64,000 nucleotides of DNA from Lama guanicoe (taxonomy: Eukaryota), in the NCBI GenBank assembly GCA_013239625.1, contig MU056134.1, positions 1,686,477 through 1,750,476 of the forward strand, given 5' to 3'. Each line of letters starts with the position of its first letter. Position 1 is the first letter of the stretch. Positions 1 to 64,000 of this stretch are shown here, piece after piece. The translations under genes were made by a program, and so were the position numbers. The notes below the pieces were generated by a model. It was given only the letters and a program-made list of their open reading frames with translations, was not told the origin of the DNA and ran no database searches.

Positions 1-1632
1 TAGCTGGTGTATGGCTTCTCTCTGCCACTCCACTCACGGGCTTTCTATTTGGGAGAACCACATTTGAGCTTACCCTTGGGCTCTCCAGAGCACAGATTTC
101 AAATACTGTTGACCCAATACATCAAAAGTGGTTCTCAGTAGAAATAACCCTGACTGTTCCAAGGCTCACTCTTACTTCTAAAGAATACAGAATTCTCCCC
201 AAACCTCCAATTTCGTACATTCTCAAACTACATTGCTTTCTAAGGAAGAGGCACTCGGGGTTCAACTCTCAATATCACCTATATTACAGTCCTAACTGCC
301 CCATAGATTATTTTTTAAAAAATCATCAAAGTATGTTGTGTGCCTGGCATCTTTCTCTAGTTTTTAGTCCAGGTCCAGCATTTCGGGTAGGATACAGTAT
401 TAGAAAAAGAGGGTTAGATCCCTGTGTCCAATTGTCGTCTTCCTCAGAAATCCAACCTGGATCTGATTTTTATTAAGAAAGGAAGTAATTTTCTTCACAG
501 AGGTTCAGCTAGCTCAAAATCCTATTAGGAGAATGGGATCCAGGTATTACTCCCTCAGAAAATTGACTCTAGCAATCTAATGGACTCTTCCTTGCCCTGC
601 AAACATCATTTCTAGCCAGGTGAACCTCAGCAAAGAAAATTGCTTCCTTTCCTAATAAAAAGCAAATCGAAATTGGATGAGTGCTGACAACTTCCTTGTA
701 CCAGCCTCCTTCCTGCCTCTCCAGTAGCAGGGCTATTTGTCCCTGTCCCCTCCCATGTTTATCTCGAATTTGGGGCAGAAAAGCAAATGTTATTGCTCTT
801 TCCCAAATACCTTTAAGGACTTCCAATTAGACTCACGAAGATGGACTGGGAGCTTGACAGGTTCATGGCACACTGCTAAGCACCAGTACTGGTCTTCCTG
901 GCTGTTCCACCAGCCCGCCAGAGACAGAGATAAATAAGACAGACTCTTTGTGCCCCCATAGCATCCTGGGCTATCACTAATATAAATGCCCATGCCGCAT
1001 ATTAAAATCCTCTGTGTTTCTCTCCACTAGAATGTAAGCCTGCAGAGAACACAGACCATCCGTCTGTCATTATTGCATTCCCAACACCTCTCACAGTTCC
1101 TGGTACAAAGGAAGTTCTACAAAGTACGTTAGTCAAACCAAACAGAAACCAGTTCCAGTTCCTGCCCTGGAGAAGGTCATAATCCAGAGAGAGGTCCCTG
1201 GCTTGGCTGTGAGTCAGAGCTCCCACTGTGATCACCATTCCGTCCCAGGGAACCCAGCACACACACAGATGCTTTGGGATCTATTTTCCCTGACTGGATG
1301 CACACTGCAGGTCGTGTTCCGGCAAACCCTCTCCCAGGACAGTTTGGAGTTGTATCTCAGCAGAATGAGCCATATTCCACAAAGTCATAGTCTTTGCAAG
1401 AGAGAAAGACAGGTTGGGGGATGGTCTAGGTGACCTTGAGACCAGATACCACTCTGACTCCCACAATCAGCCAGCTGGCATAAACACCTGGGCACCTTGC
1501 CTGGCAACTCAGACATAGCCCCAAGATTCCAGCCAGTCCGTTTCCCCCAGCACACCCACACCAGACTGGTTAGGCTGGTATTTCTGGGTCCTGGCCACTA
1601 GAGGCGTGGCCTCCAACAGCACCAAGCCCCAC

Positions 1633-1736
1633 CTGAGAATGATCCGAAGGTACTCCGTGCCTTCGGCCTCCTCGCACTTGATGGACAGGAGCAAGTTCCC
1701 CAGACTGCTGCCGGTACAGTAGAAGTTGAGATGATC
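1633..1736 (-). CDS. RAP1GAP2: RAP1GAP2 coding exon (~exon 8), 104 nt, DHLNFYCTGSSLGNLLLSIKCEEAEGTEYLRIILR
   Basis: Acceptor ctag|GATCAT and donor CAG|gtgggg; starts in phase 0, ends in phase 2; translation matches RAP1GAP2. Confidence 0.96.
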
Positions 1737-1929
1737 CTAGGAACGGGAATCAGGTGTTAGTTGGGGTGGGGGGGCCTGTGAGATATGGCCCCCCAAATCA
1801 CCTCCTTCGCCAGGAGTGAGAAGCCCAGTAACAGGAAGAAAAGGATGCTACTGCTGTGGCTGCTATTAAGGGGCAGGGGATGCCGGGGAGAATGGAAGAC
1901 GGGGAGGAGGAAAAGGGTCACAGTCATAG

Positions 1930-2165
1930 GTTCCAACTGCCAAGTCCTAGGATGTGTCAGGCACTGGGCTTAGGGCATCATAACCCTTATCTCCTGAAAT
2001 CCTGGCTCCAACTTCATGCAACTGAAAACATCATCAGCCCCATTTCACAGATGGGTAAACCATCATCAGGGAGGTTAACTAACCAAGGTCATACAACAAG
2101 TAAGTGAAAGATCCAGAGTTCAAACCCACATCTGACTTGAGCAAAGCACAAGTTCTTCACCATAA
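1930..2165 (-). mobile_element. MIR SINE fragment
   Basis: cccatttcacagatgggtaaac...aaggtcatac...ttcaaaccca resembles the MIR core in reverse orientation. Confidence 0.65.
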
Positions 2166-2289
2166 GATATCAAGTCCACTTCCTTGCTCACAGGGGCAGT
2201 CCTCACCAGTTCAGACTGTTCATGGGAATAAAGAGAAGAGGAACTCTGGTCCTCCACCCAAGGGGAGCCGGGAGGTCCTCTGGTCAGTG

Positions 2290-2420
2290 GGTCTCTCCCT
2301 GGCTCAGGGAGCCCATTCCAGACCTGCTACATCGGGGAGCAGGGGTGCTGGAATCTGCATTTTTCACAAGTTCCCCCAGGGGGTTCTGAGACAGCTCCTG
2401 AGACTGCAAACAACACTGCC
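2290..2420. mobile_element. MER5-like hAT-Charlie MITE
   Basis: gaatctgcatttttcacaagttcccccagggg motif typical of MER5A. Confidence 0.55.
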
Positions 2421-2945
2421 TGAGGCTGGAGACTTCCAGAATCTGGCCCTGGGATTTCCAGAACCTGGCAAGTCCGAAGGGCAGAATATATTTAAAGAAT
2501 ACTGTCACTTTTAAGCAATCAGAGGCTCATAGCCCATCACCCCATACAAGTACCCAGAGGACTTGCCTGAATGAGGACATGAGAGTTTCGTACTATTTTG
2601 ATAGAAACAGATTTCCGAGGCGTGAGAACCTATTTTTTCCTTCCACCTTCCTTCACCCCCAAACACTACCCACTCCATCACCTCCTAAAACATTTGCTGG
2701 GGGTGAGTCCCAGCAGACCCATCGTTCCCATCACTCCTGGCCTCCCTGACTTCTGCACACCCTCCATGCACCCATCCAGAAGCAGAGCCGACCAGATCTC
2801 TCCAAGGACAGAGGCAGGCAGCAGGGATGTGGCAGGACTTGAAAGAGGAGAGACAGAGAGAAAGGGGCCCTGGAGAGGAACGCTGGGTTCCTGGGTGCGC
2901 CCTCCTTCCTGCAGTCATTTTTGCCCTGGGCCCCCTGGGCCTCAC

Positions 2946-3158
2946 CTTCCCCAGGAAGTGCCTGCGGTAGGCCCTGGCTTCGCCCTTGCACTCAAGCTTG
3001 TAGCCAAACGTGCTGGGGCTGAGGCTGTCCTCTTCCTCCTCCTCACAAGTGCTGCTGCCCACGGAGGTCGGCGTGCTCACGTTCTCCGGGTCCTCGATCC
3101 AATAGCCCCCAAACTGGGGCAGGACGATCAGGGGGTACGGGCCTCCCTTCTCCACAAC
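2946..3158 (-). CDS. RAP1GAP2: RAP1GAP2 coding exon (~exon 7), 213 nt, VVEKGGPYPLIVLPQFGGYWIEDPEN...EARAYRRHFLGK
   Basis: Acceptor ctccag|GTT and donor AAG|gtgagg; contains the Rap1GAP-family LPQFGGYWIE motif; lies within ORF 2685..3428. Confidence 0.97.
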
Positions 3159-3570
3159 CTGGAGGCAGAGGGAGGGTCTGGTAATGCAGCCCACTCCAGG
3201 TCTGCAGGAGGAGGGGAGGAGTGCCGGTGATGGTGCTCCCCAACCTCTGAACTGCTCCAAGGAGGCGACTCCATCTTTGAGGCCAAAAGCAGTAACATGA
3301 ACCCCCCCTGTAAGTCCTAAAACATCTCCAGCTTCACTCACCCTGTAGCACCAGGGGTGCAAGGTGTGGATGGGCACCCCCAATTTAAACGTGGAAAAGC
3401 TGAGGTCACAAAGAGAAAGATGGGACAAGGTCTCAGGTCCTCAAGTCCCAAATCCAGGGTGCTCTCCCACGTCAGGTGGAGGAGGGACCATCAACATCAC
3501 CACCATCAGCTCCCCCAGCCCCACCCCTGAGACGGGACCCAGAGCCACAGTGCAGCCAGGGGGCTCCTAC

Positions 3571-3603
3571 CTCATCGATGCTGGGGTACGGGATGTAGTC
3601 GTC
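3571..3603 (-). CDS. RAP1GAP2: RAP1GAP2 coding exon (~exon 6), 33 nt, DDYIPYPSIDE
   Basis: Acceptor ggcag|GAC and donor GAG|gtagga; DYIPYPS is conserved in the Rap1GAP family. Confidence 0.96.
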
Positions 3604-4332
3604 CTGCCAGACAAACCAGACAATGTCAGCGTTAGTCCCGGCAGTGCCCATAAAGTTTGGCACTGTCTCCATTCCCCTCTCCCAGGTGGGGAAGAGGGTG
3701 GGCTGGGGGCCTGACAGGCTGCACCAGGGCTTTGGGAAGAACATCAGAGGCAGCTCTGGGAAATGGCTTCTCTTGAGTTCTTCCCCAAATTGACAGAACC
3801 TAAGTGCACACCCTGCCAGCTGAAGATGCAGTGCTCAAAGCACTGAGTTCCACCCTCATGACCCAGTTTCTCACCCTGTGATGCTGTAACCAGAAGACGA
3901 CCCCTGATCCCACCCAGCTCCCTCCAGGCAAGGAGGCTGACCTACAAGTGATGAGCTGCATCCCTGGGCTTGGCCATAGAAGCTGAAGCTGAGAGATGAT
4001 GCCTCTGGAGCCTGGAGCACAGACCTGAGACCCTACACGCTGCATGTAGTTCATTCGCAGGAGCAGATGCGAAGGAGCCAGGCTAAGCCGTGAGCCACCA
4101 AGGCCTCCACCCCAGCCCACCCGGAAGTTGCCCCAAAGGTATCAAGCCAGGGTCCCCGGTGCTGCCCACTGTATACCAGTCAACACAGTGCAGCCACTTA
4201 AGCGGCTCTTAGTGAAAATCAGAGTTAGACAGCCTCAGACAGCAGACCCCAGCACGCCAGCTGTGACCCCTGCCTCTCACCCAGCCCCCCTCGCCGGGAC
4301 CACCTGGCTGCCACCTTGCCCGCCCAGCCCAC

Positions 4333-4377
4333 CTTGTTCTTCTGGGGTCCCGGCTTCTGCTCTTCAAGCTTGATCCC
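4333..4377 (-). CDS. RAP1GAP2: RAP1GAP2 coding exon (~exon 5), 45 nt, GIKLEEQKPGPQKNK (symmetric, skippable)
   Basis: Acceptor tttctgcag|GGG and donor AAG|gtgggc; phase 0-0; matches RAP1GAP2. Confidence 0.95.
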
Positions 4378-4519
4378 CTGCAGAAATAAGGAAAAGAGGA
4401 TCTATAGAAAAGCAAAGGTCACAGAAGATAGGCCAAACAGAAGTCTCTCAGGAGCAGCTGGGGGTTAGTCATCATAGCAGCAGCAGCTGGCGTGTGCTGG
4501 GCCCTTACACACTTAGGCG

Positions 4520-4740
4520 AGGCAGCAGGGAAGGGGGTTAAGAGCATGGATTCAAGCCAGGTTCAAATCCCATCACTGCTACTTATGACCAGATGACCTT
4601 GGGTAAGTCACAAAACCTCTCTAGCTCAGCATTCCCATCTGTAAACTGGGAATGAAAATGGCACCTACTCTTGTAGTGAAGGCTAAATGCTGACAAGGTG
4701 TTAAGCCCTTGGAAGCATGGTGGGTACATAGTAAAAGCTA
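4520..4740 (+). mobile_element. MIR SINE
   Basis: ggttcaaatccc...tgaccttgggtaagtcac...catctgtaaactggg MIR core. Confidence 0.75.
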
Positions 4741-7107
4741 CGGGTAGGCAGTGTTTTATTCCTGGTCCTTAAAGATCTCCTCCAGGCTCTCAGAGCCAGT
4801 AGGTGAGGGGTGAGGATGGGAACCCCCATCTGAGGGTGTCAGAGCCAGCAAGCTGGACCTCACACCACTCCAGCTCCAGCCCTTTCTGGTGGGAGGGCCC
4901 ACAGGTGACAGGCATGTGGCCTGGTCCTCATTCTGCCGCTGTCTTACTATTGGGGACCCTTGACAAAGTTGAGCCTCTTGCCACCTCCTTGGTTCCATCT
5001 ACGAAACGAGGATTCTAACACCCACACCCCCACCTCACAGATCTGTCACCACAAGGGTCAGACACCATGACTGATAGGGTCAAGTGCATGACCCTATCCC
5101 CCAGCCCTTGGAGCCCAGGACTCCTGCTCACTGGGAGGATTTGGACTTGGGCTTCTCTGGACTTGACTGGGCTGAGTCACCTGCAGTGTTGTTCAAGAGG
5201 GTTTGGGAGGCCCTCCTGCTGGACAGGTGCTCCTGTCCCCATGCAGGGAGAAAATCATTTTAGTGGCCAGCAGACCCTGTCCAGGGAAACAAACTGGGAG
5301 GATGGGGAGGGGAGTGATGTCAGGAGCTGGTTCTCTTTGTCCTGCATTAGTCATCCCTGCCTGGGAACAGCCCCTGGGCAGGAGTGCAAACTACCCTCCC
5401 CCACGACAGACCCACCGCTCAGCATCGGCCCCCTGCCTGTGTCATCCTATGCAATAGGTATTATGATTATGCCCCGCTGCCCCCGCCATGAAGACCCTGA
5501 GGCTCAGAGGCAGTGACTTGACCAAGGACACTCAGCTAGAGTGTCAGGGTTAGAACTTGAACCCAGGACCAAAGATATCCAAAGCTTGTGCACTTGGTTC
5601 CTGCTGCTTCACAGGGACTGTGCCCCTCTTCAAATCCCTCAGCTCTCGGTCTGGGAGGTCAGGGGTCCTGGATCTTAGTTTCAGCTCTTCACTGAGTGCC
5701 CTGCACGCTTCACTGCTCTGAGGCTTAGTCTCCATGCCCGCAGCATGAGGAGAGTTGGCGTCCACGTGCAAGAACTGGCTCTGGCCACGCCGGGCAGCCT
5801 GCTTCACACCAGCCAATTCCCTGTGTGAGTTTCGTACATGCAGAGGACCTGGAAACCGTGGCCCCTCGCAGGCCGGGGCCCAGGGGGCACGAGGGAGAGG
5901 CCTAAGCACTGGGAAGTGTGGTTTCAGCCCCCAGCCATCTCAAATGAGATGGAACTGACCACCTACCAAGAAGTGTCAGCTGCCTGCCATGGAGACACAG
6001 AGGAAGCATAAAACCCAGACCCCTGCCCTTGACAGGCTCCCAATCTAGTTGAGACGACAACCCAACAGCTTCAAAACAACAGAACGATGAGGCTGTTAAG
6101 TGGGGTTGGATTCTCAGAGAAGCCCTTTTGTTTGGGAAGACCGAGGGCTTTGAGGGGTGAGTGGATTGTGGGGTCAACCAGAGAGAAGGCAGGGTGAGCT
6201 GCAAATTCCCCTCCAGCTTGCCAAGTGCAGGGATTCCATGGCTTTAGGTGAAAATCCTAGCTTTACTCCAATCAACTGAGCACTTAATTATACACTGCCT
6301 CCCACGACTCGCTGGCTAGGCCCGTACCTTTCCTGTTTCTGCAAGTTCCCTAAGTGTATATAGTTTGTAGTCCACACGCTGCTGGGCACGGAGGGGGATT
6401 TTAACAACTTGCTTGTGCTAATGACACAACCGCTAATAATATTTTCCCCTCAAACAGCACCCACCCCCACCCCACCCCCCGCTTAGGGAGACCAGGCTTT
6501 CCTGAGGAGACCATGCTTGCTCATACCAGCCCTCTCAGCAGCTCCTCCTGCAGCTCAGGACCGCTGTGAACACACTATTTGCATCTCCTCCTAGACCTTC
6601 CAGATCATCACTACAGAATCTTCCTTCCTGGAACCTACAGCATCTCCTTAGGGTAAAGAGCACCATACTGTAACACGAAAATTTCTGCCTCTGAAGCTCC
6701 TTGCTAGCCCTGGGCCCTTGAGTGCTTTATTTAATATCTCTGTGCCTCAGTTTTCTCACCTGTGAAATGGGGATAACAGTAATATACCTACTTTCTGTGG
6801 GCCTTGTCAGGAAGGAACGAGATAACACCTGCCAATCTCTGAGCCCAGAGGGGTGCTTGAAACCCATGCATCTTTTCACTCTTTCCACCTACCTCTATTA
6901 AGCCTTCTGGATGTCTCTCCAGATTCCCTAGGGCAGTAGTTCTCACCTGTGAGCCCTGACCCCTTGGTGAGGGGTGATTATAAAGGACCCCCAAATCCAT
7001 ATTGAATACTGATTTTTGTGCAATGCCTATCATGTATTATATGGTATCATCTCATTTCATTCCAACAACCATGTAAATGGGCATACTGTATTCCTATTTA
7101 TAGAAAC

Positions 7108-7975
7108 TGTGATATTGTGATTTATAATAAGAAATATATATTTGGTCTTCATGCAATTCCAGGCACAGAGCTCCTAAAACCCTTGGAATTTCCTGGGTGA
7201 TAAGAGCAATGAGAGTATCTTTTGTTATAGCATTTGGACTCTGTCCTTGGTTCCCGAAAGAGCTCCAGAGCTGTAAAGATGAAAGGAGTATCCTATTTTT
7301 CATAAGTTTATGTTAACAAGGTGACTTTGGAAAGCCCCTAAGGACGGGGGCTTGCTGCCAGGGGAATCAACCCTGATTAGAGGGTTAGAACTTTCAGCCC
7401 TACCCCCAACCTCTGGAGAGGGGAGAATGGCTGGAGGTTTGATCAGTCACCAATGGCCAGTGATTTAATTGACCATGCCTACGTAAAGAGGCCTCCACAA
7501 AAAGCCGAAAGGATAGGGTTTGGGGGAACTTCCTGGTTGGTGAACACGTGTTGTTCCCAAAGAGGGCACGGAAGTTTTGTCCATTCCCACACATCTTGCC
7601 CTAGGTCACTGCTCCATCTGGTTGTTCCTGAGTTATTTCTTTTTATAACAAACTGATCATTTAGTAAGTAAACTGCTTTCCTTAGTTCCGTGAACCGCTC
7701 TAGCAAATTAATGGAACCCAAGGAAGAGGTCATGGGAACCTCCAATTTATAGCCAACGGGTCAGAAGTATGGGTGACAACCTGGACTTGCAATCGGTGTT
7801 GAAATCAGGAGAGGAGGGTCTTGTGGGACTGAGCCCTTCACCTGTGGGATCTGACTCTATCTCCAGGTAGCCAGCGTCAGAACTGAATGAAATCGTAGGG
7901 CTCCCAGCTGGCGTTGCAGAATTGCCTGGTGTGGGAAAACTCCCACATGTTTGGTGTCGGGGTGAGGGGAGAACA
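7108..7975 (+). mobile_element. MER21-family solo LTR inserted into a reverse-oriented MIR
   Basis: Starts tgtgatattgtgatttataataagaaatatatatttggtctt, the characteristic MER21 5' end; MIR halves flank it (about 7040-7107 and 7990-8080). Confidence 0.8.
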
Positions 7976-8422
7976 GTGCCATAAGTGGACAGAAAACAGG
8001 AGCGAGAGGCTTAGAAAAGGGAAGGAGTTAGTGCTAGCAAGTGTCAGATGCAAGATTTGAACTCAGGTCTGTCTCCCACTCCACTGCTCTGTCTCCCAGA
8101 CGTGAGATGACTCCCCTCGGAAGGGGCTTTCTATCCCACCCTCTCCAGGGACAAGGGAACCTCTCAAACCCTCCCCACAACCATCTGCCCTGCTGGCAGG
8201 TTCTGTCTACTCTCCATCCTTCCGGCAGGAGCCGTCCCAGAACCCTCTGTGTGGTTCACCATGGAAATGGCCTCAGGTAGTCCGGGCCACCAGGACTGTT
8301 CTCTGTTCTCTGCCCTCCCTCCAAGGCTCCCAAGTTCTGCCCGTGGGTTCTGCCCGACGTTGTGTCCCCTGAGGCCACTGCAGCATCCCCGCCCGGGGCT
8401 CAGCTCACATTGGGATGCTCAC

Positions 8423-8458
8423 CTGCATCTTCTCCAGCATCTCGAAGAACTCTGCCGA
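8423..8458 (-). CDS. RAP1GAP2: RAP1GAP2 coding exon (~exon 4), 36 nt, SAEFFEMLEKMQ
   Basis: Acceptor gtctttcag|TCG and donor CAG|gtgagc; phase 0-0; first half of the GoLoco-like motif. Confidence 0.95.
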
Positions 8459-9619
8459 CTGAAAGACACAAAGAAGGTGGGGAGAGAAAGATGGAGCGTC
8501 AGCCAGGAGGTCTGCTGAGAAAGCCTTCCTACTGACTGGAAGCTCAGCCCAGGGCTTCCCCAGGGACAAAATTCATTTGGATCAAGAGAGAAGATAATTT
8601 GATTTCGCCTTTGCAGGGCTGGAGGGCCAGAGCACTTCATACAACAAGAGGGGGAAAAAAGCATGCCTGGGCTGGCAAATGGCCCTGGGGAAAACAGTTA
8701 CTCAGTCTCGGTCAAGAGGGAGGGGCCCGAGGGGGCCCCAGGATTCAGCCTCCAACAGGATTCATGTTTGGGATGTTTTCAATCCAACAGGGTGCCAAAA
8801 TGTCCCACACAAGTAGTTTTCCAACTTTTGTGGCAAGATAGCCTTTCTGTCTCCTCACACAAAGCCTCACTTAGAACTACATCTAAAACCAGTAAAAGCA
8901 GAGATGCTCCGGCAAAGGCAGCCATGGGAGCTTGAGCCCCTGAGGTGCCACCTCTGCCTGCCGGTCCCCTACCTTTTGCGACCCAAGAATTTGTGAGCAA
9001 AGCCTGAAAACCATTGAACCATTGAACCGCAGCCTCCAGTGGCCTGTATGGGTTATTTTTTTAAATCTCAAACTCCATCAGCCCAAACTTTTAACCTACT
9101 TTGGTGCCACCTTTGTAAACTGCAGGTGAGACAGAAAGGAGAAAAAGAAAGTGGAATGGAAGGGTGAGGGGCTGAAAGCTCCACTCTAACAAAACACACG
9201 CAGAGGTTCCCCCCAGAAGTGTCCCCACTTCCCATTCCATGAAAACAGCTACACTTTCTTGTCGTAAGATCACTGCCCACATCTGGGCACTGGCAAACCA
9301 TGAATATGTGAGCGTGCAGAACAGACAGTCCCCAGATGACTAGGAGACAAAAGGAAGCAGCGAGAAGGAGGACTGAGCATGTCCTTATAGCTTCTTCATG
9401 CAGAGGTAGAGCATCCACCCTCCCACCTTCTGCAGGCACCAATGGACCAGAACTGCCTGCAGCCCCCACCACCCTCAGAATTCTAAGGGGACCACCATGG
9501 AAAGGACCCTTGTGGAGTCATCTGCAGAGACCTGGCCCTGCTGCAGACTCCAAGTGACCTCTCCCAGCCTAAATCTGGCCCATTAGTGGCAGAGTCTCTC
9601 ACCTCCCCACCAACAATGC

Positions 9620-11428
9620 CAATTACAATAGCACCAAAGAGAATAAAGTACTAGGTGTAAATTTAACAAAAGTGTGAAACCTTTATTCGGAAAAGTACAA
9701 AACATCGAAAAGAAATTAAAAGTTCTAAATAAATGGAAATAAATCCATGATTGCAATTTGAAGAGCCAGTATGATTAAGATAGCCATGCTCTCCAAAATG
9801 ATCTATAGATTCAATGTAATCTCTATGAAAATCCTAGCTGGATCCTTTATAGAAACTGAAAGTCTGATCCTAAAGTTAATATGGAAACTCAAGGGGTCGA
9901 GAATAGCCGAAACATTCTTGAAAAAGAAAAATGAGGTTAGAGGACTCATACTACTCAATTTCAAAACTTCCTGCAAATCAAAAGTAATGAAGATAGTGTG
10001 GTACTCACAAGGATAGACTACAGATCAATGGAATAAAATTTAGAGTCTAGAAGTAAATCCACATATCTATGGCAATTGATTTTCAACAAGAGGGCCAAGA
10101 CTACTTAGTGGGCTCTCTTCACCAAATTGTGCTGGGAAAACTGGATAGCCACACGCNNNNNNNNNNNNNNNNNNNNNNNNNNNNNNNNNNNNNNNNNNNN
10201 NNNNNNNNNNNNNNNNNNNNNNNNNNNNNNNNNNNNNNNNNNNNNNNNNNNNNNNNNNNNNNNNNNNNNNNNNNNNNNNNNNNNNNNNNNNNNNNNNNNN
10301 NNNNNNNNNNNNNNNNNNNNNNNNNNNNNNNNNNNNNNNNNNNNNNNNNNNNNNNNNNNNNNNNNNNNNNNNNNNNNNNNNNNNNNTCAGTGGACACTAG
10401 AAAGTGAAAAAACAGCCCACAGATTAGGAGAAAATATTTGCAAATCATATATCTGACAAAAGACTCATACCTAGAATATAATAAAAAGTTAAATAACTGA
10501 ATTTAAATAATAATTCAATAATAAAAAGTTAAATAACTGAATTTTAAAATGAGCAAAGAATTTGAATTAAATATTTCTCCAAAGAAGACATACAAATGGA
10601 CAACAAGCACATGCAAAACTGCTCAACATCGTTAGTCATTGGGAAATACAAATCCAAACCACAATGAGAGATCACTTCCCACCAACTAGAATGNNNNNNN
10701 NNNNNNNNNNNNNNNNNNNNNNNNNNNNNNNNNNNNNNNNNNNNNNNNNNNNNNNNNNNNNNNNNNNNNNNNNNNNNNNNNNNNNNNNNNNNNNNNNNNN
10801 NNNNNNNNNNNNNNNNNNNNNNNNNNNNNNNNNNNNNNNNNNNNNNNNNNNNNNNNNTCCACTCCTAGGCATATACCTCCAAGAGAAGTGAAAGCATGTG
10901 TCCACTCTAAGACTTGTACACCCATGCTCACAGAAGCAGTATTCCTAATACCCAAAGTGGCAATAACCCAAATGTCCATCAGCTTTTGAATGAACAAATT
11001 ATGGCATATAGTTNNNNNNNNNNNNNNNNNNNNNNNNNNNNNNNNNNNNNNNNNNNNNNNNNNNNNNNNNNNNNNNNNNNNNNNNNNNNNNNNNNNNNNN
11101 NNNNNNNNNNNNNNNNNNNNNNNNNNNNNNNNNNNNNNNNNNNNNNNNNNNNNNNNNNNNNNNNNNNNNNNNNNNNNNNNNNNNNNNNNNNNNNNNNNNN
11201 NNNNNNNNNNNNNNNNNNNNNNNNNGAAATGGGAGATTTGGAGGATAATAGCTAAAGAATATAGGGTTTCTTTCTGAGGTGATGAAAATGTTCTAAAATT
11301 GACCGTGCTAATGTTACCACATTACAAACTCTGTAAATATACTAAAAAAACCCCATTAAACTGTACACTTTAAATGAGTGGCTTTATGGTATGTGAATTA
11401 TATCTTAATAAAGCTGTTCAAAAAAAAC
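9620..11428 (+). mobile_element. L1 (L1MA/MB-like) ORF2 3' part plus 3'UTR, degenerate, with three N-gaps
   Basis: ORF 9771..10016 resembles L1 ORF2 (IYRFN, LILK.IW, YS/KIVWY); 3'UTR gatgaaaatgttctaaaattga...aataaagctgtt followed by an A-tail. Confidence 0.9.
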
Positions 11429-11437
11429 CACTTTCCA

Positions 11438-11565
11438 GGGGGAGAGTATAGCTCAGTGGTAGAGCACATGCTTAGCATGCATGAGGTCCTGGGTTCAATC
11501 CCCAGTACCTCCATCGAAGTAAACAAATAAATAAAATTTTTAAAAACAAAACAAAACAAAAAACC
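11438..11565 (+). mobile_element. vic-1-type tRNA-Ala-derived SINE
   Basis: A box tagctcagtgg, B box ggttcaatcc, A-rich tail, TSD aaccactt(t/g)cca. Confidence 0.88.
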
Positions 11566-11813
11566 AACCACTTGCCATTCAAAAAGAAAGCAGTAGATCT
11601 ATATTGCTTACATAAGATGCTCTCTTTCCAAGATTTATTAAGTCAGGGGTCAGGGGGTAAATCAGAATATCACATAGAATATGATCTCATTTTTATAAAC
11701 ACAAAACCTAATATTACCTATATGTGTGTATATAAATACACAGAAAATACTACAAAATAATATATTTAGAAGGCCGTGGAGAGCTACTGAGGTTTGCGTA
11801 CAGTAGAAAGATA

Positions 11814-11999
11814 CAGTCGTCCCTCAGTATGTGCAGGGGATTGGTTCCAGGGCCCCATGGATACCAAAATCCCAGGATGCTCAAGTTCCTTCTACCAAAC
11901 GTCATGACACAGTTGCCCCTCTTTTATCTGCAGGTTCTACTAACTGGGGATCAAAATTGAAATCTTATGTTGCATCCACAGATACAGAGGGCCAACTCC
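11814..11999 (+). mobile_element. MER2-like Tigger MITE
   Basis: ta|cagtcgtccctcagtatg...ggataccaaaatcc 5' end and gatacagagggccaact 3' inverted terminus. Confidence 0.8.
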
Positions 12000-12400
12000 A
12001 CAGTAGGCAGCAGAATCCAGCGGTCAAAGCCAGGTCTGGAAAGCGGCCGACCTGCTGCTGCCCTGCTGTGTGGCCCAAGGCATGTGATGCAGTCTCTCTT
12101 ACTTCCCTCACCTGAAAACAGACCCCTGCCTTTCAGGGCTCACCTGAGGATGAACTGAGAACGTGGACAAGAAGTGCCCAGCCAGGGCCTGGTCCACAGC
12201 CAGCACTCAGTAAACAGCAGCTACTATGAGGAACTATTAGAACACCCACTCCGGAAACAAGCTTTATCCCATTAGGAAATGGTCTAGTACCTTCAGGATA
12301 GTTAGTGTTTCCTGATTTAGAGCACTTAGCTTTTCTTGACTTCATTGGTCTTCCCAGAGGCAGTGTGTTTAGATTACTTGTAAAAATGGGTCTATTTCCT

Positions 12401-12657
12401 ATACACAAACTAGTGAATATAACAAAAGAAGCAGACTCACAAACATAGAGAACGAACTAGTGGGCACCAGTAGGGAGGGGAGGGACAACACAGGGGTCAG
12501 GGAATGAAGAGGTACAAACTATTGGGTATCAGATGGGCTCAAGGATGTATTATACAACACGGAAAATACAGCCAATATTTTGTAATAACTATAAATGGAA
12601 AGTAACCTTTAAAAATTGTATAAAAAGAAAATAGAAAAAATTTTAATTAAAAAAAAG
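12401..12657 (+). mobile_element. 5'-truncated L1 3' end
   Basis: gaagcagactcac...gccaatattttgtaataactataaatgga followed by an A-tail; TSD aaaa(t/a)gggt(c/t)tatttcct. Confidence 0.85.
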
Positions 12658-13869
12658 GGTTTATTTCCTGCAGATGCTCCATGGCCTCAGGGCTGGCACA
12701 GGTGGTAAGATGAAAGGGCTGTGATTCAGTCTCAGCCCTGAGTAATACACTGGGTGGACAACAGCTACGTGGACAGTGTCCAGGAGCAGAAATTGGCCAG
12801 TGGCAACTTGGCCTCCACGGGCCTGGCCCCACTTTATGATGACTTGTTGAACTTTCCAATGGGGCAGTTCCAGCCCTGGCAAAGAGCAAGTCTCCTTTTC
12901 CACCCAGGAACAGGGTAACTCAGGCCAGCCCAGAACAGCAGCTCCAGCCACTCAGTCCCACCCTCATCCACACCCCCTGAGATTGCGTCACACAGCCACA
13001 GGCGCACAGCAGGCACTCAATAAATGCTCACAGACTCACTGGCATCATCCCACAGGCCCTTCCAGGGCATCCTTCAGAAGGGGCTGCCCCTCCATCAGGA
13101 AGCCAGGCACTGGATTTTCACAGAGAAATGTAATTCGGCCTCCTCCTCAGCAGCAGTGGCCCAGCTGTCTAATTTATTATTAGCAACAGCCCTAGCCACC
13201 CAAATCAGAGCCGTGGCCAGCGTTTCCCCTCGGGCTCTGCTTTAACAGCCAGTCAAGTAGGCCGTGAAATCATCACCGAGAGCCAGTGCCCAGCCGAGGA
13301 AACCACAGGCTGGGCCCCAAGGTTCGGTGAGGGTTCAAGCCCTGTCCTCCCCACCTCCCAGTATAGAAAGCACCTGGTCTTCGGACAAAGCGAGTCCTTG
13401 TGGGGAGAAGCTGAAGACGGCCCAGGGCAGCAGGAGCAGGAATGAACAAGCACTGCAAGGCCAGCCTTGAGGAGTCTTCCTGACGCCCCTACTTGCCCAT
13501 CCCAGTGTCAGCCCCTGGCCTAGGCGGTGAAGCAGTAGAAGCAAAGGAAGGAATTCAGGGTGTGCGAGTCTAGGAGGGCCACGGCCCCATCTCAGCGCCC
13601 TGTGCACAGACCGCACCCCTCCCCCTGGACAGCCAACTTATCCTCAATGCGTGCCCCCAGTAAATCGCATCCAGACACAGGTCCTGTTCCTAACAAGCCT
13701 CCCTCCCCCTCTCCCCTGTGCAACCTTCATGCTCCTCTTTCCCTTCTTTGGTCTCCCTTCCCACCAGCTCACACTGAACACTGCTCCTCAGCGGCTGGGG
13801 TCCCGCAGAGGCACGGCCTCAGCTCCATCAACCTGGGCCAGGAGCCTGTAGGGCTCTCTTATCTACGGC

Positions 13870-14005
13870 AATGGTGATACAACAGAATCACCTGGAGGGC
13901 TTGTTAAAACACAGGGTCCTGGCCCAGCCCCTAGAGAATCCGCAGTTCTAACAAGTTCCCAGGTGAAACTGATACTCTTGATCCAGGAACTGTGAGAACC
14001 ACTGA
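13870..14005. mobile_element. MER5-like MITE
   Basis: agaatcacctggagggcttgttaaaacacag...tctaacaagttcccaggtga...gagaaccactg. Confidence 0.7.
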
Positions 14006-14214
14006 CCTATAGAATTAATCATGTTTAATGCAGGAGGTGTGTGAAAGGGACAAACCTGGCCAGAGCAGAGATGGGGCAGGGAGGAAGGGTGAGGAGGATG
14101 GCTGAGTCTTTACAGGACATCTTAAAAATTAGGCAGATTTCTATTTAAATCTGTAAGAAAGGATTTGAAAATGCAAATGACTGCCAGTACCAGGCAAGTA
14201 ACATAAAAGAATGA

Positions 14215-16830
14215 GGAGATAACAATAGATTGAATCAGTAATCAAAAACCTCCCAACAAAGAAAAGTCCAAGATCAGCTGGCTTCCTGGTAAATTCCACC
14301 AAACATTTAAAGAAGAATTAGCACCAATCCTTCATAAACTCTTCCAAAAAACTGAAGGGGAGGGAACACTTCCTAACTCATTCTATGAGGCCAGCATTAC
14401 CAAAACCATACAAAGAANNNNNNNNNNNNNNNNNNNNNNNNNNNNNNNNNNNNNNNNNNNNNNNNNNNNNNNNNNNNNNNNNNNNNNNNNNNNNNNNNNN
14501 NNNNNNNNNNNNNNNNNNNNNNNNNNNNNNNNNNNNNNNNNNNNNNNNNNNNNNNNNNNNNNNNNNNNNNNNNTATAATACATCACACTAACAGAATGAA
14601 GGGGAAAAAAACCACACAGTCATCTCAATTGATGCAGAAAGAGCACTTGACAAAATTTAATAACTTTCCTTGATTAAAAAAAAATCCAGAAAATTAGGAA
14701 TAGAAAGGAACTTCCTCAACATGATAAAGGGTGTTTTGTTTTTTTTTAATCCATGCTAACATCATGCTCAATGATACTGAAAGCTTCCCCCAAAGATCAG
14801 GAACAAAACAAGGATGCCCACTTTCACAACCACTAATCAGCATATGGAAAGTTCTAGCCAGAATAATTAGATAAGAGAAAGAAATGAAAGGCATTCAAAT
14901 TGGAAAGGAAGAAATAAAACTATCTCTATTTGCAAATGACATGATCCAATATAGAAAACCCAAAGAATCCACAAAAACACTACTAGAGCTAATAAAGGAA
15001 GTCAGCAAACTTGCAGAGTACAAGATCAACACACAAAAGTCATCTGTAGTTCTATACACCAGCAATAAACAATCTGAAAAAACAACTCTATTTGCAAGAG
15101 CATCAAAAAGAATGAAATATCTAAAGTAACTTAACCAAGGAGGTAAAAGACTTGTACACTGAAAACTAAAACTTATTGATGAAAGAAATGAAAGAAGACT
15201 TAAATAAATGGTACGACGTCCCTCGTTCATGGGATGAATGACTTAGTATTTGTAAGATGGCAATAACCACCCAAAGTGATCTACAAACTCGGTCCAATCC
15301 CTATCAAAATCCCAGCTGGGATTCTTTGTAGAAATTTAAAATATGATCCTAAAATTGATGTGGAAACTCAAGAAACTCAGGATAGCCAACACATTCTTGA
15401 AAAAAACTCACAATTCCCAATTTCAAAACTTACTACAAAGCTACAGTGACCAAAACAGTGTGGTACTGGCATAAGGGTAGACACACAGACCAATGGAATA
15501 GAATTTAGAGTCTACAGATAAATCCATTCATTTATGGCCAACTGCCTCTTGACAACAGTGCCAAGCTCAATCAGTGGGAAAAGAACAGTCTTTTCAACAA
15601 ATGGTGCTAGAAAAATTGGATACCCAGATGCAAAAGAAATGAAGTTCGACACCTTTGCCTCACCATATACAAAAATATAAAAAGCAACAACCTAAACCTA
15701 AGAGCTGAAACTGTAAAACTCCTAGATGAAAATGTAAGGGTAAATTCTCATAATCTTAGATTTGGCAATAGATTCTTAGATATGATACCAATTTTTAAAN
15801 NNNNNNNNNNNNNNNNNNNNNNNNNNNNNNNNNNNNNNNNNNNNNNNNNNNNNNNNNNNNNNNNNNNNNNNNNNNNNNNNNNNNNNNNNNNNNNNNNNNN
15901 NNNNNNNNNNNNNNNNNNNNNNNNNNNNNNNNNNNNNNNNNNNNNNNNNNNNNNNNNNNNNNNNNNNNNNNNNNNNNNNNNNNNNNNNNNNNNNNNNNNN
16001 NNNNNNNNNNNNNNNNNNNNNNNNNNNNNNNNNNNNNNNNNNNNNNNNNNNNNNGCTCTGCATCATTAGTTGTGGGGAAATGCAAATCAACACCATAATG
16101 AGATACCACTTTCATACCCTNNNNNNNNNNNNNNNNNNNNNNNNNNNNNNNNNNNNNNNNNNNNNNNNNNNNNNNNNNNNNNNNNNNNNNNNNNNNNNNN
16201 NNNNNNNNNNNNNNNNNNNNNNNNNNNNNNNNNNNNNNNNNNNNNNNNNNNNNNNNNNNNNNNNNNNNNNNNNNNNNNNNNNNNNNNNNNNNNNNNNNNN
16301 NNNNNNNNNNNNAATAGGTACTCAGACAAAAACCTGCACACGAACATTGTTCACCTGTANNNNNNNNNNNNNNNNNNNNNNNNNNNNNNNNNNNNNNNNN
16401 NNNNNNNNNNNNNNNNNNNNNNNNNNNNNNNNNNNNNNNNNNNNNNNNNNNNNNNNNNNNNNNNNNNNNNNNNNNNNNNNNNNNNNNNNNNNNNNNNNNN
16501 NNNNNNNNNNNNNNNNNNNNNNNNNNNNNNNNNNNNNNNNNNNNNNNNNNNNNNNNNNNNNNNNNNNNNNNNNNNNNNNNNNNNNNNNNNNNNNNNNNNN
16601 NNNNNNNNNNNNNNNNNNNNNNNNNNNNNNNNNNNNNNNNNNNNNNNGGCTGGAGTTGCGAGGGAGAACGGAGAGCAACTCCTTTAAGGGATTTTATTTC
16701 AGGGTGATGGAAACAGTTTAGAACTAGATGGAGGTGACAGATGCACAACATTGTGAATATACTAAATGTCACTGAATTGTTCACTTTAAATGATTGATTT
16801 TATGTTATGTAAATTTCCCCTCAACACAAT
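14215..16830 (+). mobile_element. L1 ORF2 (RT region to 3'UTR), degenerate, with four N-gaps
   Basis: ORF 14884..15129 gives [20 protein letters not shown] (L1 RT, decayed FADD motif) and YKINTQKS; SGTKQGCPLS upstream; L1 3'UTR at the end. Confidence 0.93.
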
Positions 16831-16879
16831 AACAAGAGTTGGGGGATGAAACACTGCTGAACTGAAGAGTGCATACTCC

Positions 16880-17085
16880 TTCCAAAAGAGACAGCTGCTG
16901 CTCACCTCCGCCAGGCTGCGAGCAAAAATGCAAGTTCACTGTCACCAGAGTTTGCAACTTTTCAAGACAAGCCAGAAATCCAAATTTGGATGTGAAGTCT
17001 CCCAATTTGTATACATTGATAACCAATTCAATTTTTGTTCATCTCTACGTGGACCAAACAAAATTCATCTATGAGCCAAGTCAGT
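16880..17085. mobile_element. Probable old hAT-type MER fragment
   Basis: caagccagaaatccaaatttggatgtgaagtctcccaattt resembles hAT-Charlie MER sequences; family not resolved. Confidence 0.4.
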
Positions 17086-17394
17086 CCGTAAGACGCAACT
17101 TCCAAGCTCTGCTCTGTACAACAGGGAGCCATCGAATGTTCCTGAGCTGGAAAATGAGACGATATAAGGAAAGTTTAGTGAGCCCCAAGGTATCCTGTGC
17201 TGGAGATATGTGATATGCCAGGCACTTGGGGCACTGAATCAGGCACACTACAAATACCACTCCGTGAGTCCCACAAGTGACTAGGGAGGAAGGGTTACAG
17301 AGATAGGAGGGACTGAATGATTAAGCAACTCACCCAAAGTGAACACACTTAGTAAAGGCAAAAGCCAGATTCGAGTCCAGATCTGTCTGCGTTT

Positions 17395-17850
17395 GCCAAC
17401 TCCACATCTCACATGCATGTCTGATAGGACTCTCAGATTTAACTAGGCGCAACAGAACACTCAGTAACTCCTTTTTTTTTTTTTTTAAATCATCAGCTCT
17501 TTCCCTCAAAAACTTTCCTCCACCCTAGCCAGTCTCCGCATCGTCCACTCATCCTGACGCTCAGGACAAAACTCCCAGGGTCATTACTGATTTCTTCTTC
17601 CTCATTCCCCACACCCAGTTGACCTATAAGTTCACTGTCAGAACATATCCTAAGTCCAAGCACTTCTCAGCTCCATCATCTTCATCACCCCTTATCAGGA
17701 CCCGGCAGCAGCCTCCTCACCAGCCTCCCGGCCTCCACACCACTGCCTCCCTAATTAGATCCCCCAACAACAGCTACATGGCCTTTCTGGAAGATTCGTC
17801 AGATGACATCCGTCTCCAGCTTAAAACCCTCCAAGGTGCCCCTCCACACC
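17395..17850 (+). mobile_element. L2 LINE fragment
   Basis: Pyrimidine-rich L2 motifs (ctcaggacaaaactcccagggtcat, gcttaaaaccctccaa). Confidence 0.65.
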
Positions 17851-18846
17851 CCTGCCAAGGTCTGGGGGGCCAGGCCATTTCTGTTTGTAACACAGTCATC
17901 AGGCTCACACCCCAGTACCCAGTGGTGGCACAGCCTGAGATTGAGGGGATCCTTGGTCCAACCCCCCAACAAATGTCCAATTGCTCCCCGCATGCATCCC
18001 TAAACTGTCACCCTCAGCTCCCCTAGAGAAAGGAAGATACATAGCCCAGGAAGAGAAAGAAAGGAAAGAACACAGCCCACCCGTGCCTGCAGGAAGCAGG
18101 TCATGAATGAGAGGAGGCCAGTGGTCCCAACCCGGCCGAGTCAGCCTGGGCCCCCTTGTTGACCAGGAGGGACACAAGCACCTGGCAGAGCTGAAACAGG
18201 GAGCCCACAGAGCCTCCAGGGACAACCTGACTTGGCAGGAGAGGACCTTGACTCCCAGGCGAGCCGGAACGTCACACACACCACCCTGTGTCACACTAAC
18301 CGCACGGCTCGGAGTTTCTGTGACAGGACAGAGTCCCCTGCCAGGGCCATCCTGGGCACACAGCACAAAGGGGAGAGGGCTGGACCCACAGGCCTGGCCA
18401 AGCGTCTGGAGCCAGGTGGAAGCCAACTACAGAGTCCCTCCCTCACCTGCCCTGCCACCCACCCTGGAACAATGCCTGCAGCTGGCTGGGGGTCCCAGGC
18501 TGGCCCAGCACCAGAAGGCCTTGTCAGGGGATCACAGAGGTGAGCTTTGCCCGGTTCCCATGCCAGGACCCCCACCTCAGATCTCCAGGCCAGGAAGGAA
18601 AAGCTCTGGTCCCCAACTCTATACCACGCCCTCCCACATCCACTCCCCACACATAGTCCCCTCTGTCCCTGACCTCCATTCCTCCTTCCCCTGAGTGACA
18701 GGTGGCTTCTGTAGCCCACAATAGGCCAACAGCCACCAGGAGCTCCCTGCCAGGTGACAGCAGGAGGGGCTCTGGCTCCTCCCCAACCCACCCACTCCAG
18801 GCAGCTGGTGTGGACAGGCATTCCCCCATAGCTGGGGGACACTCAC

Positions 18847-18873
18847 CAAAAGGTTCTTTAAGAAATCCATCAT
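18847..18873 (-). CDS. Putative coding part of an alternative first exon (MMDFLKNLL)
   Basis: AAG ATG ATG G in good Kozak context, 27 nt to the donor TTG|gtgagt, phase 0 matching exon 8458; sequence-only inference. Confidence 0.4.
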
Positions 18874-18961
18874 CTTCCACCAGTGCCTTCTTCCCCTGTG
18901 AGTCGGGGGGCCCCGTCTGTCTGCCTGAGCAGCCCTGTAGCTGTGGCTGCCACCACCCCAG

Positions 18962-18985
18962 CTGCTGCTGCTGCTGCTGCTGCTG
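18962..18985. repeat. (CTG)8/(CAG)8 trinucleotide repeat
   Basis: Seen directly. Confidence 0.97.
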
Positions 18986-19070
18986 ACGTTGGACAACTTC
19001 CTTAAGATCAAACAAGGAACTGCAGGATTTGGGTGTCCGCCCAGAGCTGTTATTCCACATTGACTAGCCC

Positions 19071-19083
19071 TGACCTTTGACCC
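19071..19083 (-). promoter_or_regulatory. DR1 nuclear-receptor motif GGGTCAAAGGTCA
   Basis: Exact RGGTCA-A-AGGTCA direct repeat; function not shown. Confidence 0.45.
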
Positions 19084-21139
19084 TCTCCTTCTCCGGGGCT
19101 GTTCTTCTGGGGAGCTCAGGGCCAGTGGAGCCACCCCACATCACACATAGGAAGTGCAAGGGGTCCCTCCCAGCAGGTTGTGAGGGGAGACCCATCTGCG
19201 GGTCAGGGTGCAGGGAGCATTCCTGTCCTTCCAGCCTTATCTTGAGCAAGTTCCCGGTGCTGCTGGCCTGTGATGTGGGCTGGGAGGCAGGACGGGGGCA
19301 CAGGATGCCAGGGACACAGCAGGTCTGAACGAGACGCAGTGTCTGATGTGCTGTGAGACTCAGGGCAGGCCCCCTGGGCTTGGGGCCTCAACTTTCCCAT
19401 CTGTGAATTAAGACGTCCTATATGTAAGAATAAAAGCAAAGCAGAAGAAAGACAGCAGGTGCCTGCATCTTGAAAGGCATTCACGTGGACCTCACAGAGC
19501 CTGAAACCTCCTACTTAAAGGTTTGAAGCAACAGCGCAAAAAGTAAGGCGTGACTCCTTTGCAGGTGGGACTTGCAGGAGGGGACAGAGGCCCAGGGAAC
19601 TGCTTTCTTTCACAAAACAGCCTGAGTTTTGTTTTTTAATTATTGCACGTATTACTTTGGTCTAAATTTTTTTTCATGTGCCTTAAAAAAGAGAGCAGTT
19701 CTCATGTCCTGTGGCTATCCCACAAGAAAAATTAAAAACAAATAAAGCAAATGGCTTGGGAAGACTCATATGGCATCTGTGGCCAGGGGCCCAGAGGCAT
19801 CAAGTGCTGTGTTATTAGCAAGAGTGAGAAGCCAGGCCCCAGAGCTCAGCCCAGGGCTCACCTGGGTCTCGGAGTCTCTTCCAGCACTAACAAACACATC
19901 ACATTTGATATCCATCCACGGTCCTTGGTCCCGTTCCAGTTTGGGGAGAGTGGCGATGTCCCAGCTCAAAAGGAAAGGAATTAATTTTAAATCTCTCAAA
20001 AAAAAAAAAAAAAAGGCAGCATGGTGTGGAAGAAATAGCCCTGGACTTAATGTGGCTATGCTACGTACTGAGCTGGTTACTCAGCCTCTGAGCCTTAGTT
20101 TCCATATCTGTAAAATGAAGAAATCTAGCCCATCTGCACGGGTATGGTGTATATAACATGTCCAGGGAGGGTAAGACACAAATACCCTCAGTCAACGGCA
20201 ACTATGATCTTCATTCCTTCCTCCCAGCGCTGGCTCCACACTCACTCTTCATGCCTCAGCCCCCAAGACAGCGTGAAAAGTACCCCCCCACCTGCTCAGC
20301 CCCACCTAGGCGCCCCATCTGGTCTCTGCCCTCCCCACTTCAGCCCAGCCTGCTTCCAGACCCACAGCCCACCTCCCTTCTCCAGCACTTGTGCGAGCTC
20401 TGGAAACCCGAACAGCACCCATGGGAGATCAGAGGGGCCAGGAAATGGCCCCAGGCACTGAGGGACAGCACGGCTCCATCGAGATCAGAGAAGGTCTTGG
20501 CACGGGTCCATCCCTGGGTGCTTCAAGGGACAGTGAAGGTCAGGGAAGGGAGGAAGGGGACAGAGTTCTAGAATGTGAAATGGACCATCTCACACATTTG
20601 GAAGAGTCATGGGCTAGAGGGAACCCTGGCTGCGGAGAAGGCTGGCAAATGTTCCTTCCAGCAATTCCGATCTAGAAGACTATGTTAGGAGAAGGGGTAT
20701 GGCCAAGCCCACCTAAAGGGGCCTGACTGGGCTGTCCCTAATGAGCCCTTTTCTCCCTCCCCCGGAGAAAGGAATCCTGGATAAGGTTGCTATGTCCTCA
20801 GCATCCTCCCTGTTTCCTCCCACACCTGCTTCTGGCTCATGTGCATTCCTGCTCTGAACCAATGAGTCAATAGCAGACCCCACCCCCACCCTACTCTGCA
20901 GGCAGGCTCCGCAGGACATGCCACATCCAGAAAACTTCTGCAACCCTTTTGGCCACAGCACCCCAGGGCCCAGGAAGCCTTGTGGTCCAAGCCCCCTGCC
21001 TCTGTGCAGGAATGCATTCAGAGGCTTCAAGGAAGGAGACAGATAGGCAAGTAATTTATTAATCACCTCTGGGCCAGGCACTGGCTCAGGACTGGGGACC
21101 CTAGGAAGATCAGCCTCAGTTCCTCTCCTCCTACCCACT

Positions 21140-21400
21140 CTCCTTTACTTGGTTGACCCCTACTTGTCCTTTAGGCCTTAGTTTGGCAATCACCTCCTCC
21201 AGGAAGCCTTCCTGACCTCCACCTCTCCCTTAGGTAGGACTCCCAGAGCATCCTGCACATGCCCTATCAAATCACTTATCTCTCTACATTGTAATTTCTC
21301 ATTGAATTGTCTGTTTCCCTTACTTCATCCATTAACCTCAGCACCTGGTAAACAGATGTTCAATAAAGACTTGCTGAATGAAGGACTGAATAGGAACTGA
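21140..21400 (+). mobile_element. L2 3' fragment
   Basis: cacctcctccaggaagccttccctgacc...caataaagacttgctgaatgaa. Confidence 0.7.
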
Positions 21401-22309
21401 CTTCTATCTAGCAACTAACACAATCACAGAAGTAAATAATTGGAACCTGATAAAGGAGGAACAGTAATGGGGGTGCACCAATGCCTGCATGGATGCACAG
21501 AGGAGTGGACAATGGCTGTGCTGCAAAGGAGGGACCTTCCCACAGGGGCTATTCTCCCCATTTTGCAGATAAGGCCACAGAGGTACAAGAAAATCAAGTC
21601 CTGCATCTAAGGATACACAGTGATAGAGCAGGAGTCAATGTCCGGGACCAGGATCATTCCTACTACCTCCCATCTGACACTATGGGAGGAGGTGGGAAAA
21701 GAAGCTCAGAGATGTCCATCGACCTGACCCGCTTAAGTTTACACAGCCTGTTAGAGGCAGCGCCAAGTGTTCCAGGTGGAAGATGGGATGCTGCGGAGAG
21801 AATGGACAGGAAAGGGGGAAAGGGGAAGAGAGAAAAGGTAAATGTACTTGTGCTAAACTCAGGGGTCAGGAAGGAGACTCCAGGCAGGGAGGCCCACAGC
21901 CCTAGGTAGGGTCATGAGCAGCTGTGGTAGCATGACCACACCTAGAGAGCTGGCGACCTCTCTGGGGTGGGCGGCAGAGGAGTGCCCACAGGCCAGGAGA
22001 ATGAGCCCTGAGGACAGGCAGGCACAGAAGAAGGAATGAAAGCCAGAGAGACCAACAGTCATTTGAGTGGGACAAAAATGCCCGCTGACCACTGGGAGAC
22101 GGGAAGGGGAGATTAAGGTCTGAGCACATTTCCTTTCTGTCAGATTAGCCTGCTAGCATCTGAATGAGGCCTCTCTTCCTTCTACACCAGAAAACCCACT
22201 ATTAAGAATGTCCAACGGTAACAGTAATTTGATTCATAAAATACCCTGCCTGCAGCAAGCCCACTGGGTCCAGCAGGGTTTCCCTCCCTGCCTATCGTTT
22301 TTCACCAGC

Positions 22310-22520
22310 AGCTGCGATCCAGTAAAAAGAGCACCAGACTGGGAATCAGACAGACCAGCATCCGAATCCCAGCCCAGCCTCTGGCCAGCTGTGACCTCGG
22401 GCCCCATTCTCTTCATTTGTAAAGTTGGAGTAATGATCCCCAGCTTCCCGGGGACGATGAAATGAGATGACAAACATGAGTGCCCTGAACACAGGGATGG
22501 CAACTGATCAACAAATGTTG
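22310..22520 (+). mobile_element. MIR SINE
   Basis: agagcaccagactgggaatcagacagac...gctgtgacctcgg...catttgtaaagttgg. Confidence 0.7.
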
Positions 22521-23013
22521 GGCGACGCTAAATTTATAGGATTAATTTGGTGATAGGAGCAGGTGACACTTACTGAGTTCTCACTATATGATGCCAGGCC
22601 CTTCACTAAGGATTTTGCATGCACCCTCTTATGTAATCCCACGGCTTCCCATGAGGCAGTTACTATTACCATCCCCACTCTACAGGTCGGGAAACTGAGG
22701 CTGAGAGTTCAATAAATAGGACATCAGGCGGCATCAGCGCTGTAAACACCACCAGCCTGCAGTGTCCATGCTTTGAACCACTGCACAAACAGGACCTGGG
22801 TACATCGTTCACATCAGCTGGTTGGTACACAAGAAACAGGATGCTCAAATCCCATCCCCCCCCCCTCCAGAACCTCAAGTCTTTTGGGACTCAACTTGGG
22901 TATCTATCATATGCTGTTTTATCTGAATGGCTAGAACCGTCAGATCTTTCCTCTAAACTGAAAATTCCTGGCGGGCAGAAGCTATGTCTACACACACCAG
23001 AGTTGTACACACA

Positions 23014-23206
23014 CCACATTTCATCAAATCTAGACTGGCCTCATCCATAGTAAGATACACATTATTATATGTAGCCCTAACAAAGCAAAAACACTGCTGA
23101 CAAGCTATGGCGCGATTGCTAGTGAAATGCAGCCTGATTTCAGAGATGTTAAATGGCCAGGGAGGGTGGAGGGTGGAGAGTGCGTCTTTGAAACGATGAA
23201 ATACAG
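23014..23206. mobile_element. TcMar-Tc2 (MER104/Kanga-like) MITE
   Basis: Degenerate terminal inverted repeats (catttcatcaaatctaga / tctttgaaacgatgaaatacag|ta) and internal cagagatgttaaat. Confidence 0.55.
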
Positions 23207-24499
23207 TAGTAGACACTCAGTAATTATTTGTACTCAGTAATTAATCCTCAGGGTAGTAGAAAGAATGCTAACTTGAAATCACAAGCCTCAAGTTTGAGTC
23301 TCACCAGCTGGCCCAGGGAGCGCTGCATTTCACTAAGACTCAATTTTCTCAACTATAAAGTGGCCAAAACACTTTCTCATGGTTCCAGGGGGACCATGAG
23401 AATCCGTTAAGAGTTCAAGAAAGTGCTTTATAAGCTGTCAAGCCCTGAACCAACCTATAGTGCAAACAGGATGAAGAGTGGACAGTGGGCACCATCCGCG
23501 GTTACGAGCAACACCAGCAGACCCTGTGGGTGTTTTTAAGAGCGTGGCCACCCAGGGACAGTTCAGCCCCATCTTCTAGGAAATACCTGGCGTTGCTGCT
23601 TCCAAGTTGTCCCTCCCTTGGAACCACCAGATCCCAGCCCAGCACTGGTTAAGGAATCTCGTGTCCACACCTGGAGGCTCTCCAAGCCAGGCTTCGGAAT
23701 GCCAGTCAGCAGAGCTTCTGGGTCTGATCACGTCTACAGCCTGAAATTTTCAGTCTTCCCAGCAAAGTTGGGCTCAGCTTCAGGTCTGAGCCTCATCATG
23801 GGGGGACTGGAAAAATAGCCTATGAATCTCATCAGGTTATTTGAAATAAACCTTGCTGGGCCTGCAACAGGGTGAACTAGAGGGTGAAGCACCCCGGGGG
23901 AGGCTACAACCTAAACAAAGCTTGGAAGCAGGAGAGTGAGGAGGGTGTTAGGGCTTTGGTCTCACCAGTGGCCATGCTTGTGGCCCAGGCAAGAAGCCCA
24001 GGTCCCCCTGCTTGTGTCTGTCCTGAGGAACAGGAAATAAAGCCACACTGAGGCTGAGAAGGTAGAACCATAGGGCAGTGTTGGCCTTCCAGAAAAATCT
24101 CTGCTTCCCTCCCAGCCCTGGTGTCCCTGAAATGCAGGGGCCAGTGCTCCCCGGCTGTGTCTCTCCTAACTAGCGCTGGTGGGCGAGGTCTGGTGGGCAT
24201 CAGAAGCATGGCTCCCTCCCTCCATCCTGCTAGGTGCTCTTTGTTCCTCGGGCAAGGCTCCTGCATAACCAGTATCCTTCCAGCTTCCTCACCTCTCACA
24301 CATTCCTCAGTTTCCTTCCCCTCTCCTTCTCCCCACCCCCCACCCCGACTCCTGCCCACTTCCCTGCTCACTCTTCGAGGGTGGAAACTGCAGCCACGCT
24401 GCCCAGCACAGCTGGACATTGGATTTCAGCGAGAGCAGCAGAAGCCCTGCCACCACCTCTCCCCCTCCCCCTCCACCAAGCAGGTTTTAAGAACCAAAC

Positions 24500-24620
24500 A
24501 ATACAAATATACACACACACACACACACACACACGTATATGACTGAGTCACTTTGCTGTATACCTGAAACTAACACAATATTGTAAATCAAATACACTTC
24601 AATTAAGAAAAAAAAAAAGA
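24500..24620 (+). mobile_element. Short L1 3' tail containing an (AC)n microsatellite
   Basis: actgagtcactttgctgtatacctgaaactaacacaatattgtaaatcaa followed by poly-A; TSD aagaaccaa(a/g)c. Confidence 0.85.
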
Positions 24621-27499
24621 ACCAAGCACTGAGGACCCTGGAACCAATTAGCCTCCTCCCGCAACCCACTCCCAACCCCACCCTGACATGTGCCCAGGGG
24701 AGAAAAGCAGCTGAGGAAGCTCCCGGGTTTGCTGTTCAAGGAGAGCCCATCCCAGAATTGACGTGGTTCCCCTCGGTGAACCCTGCTCCCCGTCCATGAT
24801 CCCAGAAGCCGTCCCCTGCCCGACACTCTCCGTCTACCTTCCCCTGCCCTGTCCTCCTGGCAGAGTCTAGCATCATCTCTGGGACCCATGAACACACCCA
24901 GGTACCACTGCGGGGGAGGGTTTCCTCGTGCTGCCAGTCACATGGCTGGGATCAGAGCTCAGTTCGCTCAACTCCAAAGTAAAGATTTATCCTAGTCTCA
25001 CTACCCAACTTACCCGCGGGGCGGTTGGGGCCAGACTGAGTGTGTGCAAGGACGCAACCTCATGCCATTTCTAAAGTGGATGGCACCGTATACCAAGACA
25101 CGTACCATACACCAACACACCTTCCCCATGGGCCTCTCCCATCTCCATGCCTCAGTTTCCACACTCATTACAAGGTACACAGGTGGCCACTTTCCCTTCC
25201 CCTCCATCGGGGCTGGCTGTAGCCCCAAAGAGACCATTGCCCTGTCGCCAGCAGTAAGTTGTTTGCTGCTTCCAACACCCTCCTGCCTGCAAGATACTCC
25301 CAGCTGCACAACCTCCACCATAAGGCAAAGAAAAACAAAGCTCCCCAGCCCCCATGCCCACATTAGCACTGTTAGTTAAGTAGCAAAAGCACATTTTACA
25401 GATTATCTAAGCCAAAATTCCAACTGGGCTCTTCATGTTAACACCCGCCTCCACTCAGGACAATAGGTTCCTGGGGTTTTGCTAGAGCCAGCCCCTTGCC
25501 TCGCACACACCCAATTCTCATCAGATGTACCAGGCTGAGTAAATCGATACCTGTTTCGTGCTTGGCTGAGCAAAGGGCACTATCAGAAAAAAAGTCATGG
25601 GAAACTAGTAACTCTGGGGGCTCGAGTTCCCGGTGCACCTGAGGGATGCCATCCAATTCATCCCAACTCGGGCCGGCAGCCCCTCAAAGACCCCAACCCA
25701 CCCTGCCCCAGAGGGAGATGGCAGGAGGAAGGCTGCTGGGAGTTTCATTTCAGACTAACCTGCAGGAAGGGGATGTTTGCAAATTGCATGTTCTTTTCCT
25801 TCCTCATCTTCTAGTTAATGATTACCTAAATAAATGTTTCAGTCCCGAGTGATTCTAACAGTCAGTCCCCGAGCTCCAACAGCCTAATTATACACAGACA
25901 ACGCAGGGAACTGTGACACGGAGCAGCTCTCTTCCCCATAAACCGTATGTCAAAGAACACAACTGCCCCGCCCCCTTTTGCCAGCTGGGGCTGATGAACG
26001 GGGTGCTGGGGCAAATGCAGGCCCCACGAGGTCCGGGGTAAGGTCTGCCCATCCCTGGCGCCGCTGTCCTGGCTAGGGAAGCATTCGGTGGCAAATATAT
26101 TCCTACCAACACAGAGCACCTCAGCATCCACACCCGAACAGACTCCCAAAACACATGAAGGGACAACAAAGGGCTCCCCAAACATTCACATTCACCCTAC
26201 ACACAATCATCACTCACTCATGCAAACACACACGCCAAGTCCTTGGGAGGTTTATGGGCCCCCAAGGCAAGGACCATTCGCCAGCTGCACACGCCCTCCT
26301 GCTATAAACAGTTATCATCTGTTGCTGTTTGCAATTTGCCTGCGCAGTGGTCCCCTCCCCAAGAGCAGGCAGACAACAAAGGAGGAGCAGAGTGAAGGAG
26401 GACAAAGTTACAGCCTGATTCTCAGAATCCAATTCCTTTTCCACTCAAAGAGGTCCATGCATCCAGTGGACCTGTTGGAAACGGTCCTGGCGCCTGGCTT
26501 GGAAGGCTGGTACCACCTTCCAGACCTCCCTGAAGCTGTAGGCTGGGCAGGACAGAAAAAAGAAGAGGACCTTGTGATGTTGGGAACATGGGTTTCATTC
26601 CGACTGAGGACGCTATTATGCTGCCCTCCTTCCCCCACCCACCAAGGCCTGATCTCCCTAAGGGGATCTCCAGGGACCCCTGAGTGGTGAGGACAGCAGT
26701 GGGCGTGGTGTTGGGGCCCCAGCTCCTGGCAGCCTGATCCCCTGGGTCTACCCAGATGGCTTAGCAGGCAGCTGTGGGCTTGCCACCTCCCAGCCTACCG
26801 TCTGGTGTTGATGGAATAGGCCACAAGGGAGCCAGGTGAGCGATCTGGGAGGTCCAGACCCATAGCTGGGATCCGAGGCATCTCCTTGCCATGTGGACCG
26901 ATGCGGCTGAGACAGGTGATTGCAAAGCAGATCTATCTCAAGGGAGCTCTGGCTTCTTCCAATCCCAGACACTCTTCCAGGCCCCTTTCAGCTCCCCAAA
27001 GGGCAGGTGATATGCCTTGGTCCCAAGGCACAGCCCCGTTTACACTGAATTGGGAGTTCCTTTGGCCACATGGCTATCCAGAGGGAAGCATGAACTGGAG
27101 CCCTGGGAGTGACCAGTCTGAAAGGGCCGGCAGGAGATGAAATCATGACTGCTCTTCCAGGCCTACAGGACAGGCCACATCTACTGGAGAAGGAAGATGC
27201 ATTCGTGATTTTGGTTAAACCTATGTAGCTCATGCTGGGCACTCACCCTCCTGACCATCCTCTCCTAAATCCTCCAGGCAGCCTAGATCTGTTCTGCCCT
27301 GGGAAACCGTGTGCTGCATTCTGAAGGGAGCCTGGTGTCTCCATGGGGCAGGGCAGTCATGGGGTCCTAGCTAGGAGGATAGCCTGGTCGTGCACATGGG
27401 AGACCCCACCTCCAGCTGGAGTGGATGGGGTCAGTCTTCCTACACTTCGCCACTCCGGTCAGCTCTGAGGAATTCTGCACACCTTAAGCAACACAGTCT

Positions 27500-28920
27500 T
27501 TCAGCCTCCATCAGACAATCAATCTGGCCCCACAGCATCCCTGAAACTGCTCTTGTCAATGACACTAGTGACCTTCATGTTGCCAAATCCCAGAAGAACT
27601 TCTCATCTTCTTCCCTCAGAGTCACTTCCTCCTCCTTGCAGCCTCCTCTGCTCTGTGGAGATCCTCAAGGCTCAGCCAGGCACCCACCTCATCTCTGTCT
27701 CTGCTGTCCTCCCCAGCTACCCATCCATCCCCCTGGATTTAATTCCATCTCCATGCTGATACCCCCACACGAATATCTCCAACCTTGGCCTCTCCTTGGA
27801 CCTCCAATTAGCATCTCCAAATGTATACTTGATTTTTTTCCACTTTGCTGTCTCATGAGTCTCAAGCTCAGTGTGTCCAAAACAGAGACCTTCATCTTCC
27901 TACCTGAACCCATCTCTCTGCAGGCTTCTCCATCTCAGAAAACTAGGGCCAAAACCCACTCATTGCTCAAGTCCCATCTAGGGAAACTAGACGTCTAGAT
28001 TCCTCCCTTTCCCTTGCCTTCTACATCCAGTCCACCAACACCTCCTGTTGTCTTGACTTCCTCAATTTATATTTCTCCACCTCCACTGCCAACACCCTCC
28101 CAGGTTCAAGCCCCCTTCACTTTTTGCCCAGACTAGAGCTACAGCCTGCAGTCTGGTCTCCCTCCTTCCACTTCCTCTGGTTTATCCCCCAATTCTCCAT
28201 GTGGCAGCCGGATATGAATCCCATCACCCTGCTGAGTGGGATCCAACCCCTCCCCAAGACCCACAGGCCTGGATAGCTCTGCCTCTCTGCAGCCTCCCCT
28301 CGCTCACTCTGCTCCAGCCACACAGACCTTCTTTCTGTTCTTCAAAAGCACAGCGAGCTAGACAACAAGGACCTACTGCAGAGCACAGGGAACTAAATGC
28401 AATATTGTGTAATAATCTATAATGGAAAAGAATCTGAAAAAGAATAGACAGATAGATGTATAACTGAATCACTCTGCTGTACACCTGAAACCAACACAGC
28501 ATTGTCAATCAACTATACTTCAATAAATTGGAAAAAAAAAAAAAGCACAGACTCCTGTTATTTCCTGCAGCCAAACATATCCCTATTCCTTCTCATCCTT
28601 CAGGGCTCAGCTTAAATGTTACCTCCCCCAGGCCTTCCTTGAGCCCCCATTCAAAGCCACTTCTCCCTCCTATAGACACCATATTCTCGAATAGCACCCT
28701 TGAAATGATGGCTCTGCCCAAACCCCATGTTTGTGTCTCTCTTCAAGGCACTGATCAGAAGCTGCTGTGGTCTGACGACTTTCTTATCTACCGTCCATCT
28801 CCCTCACTGGACAGTAAGCTCCGTGTGGGCAGCAATCATGTCCGCCGGATTCCCCAGGCCCTAAAGCAGTCCGTAATCCATGGCAGGGGTTCAATAAACA
28901 CTTGCCAAGTGAATGAAGAG
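27500..28920 (+). mobile_element. L2 LINE fragment interrupted by an L1 tail
   Basis: ctgaaactgctcttgtcaatg..gaccttcatgttgccaaatcc; ends with ggacagtaagctcc...caataaacacttg..gtgaatgaa. Confidence 0.75.
28354..28543 (+). mobile_element. Short L1 3' tail
   Basis: aacaaggacctactg...actgaatcactctgctgtacacctgaaac followed by poly-A; exact TSD aaaagcacag. Confidence 0.88.
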
Positions 28921-30875
28921 ATTTCCCTGGCACTTCCGTGCATGGTGTTCTTGTGCAGGAGAGCAAGCAATACAAACTCCTGCTGGAGGAGTTCAGGGAA
29001 TGCTTCCTGGGGGAGGCAGCATCCAAACTGCCCCTCTGAGTGAGGAGATATGGAAAGGAGGGAGGCTGCAGGGTGAGGAGCGAGGAAGAAGTCCAAGTAA
29101 CAGAAGAGGGGCAAGCACGAAGCACATACAGGGAAAGCAATCAATCCTACTGGCGGAAGACCACCCATCACTGTCAGATGATCCCTACCAGGACACCCCC
29201 GCAGGGTCTCCCCTACCAAGTGTGGGGAGAGGCTCCCGAGTAGCCATTTGTGCACCTCCAGGCAAGAGGACACTGGCCTCCTTTCCTACCCCATACGGAG
29301 GGAGTGGGTCCCACCACCACCCTGTGTCCCACAGCTGCTGAGACTCCTGCTCCCCCTCGGGAGGCAGGGGGGCTGCCTGGGAACAAGCCAAGTGACACTC
29401 AGCATCCCGAGGGTAGTTCTGGGGCTCAACCTAAGGAGCTTCCCGCTGGCGGGCCCAAGGCTAGCCGACGAGGTGCTTTTGTGCGAATTAGAACAGGGCA
29501 CCCCTCTGGGTAGACCAATTGGAAGAAAGCATCCTTCTCTCTGGTCAGACACAGCCCCTCACAGGACACCTGGCTGGCCAGCAGATTGCCGATTTCACTC
29601 ATTCTCTGTGCTGGGTGCCCCACGAGTACATCCCCTCCACAGGGGCCCAGCCCACCACAGCCATCCCCCTTGCAGTCCAAGGCAGAATCTGGACCAGCTG
29701 CCCTCAGAGTCCCAGGCCCTCAACACTCCCCCCAGCTGAAGAGGCCTGGCCAGTCCCAGGGTCTCCCAGGAGCCTTGCCCAGGTGACCAAGGTGACAGTC
29801 CTCTAGGGGCTGAGGCCGTAACTGGCCTACCCCCACCCCCTTCCCGGTCCCTCACAACAGCTGATGGCCAATTCCCAGAAGAGAATTAGAGATTATCGGT
29901 GGGCTGGAAGGCCCTGGTTGGGTGTTTACCCTCCCAGGGATATTGAATTTTAAATATGTGTGCCTGTTTACGCTCCCTGCCAGAGCCTCGCTGGCGGCCC
30001 TGTAGCCAGGCAACACTATCTGACCTGGGGGACCAGGAGGGAACTTTCCATGCCAGGCAGGTCACCTGGGGAGGGTTATCTAAGCATGGCCGGTCTCAGC
30101 ACAATGAAGTGCCTCCCTCCCACCCCTGCCCACCCTCACCCCCAGGTGACCCCATATGCAAGACAGACGGTCCACTCTGACAGCAAGAAGCAGGGGGTGG
30201 CCCTGGGATGCAAGTGGTGACACTTAGAATGGGATCTGTTAGAAGCAGATCACCAGGATCTGGTGTCATTATCGACCTGGTGGCCAGCTCTGCTGTTTCC
30301 CTGCCAGCCAAACTGACAGCCAGCAAGCTGAAATTGCAGCAAGAAAGACTCAGGTTAGACGGGAGGAGGATGATCTCCATGTGTGACCACGGGAGGCAGG
30401 AAACAGCACCTCCTTTGGATAACGCCAAATCGGGGCTGGAAGCTCACGGGTCATGTTTTTTTCCTCACAGAGGGATTATCTTTCCACCTGGATGGGGGAT
30501 CAGCAAGTTGCTGACTGAAGGTAACAAAATCAAAGTCACATCTCAGCTCTAGCCTGATGCCATGATGGTTATGTGGCCTTCCTTTCTATGTGGAAAAGCT
30601 TAGGGACACGTGACCTGCCTACCATTTCAAGTCTCACGGTCGGGGGAGGACATCTGGAATCACATAATCAGTCATGGGCTCACAAAACAATGCAATCAGG
30701 CAGGTGAAGGGTCAGTCACAGAACTGTAGAATCCCACAGAAGGAAGACCTACTCTGTGTTGGGCCTCTAGGGTTTCCACTAGGAGATGAGTTAAAAGTCC
30801 CTCATTTTACAGATGAGGAACCCAGGTCTAACATGGCCCCACCTCTCCTACTGAATCATGAAGGGGGCCTGAGCT

Positions 30876-31245
30876 TGTCTTAAGCTGAATAATGCCCACC
30901 TACAAAAGATGCTCTTGTCCTTAATCCTCAGAATCTGTGACTATATGAGGCTGAGGGCAGCAAAGGGGAATTAAGGTGCAGATGGAATTAAGGTCACTAA
31001 TCAGCTGACCCTGAAATGAGATGAGATGCCTGGGTTATCCAGGTGGACCCAATAAAATCAAAAGAGTCCTTCTAATAGAAGGAGGCAGAGGAGAGAGAAT
31101 CAGAAAGATGTGAGCTTGGGAAGGGCCTAGCCCAATCAATGTTGCTGCCTTTGAAGACAAGGAATGGGGCCAGGAGCCAAGGAATGCAGGTGGCCTTCTA
31201 GAAGCTAGAAAAGGCAATGAAAAAATTCTCTGATTATCTTCCCAG
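30876..31245 (+). mobile_element. MLT1 (MaLR) LTR, partial
   Basis: gcagatggaattaaggt..ctaatcagctgacc, gggttatccaggtggaccc, gagccaaggaatgcagg. Confidence 0.8.
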
Positions 31246-33009
31246 TTCAACAAAAGGTCATCGAGCAGAAGCAGATGGAGATGTACAAGTCACAGTTCCT
31301 GCCTCCTTCCTCCCACAGCCCAGCTCTCCTGAATATGGAATAATCACCCCAAAGGGACCCTCCAATGTTGTCAGGAAACCCAACTGGACATCCACAGTGG
31401 GGTGAAGCCAGGGAGGCATAGGGGATCCAGTGGATTTTCAGAATCACCCTGATCCCCACAGCATCTCTGAGGAGAGATGCAATTCTGGCCCCCTGTGAGC
31501 CCCGGCCACCCACAAGGACCAGCCCTTGGGAAGGAAGAGTTCTAGAAACAGCAGCAGAGATCTGGCAAAAGTCCTAAACCCGGATGCGTTTAGGAGCCAG
31601 CGAGGACATGAAGCAAATAGGAGCTGGAGAGAACGCAGCCCTTCCAACAGTACTGAAATCAAGTTTTTAATATGATGGTCCAGCAGAGCATGTCTTTGGG
31701 CACATTGGGCCCAGACCTACCAGCTAGTGACCCTCAAAGGAGCAAACCCAACCCATCCACCTCGCCTCACCCCTTCCTGCCTTCTCCCACCTTCCATCTC
31801 TCCTCCCCTCTCCCCTCCTCTCCCCTCCCCACTTCCTATGTCCTCTCTCCCCAGTCCCTCCCCTTTTCCTCTCCTGCAACAGATGACATCACCCGGCCAC
31901 CCACCCCTCACTTCTGATTTCCCATTTACAGCCAACCAGCCATCATATTAGCATCTGACATTTCAGAAACTTCTCGGTCCTGCTGCCAAATCCAATCAGC
32001 TCAGCCATGTCATCTGCTAGCAAATCCAATTCACTCCCACAATGGGCTCGGCTCGATTTCCACGTGGAACTGAGTTGGGGTCCTTGGAAGGCTGGAGGTG
32101 CAGACCCGCTCAGCCTAGGCTGCTGTGAAGGGCACAGCTGTTCCCCTCAAAAGGAGTGTGTCAAGCCGTCCAAGGGGCCGAGCACGCAGACCACACCACC
32201 TCTCCTCCAAAATCACCTGGTTCTCCTGTTTCAAAGCAGGGAGCCGAATGCTATGTATAAAGTTTAAATAATTTAGCAAAAAACAAAACAAAAAAATTAA
32301 TGTCTCCACCCTCAAAGATTCGTTTGTTTGTATTTTTAAAAATCTTTTACCTCCTCTTTAGAGGACTCCTAAAGGAATTACTGTCTCTCCAGAGCAGAAA
32401 CATTTATCTACACTTCAGTGACTCCTGAGCTGCCTGGTTTTTTCTTCACTGGTTAAATGCAAATAAAATTGACTTCAACTCCTTTTGCTACAAATGAGCA
32501 CAAACAGCGTGATCACATTGATTTATGCCTCTTTGTGTGTGTGTGATGCCGAGATGTCTGGACGCTTAGCAAATGGGAAGGATGAATATGTCTGGATGGT
32601 GGCCTTCTTATTATGGTTTCATTTTGTGTTTTACTTTCTTTATACTTGACAATGGCTTAAATTGTTTATAACAAGCATGTGTCATTTTATTTAAAATAGG
32701 GTGTGGGGTGGGTTTTTTTTCCCCTGCCATTTACTTACAAAAATATCTTATAAAAATTCTCCAATACTGGGCTTTTTTGTTCAATGCCATACTCTCAAGA
32801 CTGGATCAGTGAAGAGCCATAAATCACCTATTATGAGTATGGATTATGCACCGGCCACTATGTTTTTATGAAGCATCTCCTCTGGGCCCCTTATGTACCA
32901 GGCCCTGTGACAGCAAGAATGGGAGAACACGCCCTGTCCCCGCAGGACACAGAGCTGGGGCTAAATTGGGCCAGTTCCCCTCAGCGCTGCCCCTGCAACG
33001 CTCGCCCCA

Positions 33010-33010
<1 letters not shown>

Positions 33011-33055
<45 letters not shown>
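33011..33055. repeat. Compound (CT)n(CA)n microsatellite
   Basis: Seen directly. Confidence 0.95.
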
Positions 33056-33154
33056 CTGCAGTCACACCTGAACGACATCCAACTACACAAGGATGAGCAG
33101 GTGCTGGCCTCACCAAGCTCCCATCAGGAGCTCCTGAGAGAGGGAAGTGCACAC

Positions 33155-33586
33155 TGTATGGGTTAAACGGTAGCCCCCACCACCCAGAAGATACGTCCAC
33201 GCCCAAGACTCTGTCAATGTGACCTTATTTGGAAAAAGAGACTTTTCAGGTGTAATTAAGTTAAAGATCTCGAGATGAGATCCAGGTGAATCCAGGTGGG
33301 CCCTACATCCTTATAAGAGAACCTCAGACCCAGAGAGGAGAGACGGCCATGTGAAGAGGCAGAGATGGAAGCATGCAGCCCCAAACCAAAGGAATGTCAG
33401 GAGCCACTAGCAGCGGGAAGGAGCAAGCAAGGATCCTCTGCCTCTGGTGCCTCTGAATGGGGCATGGCTCTGCCAACACGCTGGTCTCAGACTTCAGCCT
33501 CCAGAAGGGTGAGACAATAGATTTCTGTTGTCTCAAGCCATCAAGCTTGTGGTACTTTGTTACAGCACTCCTAGAAAATGAATGCA
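33155..33586 (+). mobile_element. MLT1B/C-like solo LTR
   Basis: TG...CA ends; gtgaccttatttggaaa, gacttcagcctccagaa, tttgttacagca. Confidence 0.85.
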
Positions 33587-35567
33587 GAGCCTAAGGCCCG
33601 AAACTCCATCTCCACATTCAGCCCAGAGCAGGGGCCCAGGGGTAAAAAGCCAGCAGGAGACGGACACACAGGAGGTACCTACTGGGGGGCTCAGAAGTGC
33701 GGGGGTGACTCCCTCCAGGAACAAACACAGAACCCACTGTCTACTGTCCCCTAAAGCACCAAACGCACTGGGCTTGAGTGGCAGGTCAATGATGACCCCC
33801 CAGGCGTGCACAGGGGTGGTAGGGGGAGGCAGGACACAGAATCTGGCATGACCCCGCTCATGAGCTAGTCTCAGTGCAGAAGAGTCTACGGCAGCTGGAA
33901 GAGAAGAGTGGGATAATCAATGCAACCACCCCATGAGCATTTAGCTCACTGTCCCCGATAACAGCCACAAGGAGCCTTTACCCACCCGTGTGGCACCTGT
34001 GTGGTGGCTGGTGCTTTCTGAAGCCCTTGCCCACAGGTTTCCTCCTGTGATTCTCTCAGGATCCCTATGGTGTGAGCTCAGTTCTACAAATGAAGGAACT
34101 GAGCTTCCTAGTAGTTGACAAACTGCACAATGTCACACAATTGGTTACTAAATCCCAGGACCAGGACTGGGGCTCTGTGCCCCAGACCCATCACAGGCCA
34201 TTAGGGAAGGCAGGACCCAAAACAAGCAGGGATGTCGTAGAACCAGGGGCTAAGTTATGAGGTAGGACTTCAAAGGCAGGTGGCATGACAAGGGCTAGAG
34301 CAGCCCCATCAGAGGACTAGGTTGGTGTTGTCTAGAAATATAGACTCATTTTAATACTAGCCACAGGCAAGAGGAATTAGGAAGGAATCTTCTGATGGGG
34401 ATAAACATGATAAAATGCCTTCCAAGGCCAGCCCTGGGACTCTCCATACCCTTGAATTATCCAGGTCTCCACTCAGTCCAATCCCAAAATCCTTCATGAG
34501 GACGCTGGCCTTGCAGGTTAGGTTCTCCCTGTCGCTGTGGGAACCACCTGGCCTGTGGACCATGACTGGCTCAGGGCAGCCTGACTCCAAGCGTTGGGAG
34601 AACGATCTGGAGGGACGCTCCCTCCCTAGAGACCCCTCCCCCAGATCCATCTGAATTTGCTGGGAAGGATCTTTGGTTTGGCCTTTTTCCAATACCCTTG
34701 CTGTCAACCACATTTATTAGGCAGGGTTTCGGGTCTGATACACTGGAATCAAGTGGGGCCGGTCACAGAAAATGCAATTTCAATTTTCGTTCATTGGGCA
34801 TGGAGAGGCACCTCAGCCGCGGGTACCAGGCAGCGTGGGAAATCAGGGAGTCCTGAGGAGGAATTACATTAACAACTGAAAAATCGGTGTACTTCCTTCC
34901 AGACTCACCCTCTGAGCATGGCTCTTCTCTGGAGAGGTAATAATGACTAATATTTCTGCAGCACATGCCACTTGCCTCTGTTCTAAATGATAAACATACA
35001 TCATCTCAATTAATCCCCATTACAACCACACACCGCAGGGACTCTCATATTCCTATTCTGCAAATGAGGGAACTGAGGCCCAGAGACAGCACACAGATAG
35101 GAAGTGGCAAAGCCTAACACAAAGCAGACTGGCTCCAGAAACCACTGTCTTAATTCTTGCTCAATATGGTGTCACCTTTTTGAGAAGGACTCAAAGTATC
35201 TGAGTCCAGGTCAAAGGAACTGATTAGCCTCCATGGTCCAGGAGACCATGTGGCCTGTCAGAGGCAAAGGGAGATGGACTGGAGGATCAAAAGAAAAGGG
35301 AAGTGGGTTCCCAGAGAGACTATTCTGGAAGCCCAACTGGCTTGTTCCCCCAAAACAAAGGAGAAGGAATGAGGCCCAGGTGGCCCAGATGCCTAATCCA
35401 AGGCCTGTGGCTTGGGCTCCATTAGCAATTTCTAGGAAGCAGGGTCTCCCTCTGGGGCCTTCAGCCCTGAAGGCTCCATGGGAGCAATGAAGGGACTCAC
35501 ATGCTGGTGGCTCCCAGTTCCCTAGAGAGAAGCCCTGACTGTATGTTTCTCAAGAGCTAGAACCATG

Positions 35568-35615
35568 TCATCATCACTATCATCATCATCATCATCATCA
35601 TCATCACCATCATCA
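35568..35615. repeat. (TCA)n trinucleotide repeat
   Basis: Seen directly, imperfect. Confidence 0.9.
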
Positions 35616-35986
35616 TACTTATTATCACAACCACTTATTGAGTCCCTACTGTGTGTTAGCTGCTTCCTGGTTTATCTCATTATTCCTCACACTCGCTCCT
35701 CCAGGTGCCTACTGTCCCTATTCTACAGGGGAAGAAACCGGAGATCAGGAAAATCAAGTAACAAGCTCATGTGATTCACCCAAAGCAGCCTGGAGTATGG
35801 TTAAGACTGCACAGGCTTCAGAGCCACACAGACAGACCTGAGTCCAAATCCTGGCCCTGCCCTCACCAGCTGTGGGACCTCAAGCAAACAACTTAACCTC
35901 TTCTGACAATTTCAATCAGAGATGCCAGAAGCAATTCACCTCAAATGTCAGCTCCAAATGATTGGCGGTGGCTGCCTACAGGGCTC

Positions 35987-36781
35987 TGTTGGAGAGGATT
36001 CTGAGACCACATCTAAACTCCTGGGCCAGGGTGCCGTGATGAGTTACTAACACCTGCCATAAGAAGGGGCCGAAGGCTGGAGTGATGGCACAAGTGTCAC
36101 AATGATCTAGAGAAACACCACGGCATGTGGAGACAACCATACACATGCACGGTGCATGAACACAGCCAGCAGATTTTTGACTAATGTACCAAAGCAACTG
36201 AAAGTCTTTTCAATGTCTGGATACCCAGACATTGGGGAATAAATGGACCTAGATACCTATGTGATCAGGCCACTCAAGATGCCTAGTCTCTTGCTCTCTG
36301 TACATCCTCCTGCTCGACCAGTCCCTGCCTCACCTACACCCTACTCACCTGACTGACTTTCCCTCTTAATCATAGAGTCTAATCAGTAAATGTCTACATA
36401 TTTGCCCCCCGACCCAGCTAGTGATTGTTCTAATCTTTAGATCGGAACACCTCCAATATGATAGCTTATCAAAGGGGCAAAGGAGCAGTGAGAGACACAC
36501 TCCTCTGATGGTTTCCTTGGTAACCAATGAGCCAACCTGATGTCAAGTCAATTCCCCCATAACTGGCAACCTCCCTCGCCCCCTGGTAGCGAAGCCTGCT
36601 ACCACGTCCTGCCCGCCGTCTGCCGCACATGGCAGGGTGTCTCTCCAGGACCTTGCTTCAGACGTGTAAGATCCCCCATCCATTAAACCATCGATGTTTA
36701 TGTCACTGACGCCAGGCTCCTTCCTCCATCTCAAGTCTGGGCAACTACAAGGCTTGCAGACCTGTGGGGAGCAGCCCAGCA
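35987..36781 (+). mobile_element. Probable ERV solo LTR (family unresolved)
   Basis: About 800 bp with tgttg...cagca ends and an internal ATTAAA signal followed by a U5-like tail; no internal ERV sequence. Confidence 0.55.
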
Positions 36782-36815
36782 ATGCCTATACCGTGCCACA
36801 CAATTAAATTGAGGT

Positions 36816-36935
36816 GGGGAGGGTATAGCTCAGTGGTAGAGTGCACGCTTAGCATGCACGAGATCCTGGATTCAATCCCCAGTATCTCCATTAAAATAAA
36901 TAAATAAACCTAACCCCACCCCCAAAAATAAATAA
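36816..36935 (+). mobile_element. vic-1-type SINE
   Basis: A and B boxes, taaa tail, TSD aaattgag(g/a)tgg. Confidence 0.88.
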
Positions 36936-37117
36936 AAATTGAGATGGATCTTAGATTTATAGCTCAAACCAGAAAGCTCCTAGAAGAAAATCTTTGTGAT
37001 ATGGAGTGAGCAAAGAATTCTTAAGACACAGAAAGCTAGAGACACAAAGTGGGGGAAAAAAATCCATAAATTGGACATCATCAAAATTAAAACTTCTGCT
37101 TGTCAAAGACGTTGTTA

Positions 37118-37235
37118 ACACAGGGCACTATAATGAAAAAGAATATGAAGAGGAATATGTATGTGTATAACTGAATCACTATGCTGTACACCAGAAATGA
37201 ACACAACATTGTAAATCGACTACAATTAAAAAAAA
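37118..37235 (+). mobile_element. Short L1 3' tail
   Basis: actgaatcactatgctgtacaccagaaa..acaacattgtaaatcgactac followed by an A-tail. Confidence 0.8.
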
Positions 37236-37375
37236 GGGGGGGAGGATATAGCTCAAGTGGTAGAGTGAATGCTTGGCGTGCAAGGGATCCTGGTTCTATC
37301 CCTAGTACCTCCTCTAAAAATAAATGTATAAATAAACCTAATTACCTCCCCCCGACAAAAAATTTTTTAAAAAAT
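37236..37375 (+). mobile_element. vic-1-type SINE in the A-tail of the preceding L1
   Basis: ggggaggatatagctcaagtggtagag...taaacctaattacctcccc. Confidence 0.85.
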
Positions 37376-38009
37376 GATATTGTTAAGACAAAGAATGAAC
37401 TTGTACCTGGAATATGTAAAGAATGCCGACAGGGAGAAAAACGACCCAATTTTAAAGAGGGAGAAGGGATAAAAGGTTAAGAATGGTCCACGAGCATATG
37501 AGAAAGTGTTCCACATCATTAGTCATCAGACAAAATGCAAATTAAAACCACAATGAACTACCCTGCCCTACACGCCCACTCAACTGGCTAAAATTAAATA
37601 GACTGACAATGGCAAATGATGGTAAGGATGTGAGGAAGTCAGAGCTCTCATAACATTGCCGATAGGGACATAAAATGGTACAAGCATCTGGCCAGAAGCT
37701 TGGTGGTTTCATATAAAGTTAAACATTCACCTCCCCTTTGACCCAGCCATTTCCCTCTAAGTATTTACCTATGAGAAGTGAAAACACACATCCAAAACAA
37801 AACAAAACTTAACATCAGCATATTGAGGGCATTTGGCTATTCGTTATAGCCAAAAATTGGAAACAACCCAAATGTCCCTCAACAGGAGAATAAACAAATT
37901 GTGCTAAATACATACAACAGTGACAAAAAGGAACAAGTACTGATACACCCAACTGCGTGGATGAATCTCACAGATGTTACGCTGAGCTGGACACAATGTG
38001 ATTCCTTTT

Positions 38010-38236
38010 TGGGCTTTTTTAAAAAATTGAAATATAGTTGATTTACAATGTTGCATTAGTTTCTAAAAAAAGAGTATGAAAAAGAATATATATACACGTA
38101 TAACCGCATCACTATGCTGTACACCTGAAACTAACACAACATTGTAAATCAAGTATACTTCAACTTGAAAAAAAAAAGATAAACAAGTTCCCAAGGTATA
38201 GCGCAGGGAACTGTATTCAATAGCTTGTAATAACCT
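38010..38236. mobile_element. Composite inverted L1 3'-end insertion flanked by a 14-bp TSD
   Basis: atgtgattcctttt at 37996-38009 and 38237-38250; contains L1 tail pieces in both orientations. Confidence 0.8.
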
Positions 38237-41200
38237 ATGTGATTCCTTTTACACTAACAGGCAAAACTAATTTACAACAACAACAAAAAAAACATCAGAA
38301 CACTGGTCGCTTCCTGAGGGGGCGGTTTGGATTGACAAGGAAGAGACATAATGGAACATTCTCGGGGGTCAGAAAGGTCCTATAGCTGAATCAGAGTCTG
38401 GGGCCCATGGGTGTATCCATTAATCAAAGTTTATAGTTAAGATTTATGCATTTCAATGTATGTACATTTTTTAAAATCTGCTACACCTAAGGTAAGGGCT
38501 AGCTGGCCTTAAAACAATGAATAAAATCAGGGGTAATATATATACGTGCACACACGAGGCGGGTGGTTCATGCAGGTGGTGCACACACAGACATCTCTGG
38601 GGCCTCTAAGACTCCAAGGTGCCCCCGGACAGATGCAGACCCAGGTAAGCCCTCTCCCGTCTGCACTGTCCTTGGGCTCCCCTGGCCCCTGGCCTGTATG
38701 AAATCAGAGGGCTCCTGGGAAGCAGTTTTCAAAGAGACGGCATCCGGACCAGCAGTGTAAATAGGATCTGTGCGGAGCCCAGAGATAGCTCTCCCCGAGG
38801 CGCCAAGAAAGCCAGCAGAACCTTCTGCAATGGTGGTGATGCGGGAATAAATATTTGTCCTAACTCTCCTGCCCCCCGCCAAGGCTTTCTTAAAGAAGGG
38901 AAATCAAACCTCCCTGCTGGGTCCTCAGGCCCTTCCTGCCCCTGCCCATCCTTCCCACAGGTGCCTCCTCAACTGGACTATACAGACTCATACAGACTCG
39001 GTAGATCTGACAGGAGGATGACCCCTCTTCACTCAACCCTGACAAAGGAGGGTGGTCTCTCTTCTCAGTGAGGACAGAAGACAGCGGATAGGGATTAGGG
39101 GCAAAGTAAGAGATAGCATCAGGCCTGGGGATGGAAAGGAAACCCCAGCCCCGCTCCCCCAGACCCAGGAGAGAGTGGCTGGGAGGGCAGGAGGCAGAGA
39201 CCAGGCACAGTTCTGCCCCTCCCCCCAAAAAAAGAAAAAGAAAATGAAAAAGGTGCAGAGAAGGCTCCTGTGACCTCCACTTTCTTCCCTAGCACCTGGG
39301 GACTTTCACACTTGCTGCCCCCCTGCTGAGGGTTTCGGAGACACCAGTGAGTGATGGAGAGCAAAGGCGGGGGGGGGGGGTGCAAGGCAGGAAAAAGACT
39401 TTCTGCTCACACCCCAGGCCTCCTTGTCTTCTTCGGGAAAGGAGGAGGTCTGGGGGGGAAGCGGGGACTGTCCTCAGACCTGCACAAAGAGGGATGGAGA
39501 AGGCTGAGAAATTGTCGCCTCCCAGCAGCCCGGGCTGTCTGGTGAGGCTCCAGAGACGAGTGTGACAATTCAGGTCAAGGTCACATCCAGTCCCAGCACC
39601 ATCACCTTCAGATGAAGTACCCGTGCACTTACTGTGCGCTGGCAAAGAATCAGGAGAGTCAGCCCCAACCCCCTCAAGCCCGAAAGGTTGCTGTATGCTC
39701 AGTCCCGGGGGGTCACTCAACCCTCGTGCCTGCCATTAGGGTCCCTTCCAACTCCCCGCCGCCACCGCCTCCCCACGAAACCGTCCTCACAGTTCTCCCC
39801 CACTGAGAAGCCACATGACACACTGCAGCTTGTCACATGCTGAGCCATATGGTTTCTTCTGCTCAGTTAAGGCCCCCTGAAGACAGCAAGGTCTTTGAGG
39901 GATGAGGACTGTGGCTTCGGTTTGACCCCACAGGGCCTAGCGCGATGCTGGGCACACACACCCGCCCTCCCTGGTCCTGTTGATCCATTTGGGCATAAAA
40001 ACCAGATCATTAAAAATGAGGGCCTGGAAACCATCCACTGCATTCCCCGGCAGACAGCCCCAAACCCCTCTCCCAGCCCATCCTGTGCCGTCCACAGTTT
40101 GAATTCTGGCTGGGAACTGGGCTCTCGTTCTGCCCATCTGCTCAGCATCTCCTTGGTGGCTTTTTCTCAGTTTCATATAAGCAAGAAAAAAATCCTCTTG
40201 AAAATCACAAAGAGGTGGGGGAGGGGGCGTAAAAGCCCAGCGGCAGCAGGCTCGTTGGTGGGAGGCAGGGACCTGGGGCGGAGCTTCTCGGGCTGGAGGC
40301 CAGCTTCTGTCCCAGCATCCCTGGTGTGTGGGATGGGATGAGAGCATTTCATCAAAGATAGTTCGGGTCTTAGAACTGAACTTACTCTTTGACTACAGGA
40401 TGGACACAGTTATCTTCATTGGGACCTTGGGTGAGTCATTTCCCACCTCCTGACCTCCAACTTACCTGGAAAGGAAATGATCATCCAACCTCAACATTTT
40501 ATGACTCCCAAGCTAATCAATACCAAAGGGGTTCCCTGCCACCCCTGCCCCAAGCCTGCACTGCCAAGGGAACCAGATGAGACTCTCCTCCACTGCCTAG
40601 ATGCTAGGAGGGCGGAGGGCTGATAGAACTCCGGGGCCAGTGACCCTGGAGAGAGTCCAGCCTCCACCCCTGGTTTCTCAGACTTCCATGTGCAGTAATA
40701 ACCTGGGGAGGTCCAGAGGTGTCAGCAAAGCAGAGAGGACCTGCTTCACACCCTGGAGAGGACATCACACCTGAGAGCCCAGGTCCGCACAGGTGATCCC
40801 AGGTGAGACTGATGGGGAAGGAGGAGGCTTCAGTCAACATCTTGAAGAACACATGTATTCAGGCTTAATTTAGAAAAGTATTACCCGGGGAAAGAGGGTC
40901 TGCTGGGACAGAAGATTCAAACAAACCAGAGGAGTGGAAGATAAGTGCTCACTCCTCCAACTTGGATTCCAGTATAGTCCAGACACCATACGGGGACTGG
41001 GGGCCCACAGAACAGGGTTCTGCATTTCTAAGAAGCTCCCAAGTGAGGCACGTGCGGCTGGTCTCTTGGCCTCACTTTGAGTAACAAGCATCTAGAAAGG
41101 AACCCTGACTGAACTTTTGCTTCACTAAGTCCTACTCCACTCTCAGGGCTCAGCTTGAGAATCACCTCTTCAAAGCCCTCCCAGGGTTAGGTTAGCTCCC

Positions 41201-41387
41201 ACTCCACACGCCTTATTTTGTCCCTGAGCTACACTGTGCTTCTCCTTCAGAACATTCAACACACCTAACTGTCCATCCCTCATTTATGAAATTGTCTTTT
41301 CAACTTTTGGCTCCTTAGCTGGACAATAAACTCCAAGAGAACAGGAATCATACTGCCTTGTTACTACCAGGGTCACATAGTCAGCAC

Positions 41388-41870
41388 CTGTAGTAGAAAG
41401 CTTTTGATCTTGCCTGCTCTGCATCCATTCCCTCTTCTTCTCAGTGTAGCCCCTCGCATTTTCCTTTAAGGAGCCTCCCCGCCCCCCATTCTCAGTTCTT
41501 ACAGTTTAGATGGTGGGCAGGAGAGCCTTCCATCTCTTTCTGGTTGCAATGATTGGTTCAGAGAGAGCCATGTGACCTAAGCCAGGCCAATGAGCTTCCT
41601 CCCTAGGACTTCTGGTAGAAATCCTGGGAAAAAAAGAAACTCTTCTTTCCACTGGAGGTACTTAGAAAGTAAGAGCTGCTGTCAGCGTCTGTCATCACAG
41701 AGCCAGAGCTTGACAAAGAATGAAACGCAGGAGAGAGATGGCAAGAGACGAAGTTCTAATGCAGCCATGCCTAGAGTCTATATTTGCCCAAAGGCAATAC
41801 ATTTCCTTTTGTGCTTAAGCCAAAGTGAGCTATGTTTCTGTCACTTGCCACCAAGGGTCTTGACTAAAAC
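41388..41870 (+). mobile_element. Old MLT1 (J/K-like) LTR
   Basis: gattggttcagagagagccatgtgacctaagccaggccaatgag; gcttaagccaa..tttctgtcacttgc. Confidence 0.75.
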
Positions 41871-41899
41871 AACATTCAAATAAATATTGGGTATTGGAT

Positions 41900-42183
41900 A
41901 AACTAGTGAATGTTACCAAAACAAGAAGCAGACTAACAGATATAGAGGACTAAATAGTGGTTACAAGTGTGGTCAGGGGAGGGGCAATGAAGGGGTAGGG
42001 AATTAAGAGGTACAAACGATTATGTATAAAATAAGCTATACGGTTATTTTGTACAGCACAGGGAATACAGTCAATATTTTATAATAACTATAAATGGAGT
42101 ATAAACTTTAAAACTGTGAATCACTATATCATTCACCTGTAACTTACATAAAATTGTACATCAACTATACTTCAATTTTTAAA
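41900..42183 (+). mobile_element. L1 3' end
   Basis: Same family as 12401-12657 (aagaagcagact..gaggtacaaac..caatattttataataactataaatgga). Confidence 0.85.
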
Positions 42184-43547
42184 GTTGAGTGCTGAATAAA
42201 TTAAATGAGTATCTACATAAAACCTGCCAGGGGAACTCAGTGACCCTTCCTTGGAGACTTTCAGAATCCTCCCTGCAAACTCCTGCCACCCATGAGAATA
42301 GAGACAAGCACCCCACACCCAGCTCTGCAGACCCAGGGGCTGAACCCCAGAATGCTTCAGCAGCGCCCTGTGCAGACAAGCCACCCCAGCTCTGGCTCCG
42401 ATGCCAGCACTGCGACTAGGGTGATGACAGCGGTCTGGCTTTCAATGTGCCTGGGTACCCCACCCACTCCCGAATTCCTAATCCATCCAGGACAGGCTCT
42501 GGCCGCCGTCCCGTGATTATCCCTCAGTGCATACCGCACAGCCCTGTGCGTGGTGGGCACTTGATACAGGATGATGATGGGAAGACGCTTTTTGTCGACT
42601 TCCTTTGAGGGTATCCTTTTGCAACAGATTAGGTCAGGGAAGAGGGGGTGCAACAGGGACTAGCAGGAAAGAGATGCCTAATTATTTCCCTGTGAGTCAC
42701 CTCGTAGCAGAGCTCCAGGACAGAGATGGCACCTGGCCTAGATGTCCCCTCAGATGACTCAGGAGGCAGGTGACTTCTTCAGAGCTAGTCCTCACCTGGC
42801 AAAGTGTGAGGGAAGGAGGGAGGGAGGTTCACTGCTGCCTAGGCAGGAATCCTGGCTGAGCCAAAGTCCTCCCCGAGGGCCAGCCCAGGCCCACATGGCC
42901 TCCCCGCCAGGGAGACTGAAAGGTGAAGGGGGAGCGCTCAGCGGGGTAAGGTGGGGCGAGGATGCAGCGCCCTCAGGGCCCTGGGATGTAGTCTATATGA
43001 ATTAAGTGCTAACAGGAAAAGAAGTACTGGCCCCCTAGAAGCTCCAAGGCAACACTCTCATGGGGACCGAGGTGACAGGGCCAGCTCAGGAGGGCCAGTC
43101 AGAGGCATTCAGACCAGCATGCAAGTGCCATTCAAGTCCCCAGAGGGTCCCAGCCCACAGGACCCCTCCTTCCCCACCCCCCGTCCCCAGGCAGCCTTTC
43201 TGGGCAGTGGCCCCTTAAGGCACCGGGCTGCATTCTACGTCTCCCCCACTCACTCCGGCCTGGGCCCCTCATTCTGGAACCCACAGCTCCACAAGGCCTC
43301 TTGCTAATCACCAAGCATCCTGCCCACCCCATTCAGCCCCCATCTATTTCCTCGCTGCCCCTGACACCCCTGAGTCTCACAGTCACACTTTCCTCCCACA
43401 CTGCTAATCTCAAGTGGACGCTGCCTCCAGAGGTGTGGGGACACTCCACGGCCTTCACGGGGACAGAAGCAGCTGGGCCTCGGGCCAGAGCGATGGCACT
43501 TTCCTCGCCCACTTCCCCTCCCCACTCACCAACCCGAAGCCTCTTAC

Positions 43548-43632
43548 CTTCATGGTGGGAGGCGCGGTGAGAGGAGGCGACAGCGGCCGGTCTGGGAGGG
43601 TCACATCCGAGCTGTTGGCCAGCTCCTGCTTC
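43548..43632 (-). CDS. RAP1GAP2: RAP1GAP2 coding exon (~exon 3), 85 nt, KQELANSSDVTLPDRPLSPPLTAPPTMK
   Basis: Acceptor cctcacag|GAAG and donor AAG|gtaaga; starts in phase 2, ends in phase 0; lies within ORF 43455..43739. Confidence 0.96.
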
Positions 43633-43789
43633 CTGTGAGGAGGCCACAGAACACACAGAAGAGGTGAGTGGGGCCCGCCTGCGCCTTCCCCTCTCTCCTC
43701 CAATAGCAGCTGGGCCCGGGGACAGAGGCTAACACACACTGCAGAGAATAGGGCCAGTGCATTTCTTTGCTGGGATGCGCTAAAATCTA

Positions 43790-43950
43790 AGTCAGGGCTG
43801 CTCCCAGTGTGGTCCCGGCATCAGCAGCATTGGCTTCACCTGGGAGCTTGTTAGAAACGCACATTCTCAGGTGATGGGGCCCTGGAATCTGTGTTTTAAC
43901 CATCTCTCTGGTGATTGTAATGCATGCTGAAGTCTGAGATCCATGGGTCT
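43790..43950. mobile_element. MER5A-like MITE
   Basis: cagcagcattggcttcacctgggagcttgttagaaacgcacattctcagg. Confidence 0.75.
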
Positions 43951-44023
43951 AAAGAGATAGGAGATACAGGACTGGGTGGGAGAAAAAGGGGAGAGGGGTG
44001 AACGTTTCCGATGAGTCCTCCCT

Positions 44024-44091
44024 GGGACCCCTTTGTCCCTAAACACACACACACACACACACACCCTGGCCAGGGACCCCTTTGTCCCTAA

Positions 44092-44122
<31 letters not shown>

Positions 44123-44127
44123 GGCCA
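44024..44127. repeat. Tandem duplication of gggacccctttgtcccta-a(ac)n-cctggcca (2 copies)
   Basis: Units 44024-44072 and 44073-44127 differ only in AC count. Confidence 0.92.
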
Positions 44128-44229
44128 GACAGCTGAATTTGGGAGGACAGGGCTGCCTGCTGTGTGAGCTGCAGGTAAAACTTATTTTAGTCCATGTGGG
44201 CTAGGGCCGTGGAGAGGCAGCTAAACAGA

Positions 44230-44246
44230 GTTGTCACCATGACAAC
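44230..44246. promoter_or_regulatory. Palindromic RFX X-box-like motif GTTGTCACCATGACAAC
   Basis: GTCACCATGACAAC fits GTNRCCATGRYAAC; 7-bp inverted repeat with a 3-nt spacer. Confidence 0.45.
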
Positions 44247-45719
44247 ATGACTGCGACAAGTCCACCGCTCTCACACAGTCCCCACTTTCCATCTGGCCCT
44301 TGCTGGTGACCATGGAGTGCTAGTTTACAGTCCGATCACCAGGAAGAATGTTTGCAGTGGATAAGCCTTTGGAGTGATGGTTACGCAACACAGCCAGCCA
44401 GGCAGAACCTAGGGGAGTCCCTGGATGAGGGACTCTGGTGTCCTGGATGTGCCCTGCCTATATGCTGGGACAGGAGGGAGAGACGAGGATAACAGTATTA
44501 AGAGCCTAAGAAAACTGGGCTGATCCACAAAGCCCCAAATTTTGCAAATGTTTCCTTCCCCAGAATCCCACCCTGAAGCAGCCAAGAGAGTCAGCCCCCT
44601 ACCTGATCCTACTTAAATAACCAAAGGACCCCCACTGTCGCCTGGAGAGAATGCTTCCGTACTTCATTCCAGCCCATATCCTGCCAACGGGAGTGACAGC
44701 TCCAACCCCAAACCCTTTTCATGAGAGAAAGAGACCAGCCCTTCATCTTTCCAGAGGAAACCCCGGCCTAGGGGGCCCAGACACCACCCCAGCCTGGCTC
44801 CCCTCCACCCAGGCAGGCCCAGGCTAAGAGAAATCAGGCTAGGCTTCGCAGGGCTGTCTACCCTGGCACAACCCCTGCCTGCCCCTGCAGCCCGTCCTTC
44901 AGCTGGGGAGGCCGAACGAACATCTGGCTTGGCAGATGAGCTACGTGACCCCATTAACTTCAACCCTGCCAATTCCCCTTCCTGCTCCTCCACCTGCCTT
45001 CCTCCTCCTTTCTTCCTGGGCCTTGGTCTCACTGATGACTGGAGAGTAGAGTTCATAGGGTTCCCTCCCTCCCGATCCAGACGTAATTAGTGCAAGAACC
45101 AAAGGGCCACAGCTCAACCCCGTGCCTGTGCACACTCACACGCTTACTCACAAAGGAAAGGATGCAGCTCCTCTACCTCTCAGTCAAAGCCATCAGCCTC
45201 CCCTCCTGGTTGTGGCCTTGAACGTTACCATTGTGGGGTCCAGCCCGGCTGCTCTGGCCATCACCTGCCTGTGGACCCCACAGAGCTGGGTCCAGGACAA
45301 GCTTGCCCCACTGACCATGCTGGCCTCTCCAAGCAATCACTGCTCCTCCTCAATGGGCCTGCACCCCTGAGAGCCATGGTGGGGGAAAGGGAAGGCAGGA
45401 AGGATGCTCAGGGATAGAGAGCATCGCCCTCAGGTCCCCCAAGGTGAGAAGGGACAGGGCAGCTCCCCACTGGGACTGGGAGCGTGGAAAGGAAAACCAT
45501 GTGGGGAGAGCGAAGGAGTCAAGCCCCCCCTGCCCCCCCAGAGACTACTGAACTACTGTGAGTTAGCCAAGGGTCTCTGGCTTTCTCCCCTGGGGGTGGC
45601 TTGTGGGCAAACTTGACCGACAGTGGCAATGCTGACCTGTTTGGTGTTTGGTTTTTAATTGAAGTATAGTTGACGTACAATGTTGTGGTAGTTTCTGGTG
45701 TATGGCACCAGCAGGTGCC

Positions 45720-46168
45720 TGTTATGGGTTGAATTGTGAACCCCCTTAAAGATATGCAAAAAGTCCTAACCTCTGTTACCAGTGAATATGACCTTGTTTG
45801 GAAATAGGGTCTCTGCAGATGTAATCAAGTTAACGTGAGGTCATTAGGGTTACCCCTTAATTCAATATGACTAGTGTCCTTATAAGAGGAAAGGTGGCCA
45901 TGGGAAGGCACACAAGGAGATGCGACAACAAGGACAGAGACTGGAGGGATGCAGCTGGAATGCCAAGACACGCCAAGGATTGGTGGCCACCACCAGGAGC
46001 TACAAGAGGCAGGCAGGGCTTCTTCCCTGGAGCCTTCTGGAGGAGCATGGCCCTGCTGAGACCTCAGTTTTGGGCTTCTAACCTCCAGAACTGAGACAAT
46101 AAATGTCTGCTGTTTTAAGCTGCCTGGTTTGTGGTACTCGGTCAGGGCAGCCCTAGGAACCAAATACA
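45720..46168 (+). mobile_element. MLT1B/C-like solo LTR
   Basis: tgttatgggttgaattgtg...gaccttgtttggaaatagggtc...ccctaggaaccaaataca. Confidence 0.88.
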
Positions 46169-47169
46169 CCATCCAAGGCCCACATTCCAGCCTTGGCTTT
46201 GTAACTGGAGGACCCAAAACAAAAAGGATGATCCCTGCTTCAGCCTCACTACCCGTGCTATGGTCAGCTGGGCTCAGACTCGTCCTGCCCCAGCACTCGC
46301 AACCAGTAACATTTGCATGTGAGCCACCCTCCCAAGGACAGCCAGGTCTGGCCTGGCCTGGCCACCAGCTGGCACTGAGATAAGACAGGGTAAGAACACG
46401 GTGCTCGATGCAATCCCAGCCCTTTCTCAGGCAAACATATCACACATACTGAGTGGTGAAGTGACATGATTATATCAAGACACAACCTTGAATCTGCTCT
46501 AATTTATTACAAAAAAAAGGTAAATTATCAGCAGAGGTAGCATCCTTACTATTATCTGTAATAACTTTCCTGTAACCCACAGTAATCTTAACACGTCTCA
46601 TGGCACTGAGGTTGAAAACTGCCTCTCCAACCAAGTCAGCTCAGACAGCTCCAAGGATGCAGGGTCCCAGACAAGAGGAGGGGTTGGTGATGGAGGCAAA
46701 GGAGGGGAGGCGGAAGATTAAACACTCAGCTAAAAGAGAAAGGCAGTAATAAGAGCAGGTGTGAATGGGCAGGTCAGGAGAGCCCCCAGCCCCCAGGGGT
46801 CCTGCAGGTGCTCCCTACTCCGCACACCCCTGCCGCAGAGCCACATGGCACTGCTGTTCTGTCTCTGGGGTTCTTCCCCCAGGTGGGAGGGCTCAGGGAG
46901 GCTGGGACAGGTCCTAGCCGGCTTCAGCCAAACCCAGATCTCAGGAGGAAATGATCAAAGAGCCAGGAGTGAAAGTTGAGAAACCAAGGGAATGATTCAC
47001 CCAGATAGAACTGTTCACAGGGAACTTGGAGGACTCCCTGGGCCAGGGACCCAATTACAGCACCCAGGCTCCCAGAGTCCTCACCTCCAGCCTCCAATGT
47101 CTGCCCCAGACCATTCGAGGTCACAGCAGCCATCATCTCTCCCACATTCCTATGAAAGTGACCTACATT

Positions 47170-47350
47170 AAGAATCAAGAGATTCCTGGGTTCAAATTTG
47201 GCTCTACCTGCTACCCTGCTGTGTGACCTTGGTTAAGTTACTCCACCTCTCTGTGTCTCAGATCCTTCCTCTGCAAAGATGGGGGTTACAATATTTTGAG
47301 GAATTAAATATGATGGCTATGAAATAAAACATAAAGTCCTATACAAATGT
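47170..47350 (+). mobile_element. MIR SINE
   Basis: ctgggttcaaat...gctgtgtgaccttggttaagttact. Confidence 0.75.
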
Positions 47351-47769
47351 AGACCATTATTATTGTATCTCATAAAATAGTGATCAGGTTTCCAAGTGGA
47401 AAGAGAGAAGCAAGGGTCTAGGGCTATTTCAAATGTCTTTGAAAACATTTCTGGCAACTCAAATAAGCACATGTTCTAGCCCAAGGATCTACTATCAGGA
47501 TCATAATGATTGGTTAATTATCAACAACGGGAAAAATCCCCTGTATCAGCAGATGGCTCTGGGTCCAGGTTTAAGCCCTCCCTCTGGCACAGAGTTTCTC
47601 CCAAACCTACACACCCCAACTTGTTGACATCTCCCACTGCACCAGCTCCCCAGCCACCCTGCCACACTCAACCCTGCTTTCTCTTCTTTCCAAGCAGCCA
47701 CGGTAGAGAAATGCAGAGAGTTGGTCACTACAAAGAGCTACCCCCCAAAAATCAAACCAAAAGGAATGA

Positions 47770-48235
47770 GACGCATCATCACAATAGGTGGAAATAACCC
47801 AAGTGTCCATCGATTGATGGATGAAAAACCAAAATGTGGTCCCTCCACACAATGGAATATTATTCAGCCATAAAAAGGAACGAAAGGACTGACATGCTAC
47901 AACAGGGATGACCTCAAAAACATGCCAAGTGAGAGAAGCCAGAGACAAAAGGCCACATACTGTGTAATTCCATTTATGGAATCTGGAAATGTCCAGAATA
48001 GGCAAACCAGAGGCAAAGTAGATTAGTGGTTGCTGGGGGCCGGGGGCAGAGGGGAAGGAATAGGGAGTGACTGCTCATGGGTACAGAGTTTCTTTCTGAG
48101 GTGGTGAAAATGTTCTGGAAAGTATGCAGTGGTGAGGGTTACACAACTTTGTGAATATACTAAAAACCAGTGAATTATATATGCTTTGAAAGGGTGAATT
48201 TTATGGTATGTCAACCCATCTCAATTTTTTTTAGA
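47770..48235 (+). mobile_element. L1MB-like 3'UTR fragment
   Basis: aacccaagtgtccatcg, caatggaatattattcagccataaaaaggaa, gattagtggttgc. Confidence 0.88.
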
Positions 48236-48382
48236 AAGAGATAAGAAAAAAGGGGCTGGACGGGCTCCATTTCTGTCACTTCTGCTGCTTAAGTTCTTCC
48301 CTGGCTGCCCCTTGGTGCCCCCAGGGCCCGGCGCTGTGTGCTGGGTCTTGCTTTCTGGCAATCCTGAAGATGCTGAGCATGA

Positions 48383-48510
48383 GGGGGAGGGTATAGCTCC
48401 ACTGGGAGAGCGTGTGCTTAGCATACACAGGGTCCTGGGTTCCATCCCCAGTACTGCCTTCAAAAAAGTAAAGAAAGAAATAAACCTAATTATCCTCCCC
48501 CCGCCCCAAA
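48383..48510 (+). mobile_element. vic-1-type SINE
   Basis: gggggagggtatagctc...gtcctgggttccatccccag; TSD aaga(t/a)gctgag(c/t)a. Confidence 0.85.
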
Positions 48511-49239
48511 AGAAGCTGAGTACAGTTTCCTGACTAGTCTCACCCACTGAAAGCAATGCCTTTCTCCCCCATCCCAGCTCTCTGTAGCACTGAGCACAGT
48601 ACTTAAGAACTTGGAGAGAGCCCAGAGTTCTAAGTTTTCACATGTCCATATCCTACATAACCAACTAGATCATAAACGCAAAATAAAATTTAAAAGCTTC
48701 CAGAGACATCATCCTAAGAAACAGACACAAGGGGAGGAGAACGGAATCAGAAGCCAGGACTGGCTCCTATGAGCTCTCACCCTGATTAGCTGGACCCTCA
48801 GAGTCTTAGCATCGCTGCTTTCGCCTCTACAGAATAGGCCGGCCAACTCCCACCTCCTGTTCCCTGCACCAGACTCAGAAAATTGCGCTCAACTCCACAC
48901 TATGACTGGAGTCTTAGTTTTCATCACAGAAAAATTGTGTGGTCACTGGGCAAGCCAGGTCACAAGGAAGGGCAAGCAGGGACTGGGCTGGGTGTGGGCT
49001 GGGGGGGTCCACCTCAAGAGGCATCTGGCTTGCTGTCGACAGAGACCCAAGGCCAGCGTCACGTTCACGGAGCCCTCATTCTAGCAGCCAGCAGCATTAG
49101 GGCAACCCCGTGGTTGGAAAACAGGTTCGAGAAGTTCTGTCCATCGTGACAGGACAGCCTGGCAGATGCTGGAGGAGAGGGCCAGGCTCCGGCCTCGAGG
49201 AAGGCAAGCAGGCAGTGTGTACAGTGGATCAAAAGCCGT

Positions 49240-49410
49240 GGTGTTAATGGTCCAACAGGCATGGATTTGAATTCCAGCACCACCCCTGATTAGCTATGTG
49301 ACCCTGGCCAGGTGGCCTCTCTGCCCCTCAGCCTCCTCATCTGTAAGATGGTACAGTAATCCTCACCTCACTGGGTGGTGTGAATAAGGCCTACAAAGCA
49401 CTTAGCACAG
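49240..49410 (+). mobile_element. MIR SINE
   Basis: gctatgtgaccctgg..cctcagcctcctcatctgtaagatgg..aaagcacttagcacagtg. Confidence 0.78.
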
Positions 49411-51439
49411 TGACGGGTCATGGCAAAAACACACTGCCCAGCTGCCACTGTCGTTGCCAAGGCTGTCGTCAGGTGAGCTGGAAGGAGTGGGCATGGTGGA
49501 GGGGGTGTCAAGGCAGAAAGCCAACCAGAGGGCCGAGAGGAGGCAAAGGCATCAACGCTGGGGGAATGTGGGTGCCCACATACTTTGGACAGGAAGGTCC
49601 AATCACTGTGTGTGGGCCTCCAGGTCCTGGGTTTGTGCAAATGGTTTGATTCCAAGCCCCAAGGGGACAAGACACAGAGGTGAGGATGTTAATGTCCGTG
49701 CTGGGCTGGGGCCAGTGAGGATGAGGAGAAGGATGTCAGACCGGCCAAGTGGGCAGAGAGTGGAGGGAGGGAAGGCGGCACAGGATTCAGGAATGAAAGG
49801 CTCCAACAGATGGAAGGACTGAGTCCCGGTCTCCCTTAGAGAGCCCCTTGGGAAGGAACAGGTGTTCCTCACCTGTCAGCAACTGGCAGGGCTGGCTTTG
49901 GTGACACATCCCACCCCTGAGCACACTCTAAGAGGACCTGGGAGATTCCGGGCACAACTCTGAACCTTTGAGGATTGAAAACTCCCCAAGGAATGCAACC
50001 CCCACCCCACCCCACCAAGTCTACCCAATCTCAGGGTTCATGGATGCAGAGACCAGCAGCCTCAGGAGAAACCAGTAGAAGCCACCCCAACACCCTAATC
50101 ACGGTCACAAGGACACCGAGGCCTGAAGAGGCAGAGGGAGATGCTCAAACCCCACAGGAAGCCTCTCTCCTGTTCTCCTGAGAAGAGGCACAGTTCCCCA
50201 GTCACCTTGGCAAAAGCATGCAGGGAGTGGGCCCGTCACGTCTCAGGAAGAACGCAAGGAAGCACAGCTGGTTTATGGACAAATGTTTATAAAGCATGAG
50301 CGCCAGGGCCCTGTGTGAGGGGGGAGGCGGGGCAGGGCCCCAGGGCTCTATGGGGTCCCCTGGAGCGGTGCGCTGACGGCCAGGGCCAGGGCTCTGCAGG
50401 GGGTGTGCCCAGTGTGACTGTGATGCAGGCCCAAGCACAGGACCAAGGGCAGGCCTGGGCGATGCTCCGTGCCTACAGCTGCAAAGATCATGCTGGCTTC
50501 TCTCTGGGTGCGCCAGGGAGGATGGCACTGCATAACCCTGCAGGACCCCGAATCCCTACACTGTGCCAGGGGCAGCAGAAAGGGCAGGAGCCAAAAGGAG
50601 CAGGTTACGACAGGGCAAACCAGCCGTGAGAACCAGCTGTGGCCCCCGGTCGGGGGTGATAGGGCCTCCCCCTGCATTACATCTCATTGCTGATGGACCA
50701 CCCCACCCACACAGGCAAACCGCCACACTCCTGGGAAAACAAGCCTTTACCAAACAGACGAGCTTTAGAACTGACTGATGCCATTGGGTTCATGTGTGAG
50801 TAAGCAGAGACTCAGAGGGGTTCCATGTGGGCCTGTGGGTCACAGAGTCAGAAGACTGGAGAGTTGGGCCTCAACCCCAAGATCTCTGACTCCAATTCCA
50901 TGGCTCCTTCCCACGACAGTGGGAGAGCCAGCACCCCCAGCCCGTGCGCCAGGGCAGAATCTGAAAAGAGGCTGCGGGCTGGGACCTTCCCCTATGCTTT
51001 AAGCTCGAGCTCTTCAAGACCAAGGACGGACTGTGTGTCTTAGTGTGGGCGGTGATGTCTGTATTATTTACAAGCATCTGAGAAGACAATCCGGTGGGAG
51101 AAGTGAAAATGCAAAGACGCCCACTGAAAGACCCATGTGCCAAACATTCGCTGTGGGTTATGGGCTAAAACAGATACAGGACAAAGCACCGTGGGGACCC
51201 AGGGAAGAGGGGGCCAGGTCTCCTCGGGAGATCAGCTAAGGCAACCAAGGAGGTGAAAACTCAGCCAGACCTGGAGGGAAAGGCCAGCAACATCTGAGAG
51301 AGAAGGAGGAAGGGAAAGGCACAGAACAGGGGCACAGAGGAGCGAGAGCAAGAAGCACTATGTGTACATGGAGGAAACATACACCTAGCACCTTGCAAGC
51401 CCTCAAGAAGGAAAAGTGGAAACTAGCCAGCAGTGCTCA

Positions 51440-51660
51440 GGGTGTACTAGGTACTGTTGGAAGTAACTCACAGAGCCTCTCACATTTAATACTCCCAACA
51501 ACCCTTTGCAGCAAATGTAATTAACCCACTTCACAAATGAGGAAACTGAGGCTCAGAGAGGTTAAGTTACTTGCTCAAGTCCCCACAGTTGGAAAGCGGC
51601 AGAGCAAAGCTTGGACCCAGGCGGTCTGGCTCCATAGCCCACGATGCTAACCACTGTGCC
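51440..51660 (-). mobile_element. MIR SINE
   Basis: atgaggaaactgaggctcagagaggttaagttacttgctcaagtc. Confidence 0.8.
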
Positions 51661-51925
51661 ACCCGCCTGGGGGGATGGGGCAGGGGGTAGGGGAAACAAA
51701 AGCCTGCTTGGGAAAAGCATCCACATCGCACTGTCCCAGAGTGAGGGGCACACTTCCCTGCTGGCACTGAGGTGATCTGGGGTGCTCGTTATTGCAATAG
51801 TTATTTATTGATCTTTTACGGTGACCTTCTACGTATGGCAGGCTCCGCTAGTCTTCCTTTTATGGTAAGGACATAACATTGCCTCTTAAAACAAGTTCAT
51901 TCAAGCTTTAAAACTTCAGCCGGAA

Positions 51926-52125
51926 GGGTGGGAATAGCTCAGTGGTAGAGCACATGCTTAATATGCACAAGGTCCTGGGTTCAATTCTCAGTACCTCCAT
52001 TAAAAAAAAAAGTTTAAAAAAATAAAAATTATTTTTTAAATGTCCAGTCTTGCTCATAATAAGCAAAAAGAAAAAAAGAAAAAGAAAAGAAAAGAAAAGA
52101 AAAAATTTTAATTAAAAAAATAAAA
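51926..52125 (+). mobile_element. vic-1-type SINE with extended A/(GAAAA)n tail
   Basis: atagctcagtggtagagcacatgcttaatatgcacaaggtcctgggttcaattc. Confidence 0.85.
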
Positions 52126-54125
52126 ATTCATTCAGTTAAGTAACAGAGACAGGTGTCACACAGACATGACAGAAGCAGTGAAGGTGGTCTGCAGAAACAG
52201 GCACCAGCGTGCTGAACTCTGTCTCGTGGGCAAAGGGTTGCACAGACAGGGAAGGCAGGTGGCTGACCTACAGGGCTTTGCTGGAAGGCTCCAGGCGGCA
52301 GAGGACACAGGGACTGGAAGGGGAGGGGCACAGGGAGGAACGGCACCGGAGGGGCTCTGCTCTGCCACAGAAATGAAATGAAAGGGTCAAATCCATCAGG
52401 CATTTCAGAGGCAAAATTAAGAGTATTTGGTACCGAGAGAAAAAGAGGAAGAGAGCCAAAGACGTGAAAAGACTTGGGTTTCAGCAAACTGAGTGATGCT
52501 TCAACCACGACACAAGACAGGAGAACTGCGTTTGCAGCGGCAGATGATAAAGCATCTGTTCTGGATGTGCTGCCGCTTAGGAGCCCCAGGTGGGATCAGA
52601 AAAGAACTGCAGCCTAAACAGAGAGACAGGTGGAAGGAGAGCAGAGGCCACGGGAGGAGAGGGGGGCCCCCAGGGAGAACGGGTAGGGCTGACAAAGCAA
52701 AAAGGAACAGGAGCCCCCAGCGGGGCAGGAAAAGGGAGGTGAGAGGGAGGACCACGCCCGATGGAATGGAGTATGGAGGCTGAGGACCAGGCGAGCGCCA
52801 AGGAAGTGATGGTGGGCAAGTCACCCCATAGTACAGGAGGCTCCATTTCCTGAGCGCTTAGAAAATAACCTACGTTCATGTGATATCCAGCCCCTAATGC
52901 ACTGCATCACCTGAAAGCTGCTGAGTGAGCAGCTTCCCTCACGTGGTCAGCAGTTCTGCTTGGCACTGCCCAGCCTCAACTGAGGGAGCTACATCATGGT
53001 CAGAGCAAAGGCGGCCAGCTCACAAGGTCAAGGCCCCAGAAAGCTTCAGAATCAAAATCATAAAACCGTGGAGTCGCAAAGACACAGAATATCAGCATTT
53101 TCCCAGCCTGTATTTCCTGACCTGGATGGCAAGGATACAGGCGCTAATTTCATGATTCAGTCTGGATGCAGGACATGGACCACGATAAATAATAACTTTA
53201 AGTTCTCTCACACTTCCTTTAGGAGAGGTGGATAGAAACATGGATATGGATGTAGAGATAGAGACAGAGGTAGTCTTAAGCCTGTTGAGATTTTAAGATG
53301 AACATATCAGACTGCTCATATGCATTTATTTTGCTTCTTCTAAATAAGAATATTATTCAACCCTTAAAATAACAGTTGTTGTTTTTTTTTAAGGTAAAAC
53401 ACAAATTGGGAACTGATAAGAGCAAATGCAACAGAAGAGGAAAATTCAGCCTACAAGAGATTTCAGGTGCCTGGAAGAAGGACCAGGGATGGATGACCTG
53501 AGGGAGTGTGTGATACTTAAGACACTAGGCCTTTGGACCCCACTTGCCACCCTAACCTTTCACTTCCTCACCAGCCACATGACCTCCCCAGGCCCCACCA
53601 CTAGGAGAAACTGAACCATCCCTGAGAAAAGACAACATACAGTTTCCTCCAACGGGAAGGGCAGCTTACTACCCAATCACCCTGCATGGGAGCCCCTAGG
53701 TGGCACGCCACCCCAAGTACATGGGCTCCCAACCCACTTCCAGGGCCTCACTCAATGGCCAGGCATTTGAGGAAAGCCTCCAACATAAATGAGAGGCATC
53801 AAAATAAACAAGAGGAACCTGAAGGAAACAGATGATGCAAGGAACCAAAGGAAACTTCAAGACATACTATAAAGTAATAGCCTCAGATATAAGACAAGAT
53901 TTTATATGCATGACACAAGGAGAGAATGCTATAAAAGTGGAATGATCAGGAAAGAAAGCGATCTTAGGAAACAGAAATATGACTGCCAGGCTAAGCTGAG
54001 GAAGTCCCCCCAAAAGTAGAACAAAAAGGCAAAAACATGGAAAATGAAAGAGAAAAGATAAAAACATCAGAAGATCCAATCTTTGACCAATAGTTTCCAG
54101 AAAGAGGTAACAAAGAAGAGTGAGG

Positions 54126-54829
54126 AGTGAGGGCAGCTGGTCCCCAAGCTGGCCTCCAGACGAGCATACCTCTCAGTACTGATGCACTTGTACCCTCCCT
54201 GCTGCCGCTAGGAATCCAGGCTGGCCCTGTGACTCAGTTTTGACCGACAGAATGGGAAAGAAATAATATTACTTAACTTCTAAGGCTGAGTCATAGAAGC
54301 CCTTGAAGGTTCCACCTCGATCTCCAGGAACATTTGCTCTAGGGAAAGCAAGCCAGCATGTAAGAAGTCTGACTAGCCTGAGATCGCCGTGCTACGGCTG
54401 CCACATGGAGAGGTTGCACAGAGAGACACCCAGCCAGCTGCCAGATATTCCAGACATCCCAGTCCATGCAAGTGGAGAAACCAACTTGGACATTTCAGCC
54501 CCAGCAGATGCCACAAGAAGAACCTAGGAACAAAGCCAGAGCCAAAGCCCCAGACATATGGCCCCATCTGAGCATCCCAACCACGTCAAGCCATCTGAGC
54601 CACCCAAGATGAGGTTTCAATCATCGCGAAGCAGAGCTAAGCCATCCATCACCAATGTGCCCTACCCGAAATCCTAACCCACACAATTTGAGCATTAAAA
54701 AATGGTTACTGCGGTGGAGGGTATAGCTCAGGGGTAGAGCACATGCTTAGTGTGCACAAGGTCCTGGGTTCAATTCCCAGTCAGTACCTCTTCTAAAGAT
54801 AAATAAATAAACCTAATTACCTCTACCAC

Positions 54830-54860
<31 letters not shown>

Positions 54861-54920
54861 AAGTAAGTAAGTAAGTAAGTAAGTAAAAATTGTTTTTAAA
54901 AAATGGTTGTTATTTCACCC
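54126..54920 (+). mobile_element. MLT1 (F/G/H-like) LTR
   Basis: ggctggccctgtgact..tgaccgacagaatg, gccagcatgtaagaagtctgactagcctgaga. Confidence 0.75.
54713..54895 (+). mobile_element. vic-1-type SINE with (TAAA)n(GTAA)n tail
   Basis: gagggtatagctcaggggtagagcacatgc...; TSD taaaaaatggtt. Confidence 0.88.
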
Positions 54921-57280
54921 CAGTAGGAGAAACTTATCTGAGAATAAGTTTCCAGAACTGAAGGAAGGACCTGAGCCTCTGGGTCCACCAAGTACCCAGC
55001 ACAGTGAATGACAAAAGATCCACCCCAGTGTCAGTACATTTCAGAACACCAGGGTAAATGAAAAATCTTCAATGACTCCAGAAAGAAAAAATAAAATCAC
55101 ACACGAAGAAATGTAAATCAGAATATCATCAAACTTTTCAACAGCAATTCTAGAATCTAGGAAACAATGATGTAATACCTTCAAAATCCTGAAGGAAAAT
55201 TATTTTCAAACTAACATTTAATACCCAGGCAAACTACCAACCAAGTGGGAAAGTAGAATAAAGATATTCTGAAATATGCAAGAGACTCCGCCCCAAATTT
55301 ACCACTTTGCACCCTTTCTTGGAAGGCCACTATTAAAAAGCAGCGGCCCAGTAGAAATCAGAGAGTTCTGGCAATGAGGTCTCCCGATAGAATAGAACTG
55401 ACAAGGATATCTAATGGGTATAAGTTTTTGGTGGGGGAAAAACTATTAAAGGAATTATAGTAAAATAAATAAAAATAGTAAAATAGAAAAATAAAGATTG
55501 GTACATAGAAAACAGTGCTGATGGGGGAAATATGAGTTGATCATTAACTCCAGGAAAAATAAAAGGTTATACAAGAAGGGAAACACAATTATAGCACCTC
55601 CCTTGGCTCAACAATAAATAATATTTACACAGTTATAAGAAGTAAACCTTGACTATTGAATTGAATCAAAAAATGGTGCTCGTGGATACACTGCTTACTA
55701 AGTGGCCCCAGGTCTTGGCTGAATTCCTGGTAAGACTTGGGGAAGAAAGAGCCTCCCCACCTCCACACCCAAGAGTGCCCAGCACAGGGTGTGTTTAAAC
55801 ATCCATGCTAAGAAACCACCCAACAGTCTGTTGGCAGTGAAAATCACCCTATCACAGAGCAGACCAACTTCCCAGCGAAGCCATCACTCCAAGACTCTGC
55901 CTCTTAATCGTTAACTCTTCTGAAAAAGTTATTACGTGGTGACATACCAGATGAAGGATTTTCATCATTGGTTCAAACTAAATGATAGCCGCAGTGCGGA
56001 TAGATCACAGCATTTCAGGGTAAGTACGTCTGGTCTTTTCAATTAATAACATTATCCCCTATCTGTGAAAGTTGCACTCATTAGAAAGACAAATGCTCAG
56101 AACTGTTTTCCAGGACGAAGACAGGACACGTGGCCCACCCTCATTCTTGCATCACTGGGAGATGAATGTCCAGGGCCAGGGGGATCCGCCTGGGGCCAAG
56201 CACCCAAACACAGCTGACTCAGCCCACAGGGCCAGGGGCAGCAGCCTCATCTCACCAGCAACAGGCTCTAACCCCACCTGCAGAACCCAGTGCAGATGAG
56301 CCAAACCCAGCAATGCCAAACCTCCTGCCTCCTCCCAGCACTGGTTTCTTTCTCATGGACACCAAGAAAGGAAGAATAAGATGAATGTAAGAGCCCCGAG
56401 GGGCAGACTGGAATCTCGCTGTGATGCTGGCAGTATTCTGGGACTGGAAGGATCAGAAAAAGGGCTTGGCAGCCTGGAGCACCCCTGGATAACCGAGATC
56501 CCCAAGTGATGAGCAGAAACCTACGTCCCAGGCCAGCTCCAACTCCTGAATCAGTGCAAACGGAAGGCCTTGATGGGCCACCCCTGCCTGGCCCCTTCCC
56601 GGTCTCTAACATGCCCCCTGTCCACTGGCCCACCCCCAGCACATTGGCTGGCACTGAACGAACCCAAGAATGAGTAAAGAAGTGAGGAGTTTCTAGACCT
56701 CCAGAGCAAGAGGGCTAGGTTAGAGCAGGGTGGGGCAGAGCAATCCCAGCTGGTCACTGCTGTGGCTTTGACTGACCTCAGCCCCTGCTCAAGAGTCTGA
56801 GACACAGTTAACCCATTAACCCATTCCCCACCAGTGAGATTCGTTACTAAGCTCATGTCATCCCCTGGTAACTGATTCTGCTTCTGACCTTGGATTACTC
56901 CTCTGGATGTGGATAGTGGAGAGGAAAGAAGAATCTTTCATCATCACCCTCATCCACATCATAACACCAGCTAAGATGTATTTCGTAGCATATCTACGCA
57001 GTACATATGCATAGTACACAGTACACATTAAGGACTACGCAAAGCTCTTTACATGCATTTCTTCATTTAATCTTTTCAACAACCCTATGGGATAGATACA
57101 AAATTACTCTGTCATTTTACAGAAGAAACCGAGACTCAGAAAGGTTAAGTGCTTTGTGGAAGGTCCTACAGCAAGAAGTGGCAAAACTGGGGTTTCTAAG
57201 GGACCCTGGAGGTCCAGTTATGGACAGCTCCCCTCTATGGCACTCCTGCGTGGGAGGCCTCTCATCAATCCCACTCCTCA

Positions 57281-57323
57281 CCCCGCAGCCGTGCAGCCCC
57301 GCAGCCCCGCAACCCCGCAGCCC
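57281..57323. repeat. GC-rich 8-mer tandem repeat (CCCCGCAG)x5, imperfect
   Basis: ccccgcag ccgtgcag ccccgcag ccccgcaa ccccgcag. Confidence 0.85.
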
Positions 57324-60119
57324 TGGCCTCTGAGAGCTGGCATCCGGCGCACTGGAATCACTCATTAAACCCTCTGCTGGGGAAAGGGCAGCCCAAGAGG
57401 TTCCCTCCTATGTCAATCTGAGGTCCAAAAGCAATGCTGCTTGGGAAAAGGGCCAGGGATGAGTTTGTTTTTTTAAGAGAAAGTTACCTTTCATTTGCTA
57501 AATGCCTATAAAAATATCCCTTTACCTACAAATAAGCTATTCCGGATTGTTTCGAAGGACATCACTAGTGAGAGACTATCATTCTATTTCTGATTTTCAC
57601 ATTTTTGGTTGTAAATATTAATAGGAACTCATGGGGAACAAATTCAAAGGATCTGGAGGCATCTCCTGAAGTGGACTGGGGGTGAGGATGGCCCTGCCAC
57701 ATCTGCTTTCTGCAATTCTGATGCAACTCATCAAACCAGAGCACGCTAGACCCCAGGGAGCAGACCCAGCACCTGCCACAGGGAATCAGGGCTGAGAAAG
57801 GCTGCCGTTTCAGCCTTCCCGCTGAATCATTTCCAGCCACCCTGGTCACTTAAGTGACAAGATAATGCATCAATGTCAATAACGTTGGAAAGGTCTGTCT
57901 ATAGACATGGCATGATTCTCCCCACAAGGCAGGAAGTCAGCTGAGGCCACTGAGAATTAAGGGTCTCTGCCCAGGACCTCTGTCGTCCCCTCCCAGATCT
58001 ACTCCCTGTCCCAGATGGCCAGACCAAAGAGTGACAGGAGGAGGCTGCTCCTAGGCCAGCCAGAAAATCATGCAAGAAATAGGGACTTAGTGTGTGTGAT
58101 GGGAGGGAGGGGCAACCAAGGGAGAGGACACAGATCTTTCTGCAAGAAAAGCCAGGCACAGCTTCGAGACTCAGTAGGGCACTGGAGCCCTTTGCTGGCC
58201 TCCAGCAGGCCCTGGCACAGGCCCCACCCCTCCAGGCACTTGTAACTATCCGCTGGATGAACTGAAGAGCTTGAGGTCTATGACAGGTCAGTGCCCCATG
58301 AGGAGGAAGGATGAGAACCTTCTAGGCACATCCTCCAAGAAACGAGTCTACTTGCAGACCAGGCTGTAAGTGCTCTGAGGACGAGAACTGTCTGGTCACT
58401 TTGGGAGAGCCCACAGGGCCCAGGGCAGGATTCATACACCAGTGGCCCTCAAAACTGTCTCTTAATACTAAGACCTCACATTCATACAACAATTTGCACT
58501 GACATTTATCGTCACCTTCTCTGCCAAGCAGGGGTTGGTTCTCATGGAGTTAGGAGAGGGACCAGAACTCAAACTCAGGAATTCTGACTGAAGATCTGAG
58601 GTCCGAGCTCTCCGGTTTATGTGTGGAGTGAATGAAGTAAAAAAAGAATGAAGAATGAAGGAAAGGATGGCTGCCTCCCCTCTGACCTCTCCCACCTCTG
58701 CCTTCCCACAGCAAAGCACAGAATCACTGCGCCTGGTTCTCCCTGCTCAGTCAGCGTGCCGCCAAGGGAGGACAGTTCTCACTTGTAGGGCAAACTCCAG
58801 GCAGGCTTCCAAGGACCACACCCTGGGCTCCTGACAGTACCCCCCAACCCCCACCTCCAGCAGTGCTGAACCACAAATTCCAGTCCAGGACTCAACTGTG
58901 TGTCTGTTGGGGCAGCACCTGGGCTGTTGCATGGTTCACCTGGGTCCACTGAGGCCAGGAACACAAGCCATCAGGTAGAGGTGGTCCCCGAAAATCATCC
59001 CTGCAGCTCCAGCTCTCCCTTGGGAGAGGACAGCAGGCAGGGGTCAAGTCGGTCCACACTGACCAGGGGTGACTGCAGTAGCCTGTCCTAGCTTTGCTCT
59101 TGCTCAAAGGCTGGCAGAAGCCATCCTGCCTGTCCTTTCGGAGTCCCTCTCCAGACCAGAAGGTGAGCTTGGAGTAGAGAAAGGGCCATCCACCGGGCTA
59201 TCTGGGTCAGAGCCTCTGGGGCCTGGCTGACGAGGCCCCAGGCCACATGGCAGGGCCGTGGGACTCTCTGTCCATTGCCCCAGGCCACAGGAGCAGAGCT
59301 GACTAATGCCCAAAGCTCAAAAGCCAGCTCCCAAGGGAGGCAGCAGCTTTATCCTGCTCTGAGCTGCAGAGGGACTAGGTAAATGAGTTGGGTTTTTTTA
59401 AATGTGTTTGTTTTACAAATTTACAGAACAGCAGTTGGTGGGGGGAGGATAGGGCAGAGGAGAGAAAAGGGGGGAGAAAAGAAAGGAAAGACAAACTGAG
59501 TGGAGAGAAGAGGAAAAGAGAAAACGGAAGCTTTTGGAAGCTTTTAGACATAGGACACTTCCCTCCCCATTACGGCCAAAATCCATCAGTTAAAAGGCCA
59601 AAGAGCTGGAGAAGCCCCAGGTGGCCGGGTAGCACCCAGAGCCAAGGCCTAGGGTGGGAACACCCACAAAGGCTGAGCCAGGTCTCTCTGGGTCCTCCCG
59701 GAACCCCCACAGAAGTGGCAAGACTGGAGGAAACTTCTCCGTTCCCAGGGCGTCCCAGGGACCTGCAGACAGGAAGTGCTTTCCCCCCAAGCCTGGGAGC
59801 TCAGAATAGGCTTCACTGACCTTGGAGCTGCCAGTTCAGCCCCTGATTGCCCCCCAAAAGGCCATGCTCCCCAGCTCCCCTAACCAGACTATGAAGGGCA
59901 GGGACCAGGCCTGTCTCACTCCTGCTGAATCCTCAGCACCCACCTAGCCTTAAGGACCCAAGTGTAACGGGGCATATGGATGGACAGATGGGCCATTATG
60001 CTGACCCCAGGGCGCTTACCGTCAGCTGAGAAGGGAAAAGTGAATGGACAAGAGACCAGCTTAAATGCATGGGTGGGATTCAGAGCAAGAGCCATCATGG
60101 GGCACAATCTGAATGTACG

Positions 60120-61260
60120 GAGATGGGTCAAGCCAAAACAAAATAGACAAACCCTGCCCTTGTGGAGCTCATATTCTAGTGGGGAGAAGAGATAATAAAT
60201 ACTGAATGATGTAAAAATTTTAAACATGAGGTTTACGAAGTAGTGACAAATGCTTTGGGGGAAAAAAAGGCAGATAAAAGTTTGCAACTTCAGATCAGGT
60301 TATTAAGAGAAGACATCAATGAGAAGCTGACATTTGAGAGAAGACCTGAAGGAAGTGAGGGAGCTTTCCATGAAAATATCTGGGGGAAAAGCATTCCAGG
60401 GAGAGGAACAGCAAGTGCAAAGGTCCTGAGGTAGGAGAATAGCTCAGTTGGTCAAGATCAGCTTGGAGGCTAGTGTGACTGGTGTGGGGGGAGTAACAAG
60501 GAAAGGATAGGAGCTGAGGGTAGAGAAATCACAGGGAGCAGATCACGCAGAGCCTGTGGCAGTGGTAAGAATTTTGGCTTTGACTGCAGGGAAATGGGAG
60601 GCCACGGAGGGACGATATAAGCAGAACAGAGACATGATCTGACTTATGGGTTCAGAGAATCATTCTGGCTGCAGTGTTGAGAATAGACAGTAAGGGGGCA
60701 AAGAGTGACAGTAGGGAGGCCAGTTAAAAAGTTACCTCAATAACCCAGGTGAGAGCTGATGCTGGAGTAGAATGACAGTTACACAGATGGCGGGAAGTGG
60801 TCCAGCTCTGGATGCAGTTTGAAGGTAGAGCCAATAGGATTTGCTGACAGGTTGGATTGGGGATGGAGGGTGGAGGGGGTGGAATAAGGGCAATATAGAG
60901 AAGTCAAGGATGATTCCAAGAATGTTGGCCTAAGCAACTAAAACAAGGAAGACTACAGGAGGGTTGAGTTTAGGGGAGGGGTAGAGACAGATACCGGGGA
61001 ATCCACTTCGCACATGTTTGGAATGCCTTTCAGACATGCAAGGGGAGATCACTGAGGGACCAGCCCAGGCACGTGTCCAAATCGGAAAAGGAGGATGAGA
61101 CTGAGACGGACTGGTCAGAAGATGGAGGGGAAGCAGGAGCGTGTACATGAGCAAAATGAAGAGGCAAGCACTTTAAGAAGGAGGGAATATTAAGCGGTGT
61201 CAAACGACTCTAAGTGGAGGGCACAAAGGTAACCACTGGATTTGGTAACCAGGGCAGCAC
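60120..61260 (-). mobile_element. L2 LINE fragment
   Basis: ccctgcccttgtggagctcatattctagtgggga, gcattccagggagaggaacagcaagtgcaaaggtcctgag. Confidence 0.85.
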
Positions 61261-61974
61261 TGTGCAGTGGTGGCGAGCACAGCCAGGAGTCTTCCAGAGA
61301 AAGCAGTAGCTGGAGGTAGATATGGGATTGAGGGAGGTTGGCAGGGTGAGCGGCAGGGATGGGGGGACCATTTCTTGGTTGGTGGATGAGCTGTCTCACT
61401 TCCTCTAGATTCAAAACTCAGGCTTGGACCTTCACTCTGTCAATCTTGGGTCTGAACCTCAGCTCTCCTTTCTCCAGGCCCACCTCTTCTCCTTCCCATT
61501 AGCTCCCAACTCCACCACCTGGGGCCACAGGTGAGCCCTAGGTAAAAGTTTAACTCTGCCCAGGAAAAGGAAAGACCTCATTTTCCCCAGTTGGGAGCTA
61601 TAAATTTTTCTGAAATTCCAACCATTCTTCCCTTTGAGTAAGGAATGTTTTTACTCTTCAAAAGTCTCTATTAAAATGCAAATGTCTCAACTAGCCAGAA
61701 GTAGGGAGCCTGACCTGGGCAGCCCTGACAATCCTCATCTTTCTGGGTAACTAACCCACAGGGAGGCCCACAATTCCCCAGCTAAAGCCTTTACCTCTCA
61801 TCCAGTTCTCAGAATACAGTCTTTTATCATTCACACTTCACAAATGACTAAACTGATTCTCCAAGAAATTAAGTAATCTATCTAATCATAAAACTAGAAA
61901 GTAGAAAGCCAGGAATTGAACCCAGGCAGTCTGACTCAGAACCCTTATGCCATGTTTTTTCAGTTTCTTCCAGC

Positions 61975-62780
61975 TTTTTTTTTTTTTGGTCTTTTTTTTT
62001 TTTTTTACTTTTTTAACTTTTGGTAAAACAGACATAACATAAAATTTACTATCCTGACCATCTTAAAGTATACAATTCAATGGCAGTACATGCGTTCACA
62101 ATGTTGTCCAACCATCACCACCGCAAAAGTTCCAGTTCCAGAGCTTTTCATCACCCCCAAAGGAAACTGATCTGTTGATTTTTGAATGAGTAATACATTG
62201 GTGTACTGCAAAAGCCAACAATTATTAGAAGGTATAGAGTGAAAGGCCTCGTCTTAATCTTGTCCCAACCTGTTCAGTTCCCACCTGGCGCATGAAATGA
62301 AATGGTTTTTACACATCCTTCTGCAGCATCTTTGTGCAATATAAATCGATACAAAGATGGAGTCCTATTTTCCTCCTTTTTTACACAAAGGTAGCACATT
62401 ATATATGCTGGTCTGCACTTTGCTTTCCTTACTCAAAATATCTTGGGAGAACTTTCTGTAGCTACATAGAAAGCTTCACCATTCTTTTTTAAGTAACATA
62501 GTAGCCCAGGCATGAATGTAAAATTGTAATTATTATTAGAGGTAACCAGTTCTAGATTGACAGGCATTTGGTTGTTTCCAGTGTTTTGCTATTTCAAACA
62601 ATATTGCAGTGAATTGACCTAGTGCTACATCATTCCACATGTGTGGAAACCTACATGCTAGATAAGTCCCCAAAAGTGGTTCCCTGGGTCAAAGGGGATA
62701 TGCATGCATAATGATGACATGTGTTGCCAAGCCATGCTGCTTATGGGGTGGTACCAACTGATCTCCCATTGAATTGGTAC
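61975..62780 (-). mobile_element. Reverse-oriented L1 3'UTR fragments (L1MB-like tail plus older L1ME-like part)
   Basis: Poly-T followed by acataacataaaatttac..tatacaattcaatggca; catttggttgtttccagtgttttgctatt. Confidence 0.75.
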
Positions 62781-62859
62781 AAGAATGAGGACCCACGTGC
62801 TCACGCTACACACTGTGGTAGCCCTTGTGTCTGAAACCAATGCCAGAGCAGCTTCTGTC

Positions 62860-63417
62860 TGTGGTTTTACCTGTCCAACTCACTCTTACCTTTTCTTCTG
62901 TTAAGAAAACTCCCCACCCCTATTTCAGTGATCTGATCCTCTCCCACTGGAAAGGACTCTTATAGTCATAATACCCACACTGGCCACAGGAATGAGCACC
63001 TGACCCAGGGTGGGCCATCACAGTTCCCCAAGCCCATCCCCATACAGGGACTGATGCAGAGATGGGCATGCGATCTAGGCCAATCAGAGCGCCTACCTGG
63101 GATTCATCTAACTGGAGCTGGTATAAAGGAGCTATTTTTCCCTCTGGAGGAAAAGAGGTTAAGATGTAAACCCACGGTGGTCTGCAACCATGGTTCCAAC
63201 ATCATGGGGAGAGACAGTCCAAGAGAATGAAGCCAACACAGAGAGAGACAAAGACGCCAGAGACAGAGAGGAAGAGAGACCGTTCATGGTCCTGGATCCA
63301 GCTGTTCCTGAGGTCATTTCCGCAGACGGGTTATGCCAGCCAATAAATCCCCCAATCTTGTTTGGCTAATTCAGCCTGGGCTTCTGTCACTTGTCCCCAG
63401 GAGTCCCTGATTAATAC
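62860..63417 (+). mobile_element. Old MLT1 (J/K-like) LTR
   Basis: gatgggcatgcgatctaggccaatcagag; gccaataaatcccc..ttctgtcacttg..ctgattaataca. Confidence 0.75.
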
Positions 63418-64000
63418 ACTGTGCATAAAGTATAATCCCTTTTGGGTTATAATACAGAGAAACAGATGTAGATGCAGATGTAAATATACTGTGTGGGAGG
63501 GTATGCGTTTGGATAGAAAAAAAGACCAGAGGAAATATATTAAATGTTAATAGTGGTTATCTCTGCAAATCTCCCATCTGGGATTGCAGATGATTTTTAT
63601 TTTAGTCTTTGTACTTTTCTACATTTTCCATATTTTCTGCAAGGAACATGGATTTTAAAAATATAAAACATTTCTTTAAAAAATCAGGTTGGCAAGAAGC
63701 AGCCGAGAGAGCACTCACAGGAAGGTTCTGAGCACGTGCAATGGTCAGGGGCAACAGAGATGCCTGCTCTGCATGGTCAGCGCACCCAGGGGTGGCAGCT
63801 GCCTGGCTGGCAGGTCACTGAGGGCATCCATTTTGTGGGCACAAACCCCAACCCTCCATCATGTGGCCACAGGCTCTAGTCTGTGCCCCAGGTCAGCACA
63901 GAGCCAATACTCTCCAGGCTCCTCCTGGACCCCATGCTGAGCCCCTCCCTCATGGCCCCCAGCCACCACCTACCCACACCTAGAGCTCTCAGCCTCCAAG

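Follow-up and report, generated by a model that had tools for sequence, protein, structure and literature searches.

A likely alternative first exon of RAP1GAP2 in the guanaco, corresponding to human isoform 6

Background

Does RAP1GAP2 possess a second, internal start in the guanaco and, if so, which parts of the protein would be lost and gained by using it? The question is raised by the window studied here (the whole stretch of 64,000 bases that was analyzed, from Lama guanicoe contig MU056134.1), in which an earlier note, made from the sequence alone, had proposed an internal promoter and an alternative first exon of nine codons. In the available parts of the published work examined, regulation of Rap1GAP2 concerns the S7/S9 form in platelets: 14-3-3 binds phosphorylated S9 and lowers Rap1GAP2 function, phosphorylation of S7 by PKA or PKG frees 14-3-3, and a TKxT motif of Rap1GAP2 binds Slp1 (PMC11139668). 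A form insensitive to the S7/S9 switch would lead to a different level of Rap1 activity (adhesion, secretion) in the tissues that use it.

Gene context

The exons and signals of the gene in the window are the following:

43632..43548, minus strand: upstream proline-rich exon (KQEL...TMK) of the long isoforms, missing from the short one
18985..18962, minus strand: (CAG)8 in the presumed 5' leader, its length differing among species
18873..18847, minus strand: coding part of the alternative first exon, MMDFLKNLL, identified through orthologous tetrapod isoforms
18846..18841, minus strand: splice donor GTGAGT, phase 0, read in the sequence
18846..8459, minus strand: presumed intron 1 of the short isoform (10,388 bases), its junction taken from orthologous proteins
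8458..8423, minus strand: shared exon SAEFFEMLEKMQ, first half of a degenerate GoLoco-like motif (Pfam GoLoco below cut-off)
4377..4333, minus strand: 45-base exon GIKLEEQKPGPQKNK, second half of the GoLoco-like motif, absent from the human and armadillo short isoforms
3603..3571, minus strand: RAP1GAP2 exon DDYIPYPSIDE
3158..2946, minus strand: RAP1GAP2 exon of 71 codons, with 100% identity to alpaca and camel proteins

The locus belongs to RAP1GAP2: its exons are orthologous to those of the known gene (3158-2946 is 100% identical in alpaca, wild camel and dromedary), and it is single-copy, with one genomic match. Residues 134-539 of the camel protein, which comprise the dimerization and GAP domains, are covered downstream on the same contig with no stops, and the Rap_GAP (PF02145) and dimerization (PF21022) domains at 194-299 and 319-498 are both intact. 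The TKTT site (the TKxT Slp1 motif) is also encoded downstream on the contig. The region 18700-19300 likewise has a single match in the genome; a duplicated gene fragment is ruled out by the single genomic match together with the intact downstream exons. On the same contig, some 94 kb further upstream than the alternative first exon, is the exon that encodes the S7/S9 motif.

Structure of the exon

The exon carries a tandem start on the minus strand, ATG at 18873 followed by ATG at 18870 (A at -3, G at +4), and its nine codons end at 18847, directly before the donor. An acceptor AG at 8460-8459 opens the 36-base phase-0 exon 8458-8423. All of these elements had been described in the earlier note and were found in place: the two ATGs and the context of the second one, the nine codons, the GTGAGT donor, the phase-0 acceptor at 8458 and the (CAG)8 upstream (18985-18962). 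Further upstream, an out-of-frame ATG at 19060 that the earlier note had overlooked, in a weak context, opens a frame of 87 codons that overlaps the coding start.

An ATG followed by a donor is by itself not above chance as a sequence pattern. The 35-kb intron contains 22 GT(A/G)AGT donors. For seven of them an in-frame ATG with an open frame lies no more than 300 bases away, and three of these seven have a strong Kozak context. We consider the exon real because of its orthology, not because of this pattern. The claim that no pyrimidine-rich acceptor is present upstream turned out to be overstated: six AGs with at least 11 pyrimidines out of 15 occur within 630 bases upstream of the ATG (the real acceptors have 11-14). 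These six correspond to the background rate (278 of the 2491 intronic AGs have a tract of this kind).

Conservation of the short N-terminus

We gathered 463 proteins through protein searches and cluster look-ups (cluster representatives and 15 members per cluster, not a census). The exon-4 motif is present in 359 of them: in 297 it is preceded by the upstream exon, 13 proteins begin with MK, 31 begin in other ways, and 18, of which 17 come from named species, carry a candidate-type peptide (F/Y-L-x-x-hydrophobic-hydrophobic) directly before exon 4. A lizard variant missed by the pattern is counted among the 31 and brings the named species to 18. The human record NP_001424917.1 (RefSeq isoform 6, earlier XP_011522044.1, 668 residues) is the only curated one, the other 17 being predicted models. 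It joins MDFLKYLF directly onto the exon-4 peptide and thus shares peptide, junction codon and exon with the window; it differs in having the second ATG only, in reading YLF for the window's NLL and in skipping the 45-base exon. The little brown bat (Myotis lucifugus, XP_023603134.1) has a peptide identical to the window's, and close variants are found in armadillo, three birds, four turtles, a lizard, five frogs, a newt and a caecilian. Over the 18 species M2, D3 and F4 are each kept in 17, whereas L5 and the hydrophobic character of positions 8 and 9 are kept in all 18.

The orthologous isoforms also bear on the nature of the exon. At the protein level, none of the 18 has the upstream exon ahead of the peptide, as would be expected of a first exon; 13 have their start inside the peptide and five are extended in frame from the same leader region. 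The leader and peptide of armadillo align to the window at 19060-18902 and 18912-18847 (E 3e-17), which fixes the positional orthology of the DNA. In translated footprints, read by eye, the donor is compatible with GT(A/G)AGT in all ten orthologous ORFs that are long enough. The structure proposed in the earlier note, a first exon spliced in phase 0 to 8458, is that of human isoform 6 and of 17 other tetrapod isoforms, and the peptide comparison that it had suggested returned an orthologous N-terminus in 18 species. Conservation in human and mouse had been named as a further check: the second ATG and the junction codon are indeed shared with human, but no rodent protein with this start is among those seen (cluster representatives, 15 members per cluster). 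The same holds for the four camelid proteins seen.

Outside the tetrapods, bichir and reedfish have a related peptide, MLSYLRSA, at the same junction, which scores better against the tetrapod peptides than 9986 of 10000 shuffles. This points to an origin of the peptide in early bony vertebrates. Among the teleost proteins sampled (incompletely) no ortholog of the peptide was found, and unrelated short starts occupy the same acceptor instead.

Summarizing, the window very probably contains, in its camelid version, the conserved alternative RAP1GAP2 first exon that is used in human isoform 6, with a likely internal promoter, a predicted splice to 8458 and a predicted product of about 685 residues: a GAP without the S7/S9 switch. 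The novelty implied by the earlier note did not survive, given that the isoform is already in RefSeq; the exon is catalogued, and no gene or isoform is added here. What the comparison adds is depth: the nine-residue start has persisted across tetrapods from frogs to humans and probably dates back to bony fish, and it is accompanied by a conserved upstream block (see below), which argues that isoform 6 is functional and not annotation noise. In the literature listings and abstracts consulted we found no study of its promoter or function, although promoter atlases in supplements may list the start. The short isoform is thus known as an annotation (a curated human record) and functionally uncharacterized.

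Expression of this isoform most likely proceeds as follows. Transcription would start from an internal promoter at or just above the block 19060-18986, with a DR1 element beside it, and give a first exon with a CAG leader. Translation would begin at the tandem ATG-ATG, mostly at the second one, because this has the better context and is the sole ATG kept in human. Splicing in phase 0 would then yield about 685 residues (772 for camel isoform X1, minus 96, plus 9), or 670 if the 45-base exon is skipped. Transcripts starting above 19060 would also contain the 87-codon frame, out of frame, overlapping and with a weak start, which would dampen translation.

RNA evidence

RNA was compared over 18200-19700 for four of the 24 listed runs, from four studies on related animals (90-99% alike). 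Among the contigs of these four runs there is no junction, no loose end at 18847 and no start in the region compared, outside of which the acceptor lies. Unspliced contigs span the donor in three runs (depth 3-13; they may be pre-mRNA or DNA), and the fourth run has no cover. RNA contigs lose rare forms and the tissues are few; it is from conservation of the sequence that we infer use of the exon in camelids. One contig from a single study (X9) ends at 19096 and was not counted as a start.

It might be argued that this camelid has inherited the exon without expressing it, or with its translation muted, either through a little-used promoter or through the upstream ATG at 19060 diverting ribosomes. 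The missing junction in the four runs, the absence of the start from the four camelid proteins seen and the 87-codon frame overlapping the coding start would all agree with this. Nonetheless, the peptide is identical to that of the bat and the donor is intact, and in the related-camelid contigs no substitutions are listed for 18835-19044, against five in 18806-18834 (30 bases). The same out-of-frame arrangement occurs in five other mammalian ORFs and the context of the upstream ATG is weak, whereas the RNA consists of contigs from few tissues. We therefore judge a silent exon to be improbable.

The conserved upstream block

Three further features concern the sequence above the exon:

19060..18986, minus strand: non-coding block of 75 bases, conserved in mammals and in part also in sea turtles; within it are the upstream ATG (19060), a GC box (19042-19037) and, at 19002-18996, an ETS core
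19083..19071, minus strand: putative DR1 nuclear-receptor-type candidate element GGGTCA-A-AGGTCA, a sequence motif
19149..19155, plus strand: AGGAAGT named by the earlier note, probably incidental

With the window's 19060 frame as query, 15 proteins were matched, of which a 643-residue glutamine-rich protein was excluded before counting and 14 orthologous ORFs were kept. Here 19060-18986 is near-identical, followed by a CAG run of varying length and then by a variable linker. The run is shorter in the orthologous ORFs, and the related-camelid contigs are gapped there. In two sea turtles the leader also matches 19021-18980 (1 and 3 of 1000 shuffles), so that, judged from these alignments, part of the block is as old as the amniotes.

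Relative to the peptide, the block is in frame in five ORFs and out of frame in five others as well as in the window. This variation indicates that the block is kept as DNA or RNA and not as protein, with the caveat that an ORF search favors likeness to the 19060 frame and thereby selects open frames. The block is probably a core promoter or 5' leader. The alternative, in which it is kept as coding sequence (a polyglutamine N-terminal extension or an upstream ORF) and not as a promoter, could explain its near-identical translation in armadillo and the 14 ORFs, and why it is in frame with the exon in armadillo, the two sea turtles and five ORFs. It does not fit with the out-of-frame cases just mentioned, with the block's ATG being replaced in one of the 14 ORFs and separated by a frameshift in three, or with the different ATG used by the sea turtles; moreover, the search by likeness itself selects open frames. 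All in all this alternative seems somewhat less probable still than a silent exon. An internal cassette exon with its acceptor AG at 19001 or 18997 (in frame with 150 bases, or a frame-shifting poison exon with 154) is the least probable of all: although a tract of 11 pyrimidines in 15 ends in AAG at 19001 within the most conserved bases, the base at -3 is A and not the C of all five real acceptors, no orthologous protein (0 of 18) has the upstream exon ahead of the peptide, the armadillo and sea-turtle models continue across the acceptor position, and the conserved Met would be left unexplained.

Returning to an internal promoter as the preferred reading, the DR1 element (two RGKTCA half-sites one base apart) is present as a perfect copy at the place given in the earlier note, and is the sole one in the window; 30 of 100 shuffles produce one by chance. 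Its translated footprint, in which wobble bases are not seen, is compatible with a perfect copy in five of the six orthologous ORFs that reach it and has one mismatch in the sixth; among the differences listed for the related-camelid contigs, none affects it. Tissue-specific drive by a DR1-binding receptor (HNF4, COUP-TF or an RXR dimer) is possible, though less likely than not. RAP1GAP2 itself is progestin-induced, and the alternative-promoter cases in the available part of that study are other genes (PMC4045674).

For the ETS core the outcome is mixed. The AGGAAGT that had been named at about 19149-19155 does exist on the plus strand, but is not conserved: A19152T breaks it in related-camelid contigs (two runs), and as one of 28 copies in the window we reject it as incidental. 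A second core, which the earlier note had overlooked, lies within the block on the minus strand (19002-18996), and its footprint reads K-E-V in 13 of the 14 ORFs and Q-E-V in the other. Over the whole window AGGAAGT occurs more often than expected, in 28 copies against 13.3, a number reached in 0 of 100 shuffles.

Consequences for the protein

Two claims of the earlier note about the product are borne out. The short isoform drops the S7/S9 14-3-3 region, whose exon lies about 94 kb upstream, and the orthologous isoforms are built in the same manner; it keeps the GAP domain, since the exons for the GAP and dimerization domains follow on the contig without stops. Human isoform 6 likewise keeps both domains. 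In comparison to platelet Rap1GAP2 (Q684P5), the camelid short form has the same gene, GAP domain and TKxT site, but not residues 1-55 of the platelet form, which take in S7, S9 and the proline-rich exon; a hydrophobic peptide of nine residues is gained instead. With S7/S9 absent and TKxT kept, the protein would retain dimerization, GAP activity and TKxT and switch Rap1 off outside the control of 14-3-3, PKA and PKG.

Loss of the 14-3-3 site is, on the sequences at hand, not special to the short isoform: the motif occurs in 22 of the 199 proteins examined, and its loss is common to most isoforms. What sets the short isoform apart is that the proline-rich exon is lost and the conserved F-L-x-x-hydrophobic-L peptide gained. 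The nine new residues have about an even chance of forming a short amphipathic helix, a docking or membrane-targeting tag ahead of the GoLoco-like remnant. The hydrophobic moment of the first ten residues (0.50-0.61, p 0.047-0.14) is borderline, given that this stretch was picked afterwards and that the sequences are non-independent. A long amphipathic helix of 18 residues, extending into exon 4, was rejected (moment 0.20-0.33, shuffle p 0.2-0.6), and so was a strict LxxLL nuclear-receptor box, most orthologs having LxxFL, LxxIL or LxxLF. In an AlphaFold2 model of human isoform 6 (alignment of ten rows) the mean pLDDT was 32.7, and its helices at 2-7 and 10-18 were disregarded.

GoLoco/GPR motifs are marked by an acidic-Gln-Arg triad. 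In the window the corresponding triad is E-Q-K, which lacks the Arg, and Pfam GoLoco/GPR (PF02188) gives 10.9-13.6 bits in eight of the 12 proteins scanned (cut-off 25.1) with no match in the other four. Lys occupies the last position in camelid, bat, chimpanzee and most of the amphibians seen, and Arg (E/D-Q-R) in mouse, penguin, owl and two turtles; on this evidence some lineages may have a more intact motif. The GoLoco motif of Rap1GAP2 is reportedly inactive.

The paralog offers a parallel: the N-termini of Rap1GAP1a and Rap1GAP1b set the preference for GTP- or GDP-bound G-alpha-o as well as the membrane compartment, in a paper with zero occurrences of RAP1GAP2 (PMC12329598). Both cases have alternative N-termini that alter what stands at or before the GoLoco motif; unlike in Rap1GAP1, the RAP1GAP2 motif is degenerate, and in the short isoform extra residues precede a remnant that is retained in full. 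By analogy, a Rap1GAP1-like role of the N-terminus is a lead only. In its most far-reaching form, the internal promoter would be as old as the bony vertebrates and DR1-driven in mammals, and kinase/14-3-3 control would be traded for a hydrophobic helix that retargets the GAP to the membrane or to Gi/o/z, as a counterpart of the Rap1GAP1a/1b switch. Taken as a whole we think this unlikely, though less so than a silent exon.

Other starts and elements in the intron

Internal starts seem to be hosted repeatedly by this intron. Many vertebrate models start at a Met within exon 4 or at MK just before it, and in eels, bonefish, poeciliids and catfishes this acceptor is joined by short N-termini of their own, which are unrelated. 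The stretch 12837-12730 on the minus strand matches the beginning of a red-deer gene model (36 residues, 78%) that is joined to acceptor 8458, with Ile in the window in place of Met; conserved intron sequence has probably misled the gene prediction here. Another stretch, 44560-44251 (minus strand), matches the beginning of a RAP1GAP2 model from white-tailed deer and contains in-frame stops in the window. Finally, RNA-contig loose ends were observed in the intron at 18207, 18369 and 18599 in one run (X1); two of these share letters, which suggests a short repeated intronic element around 18207-18599.
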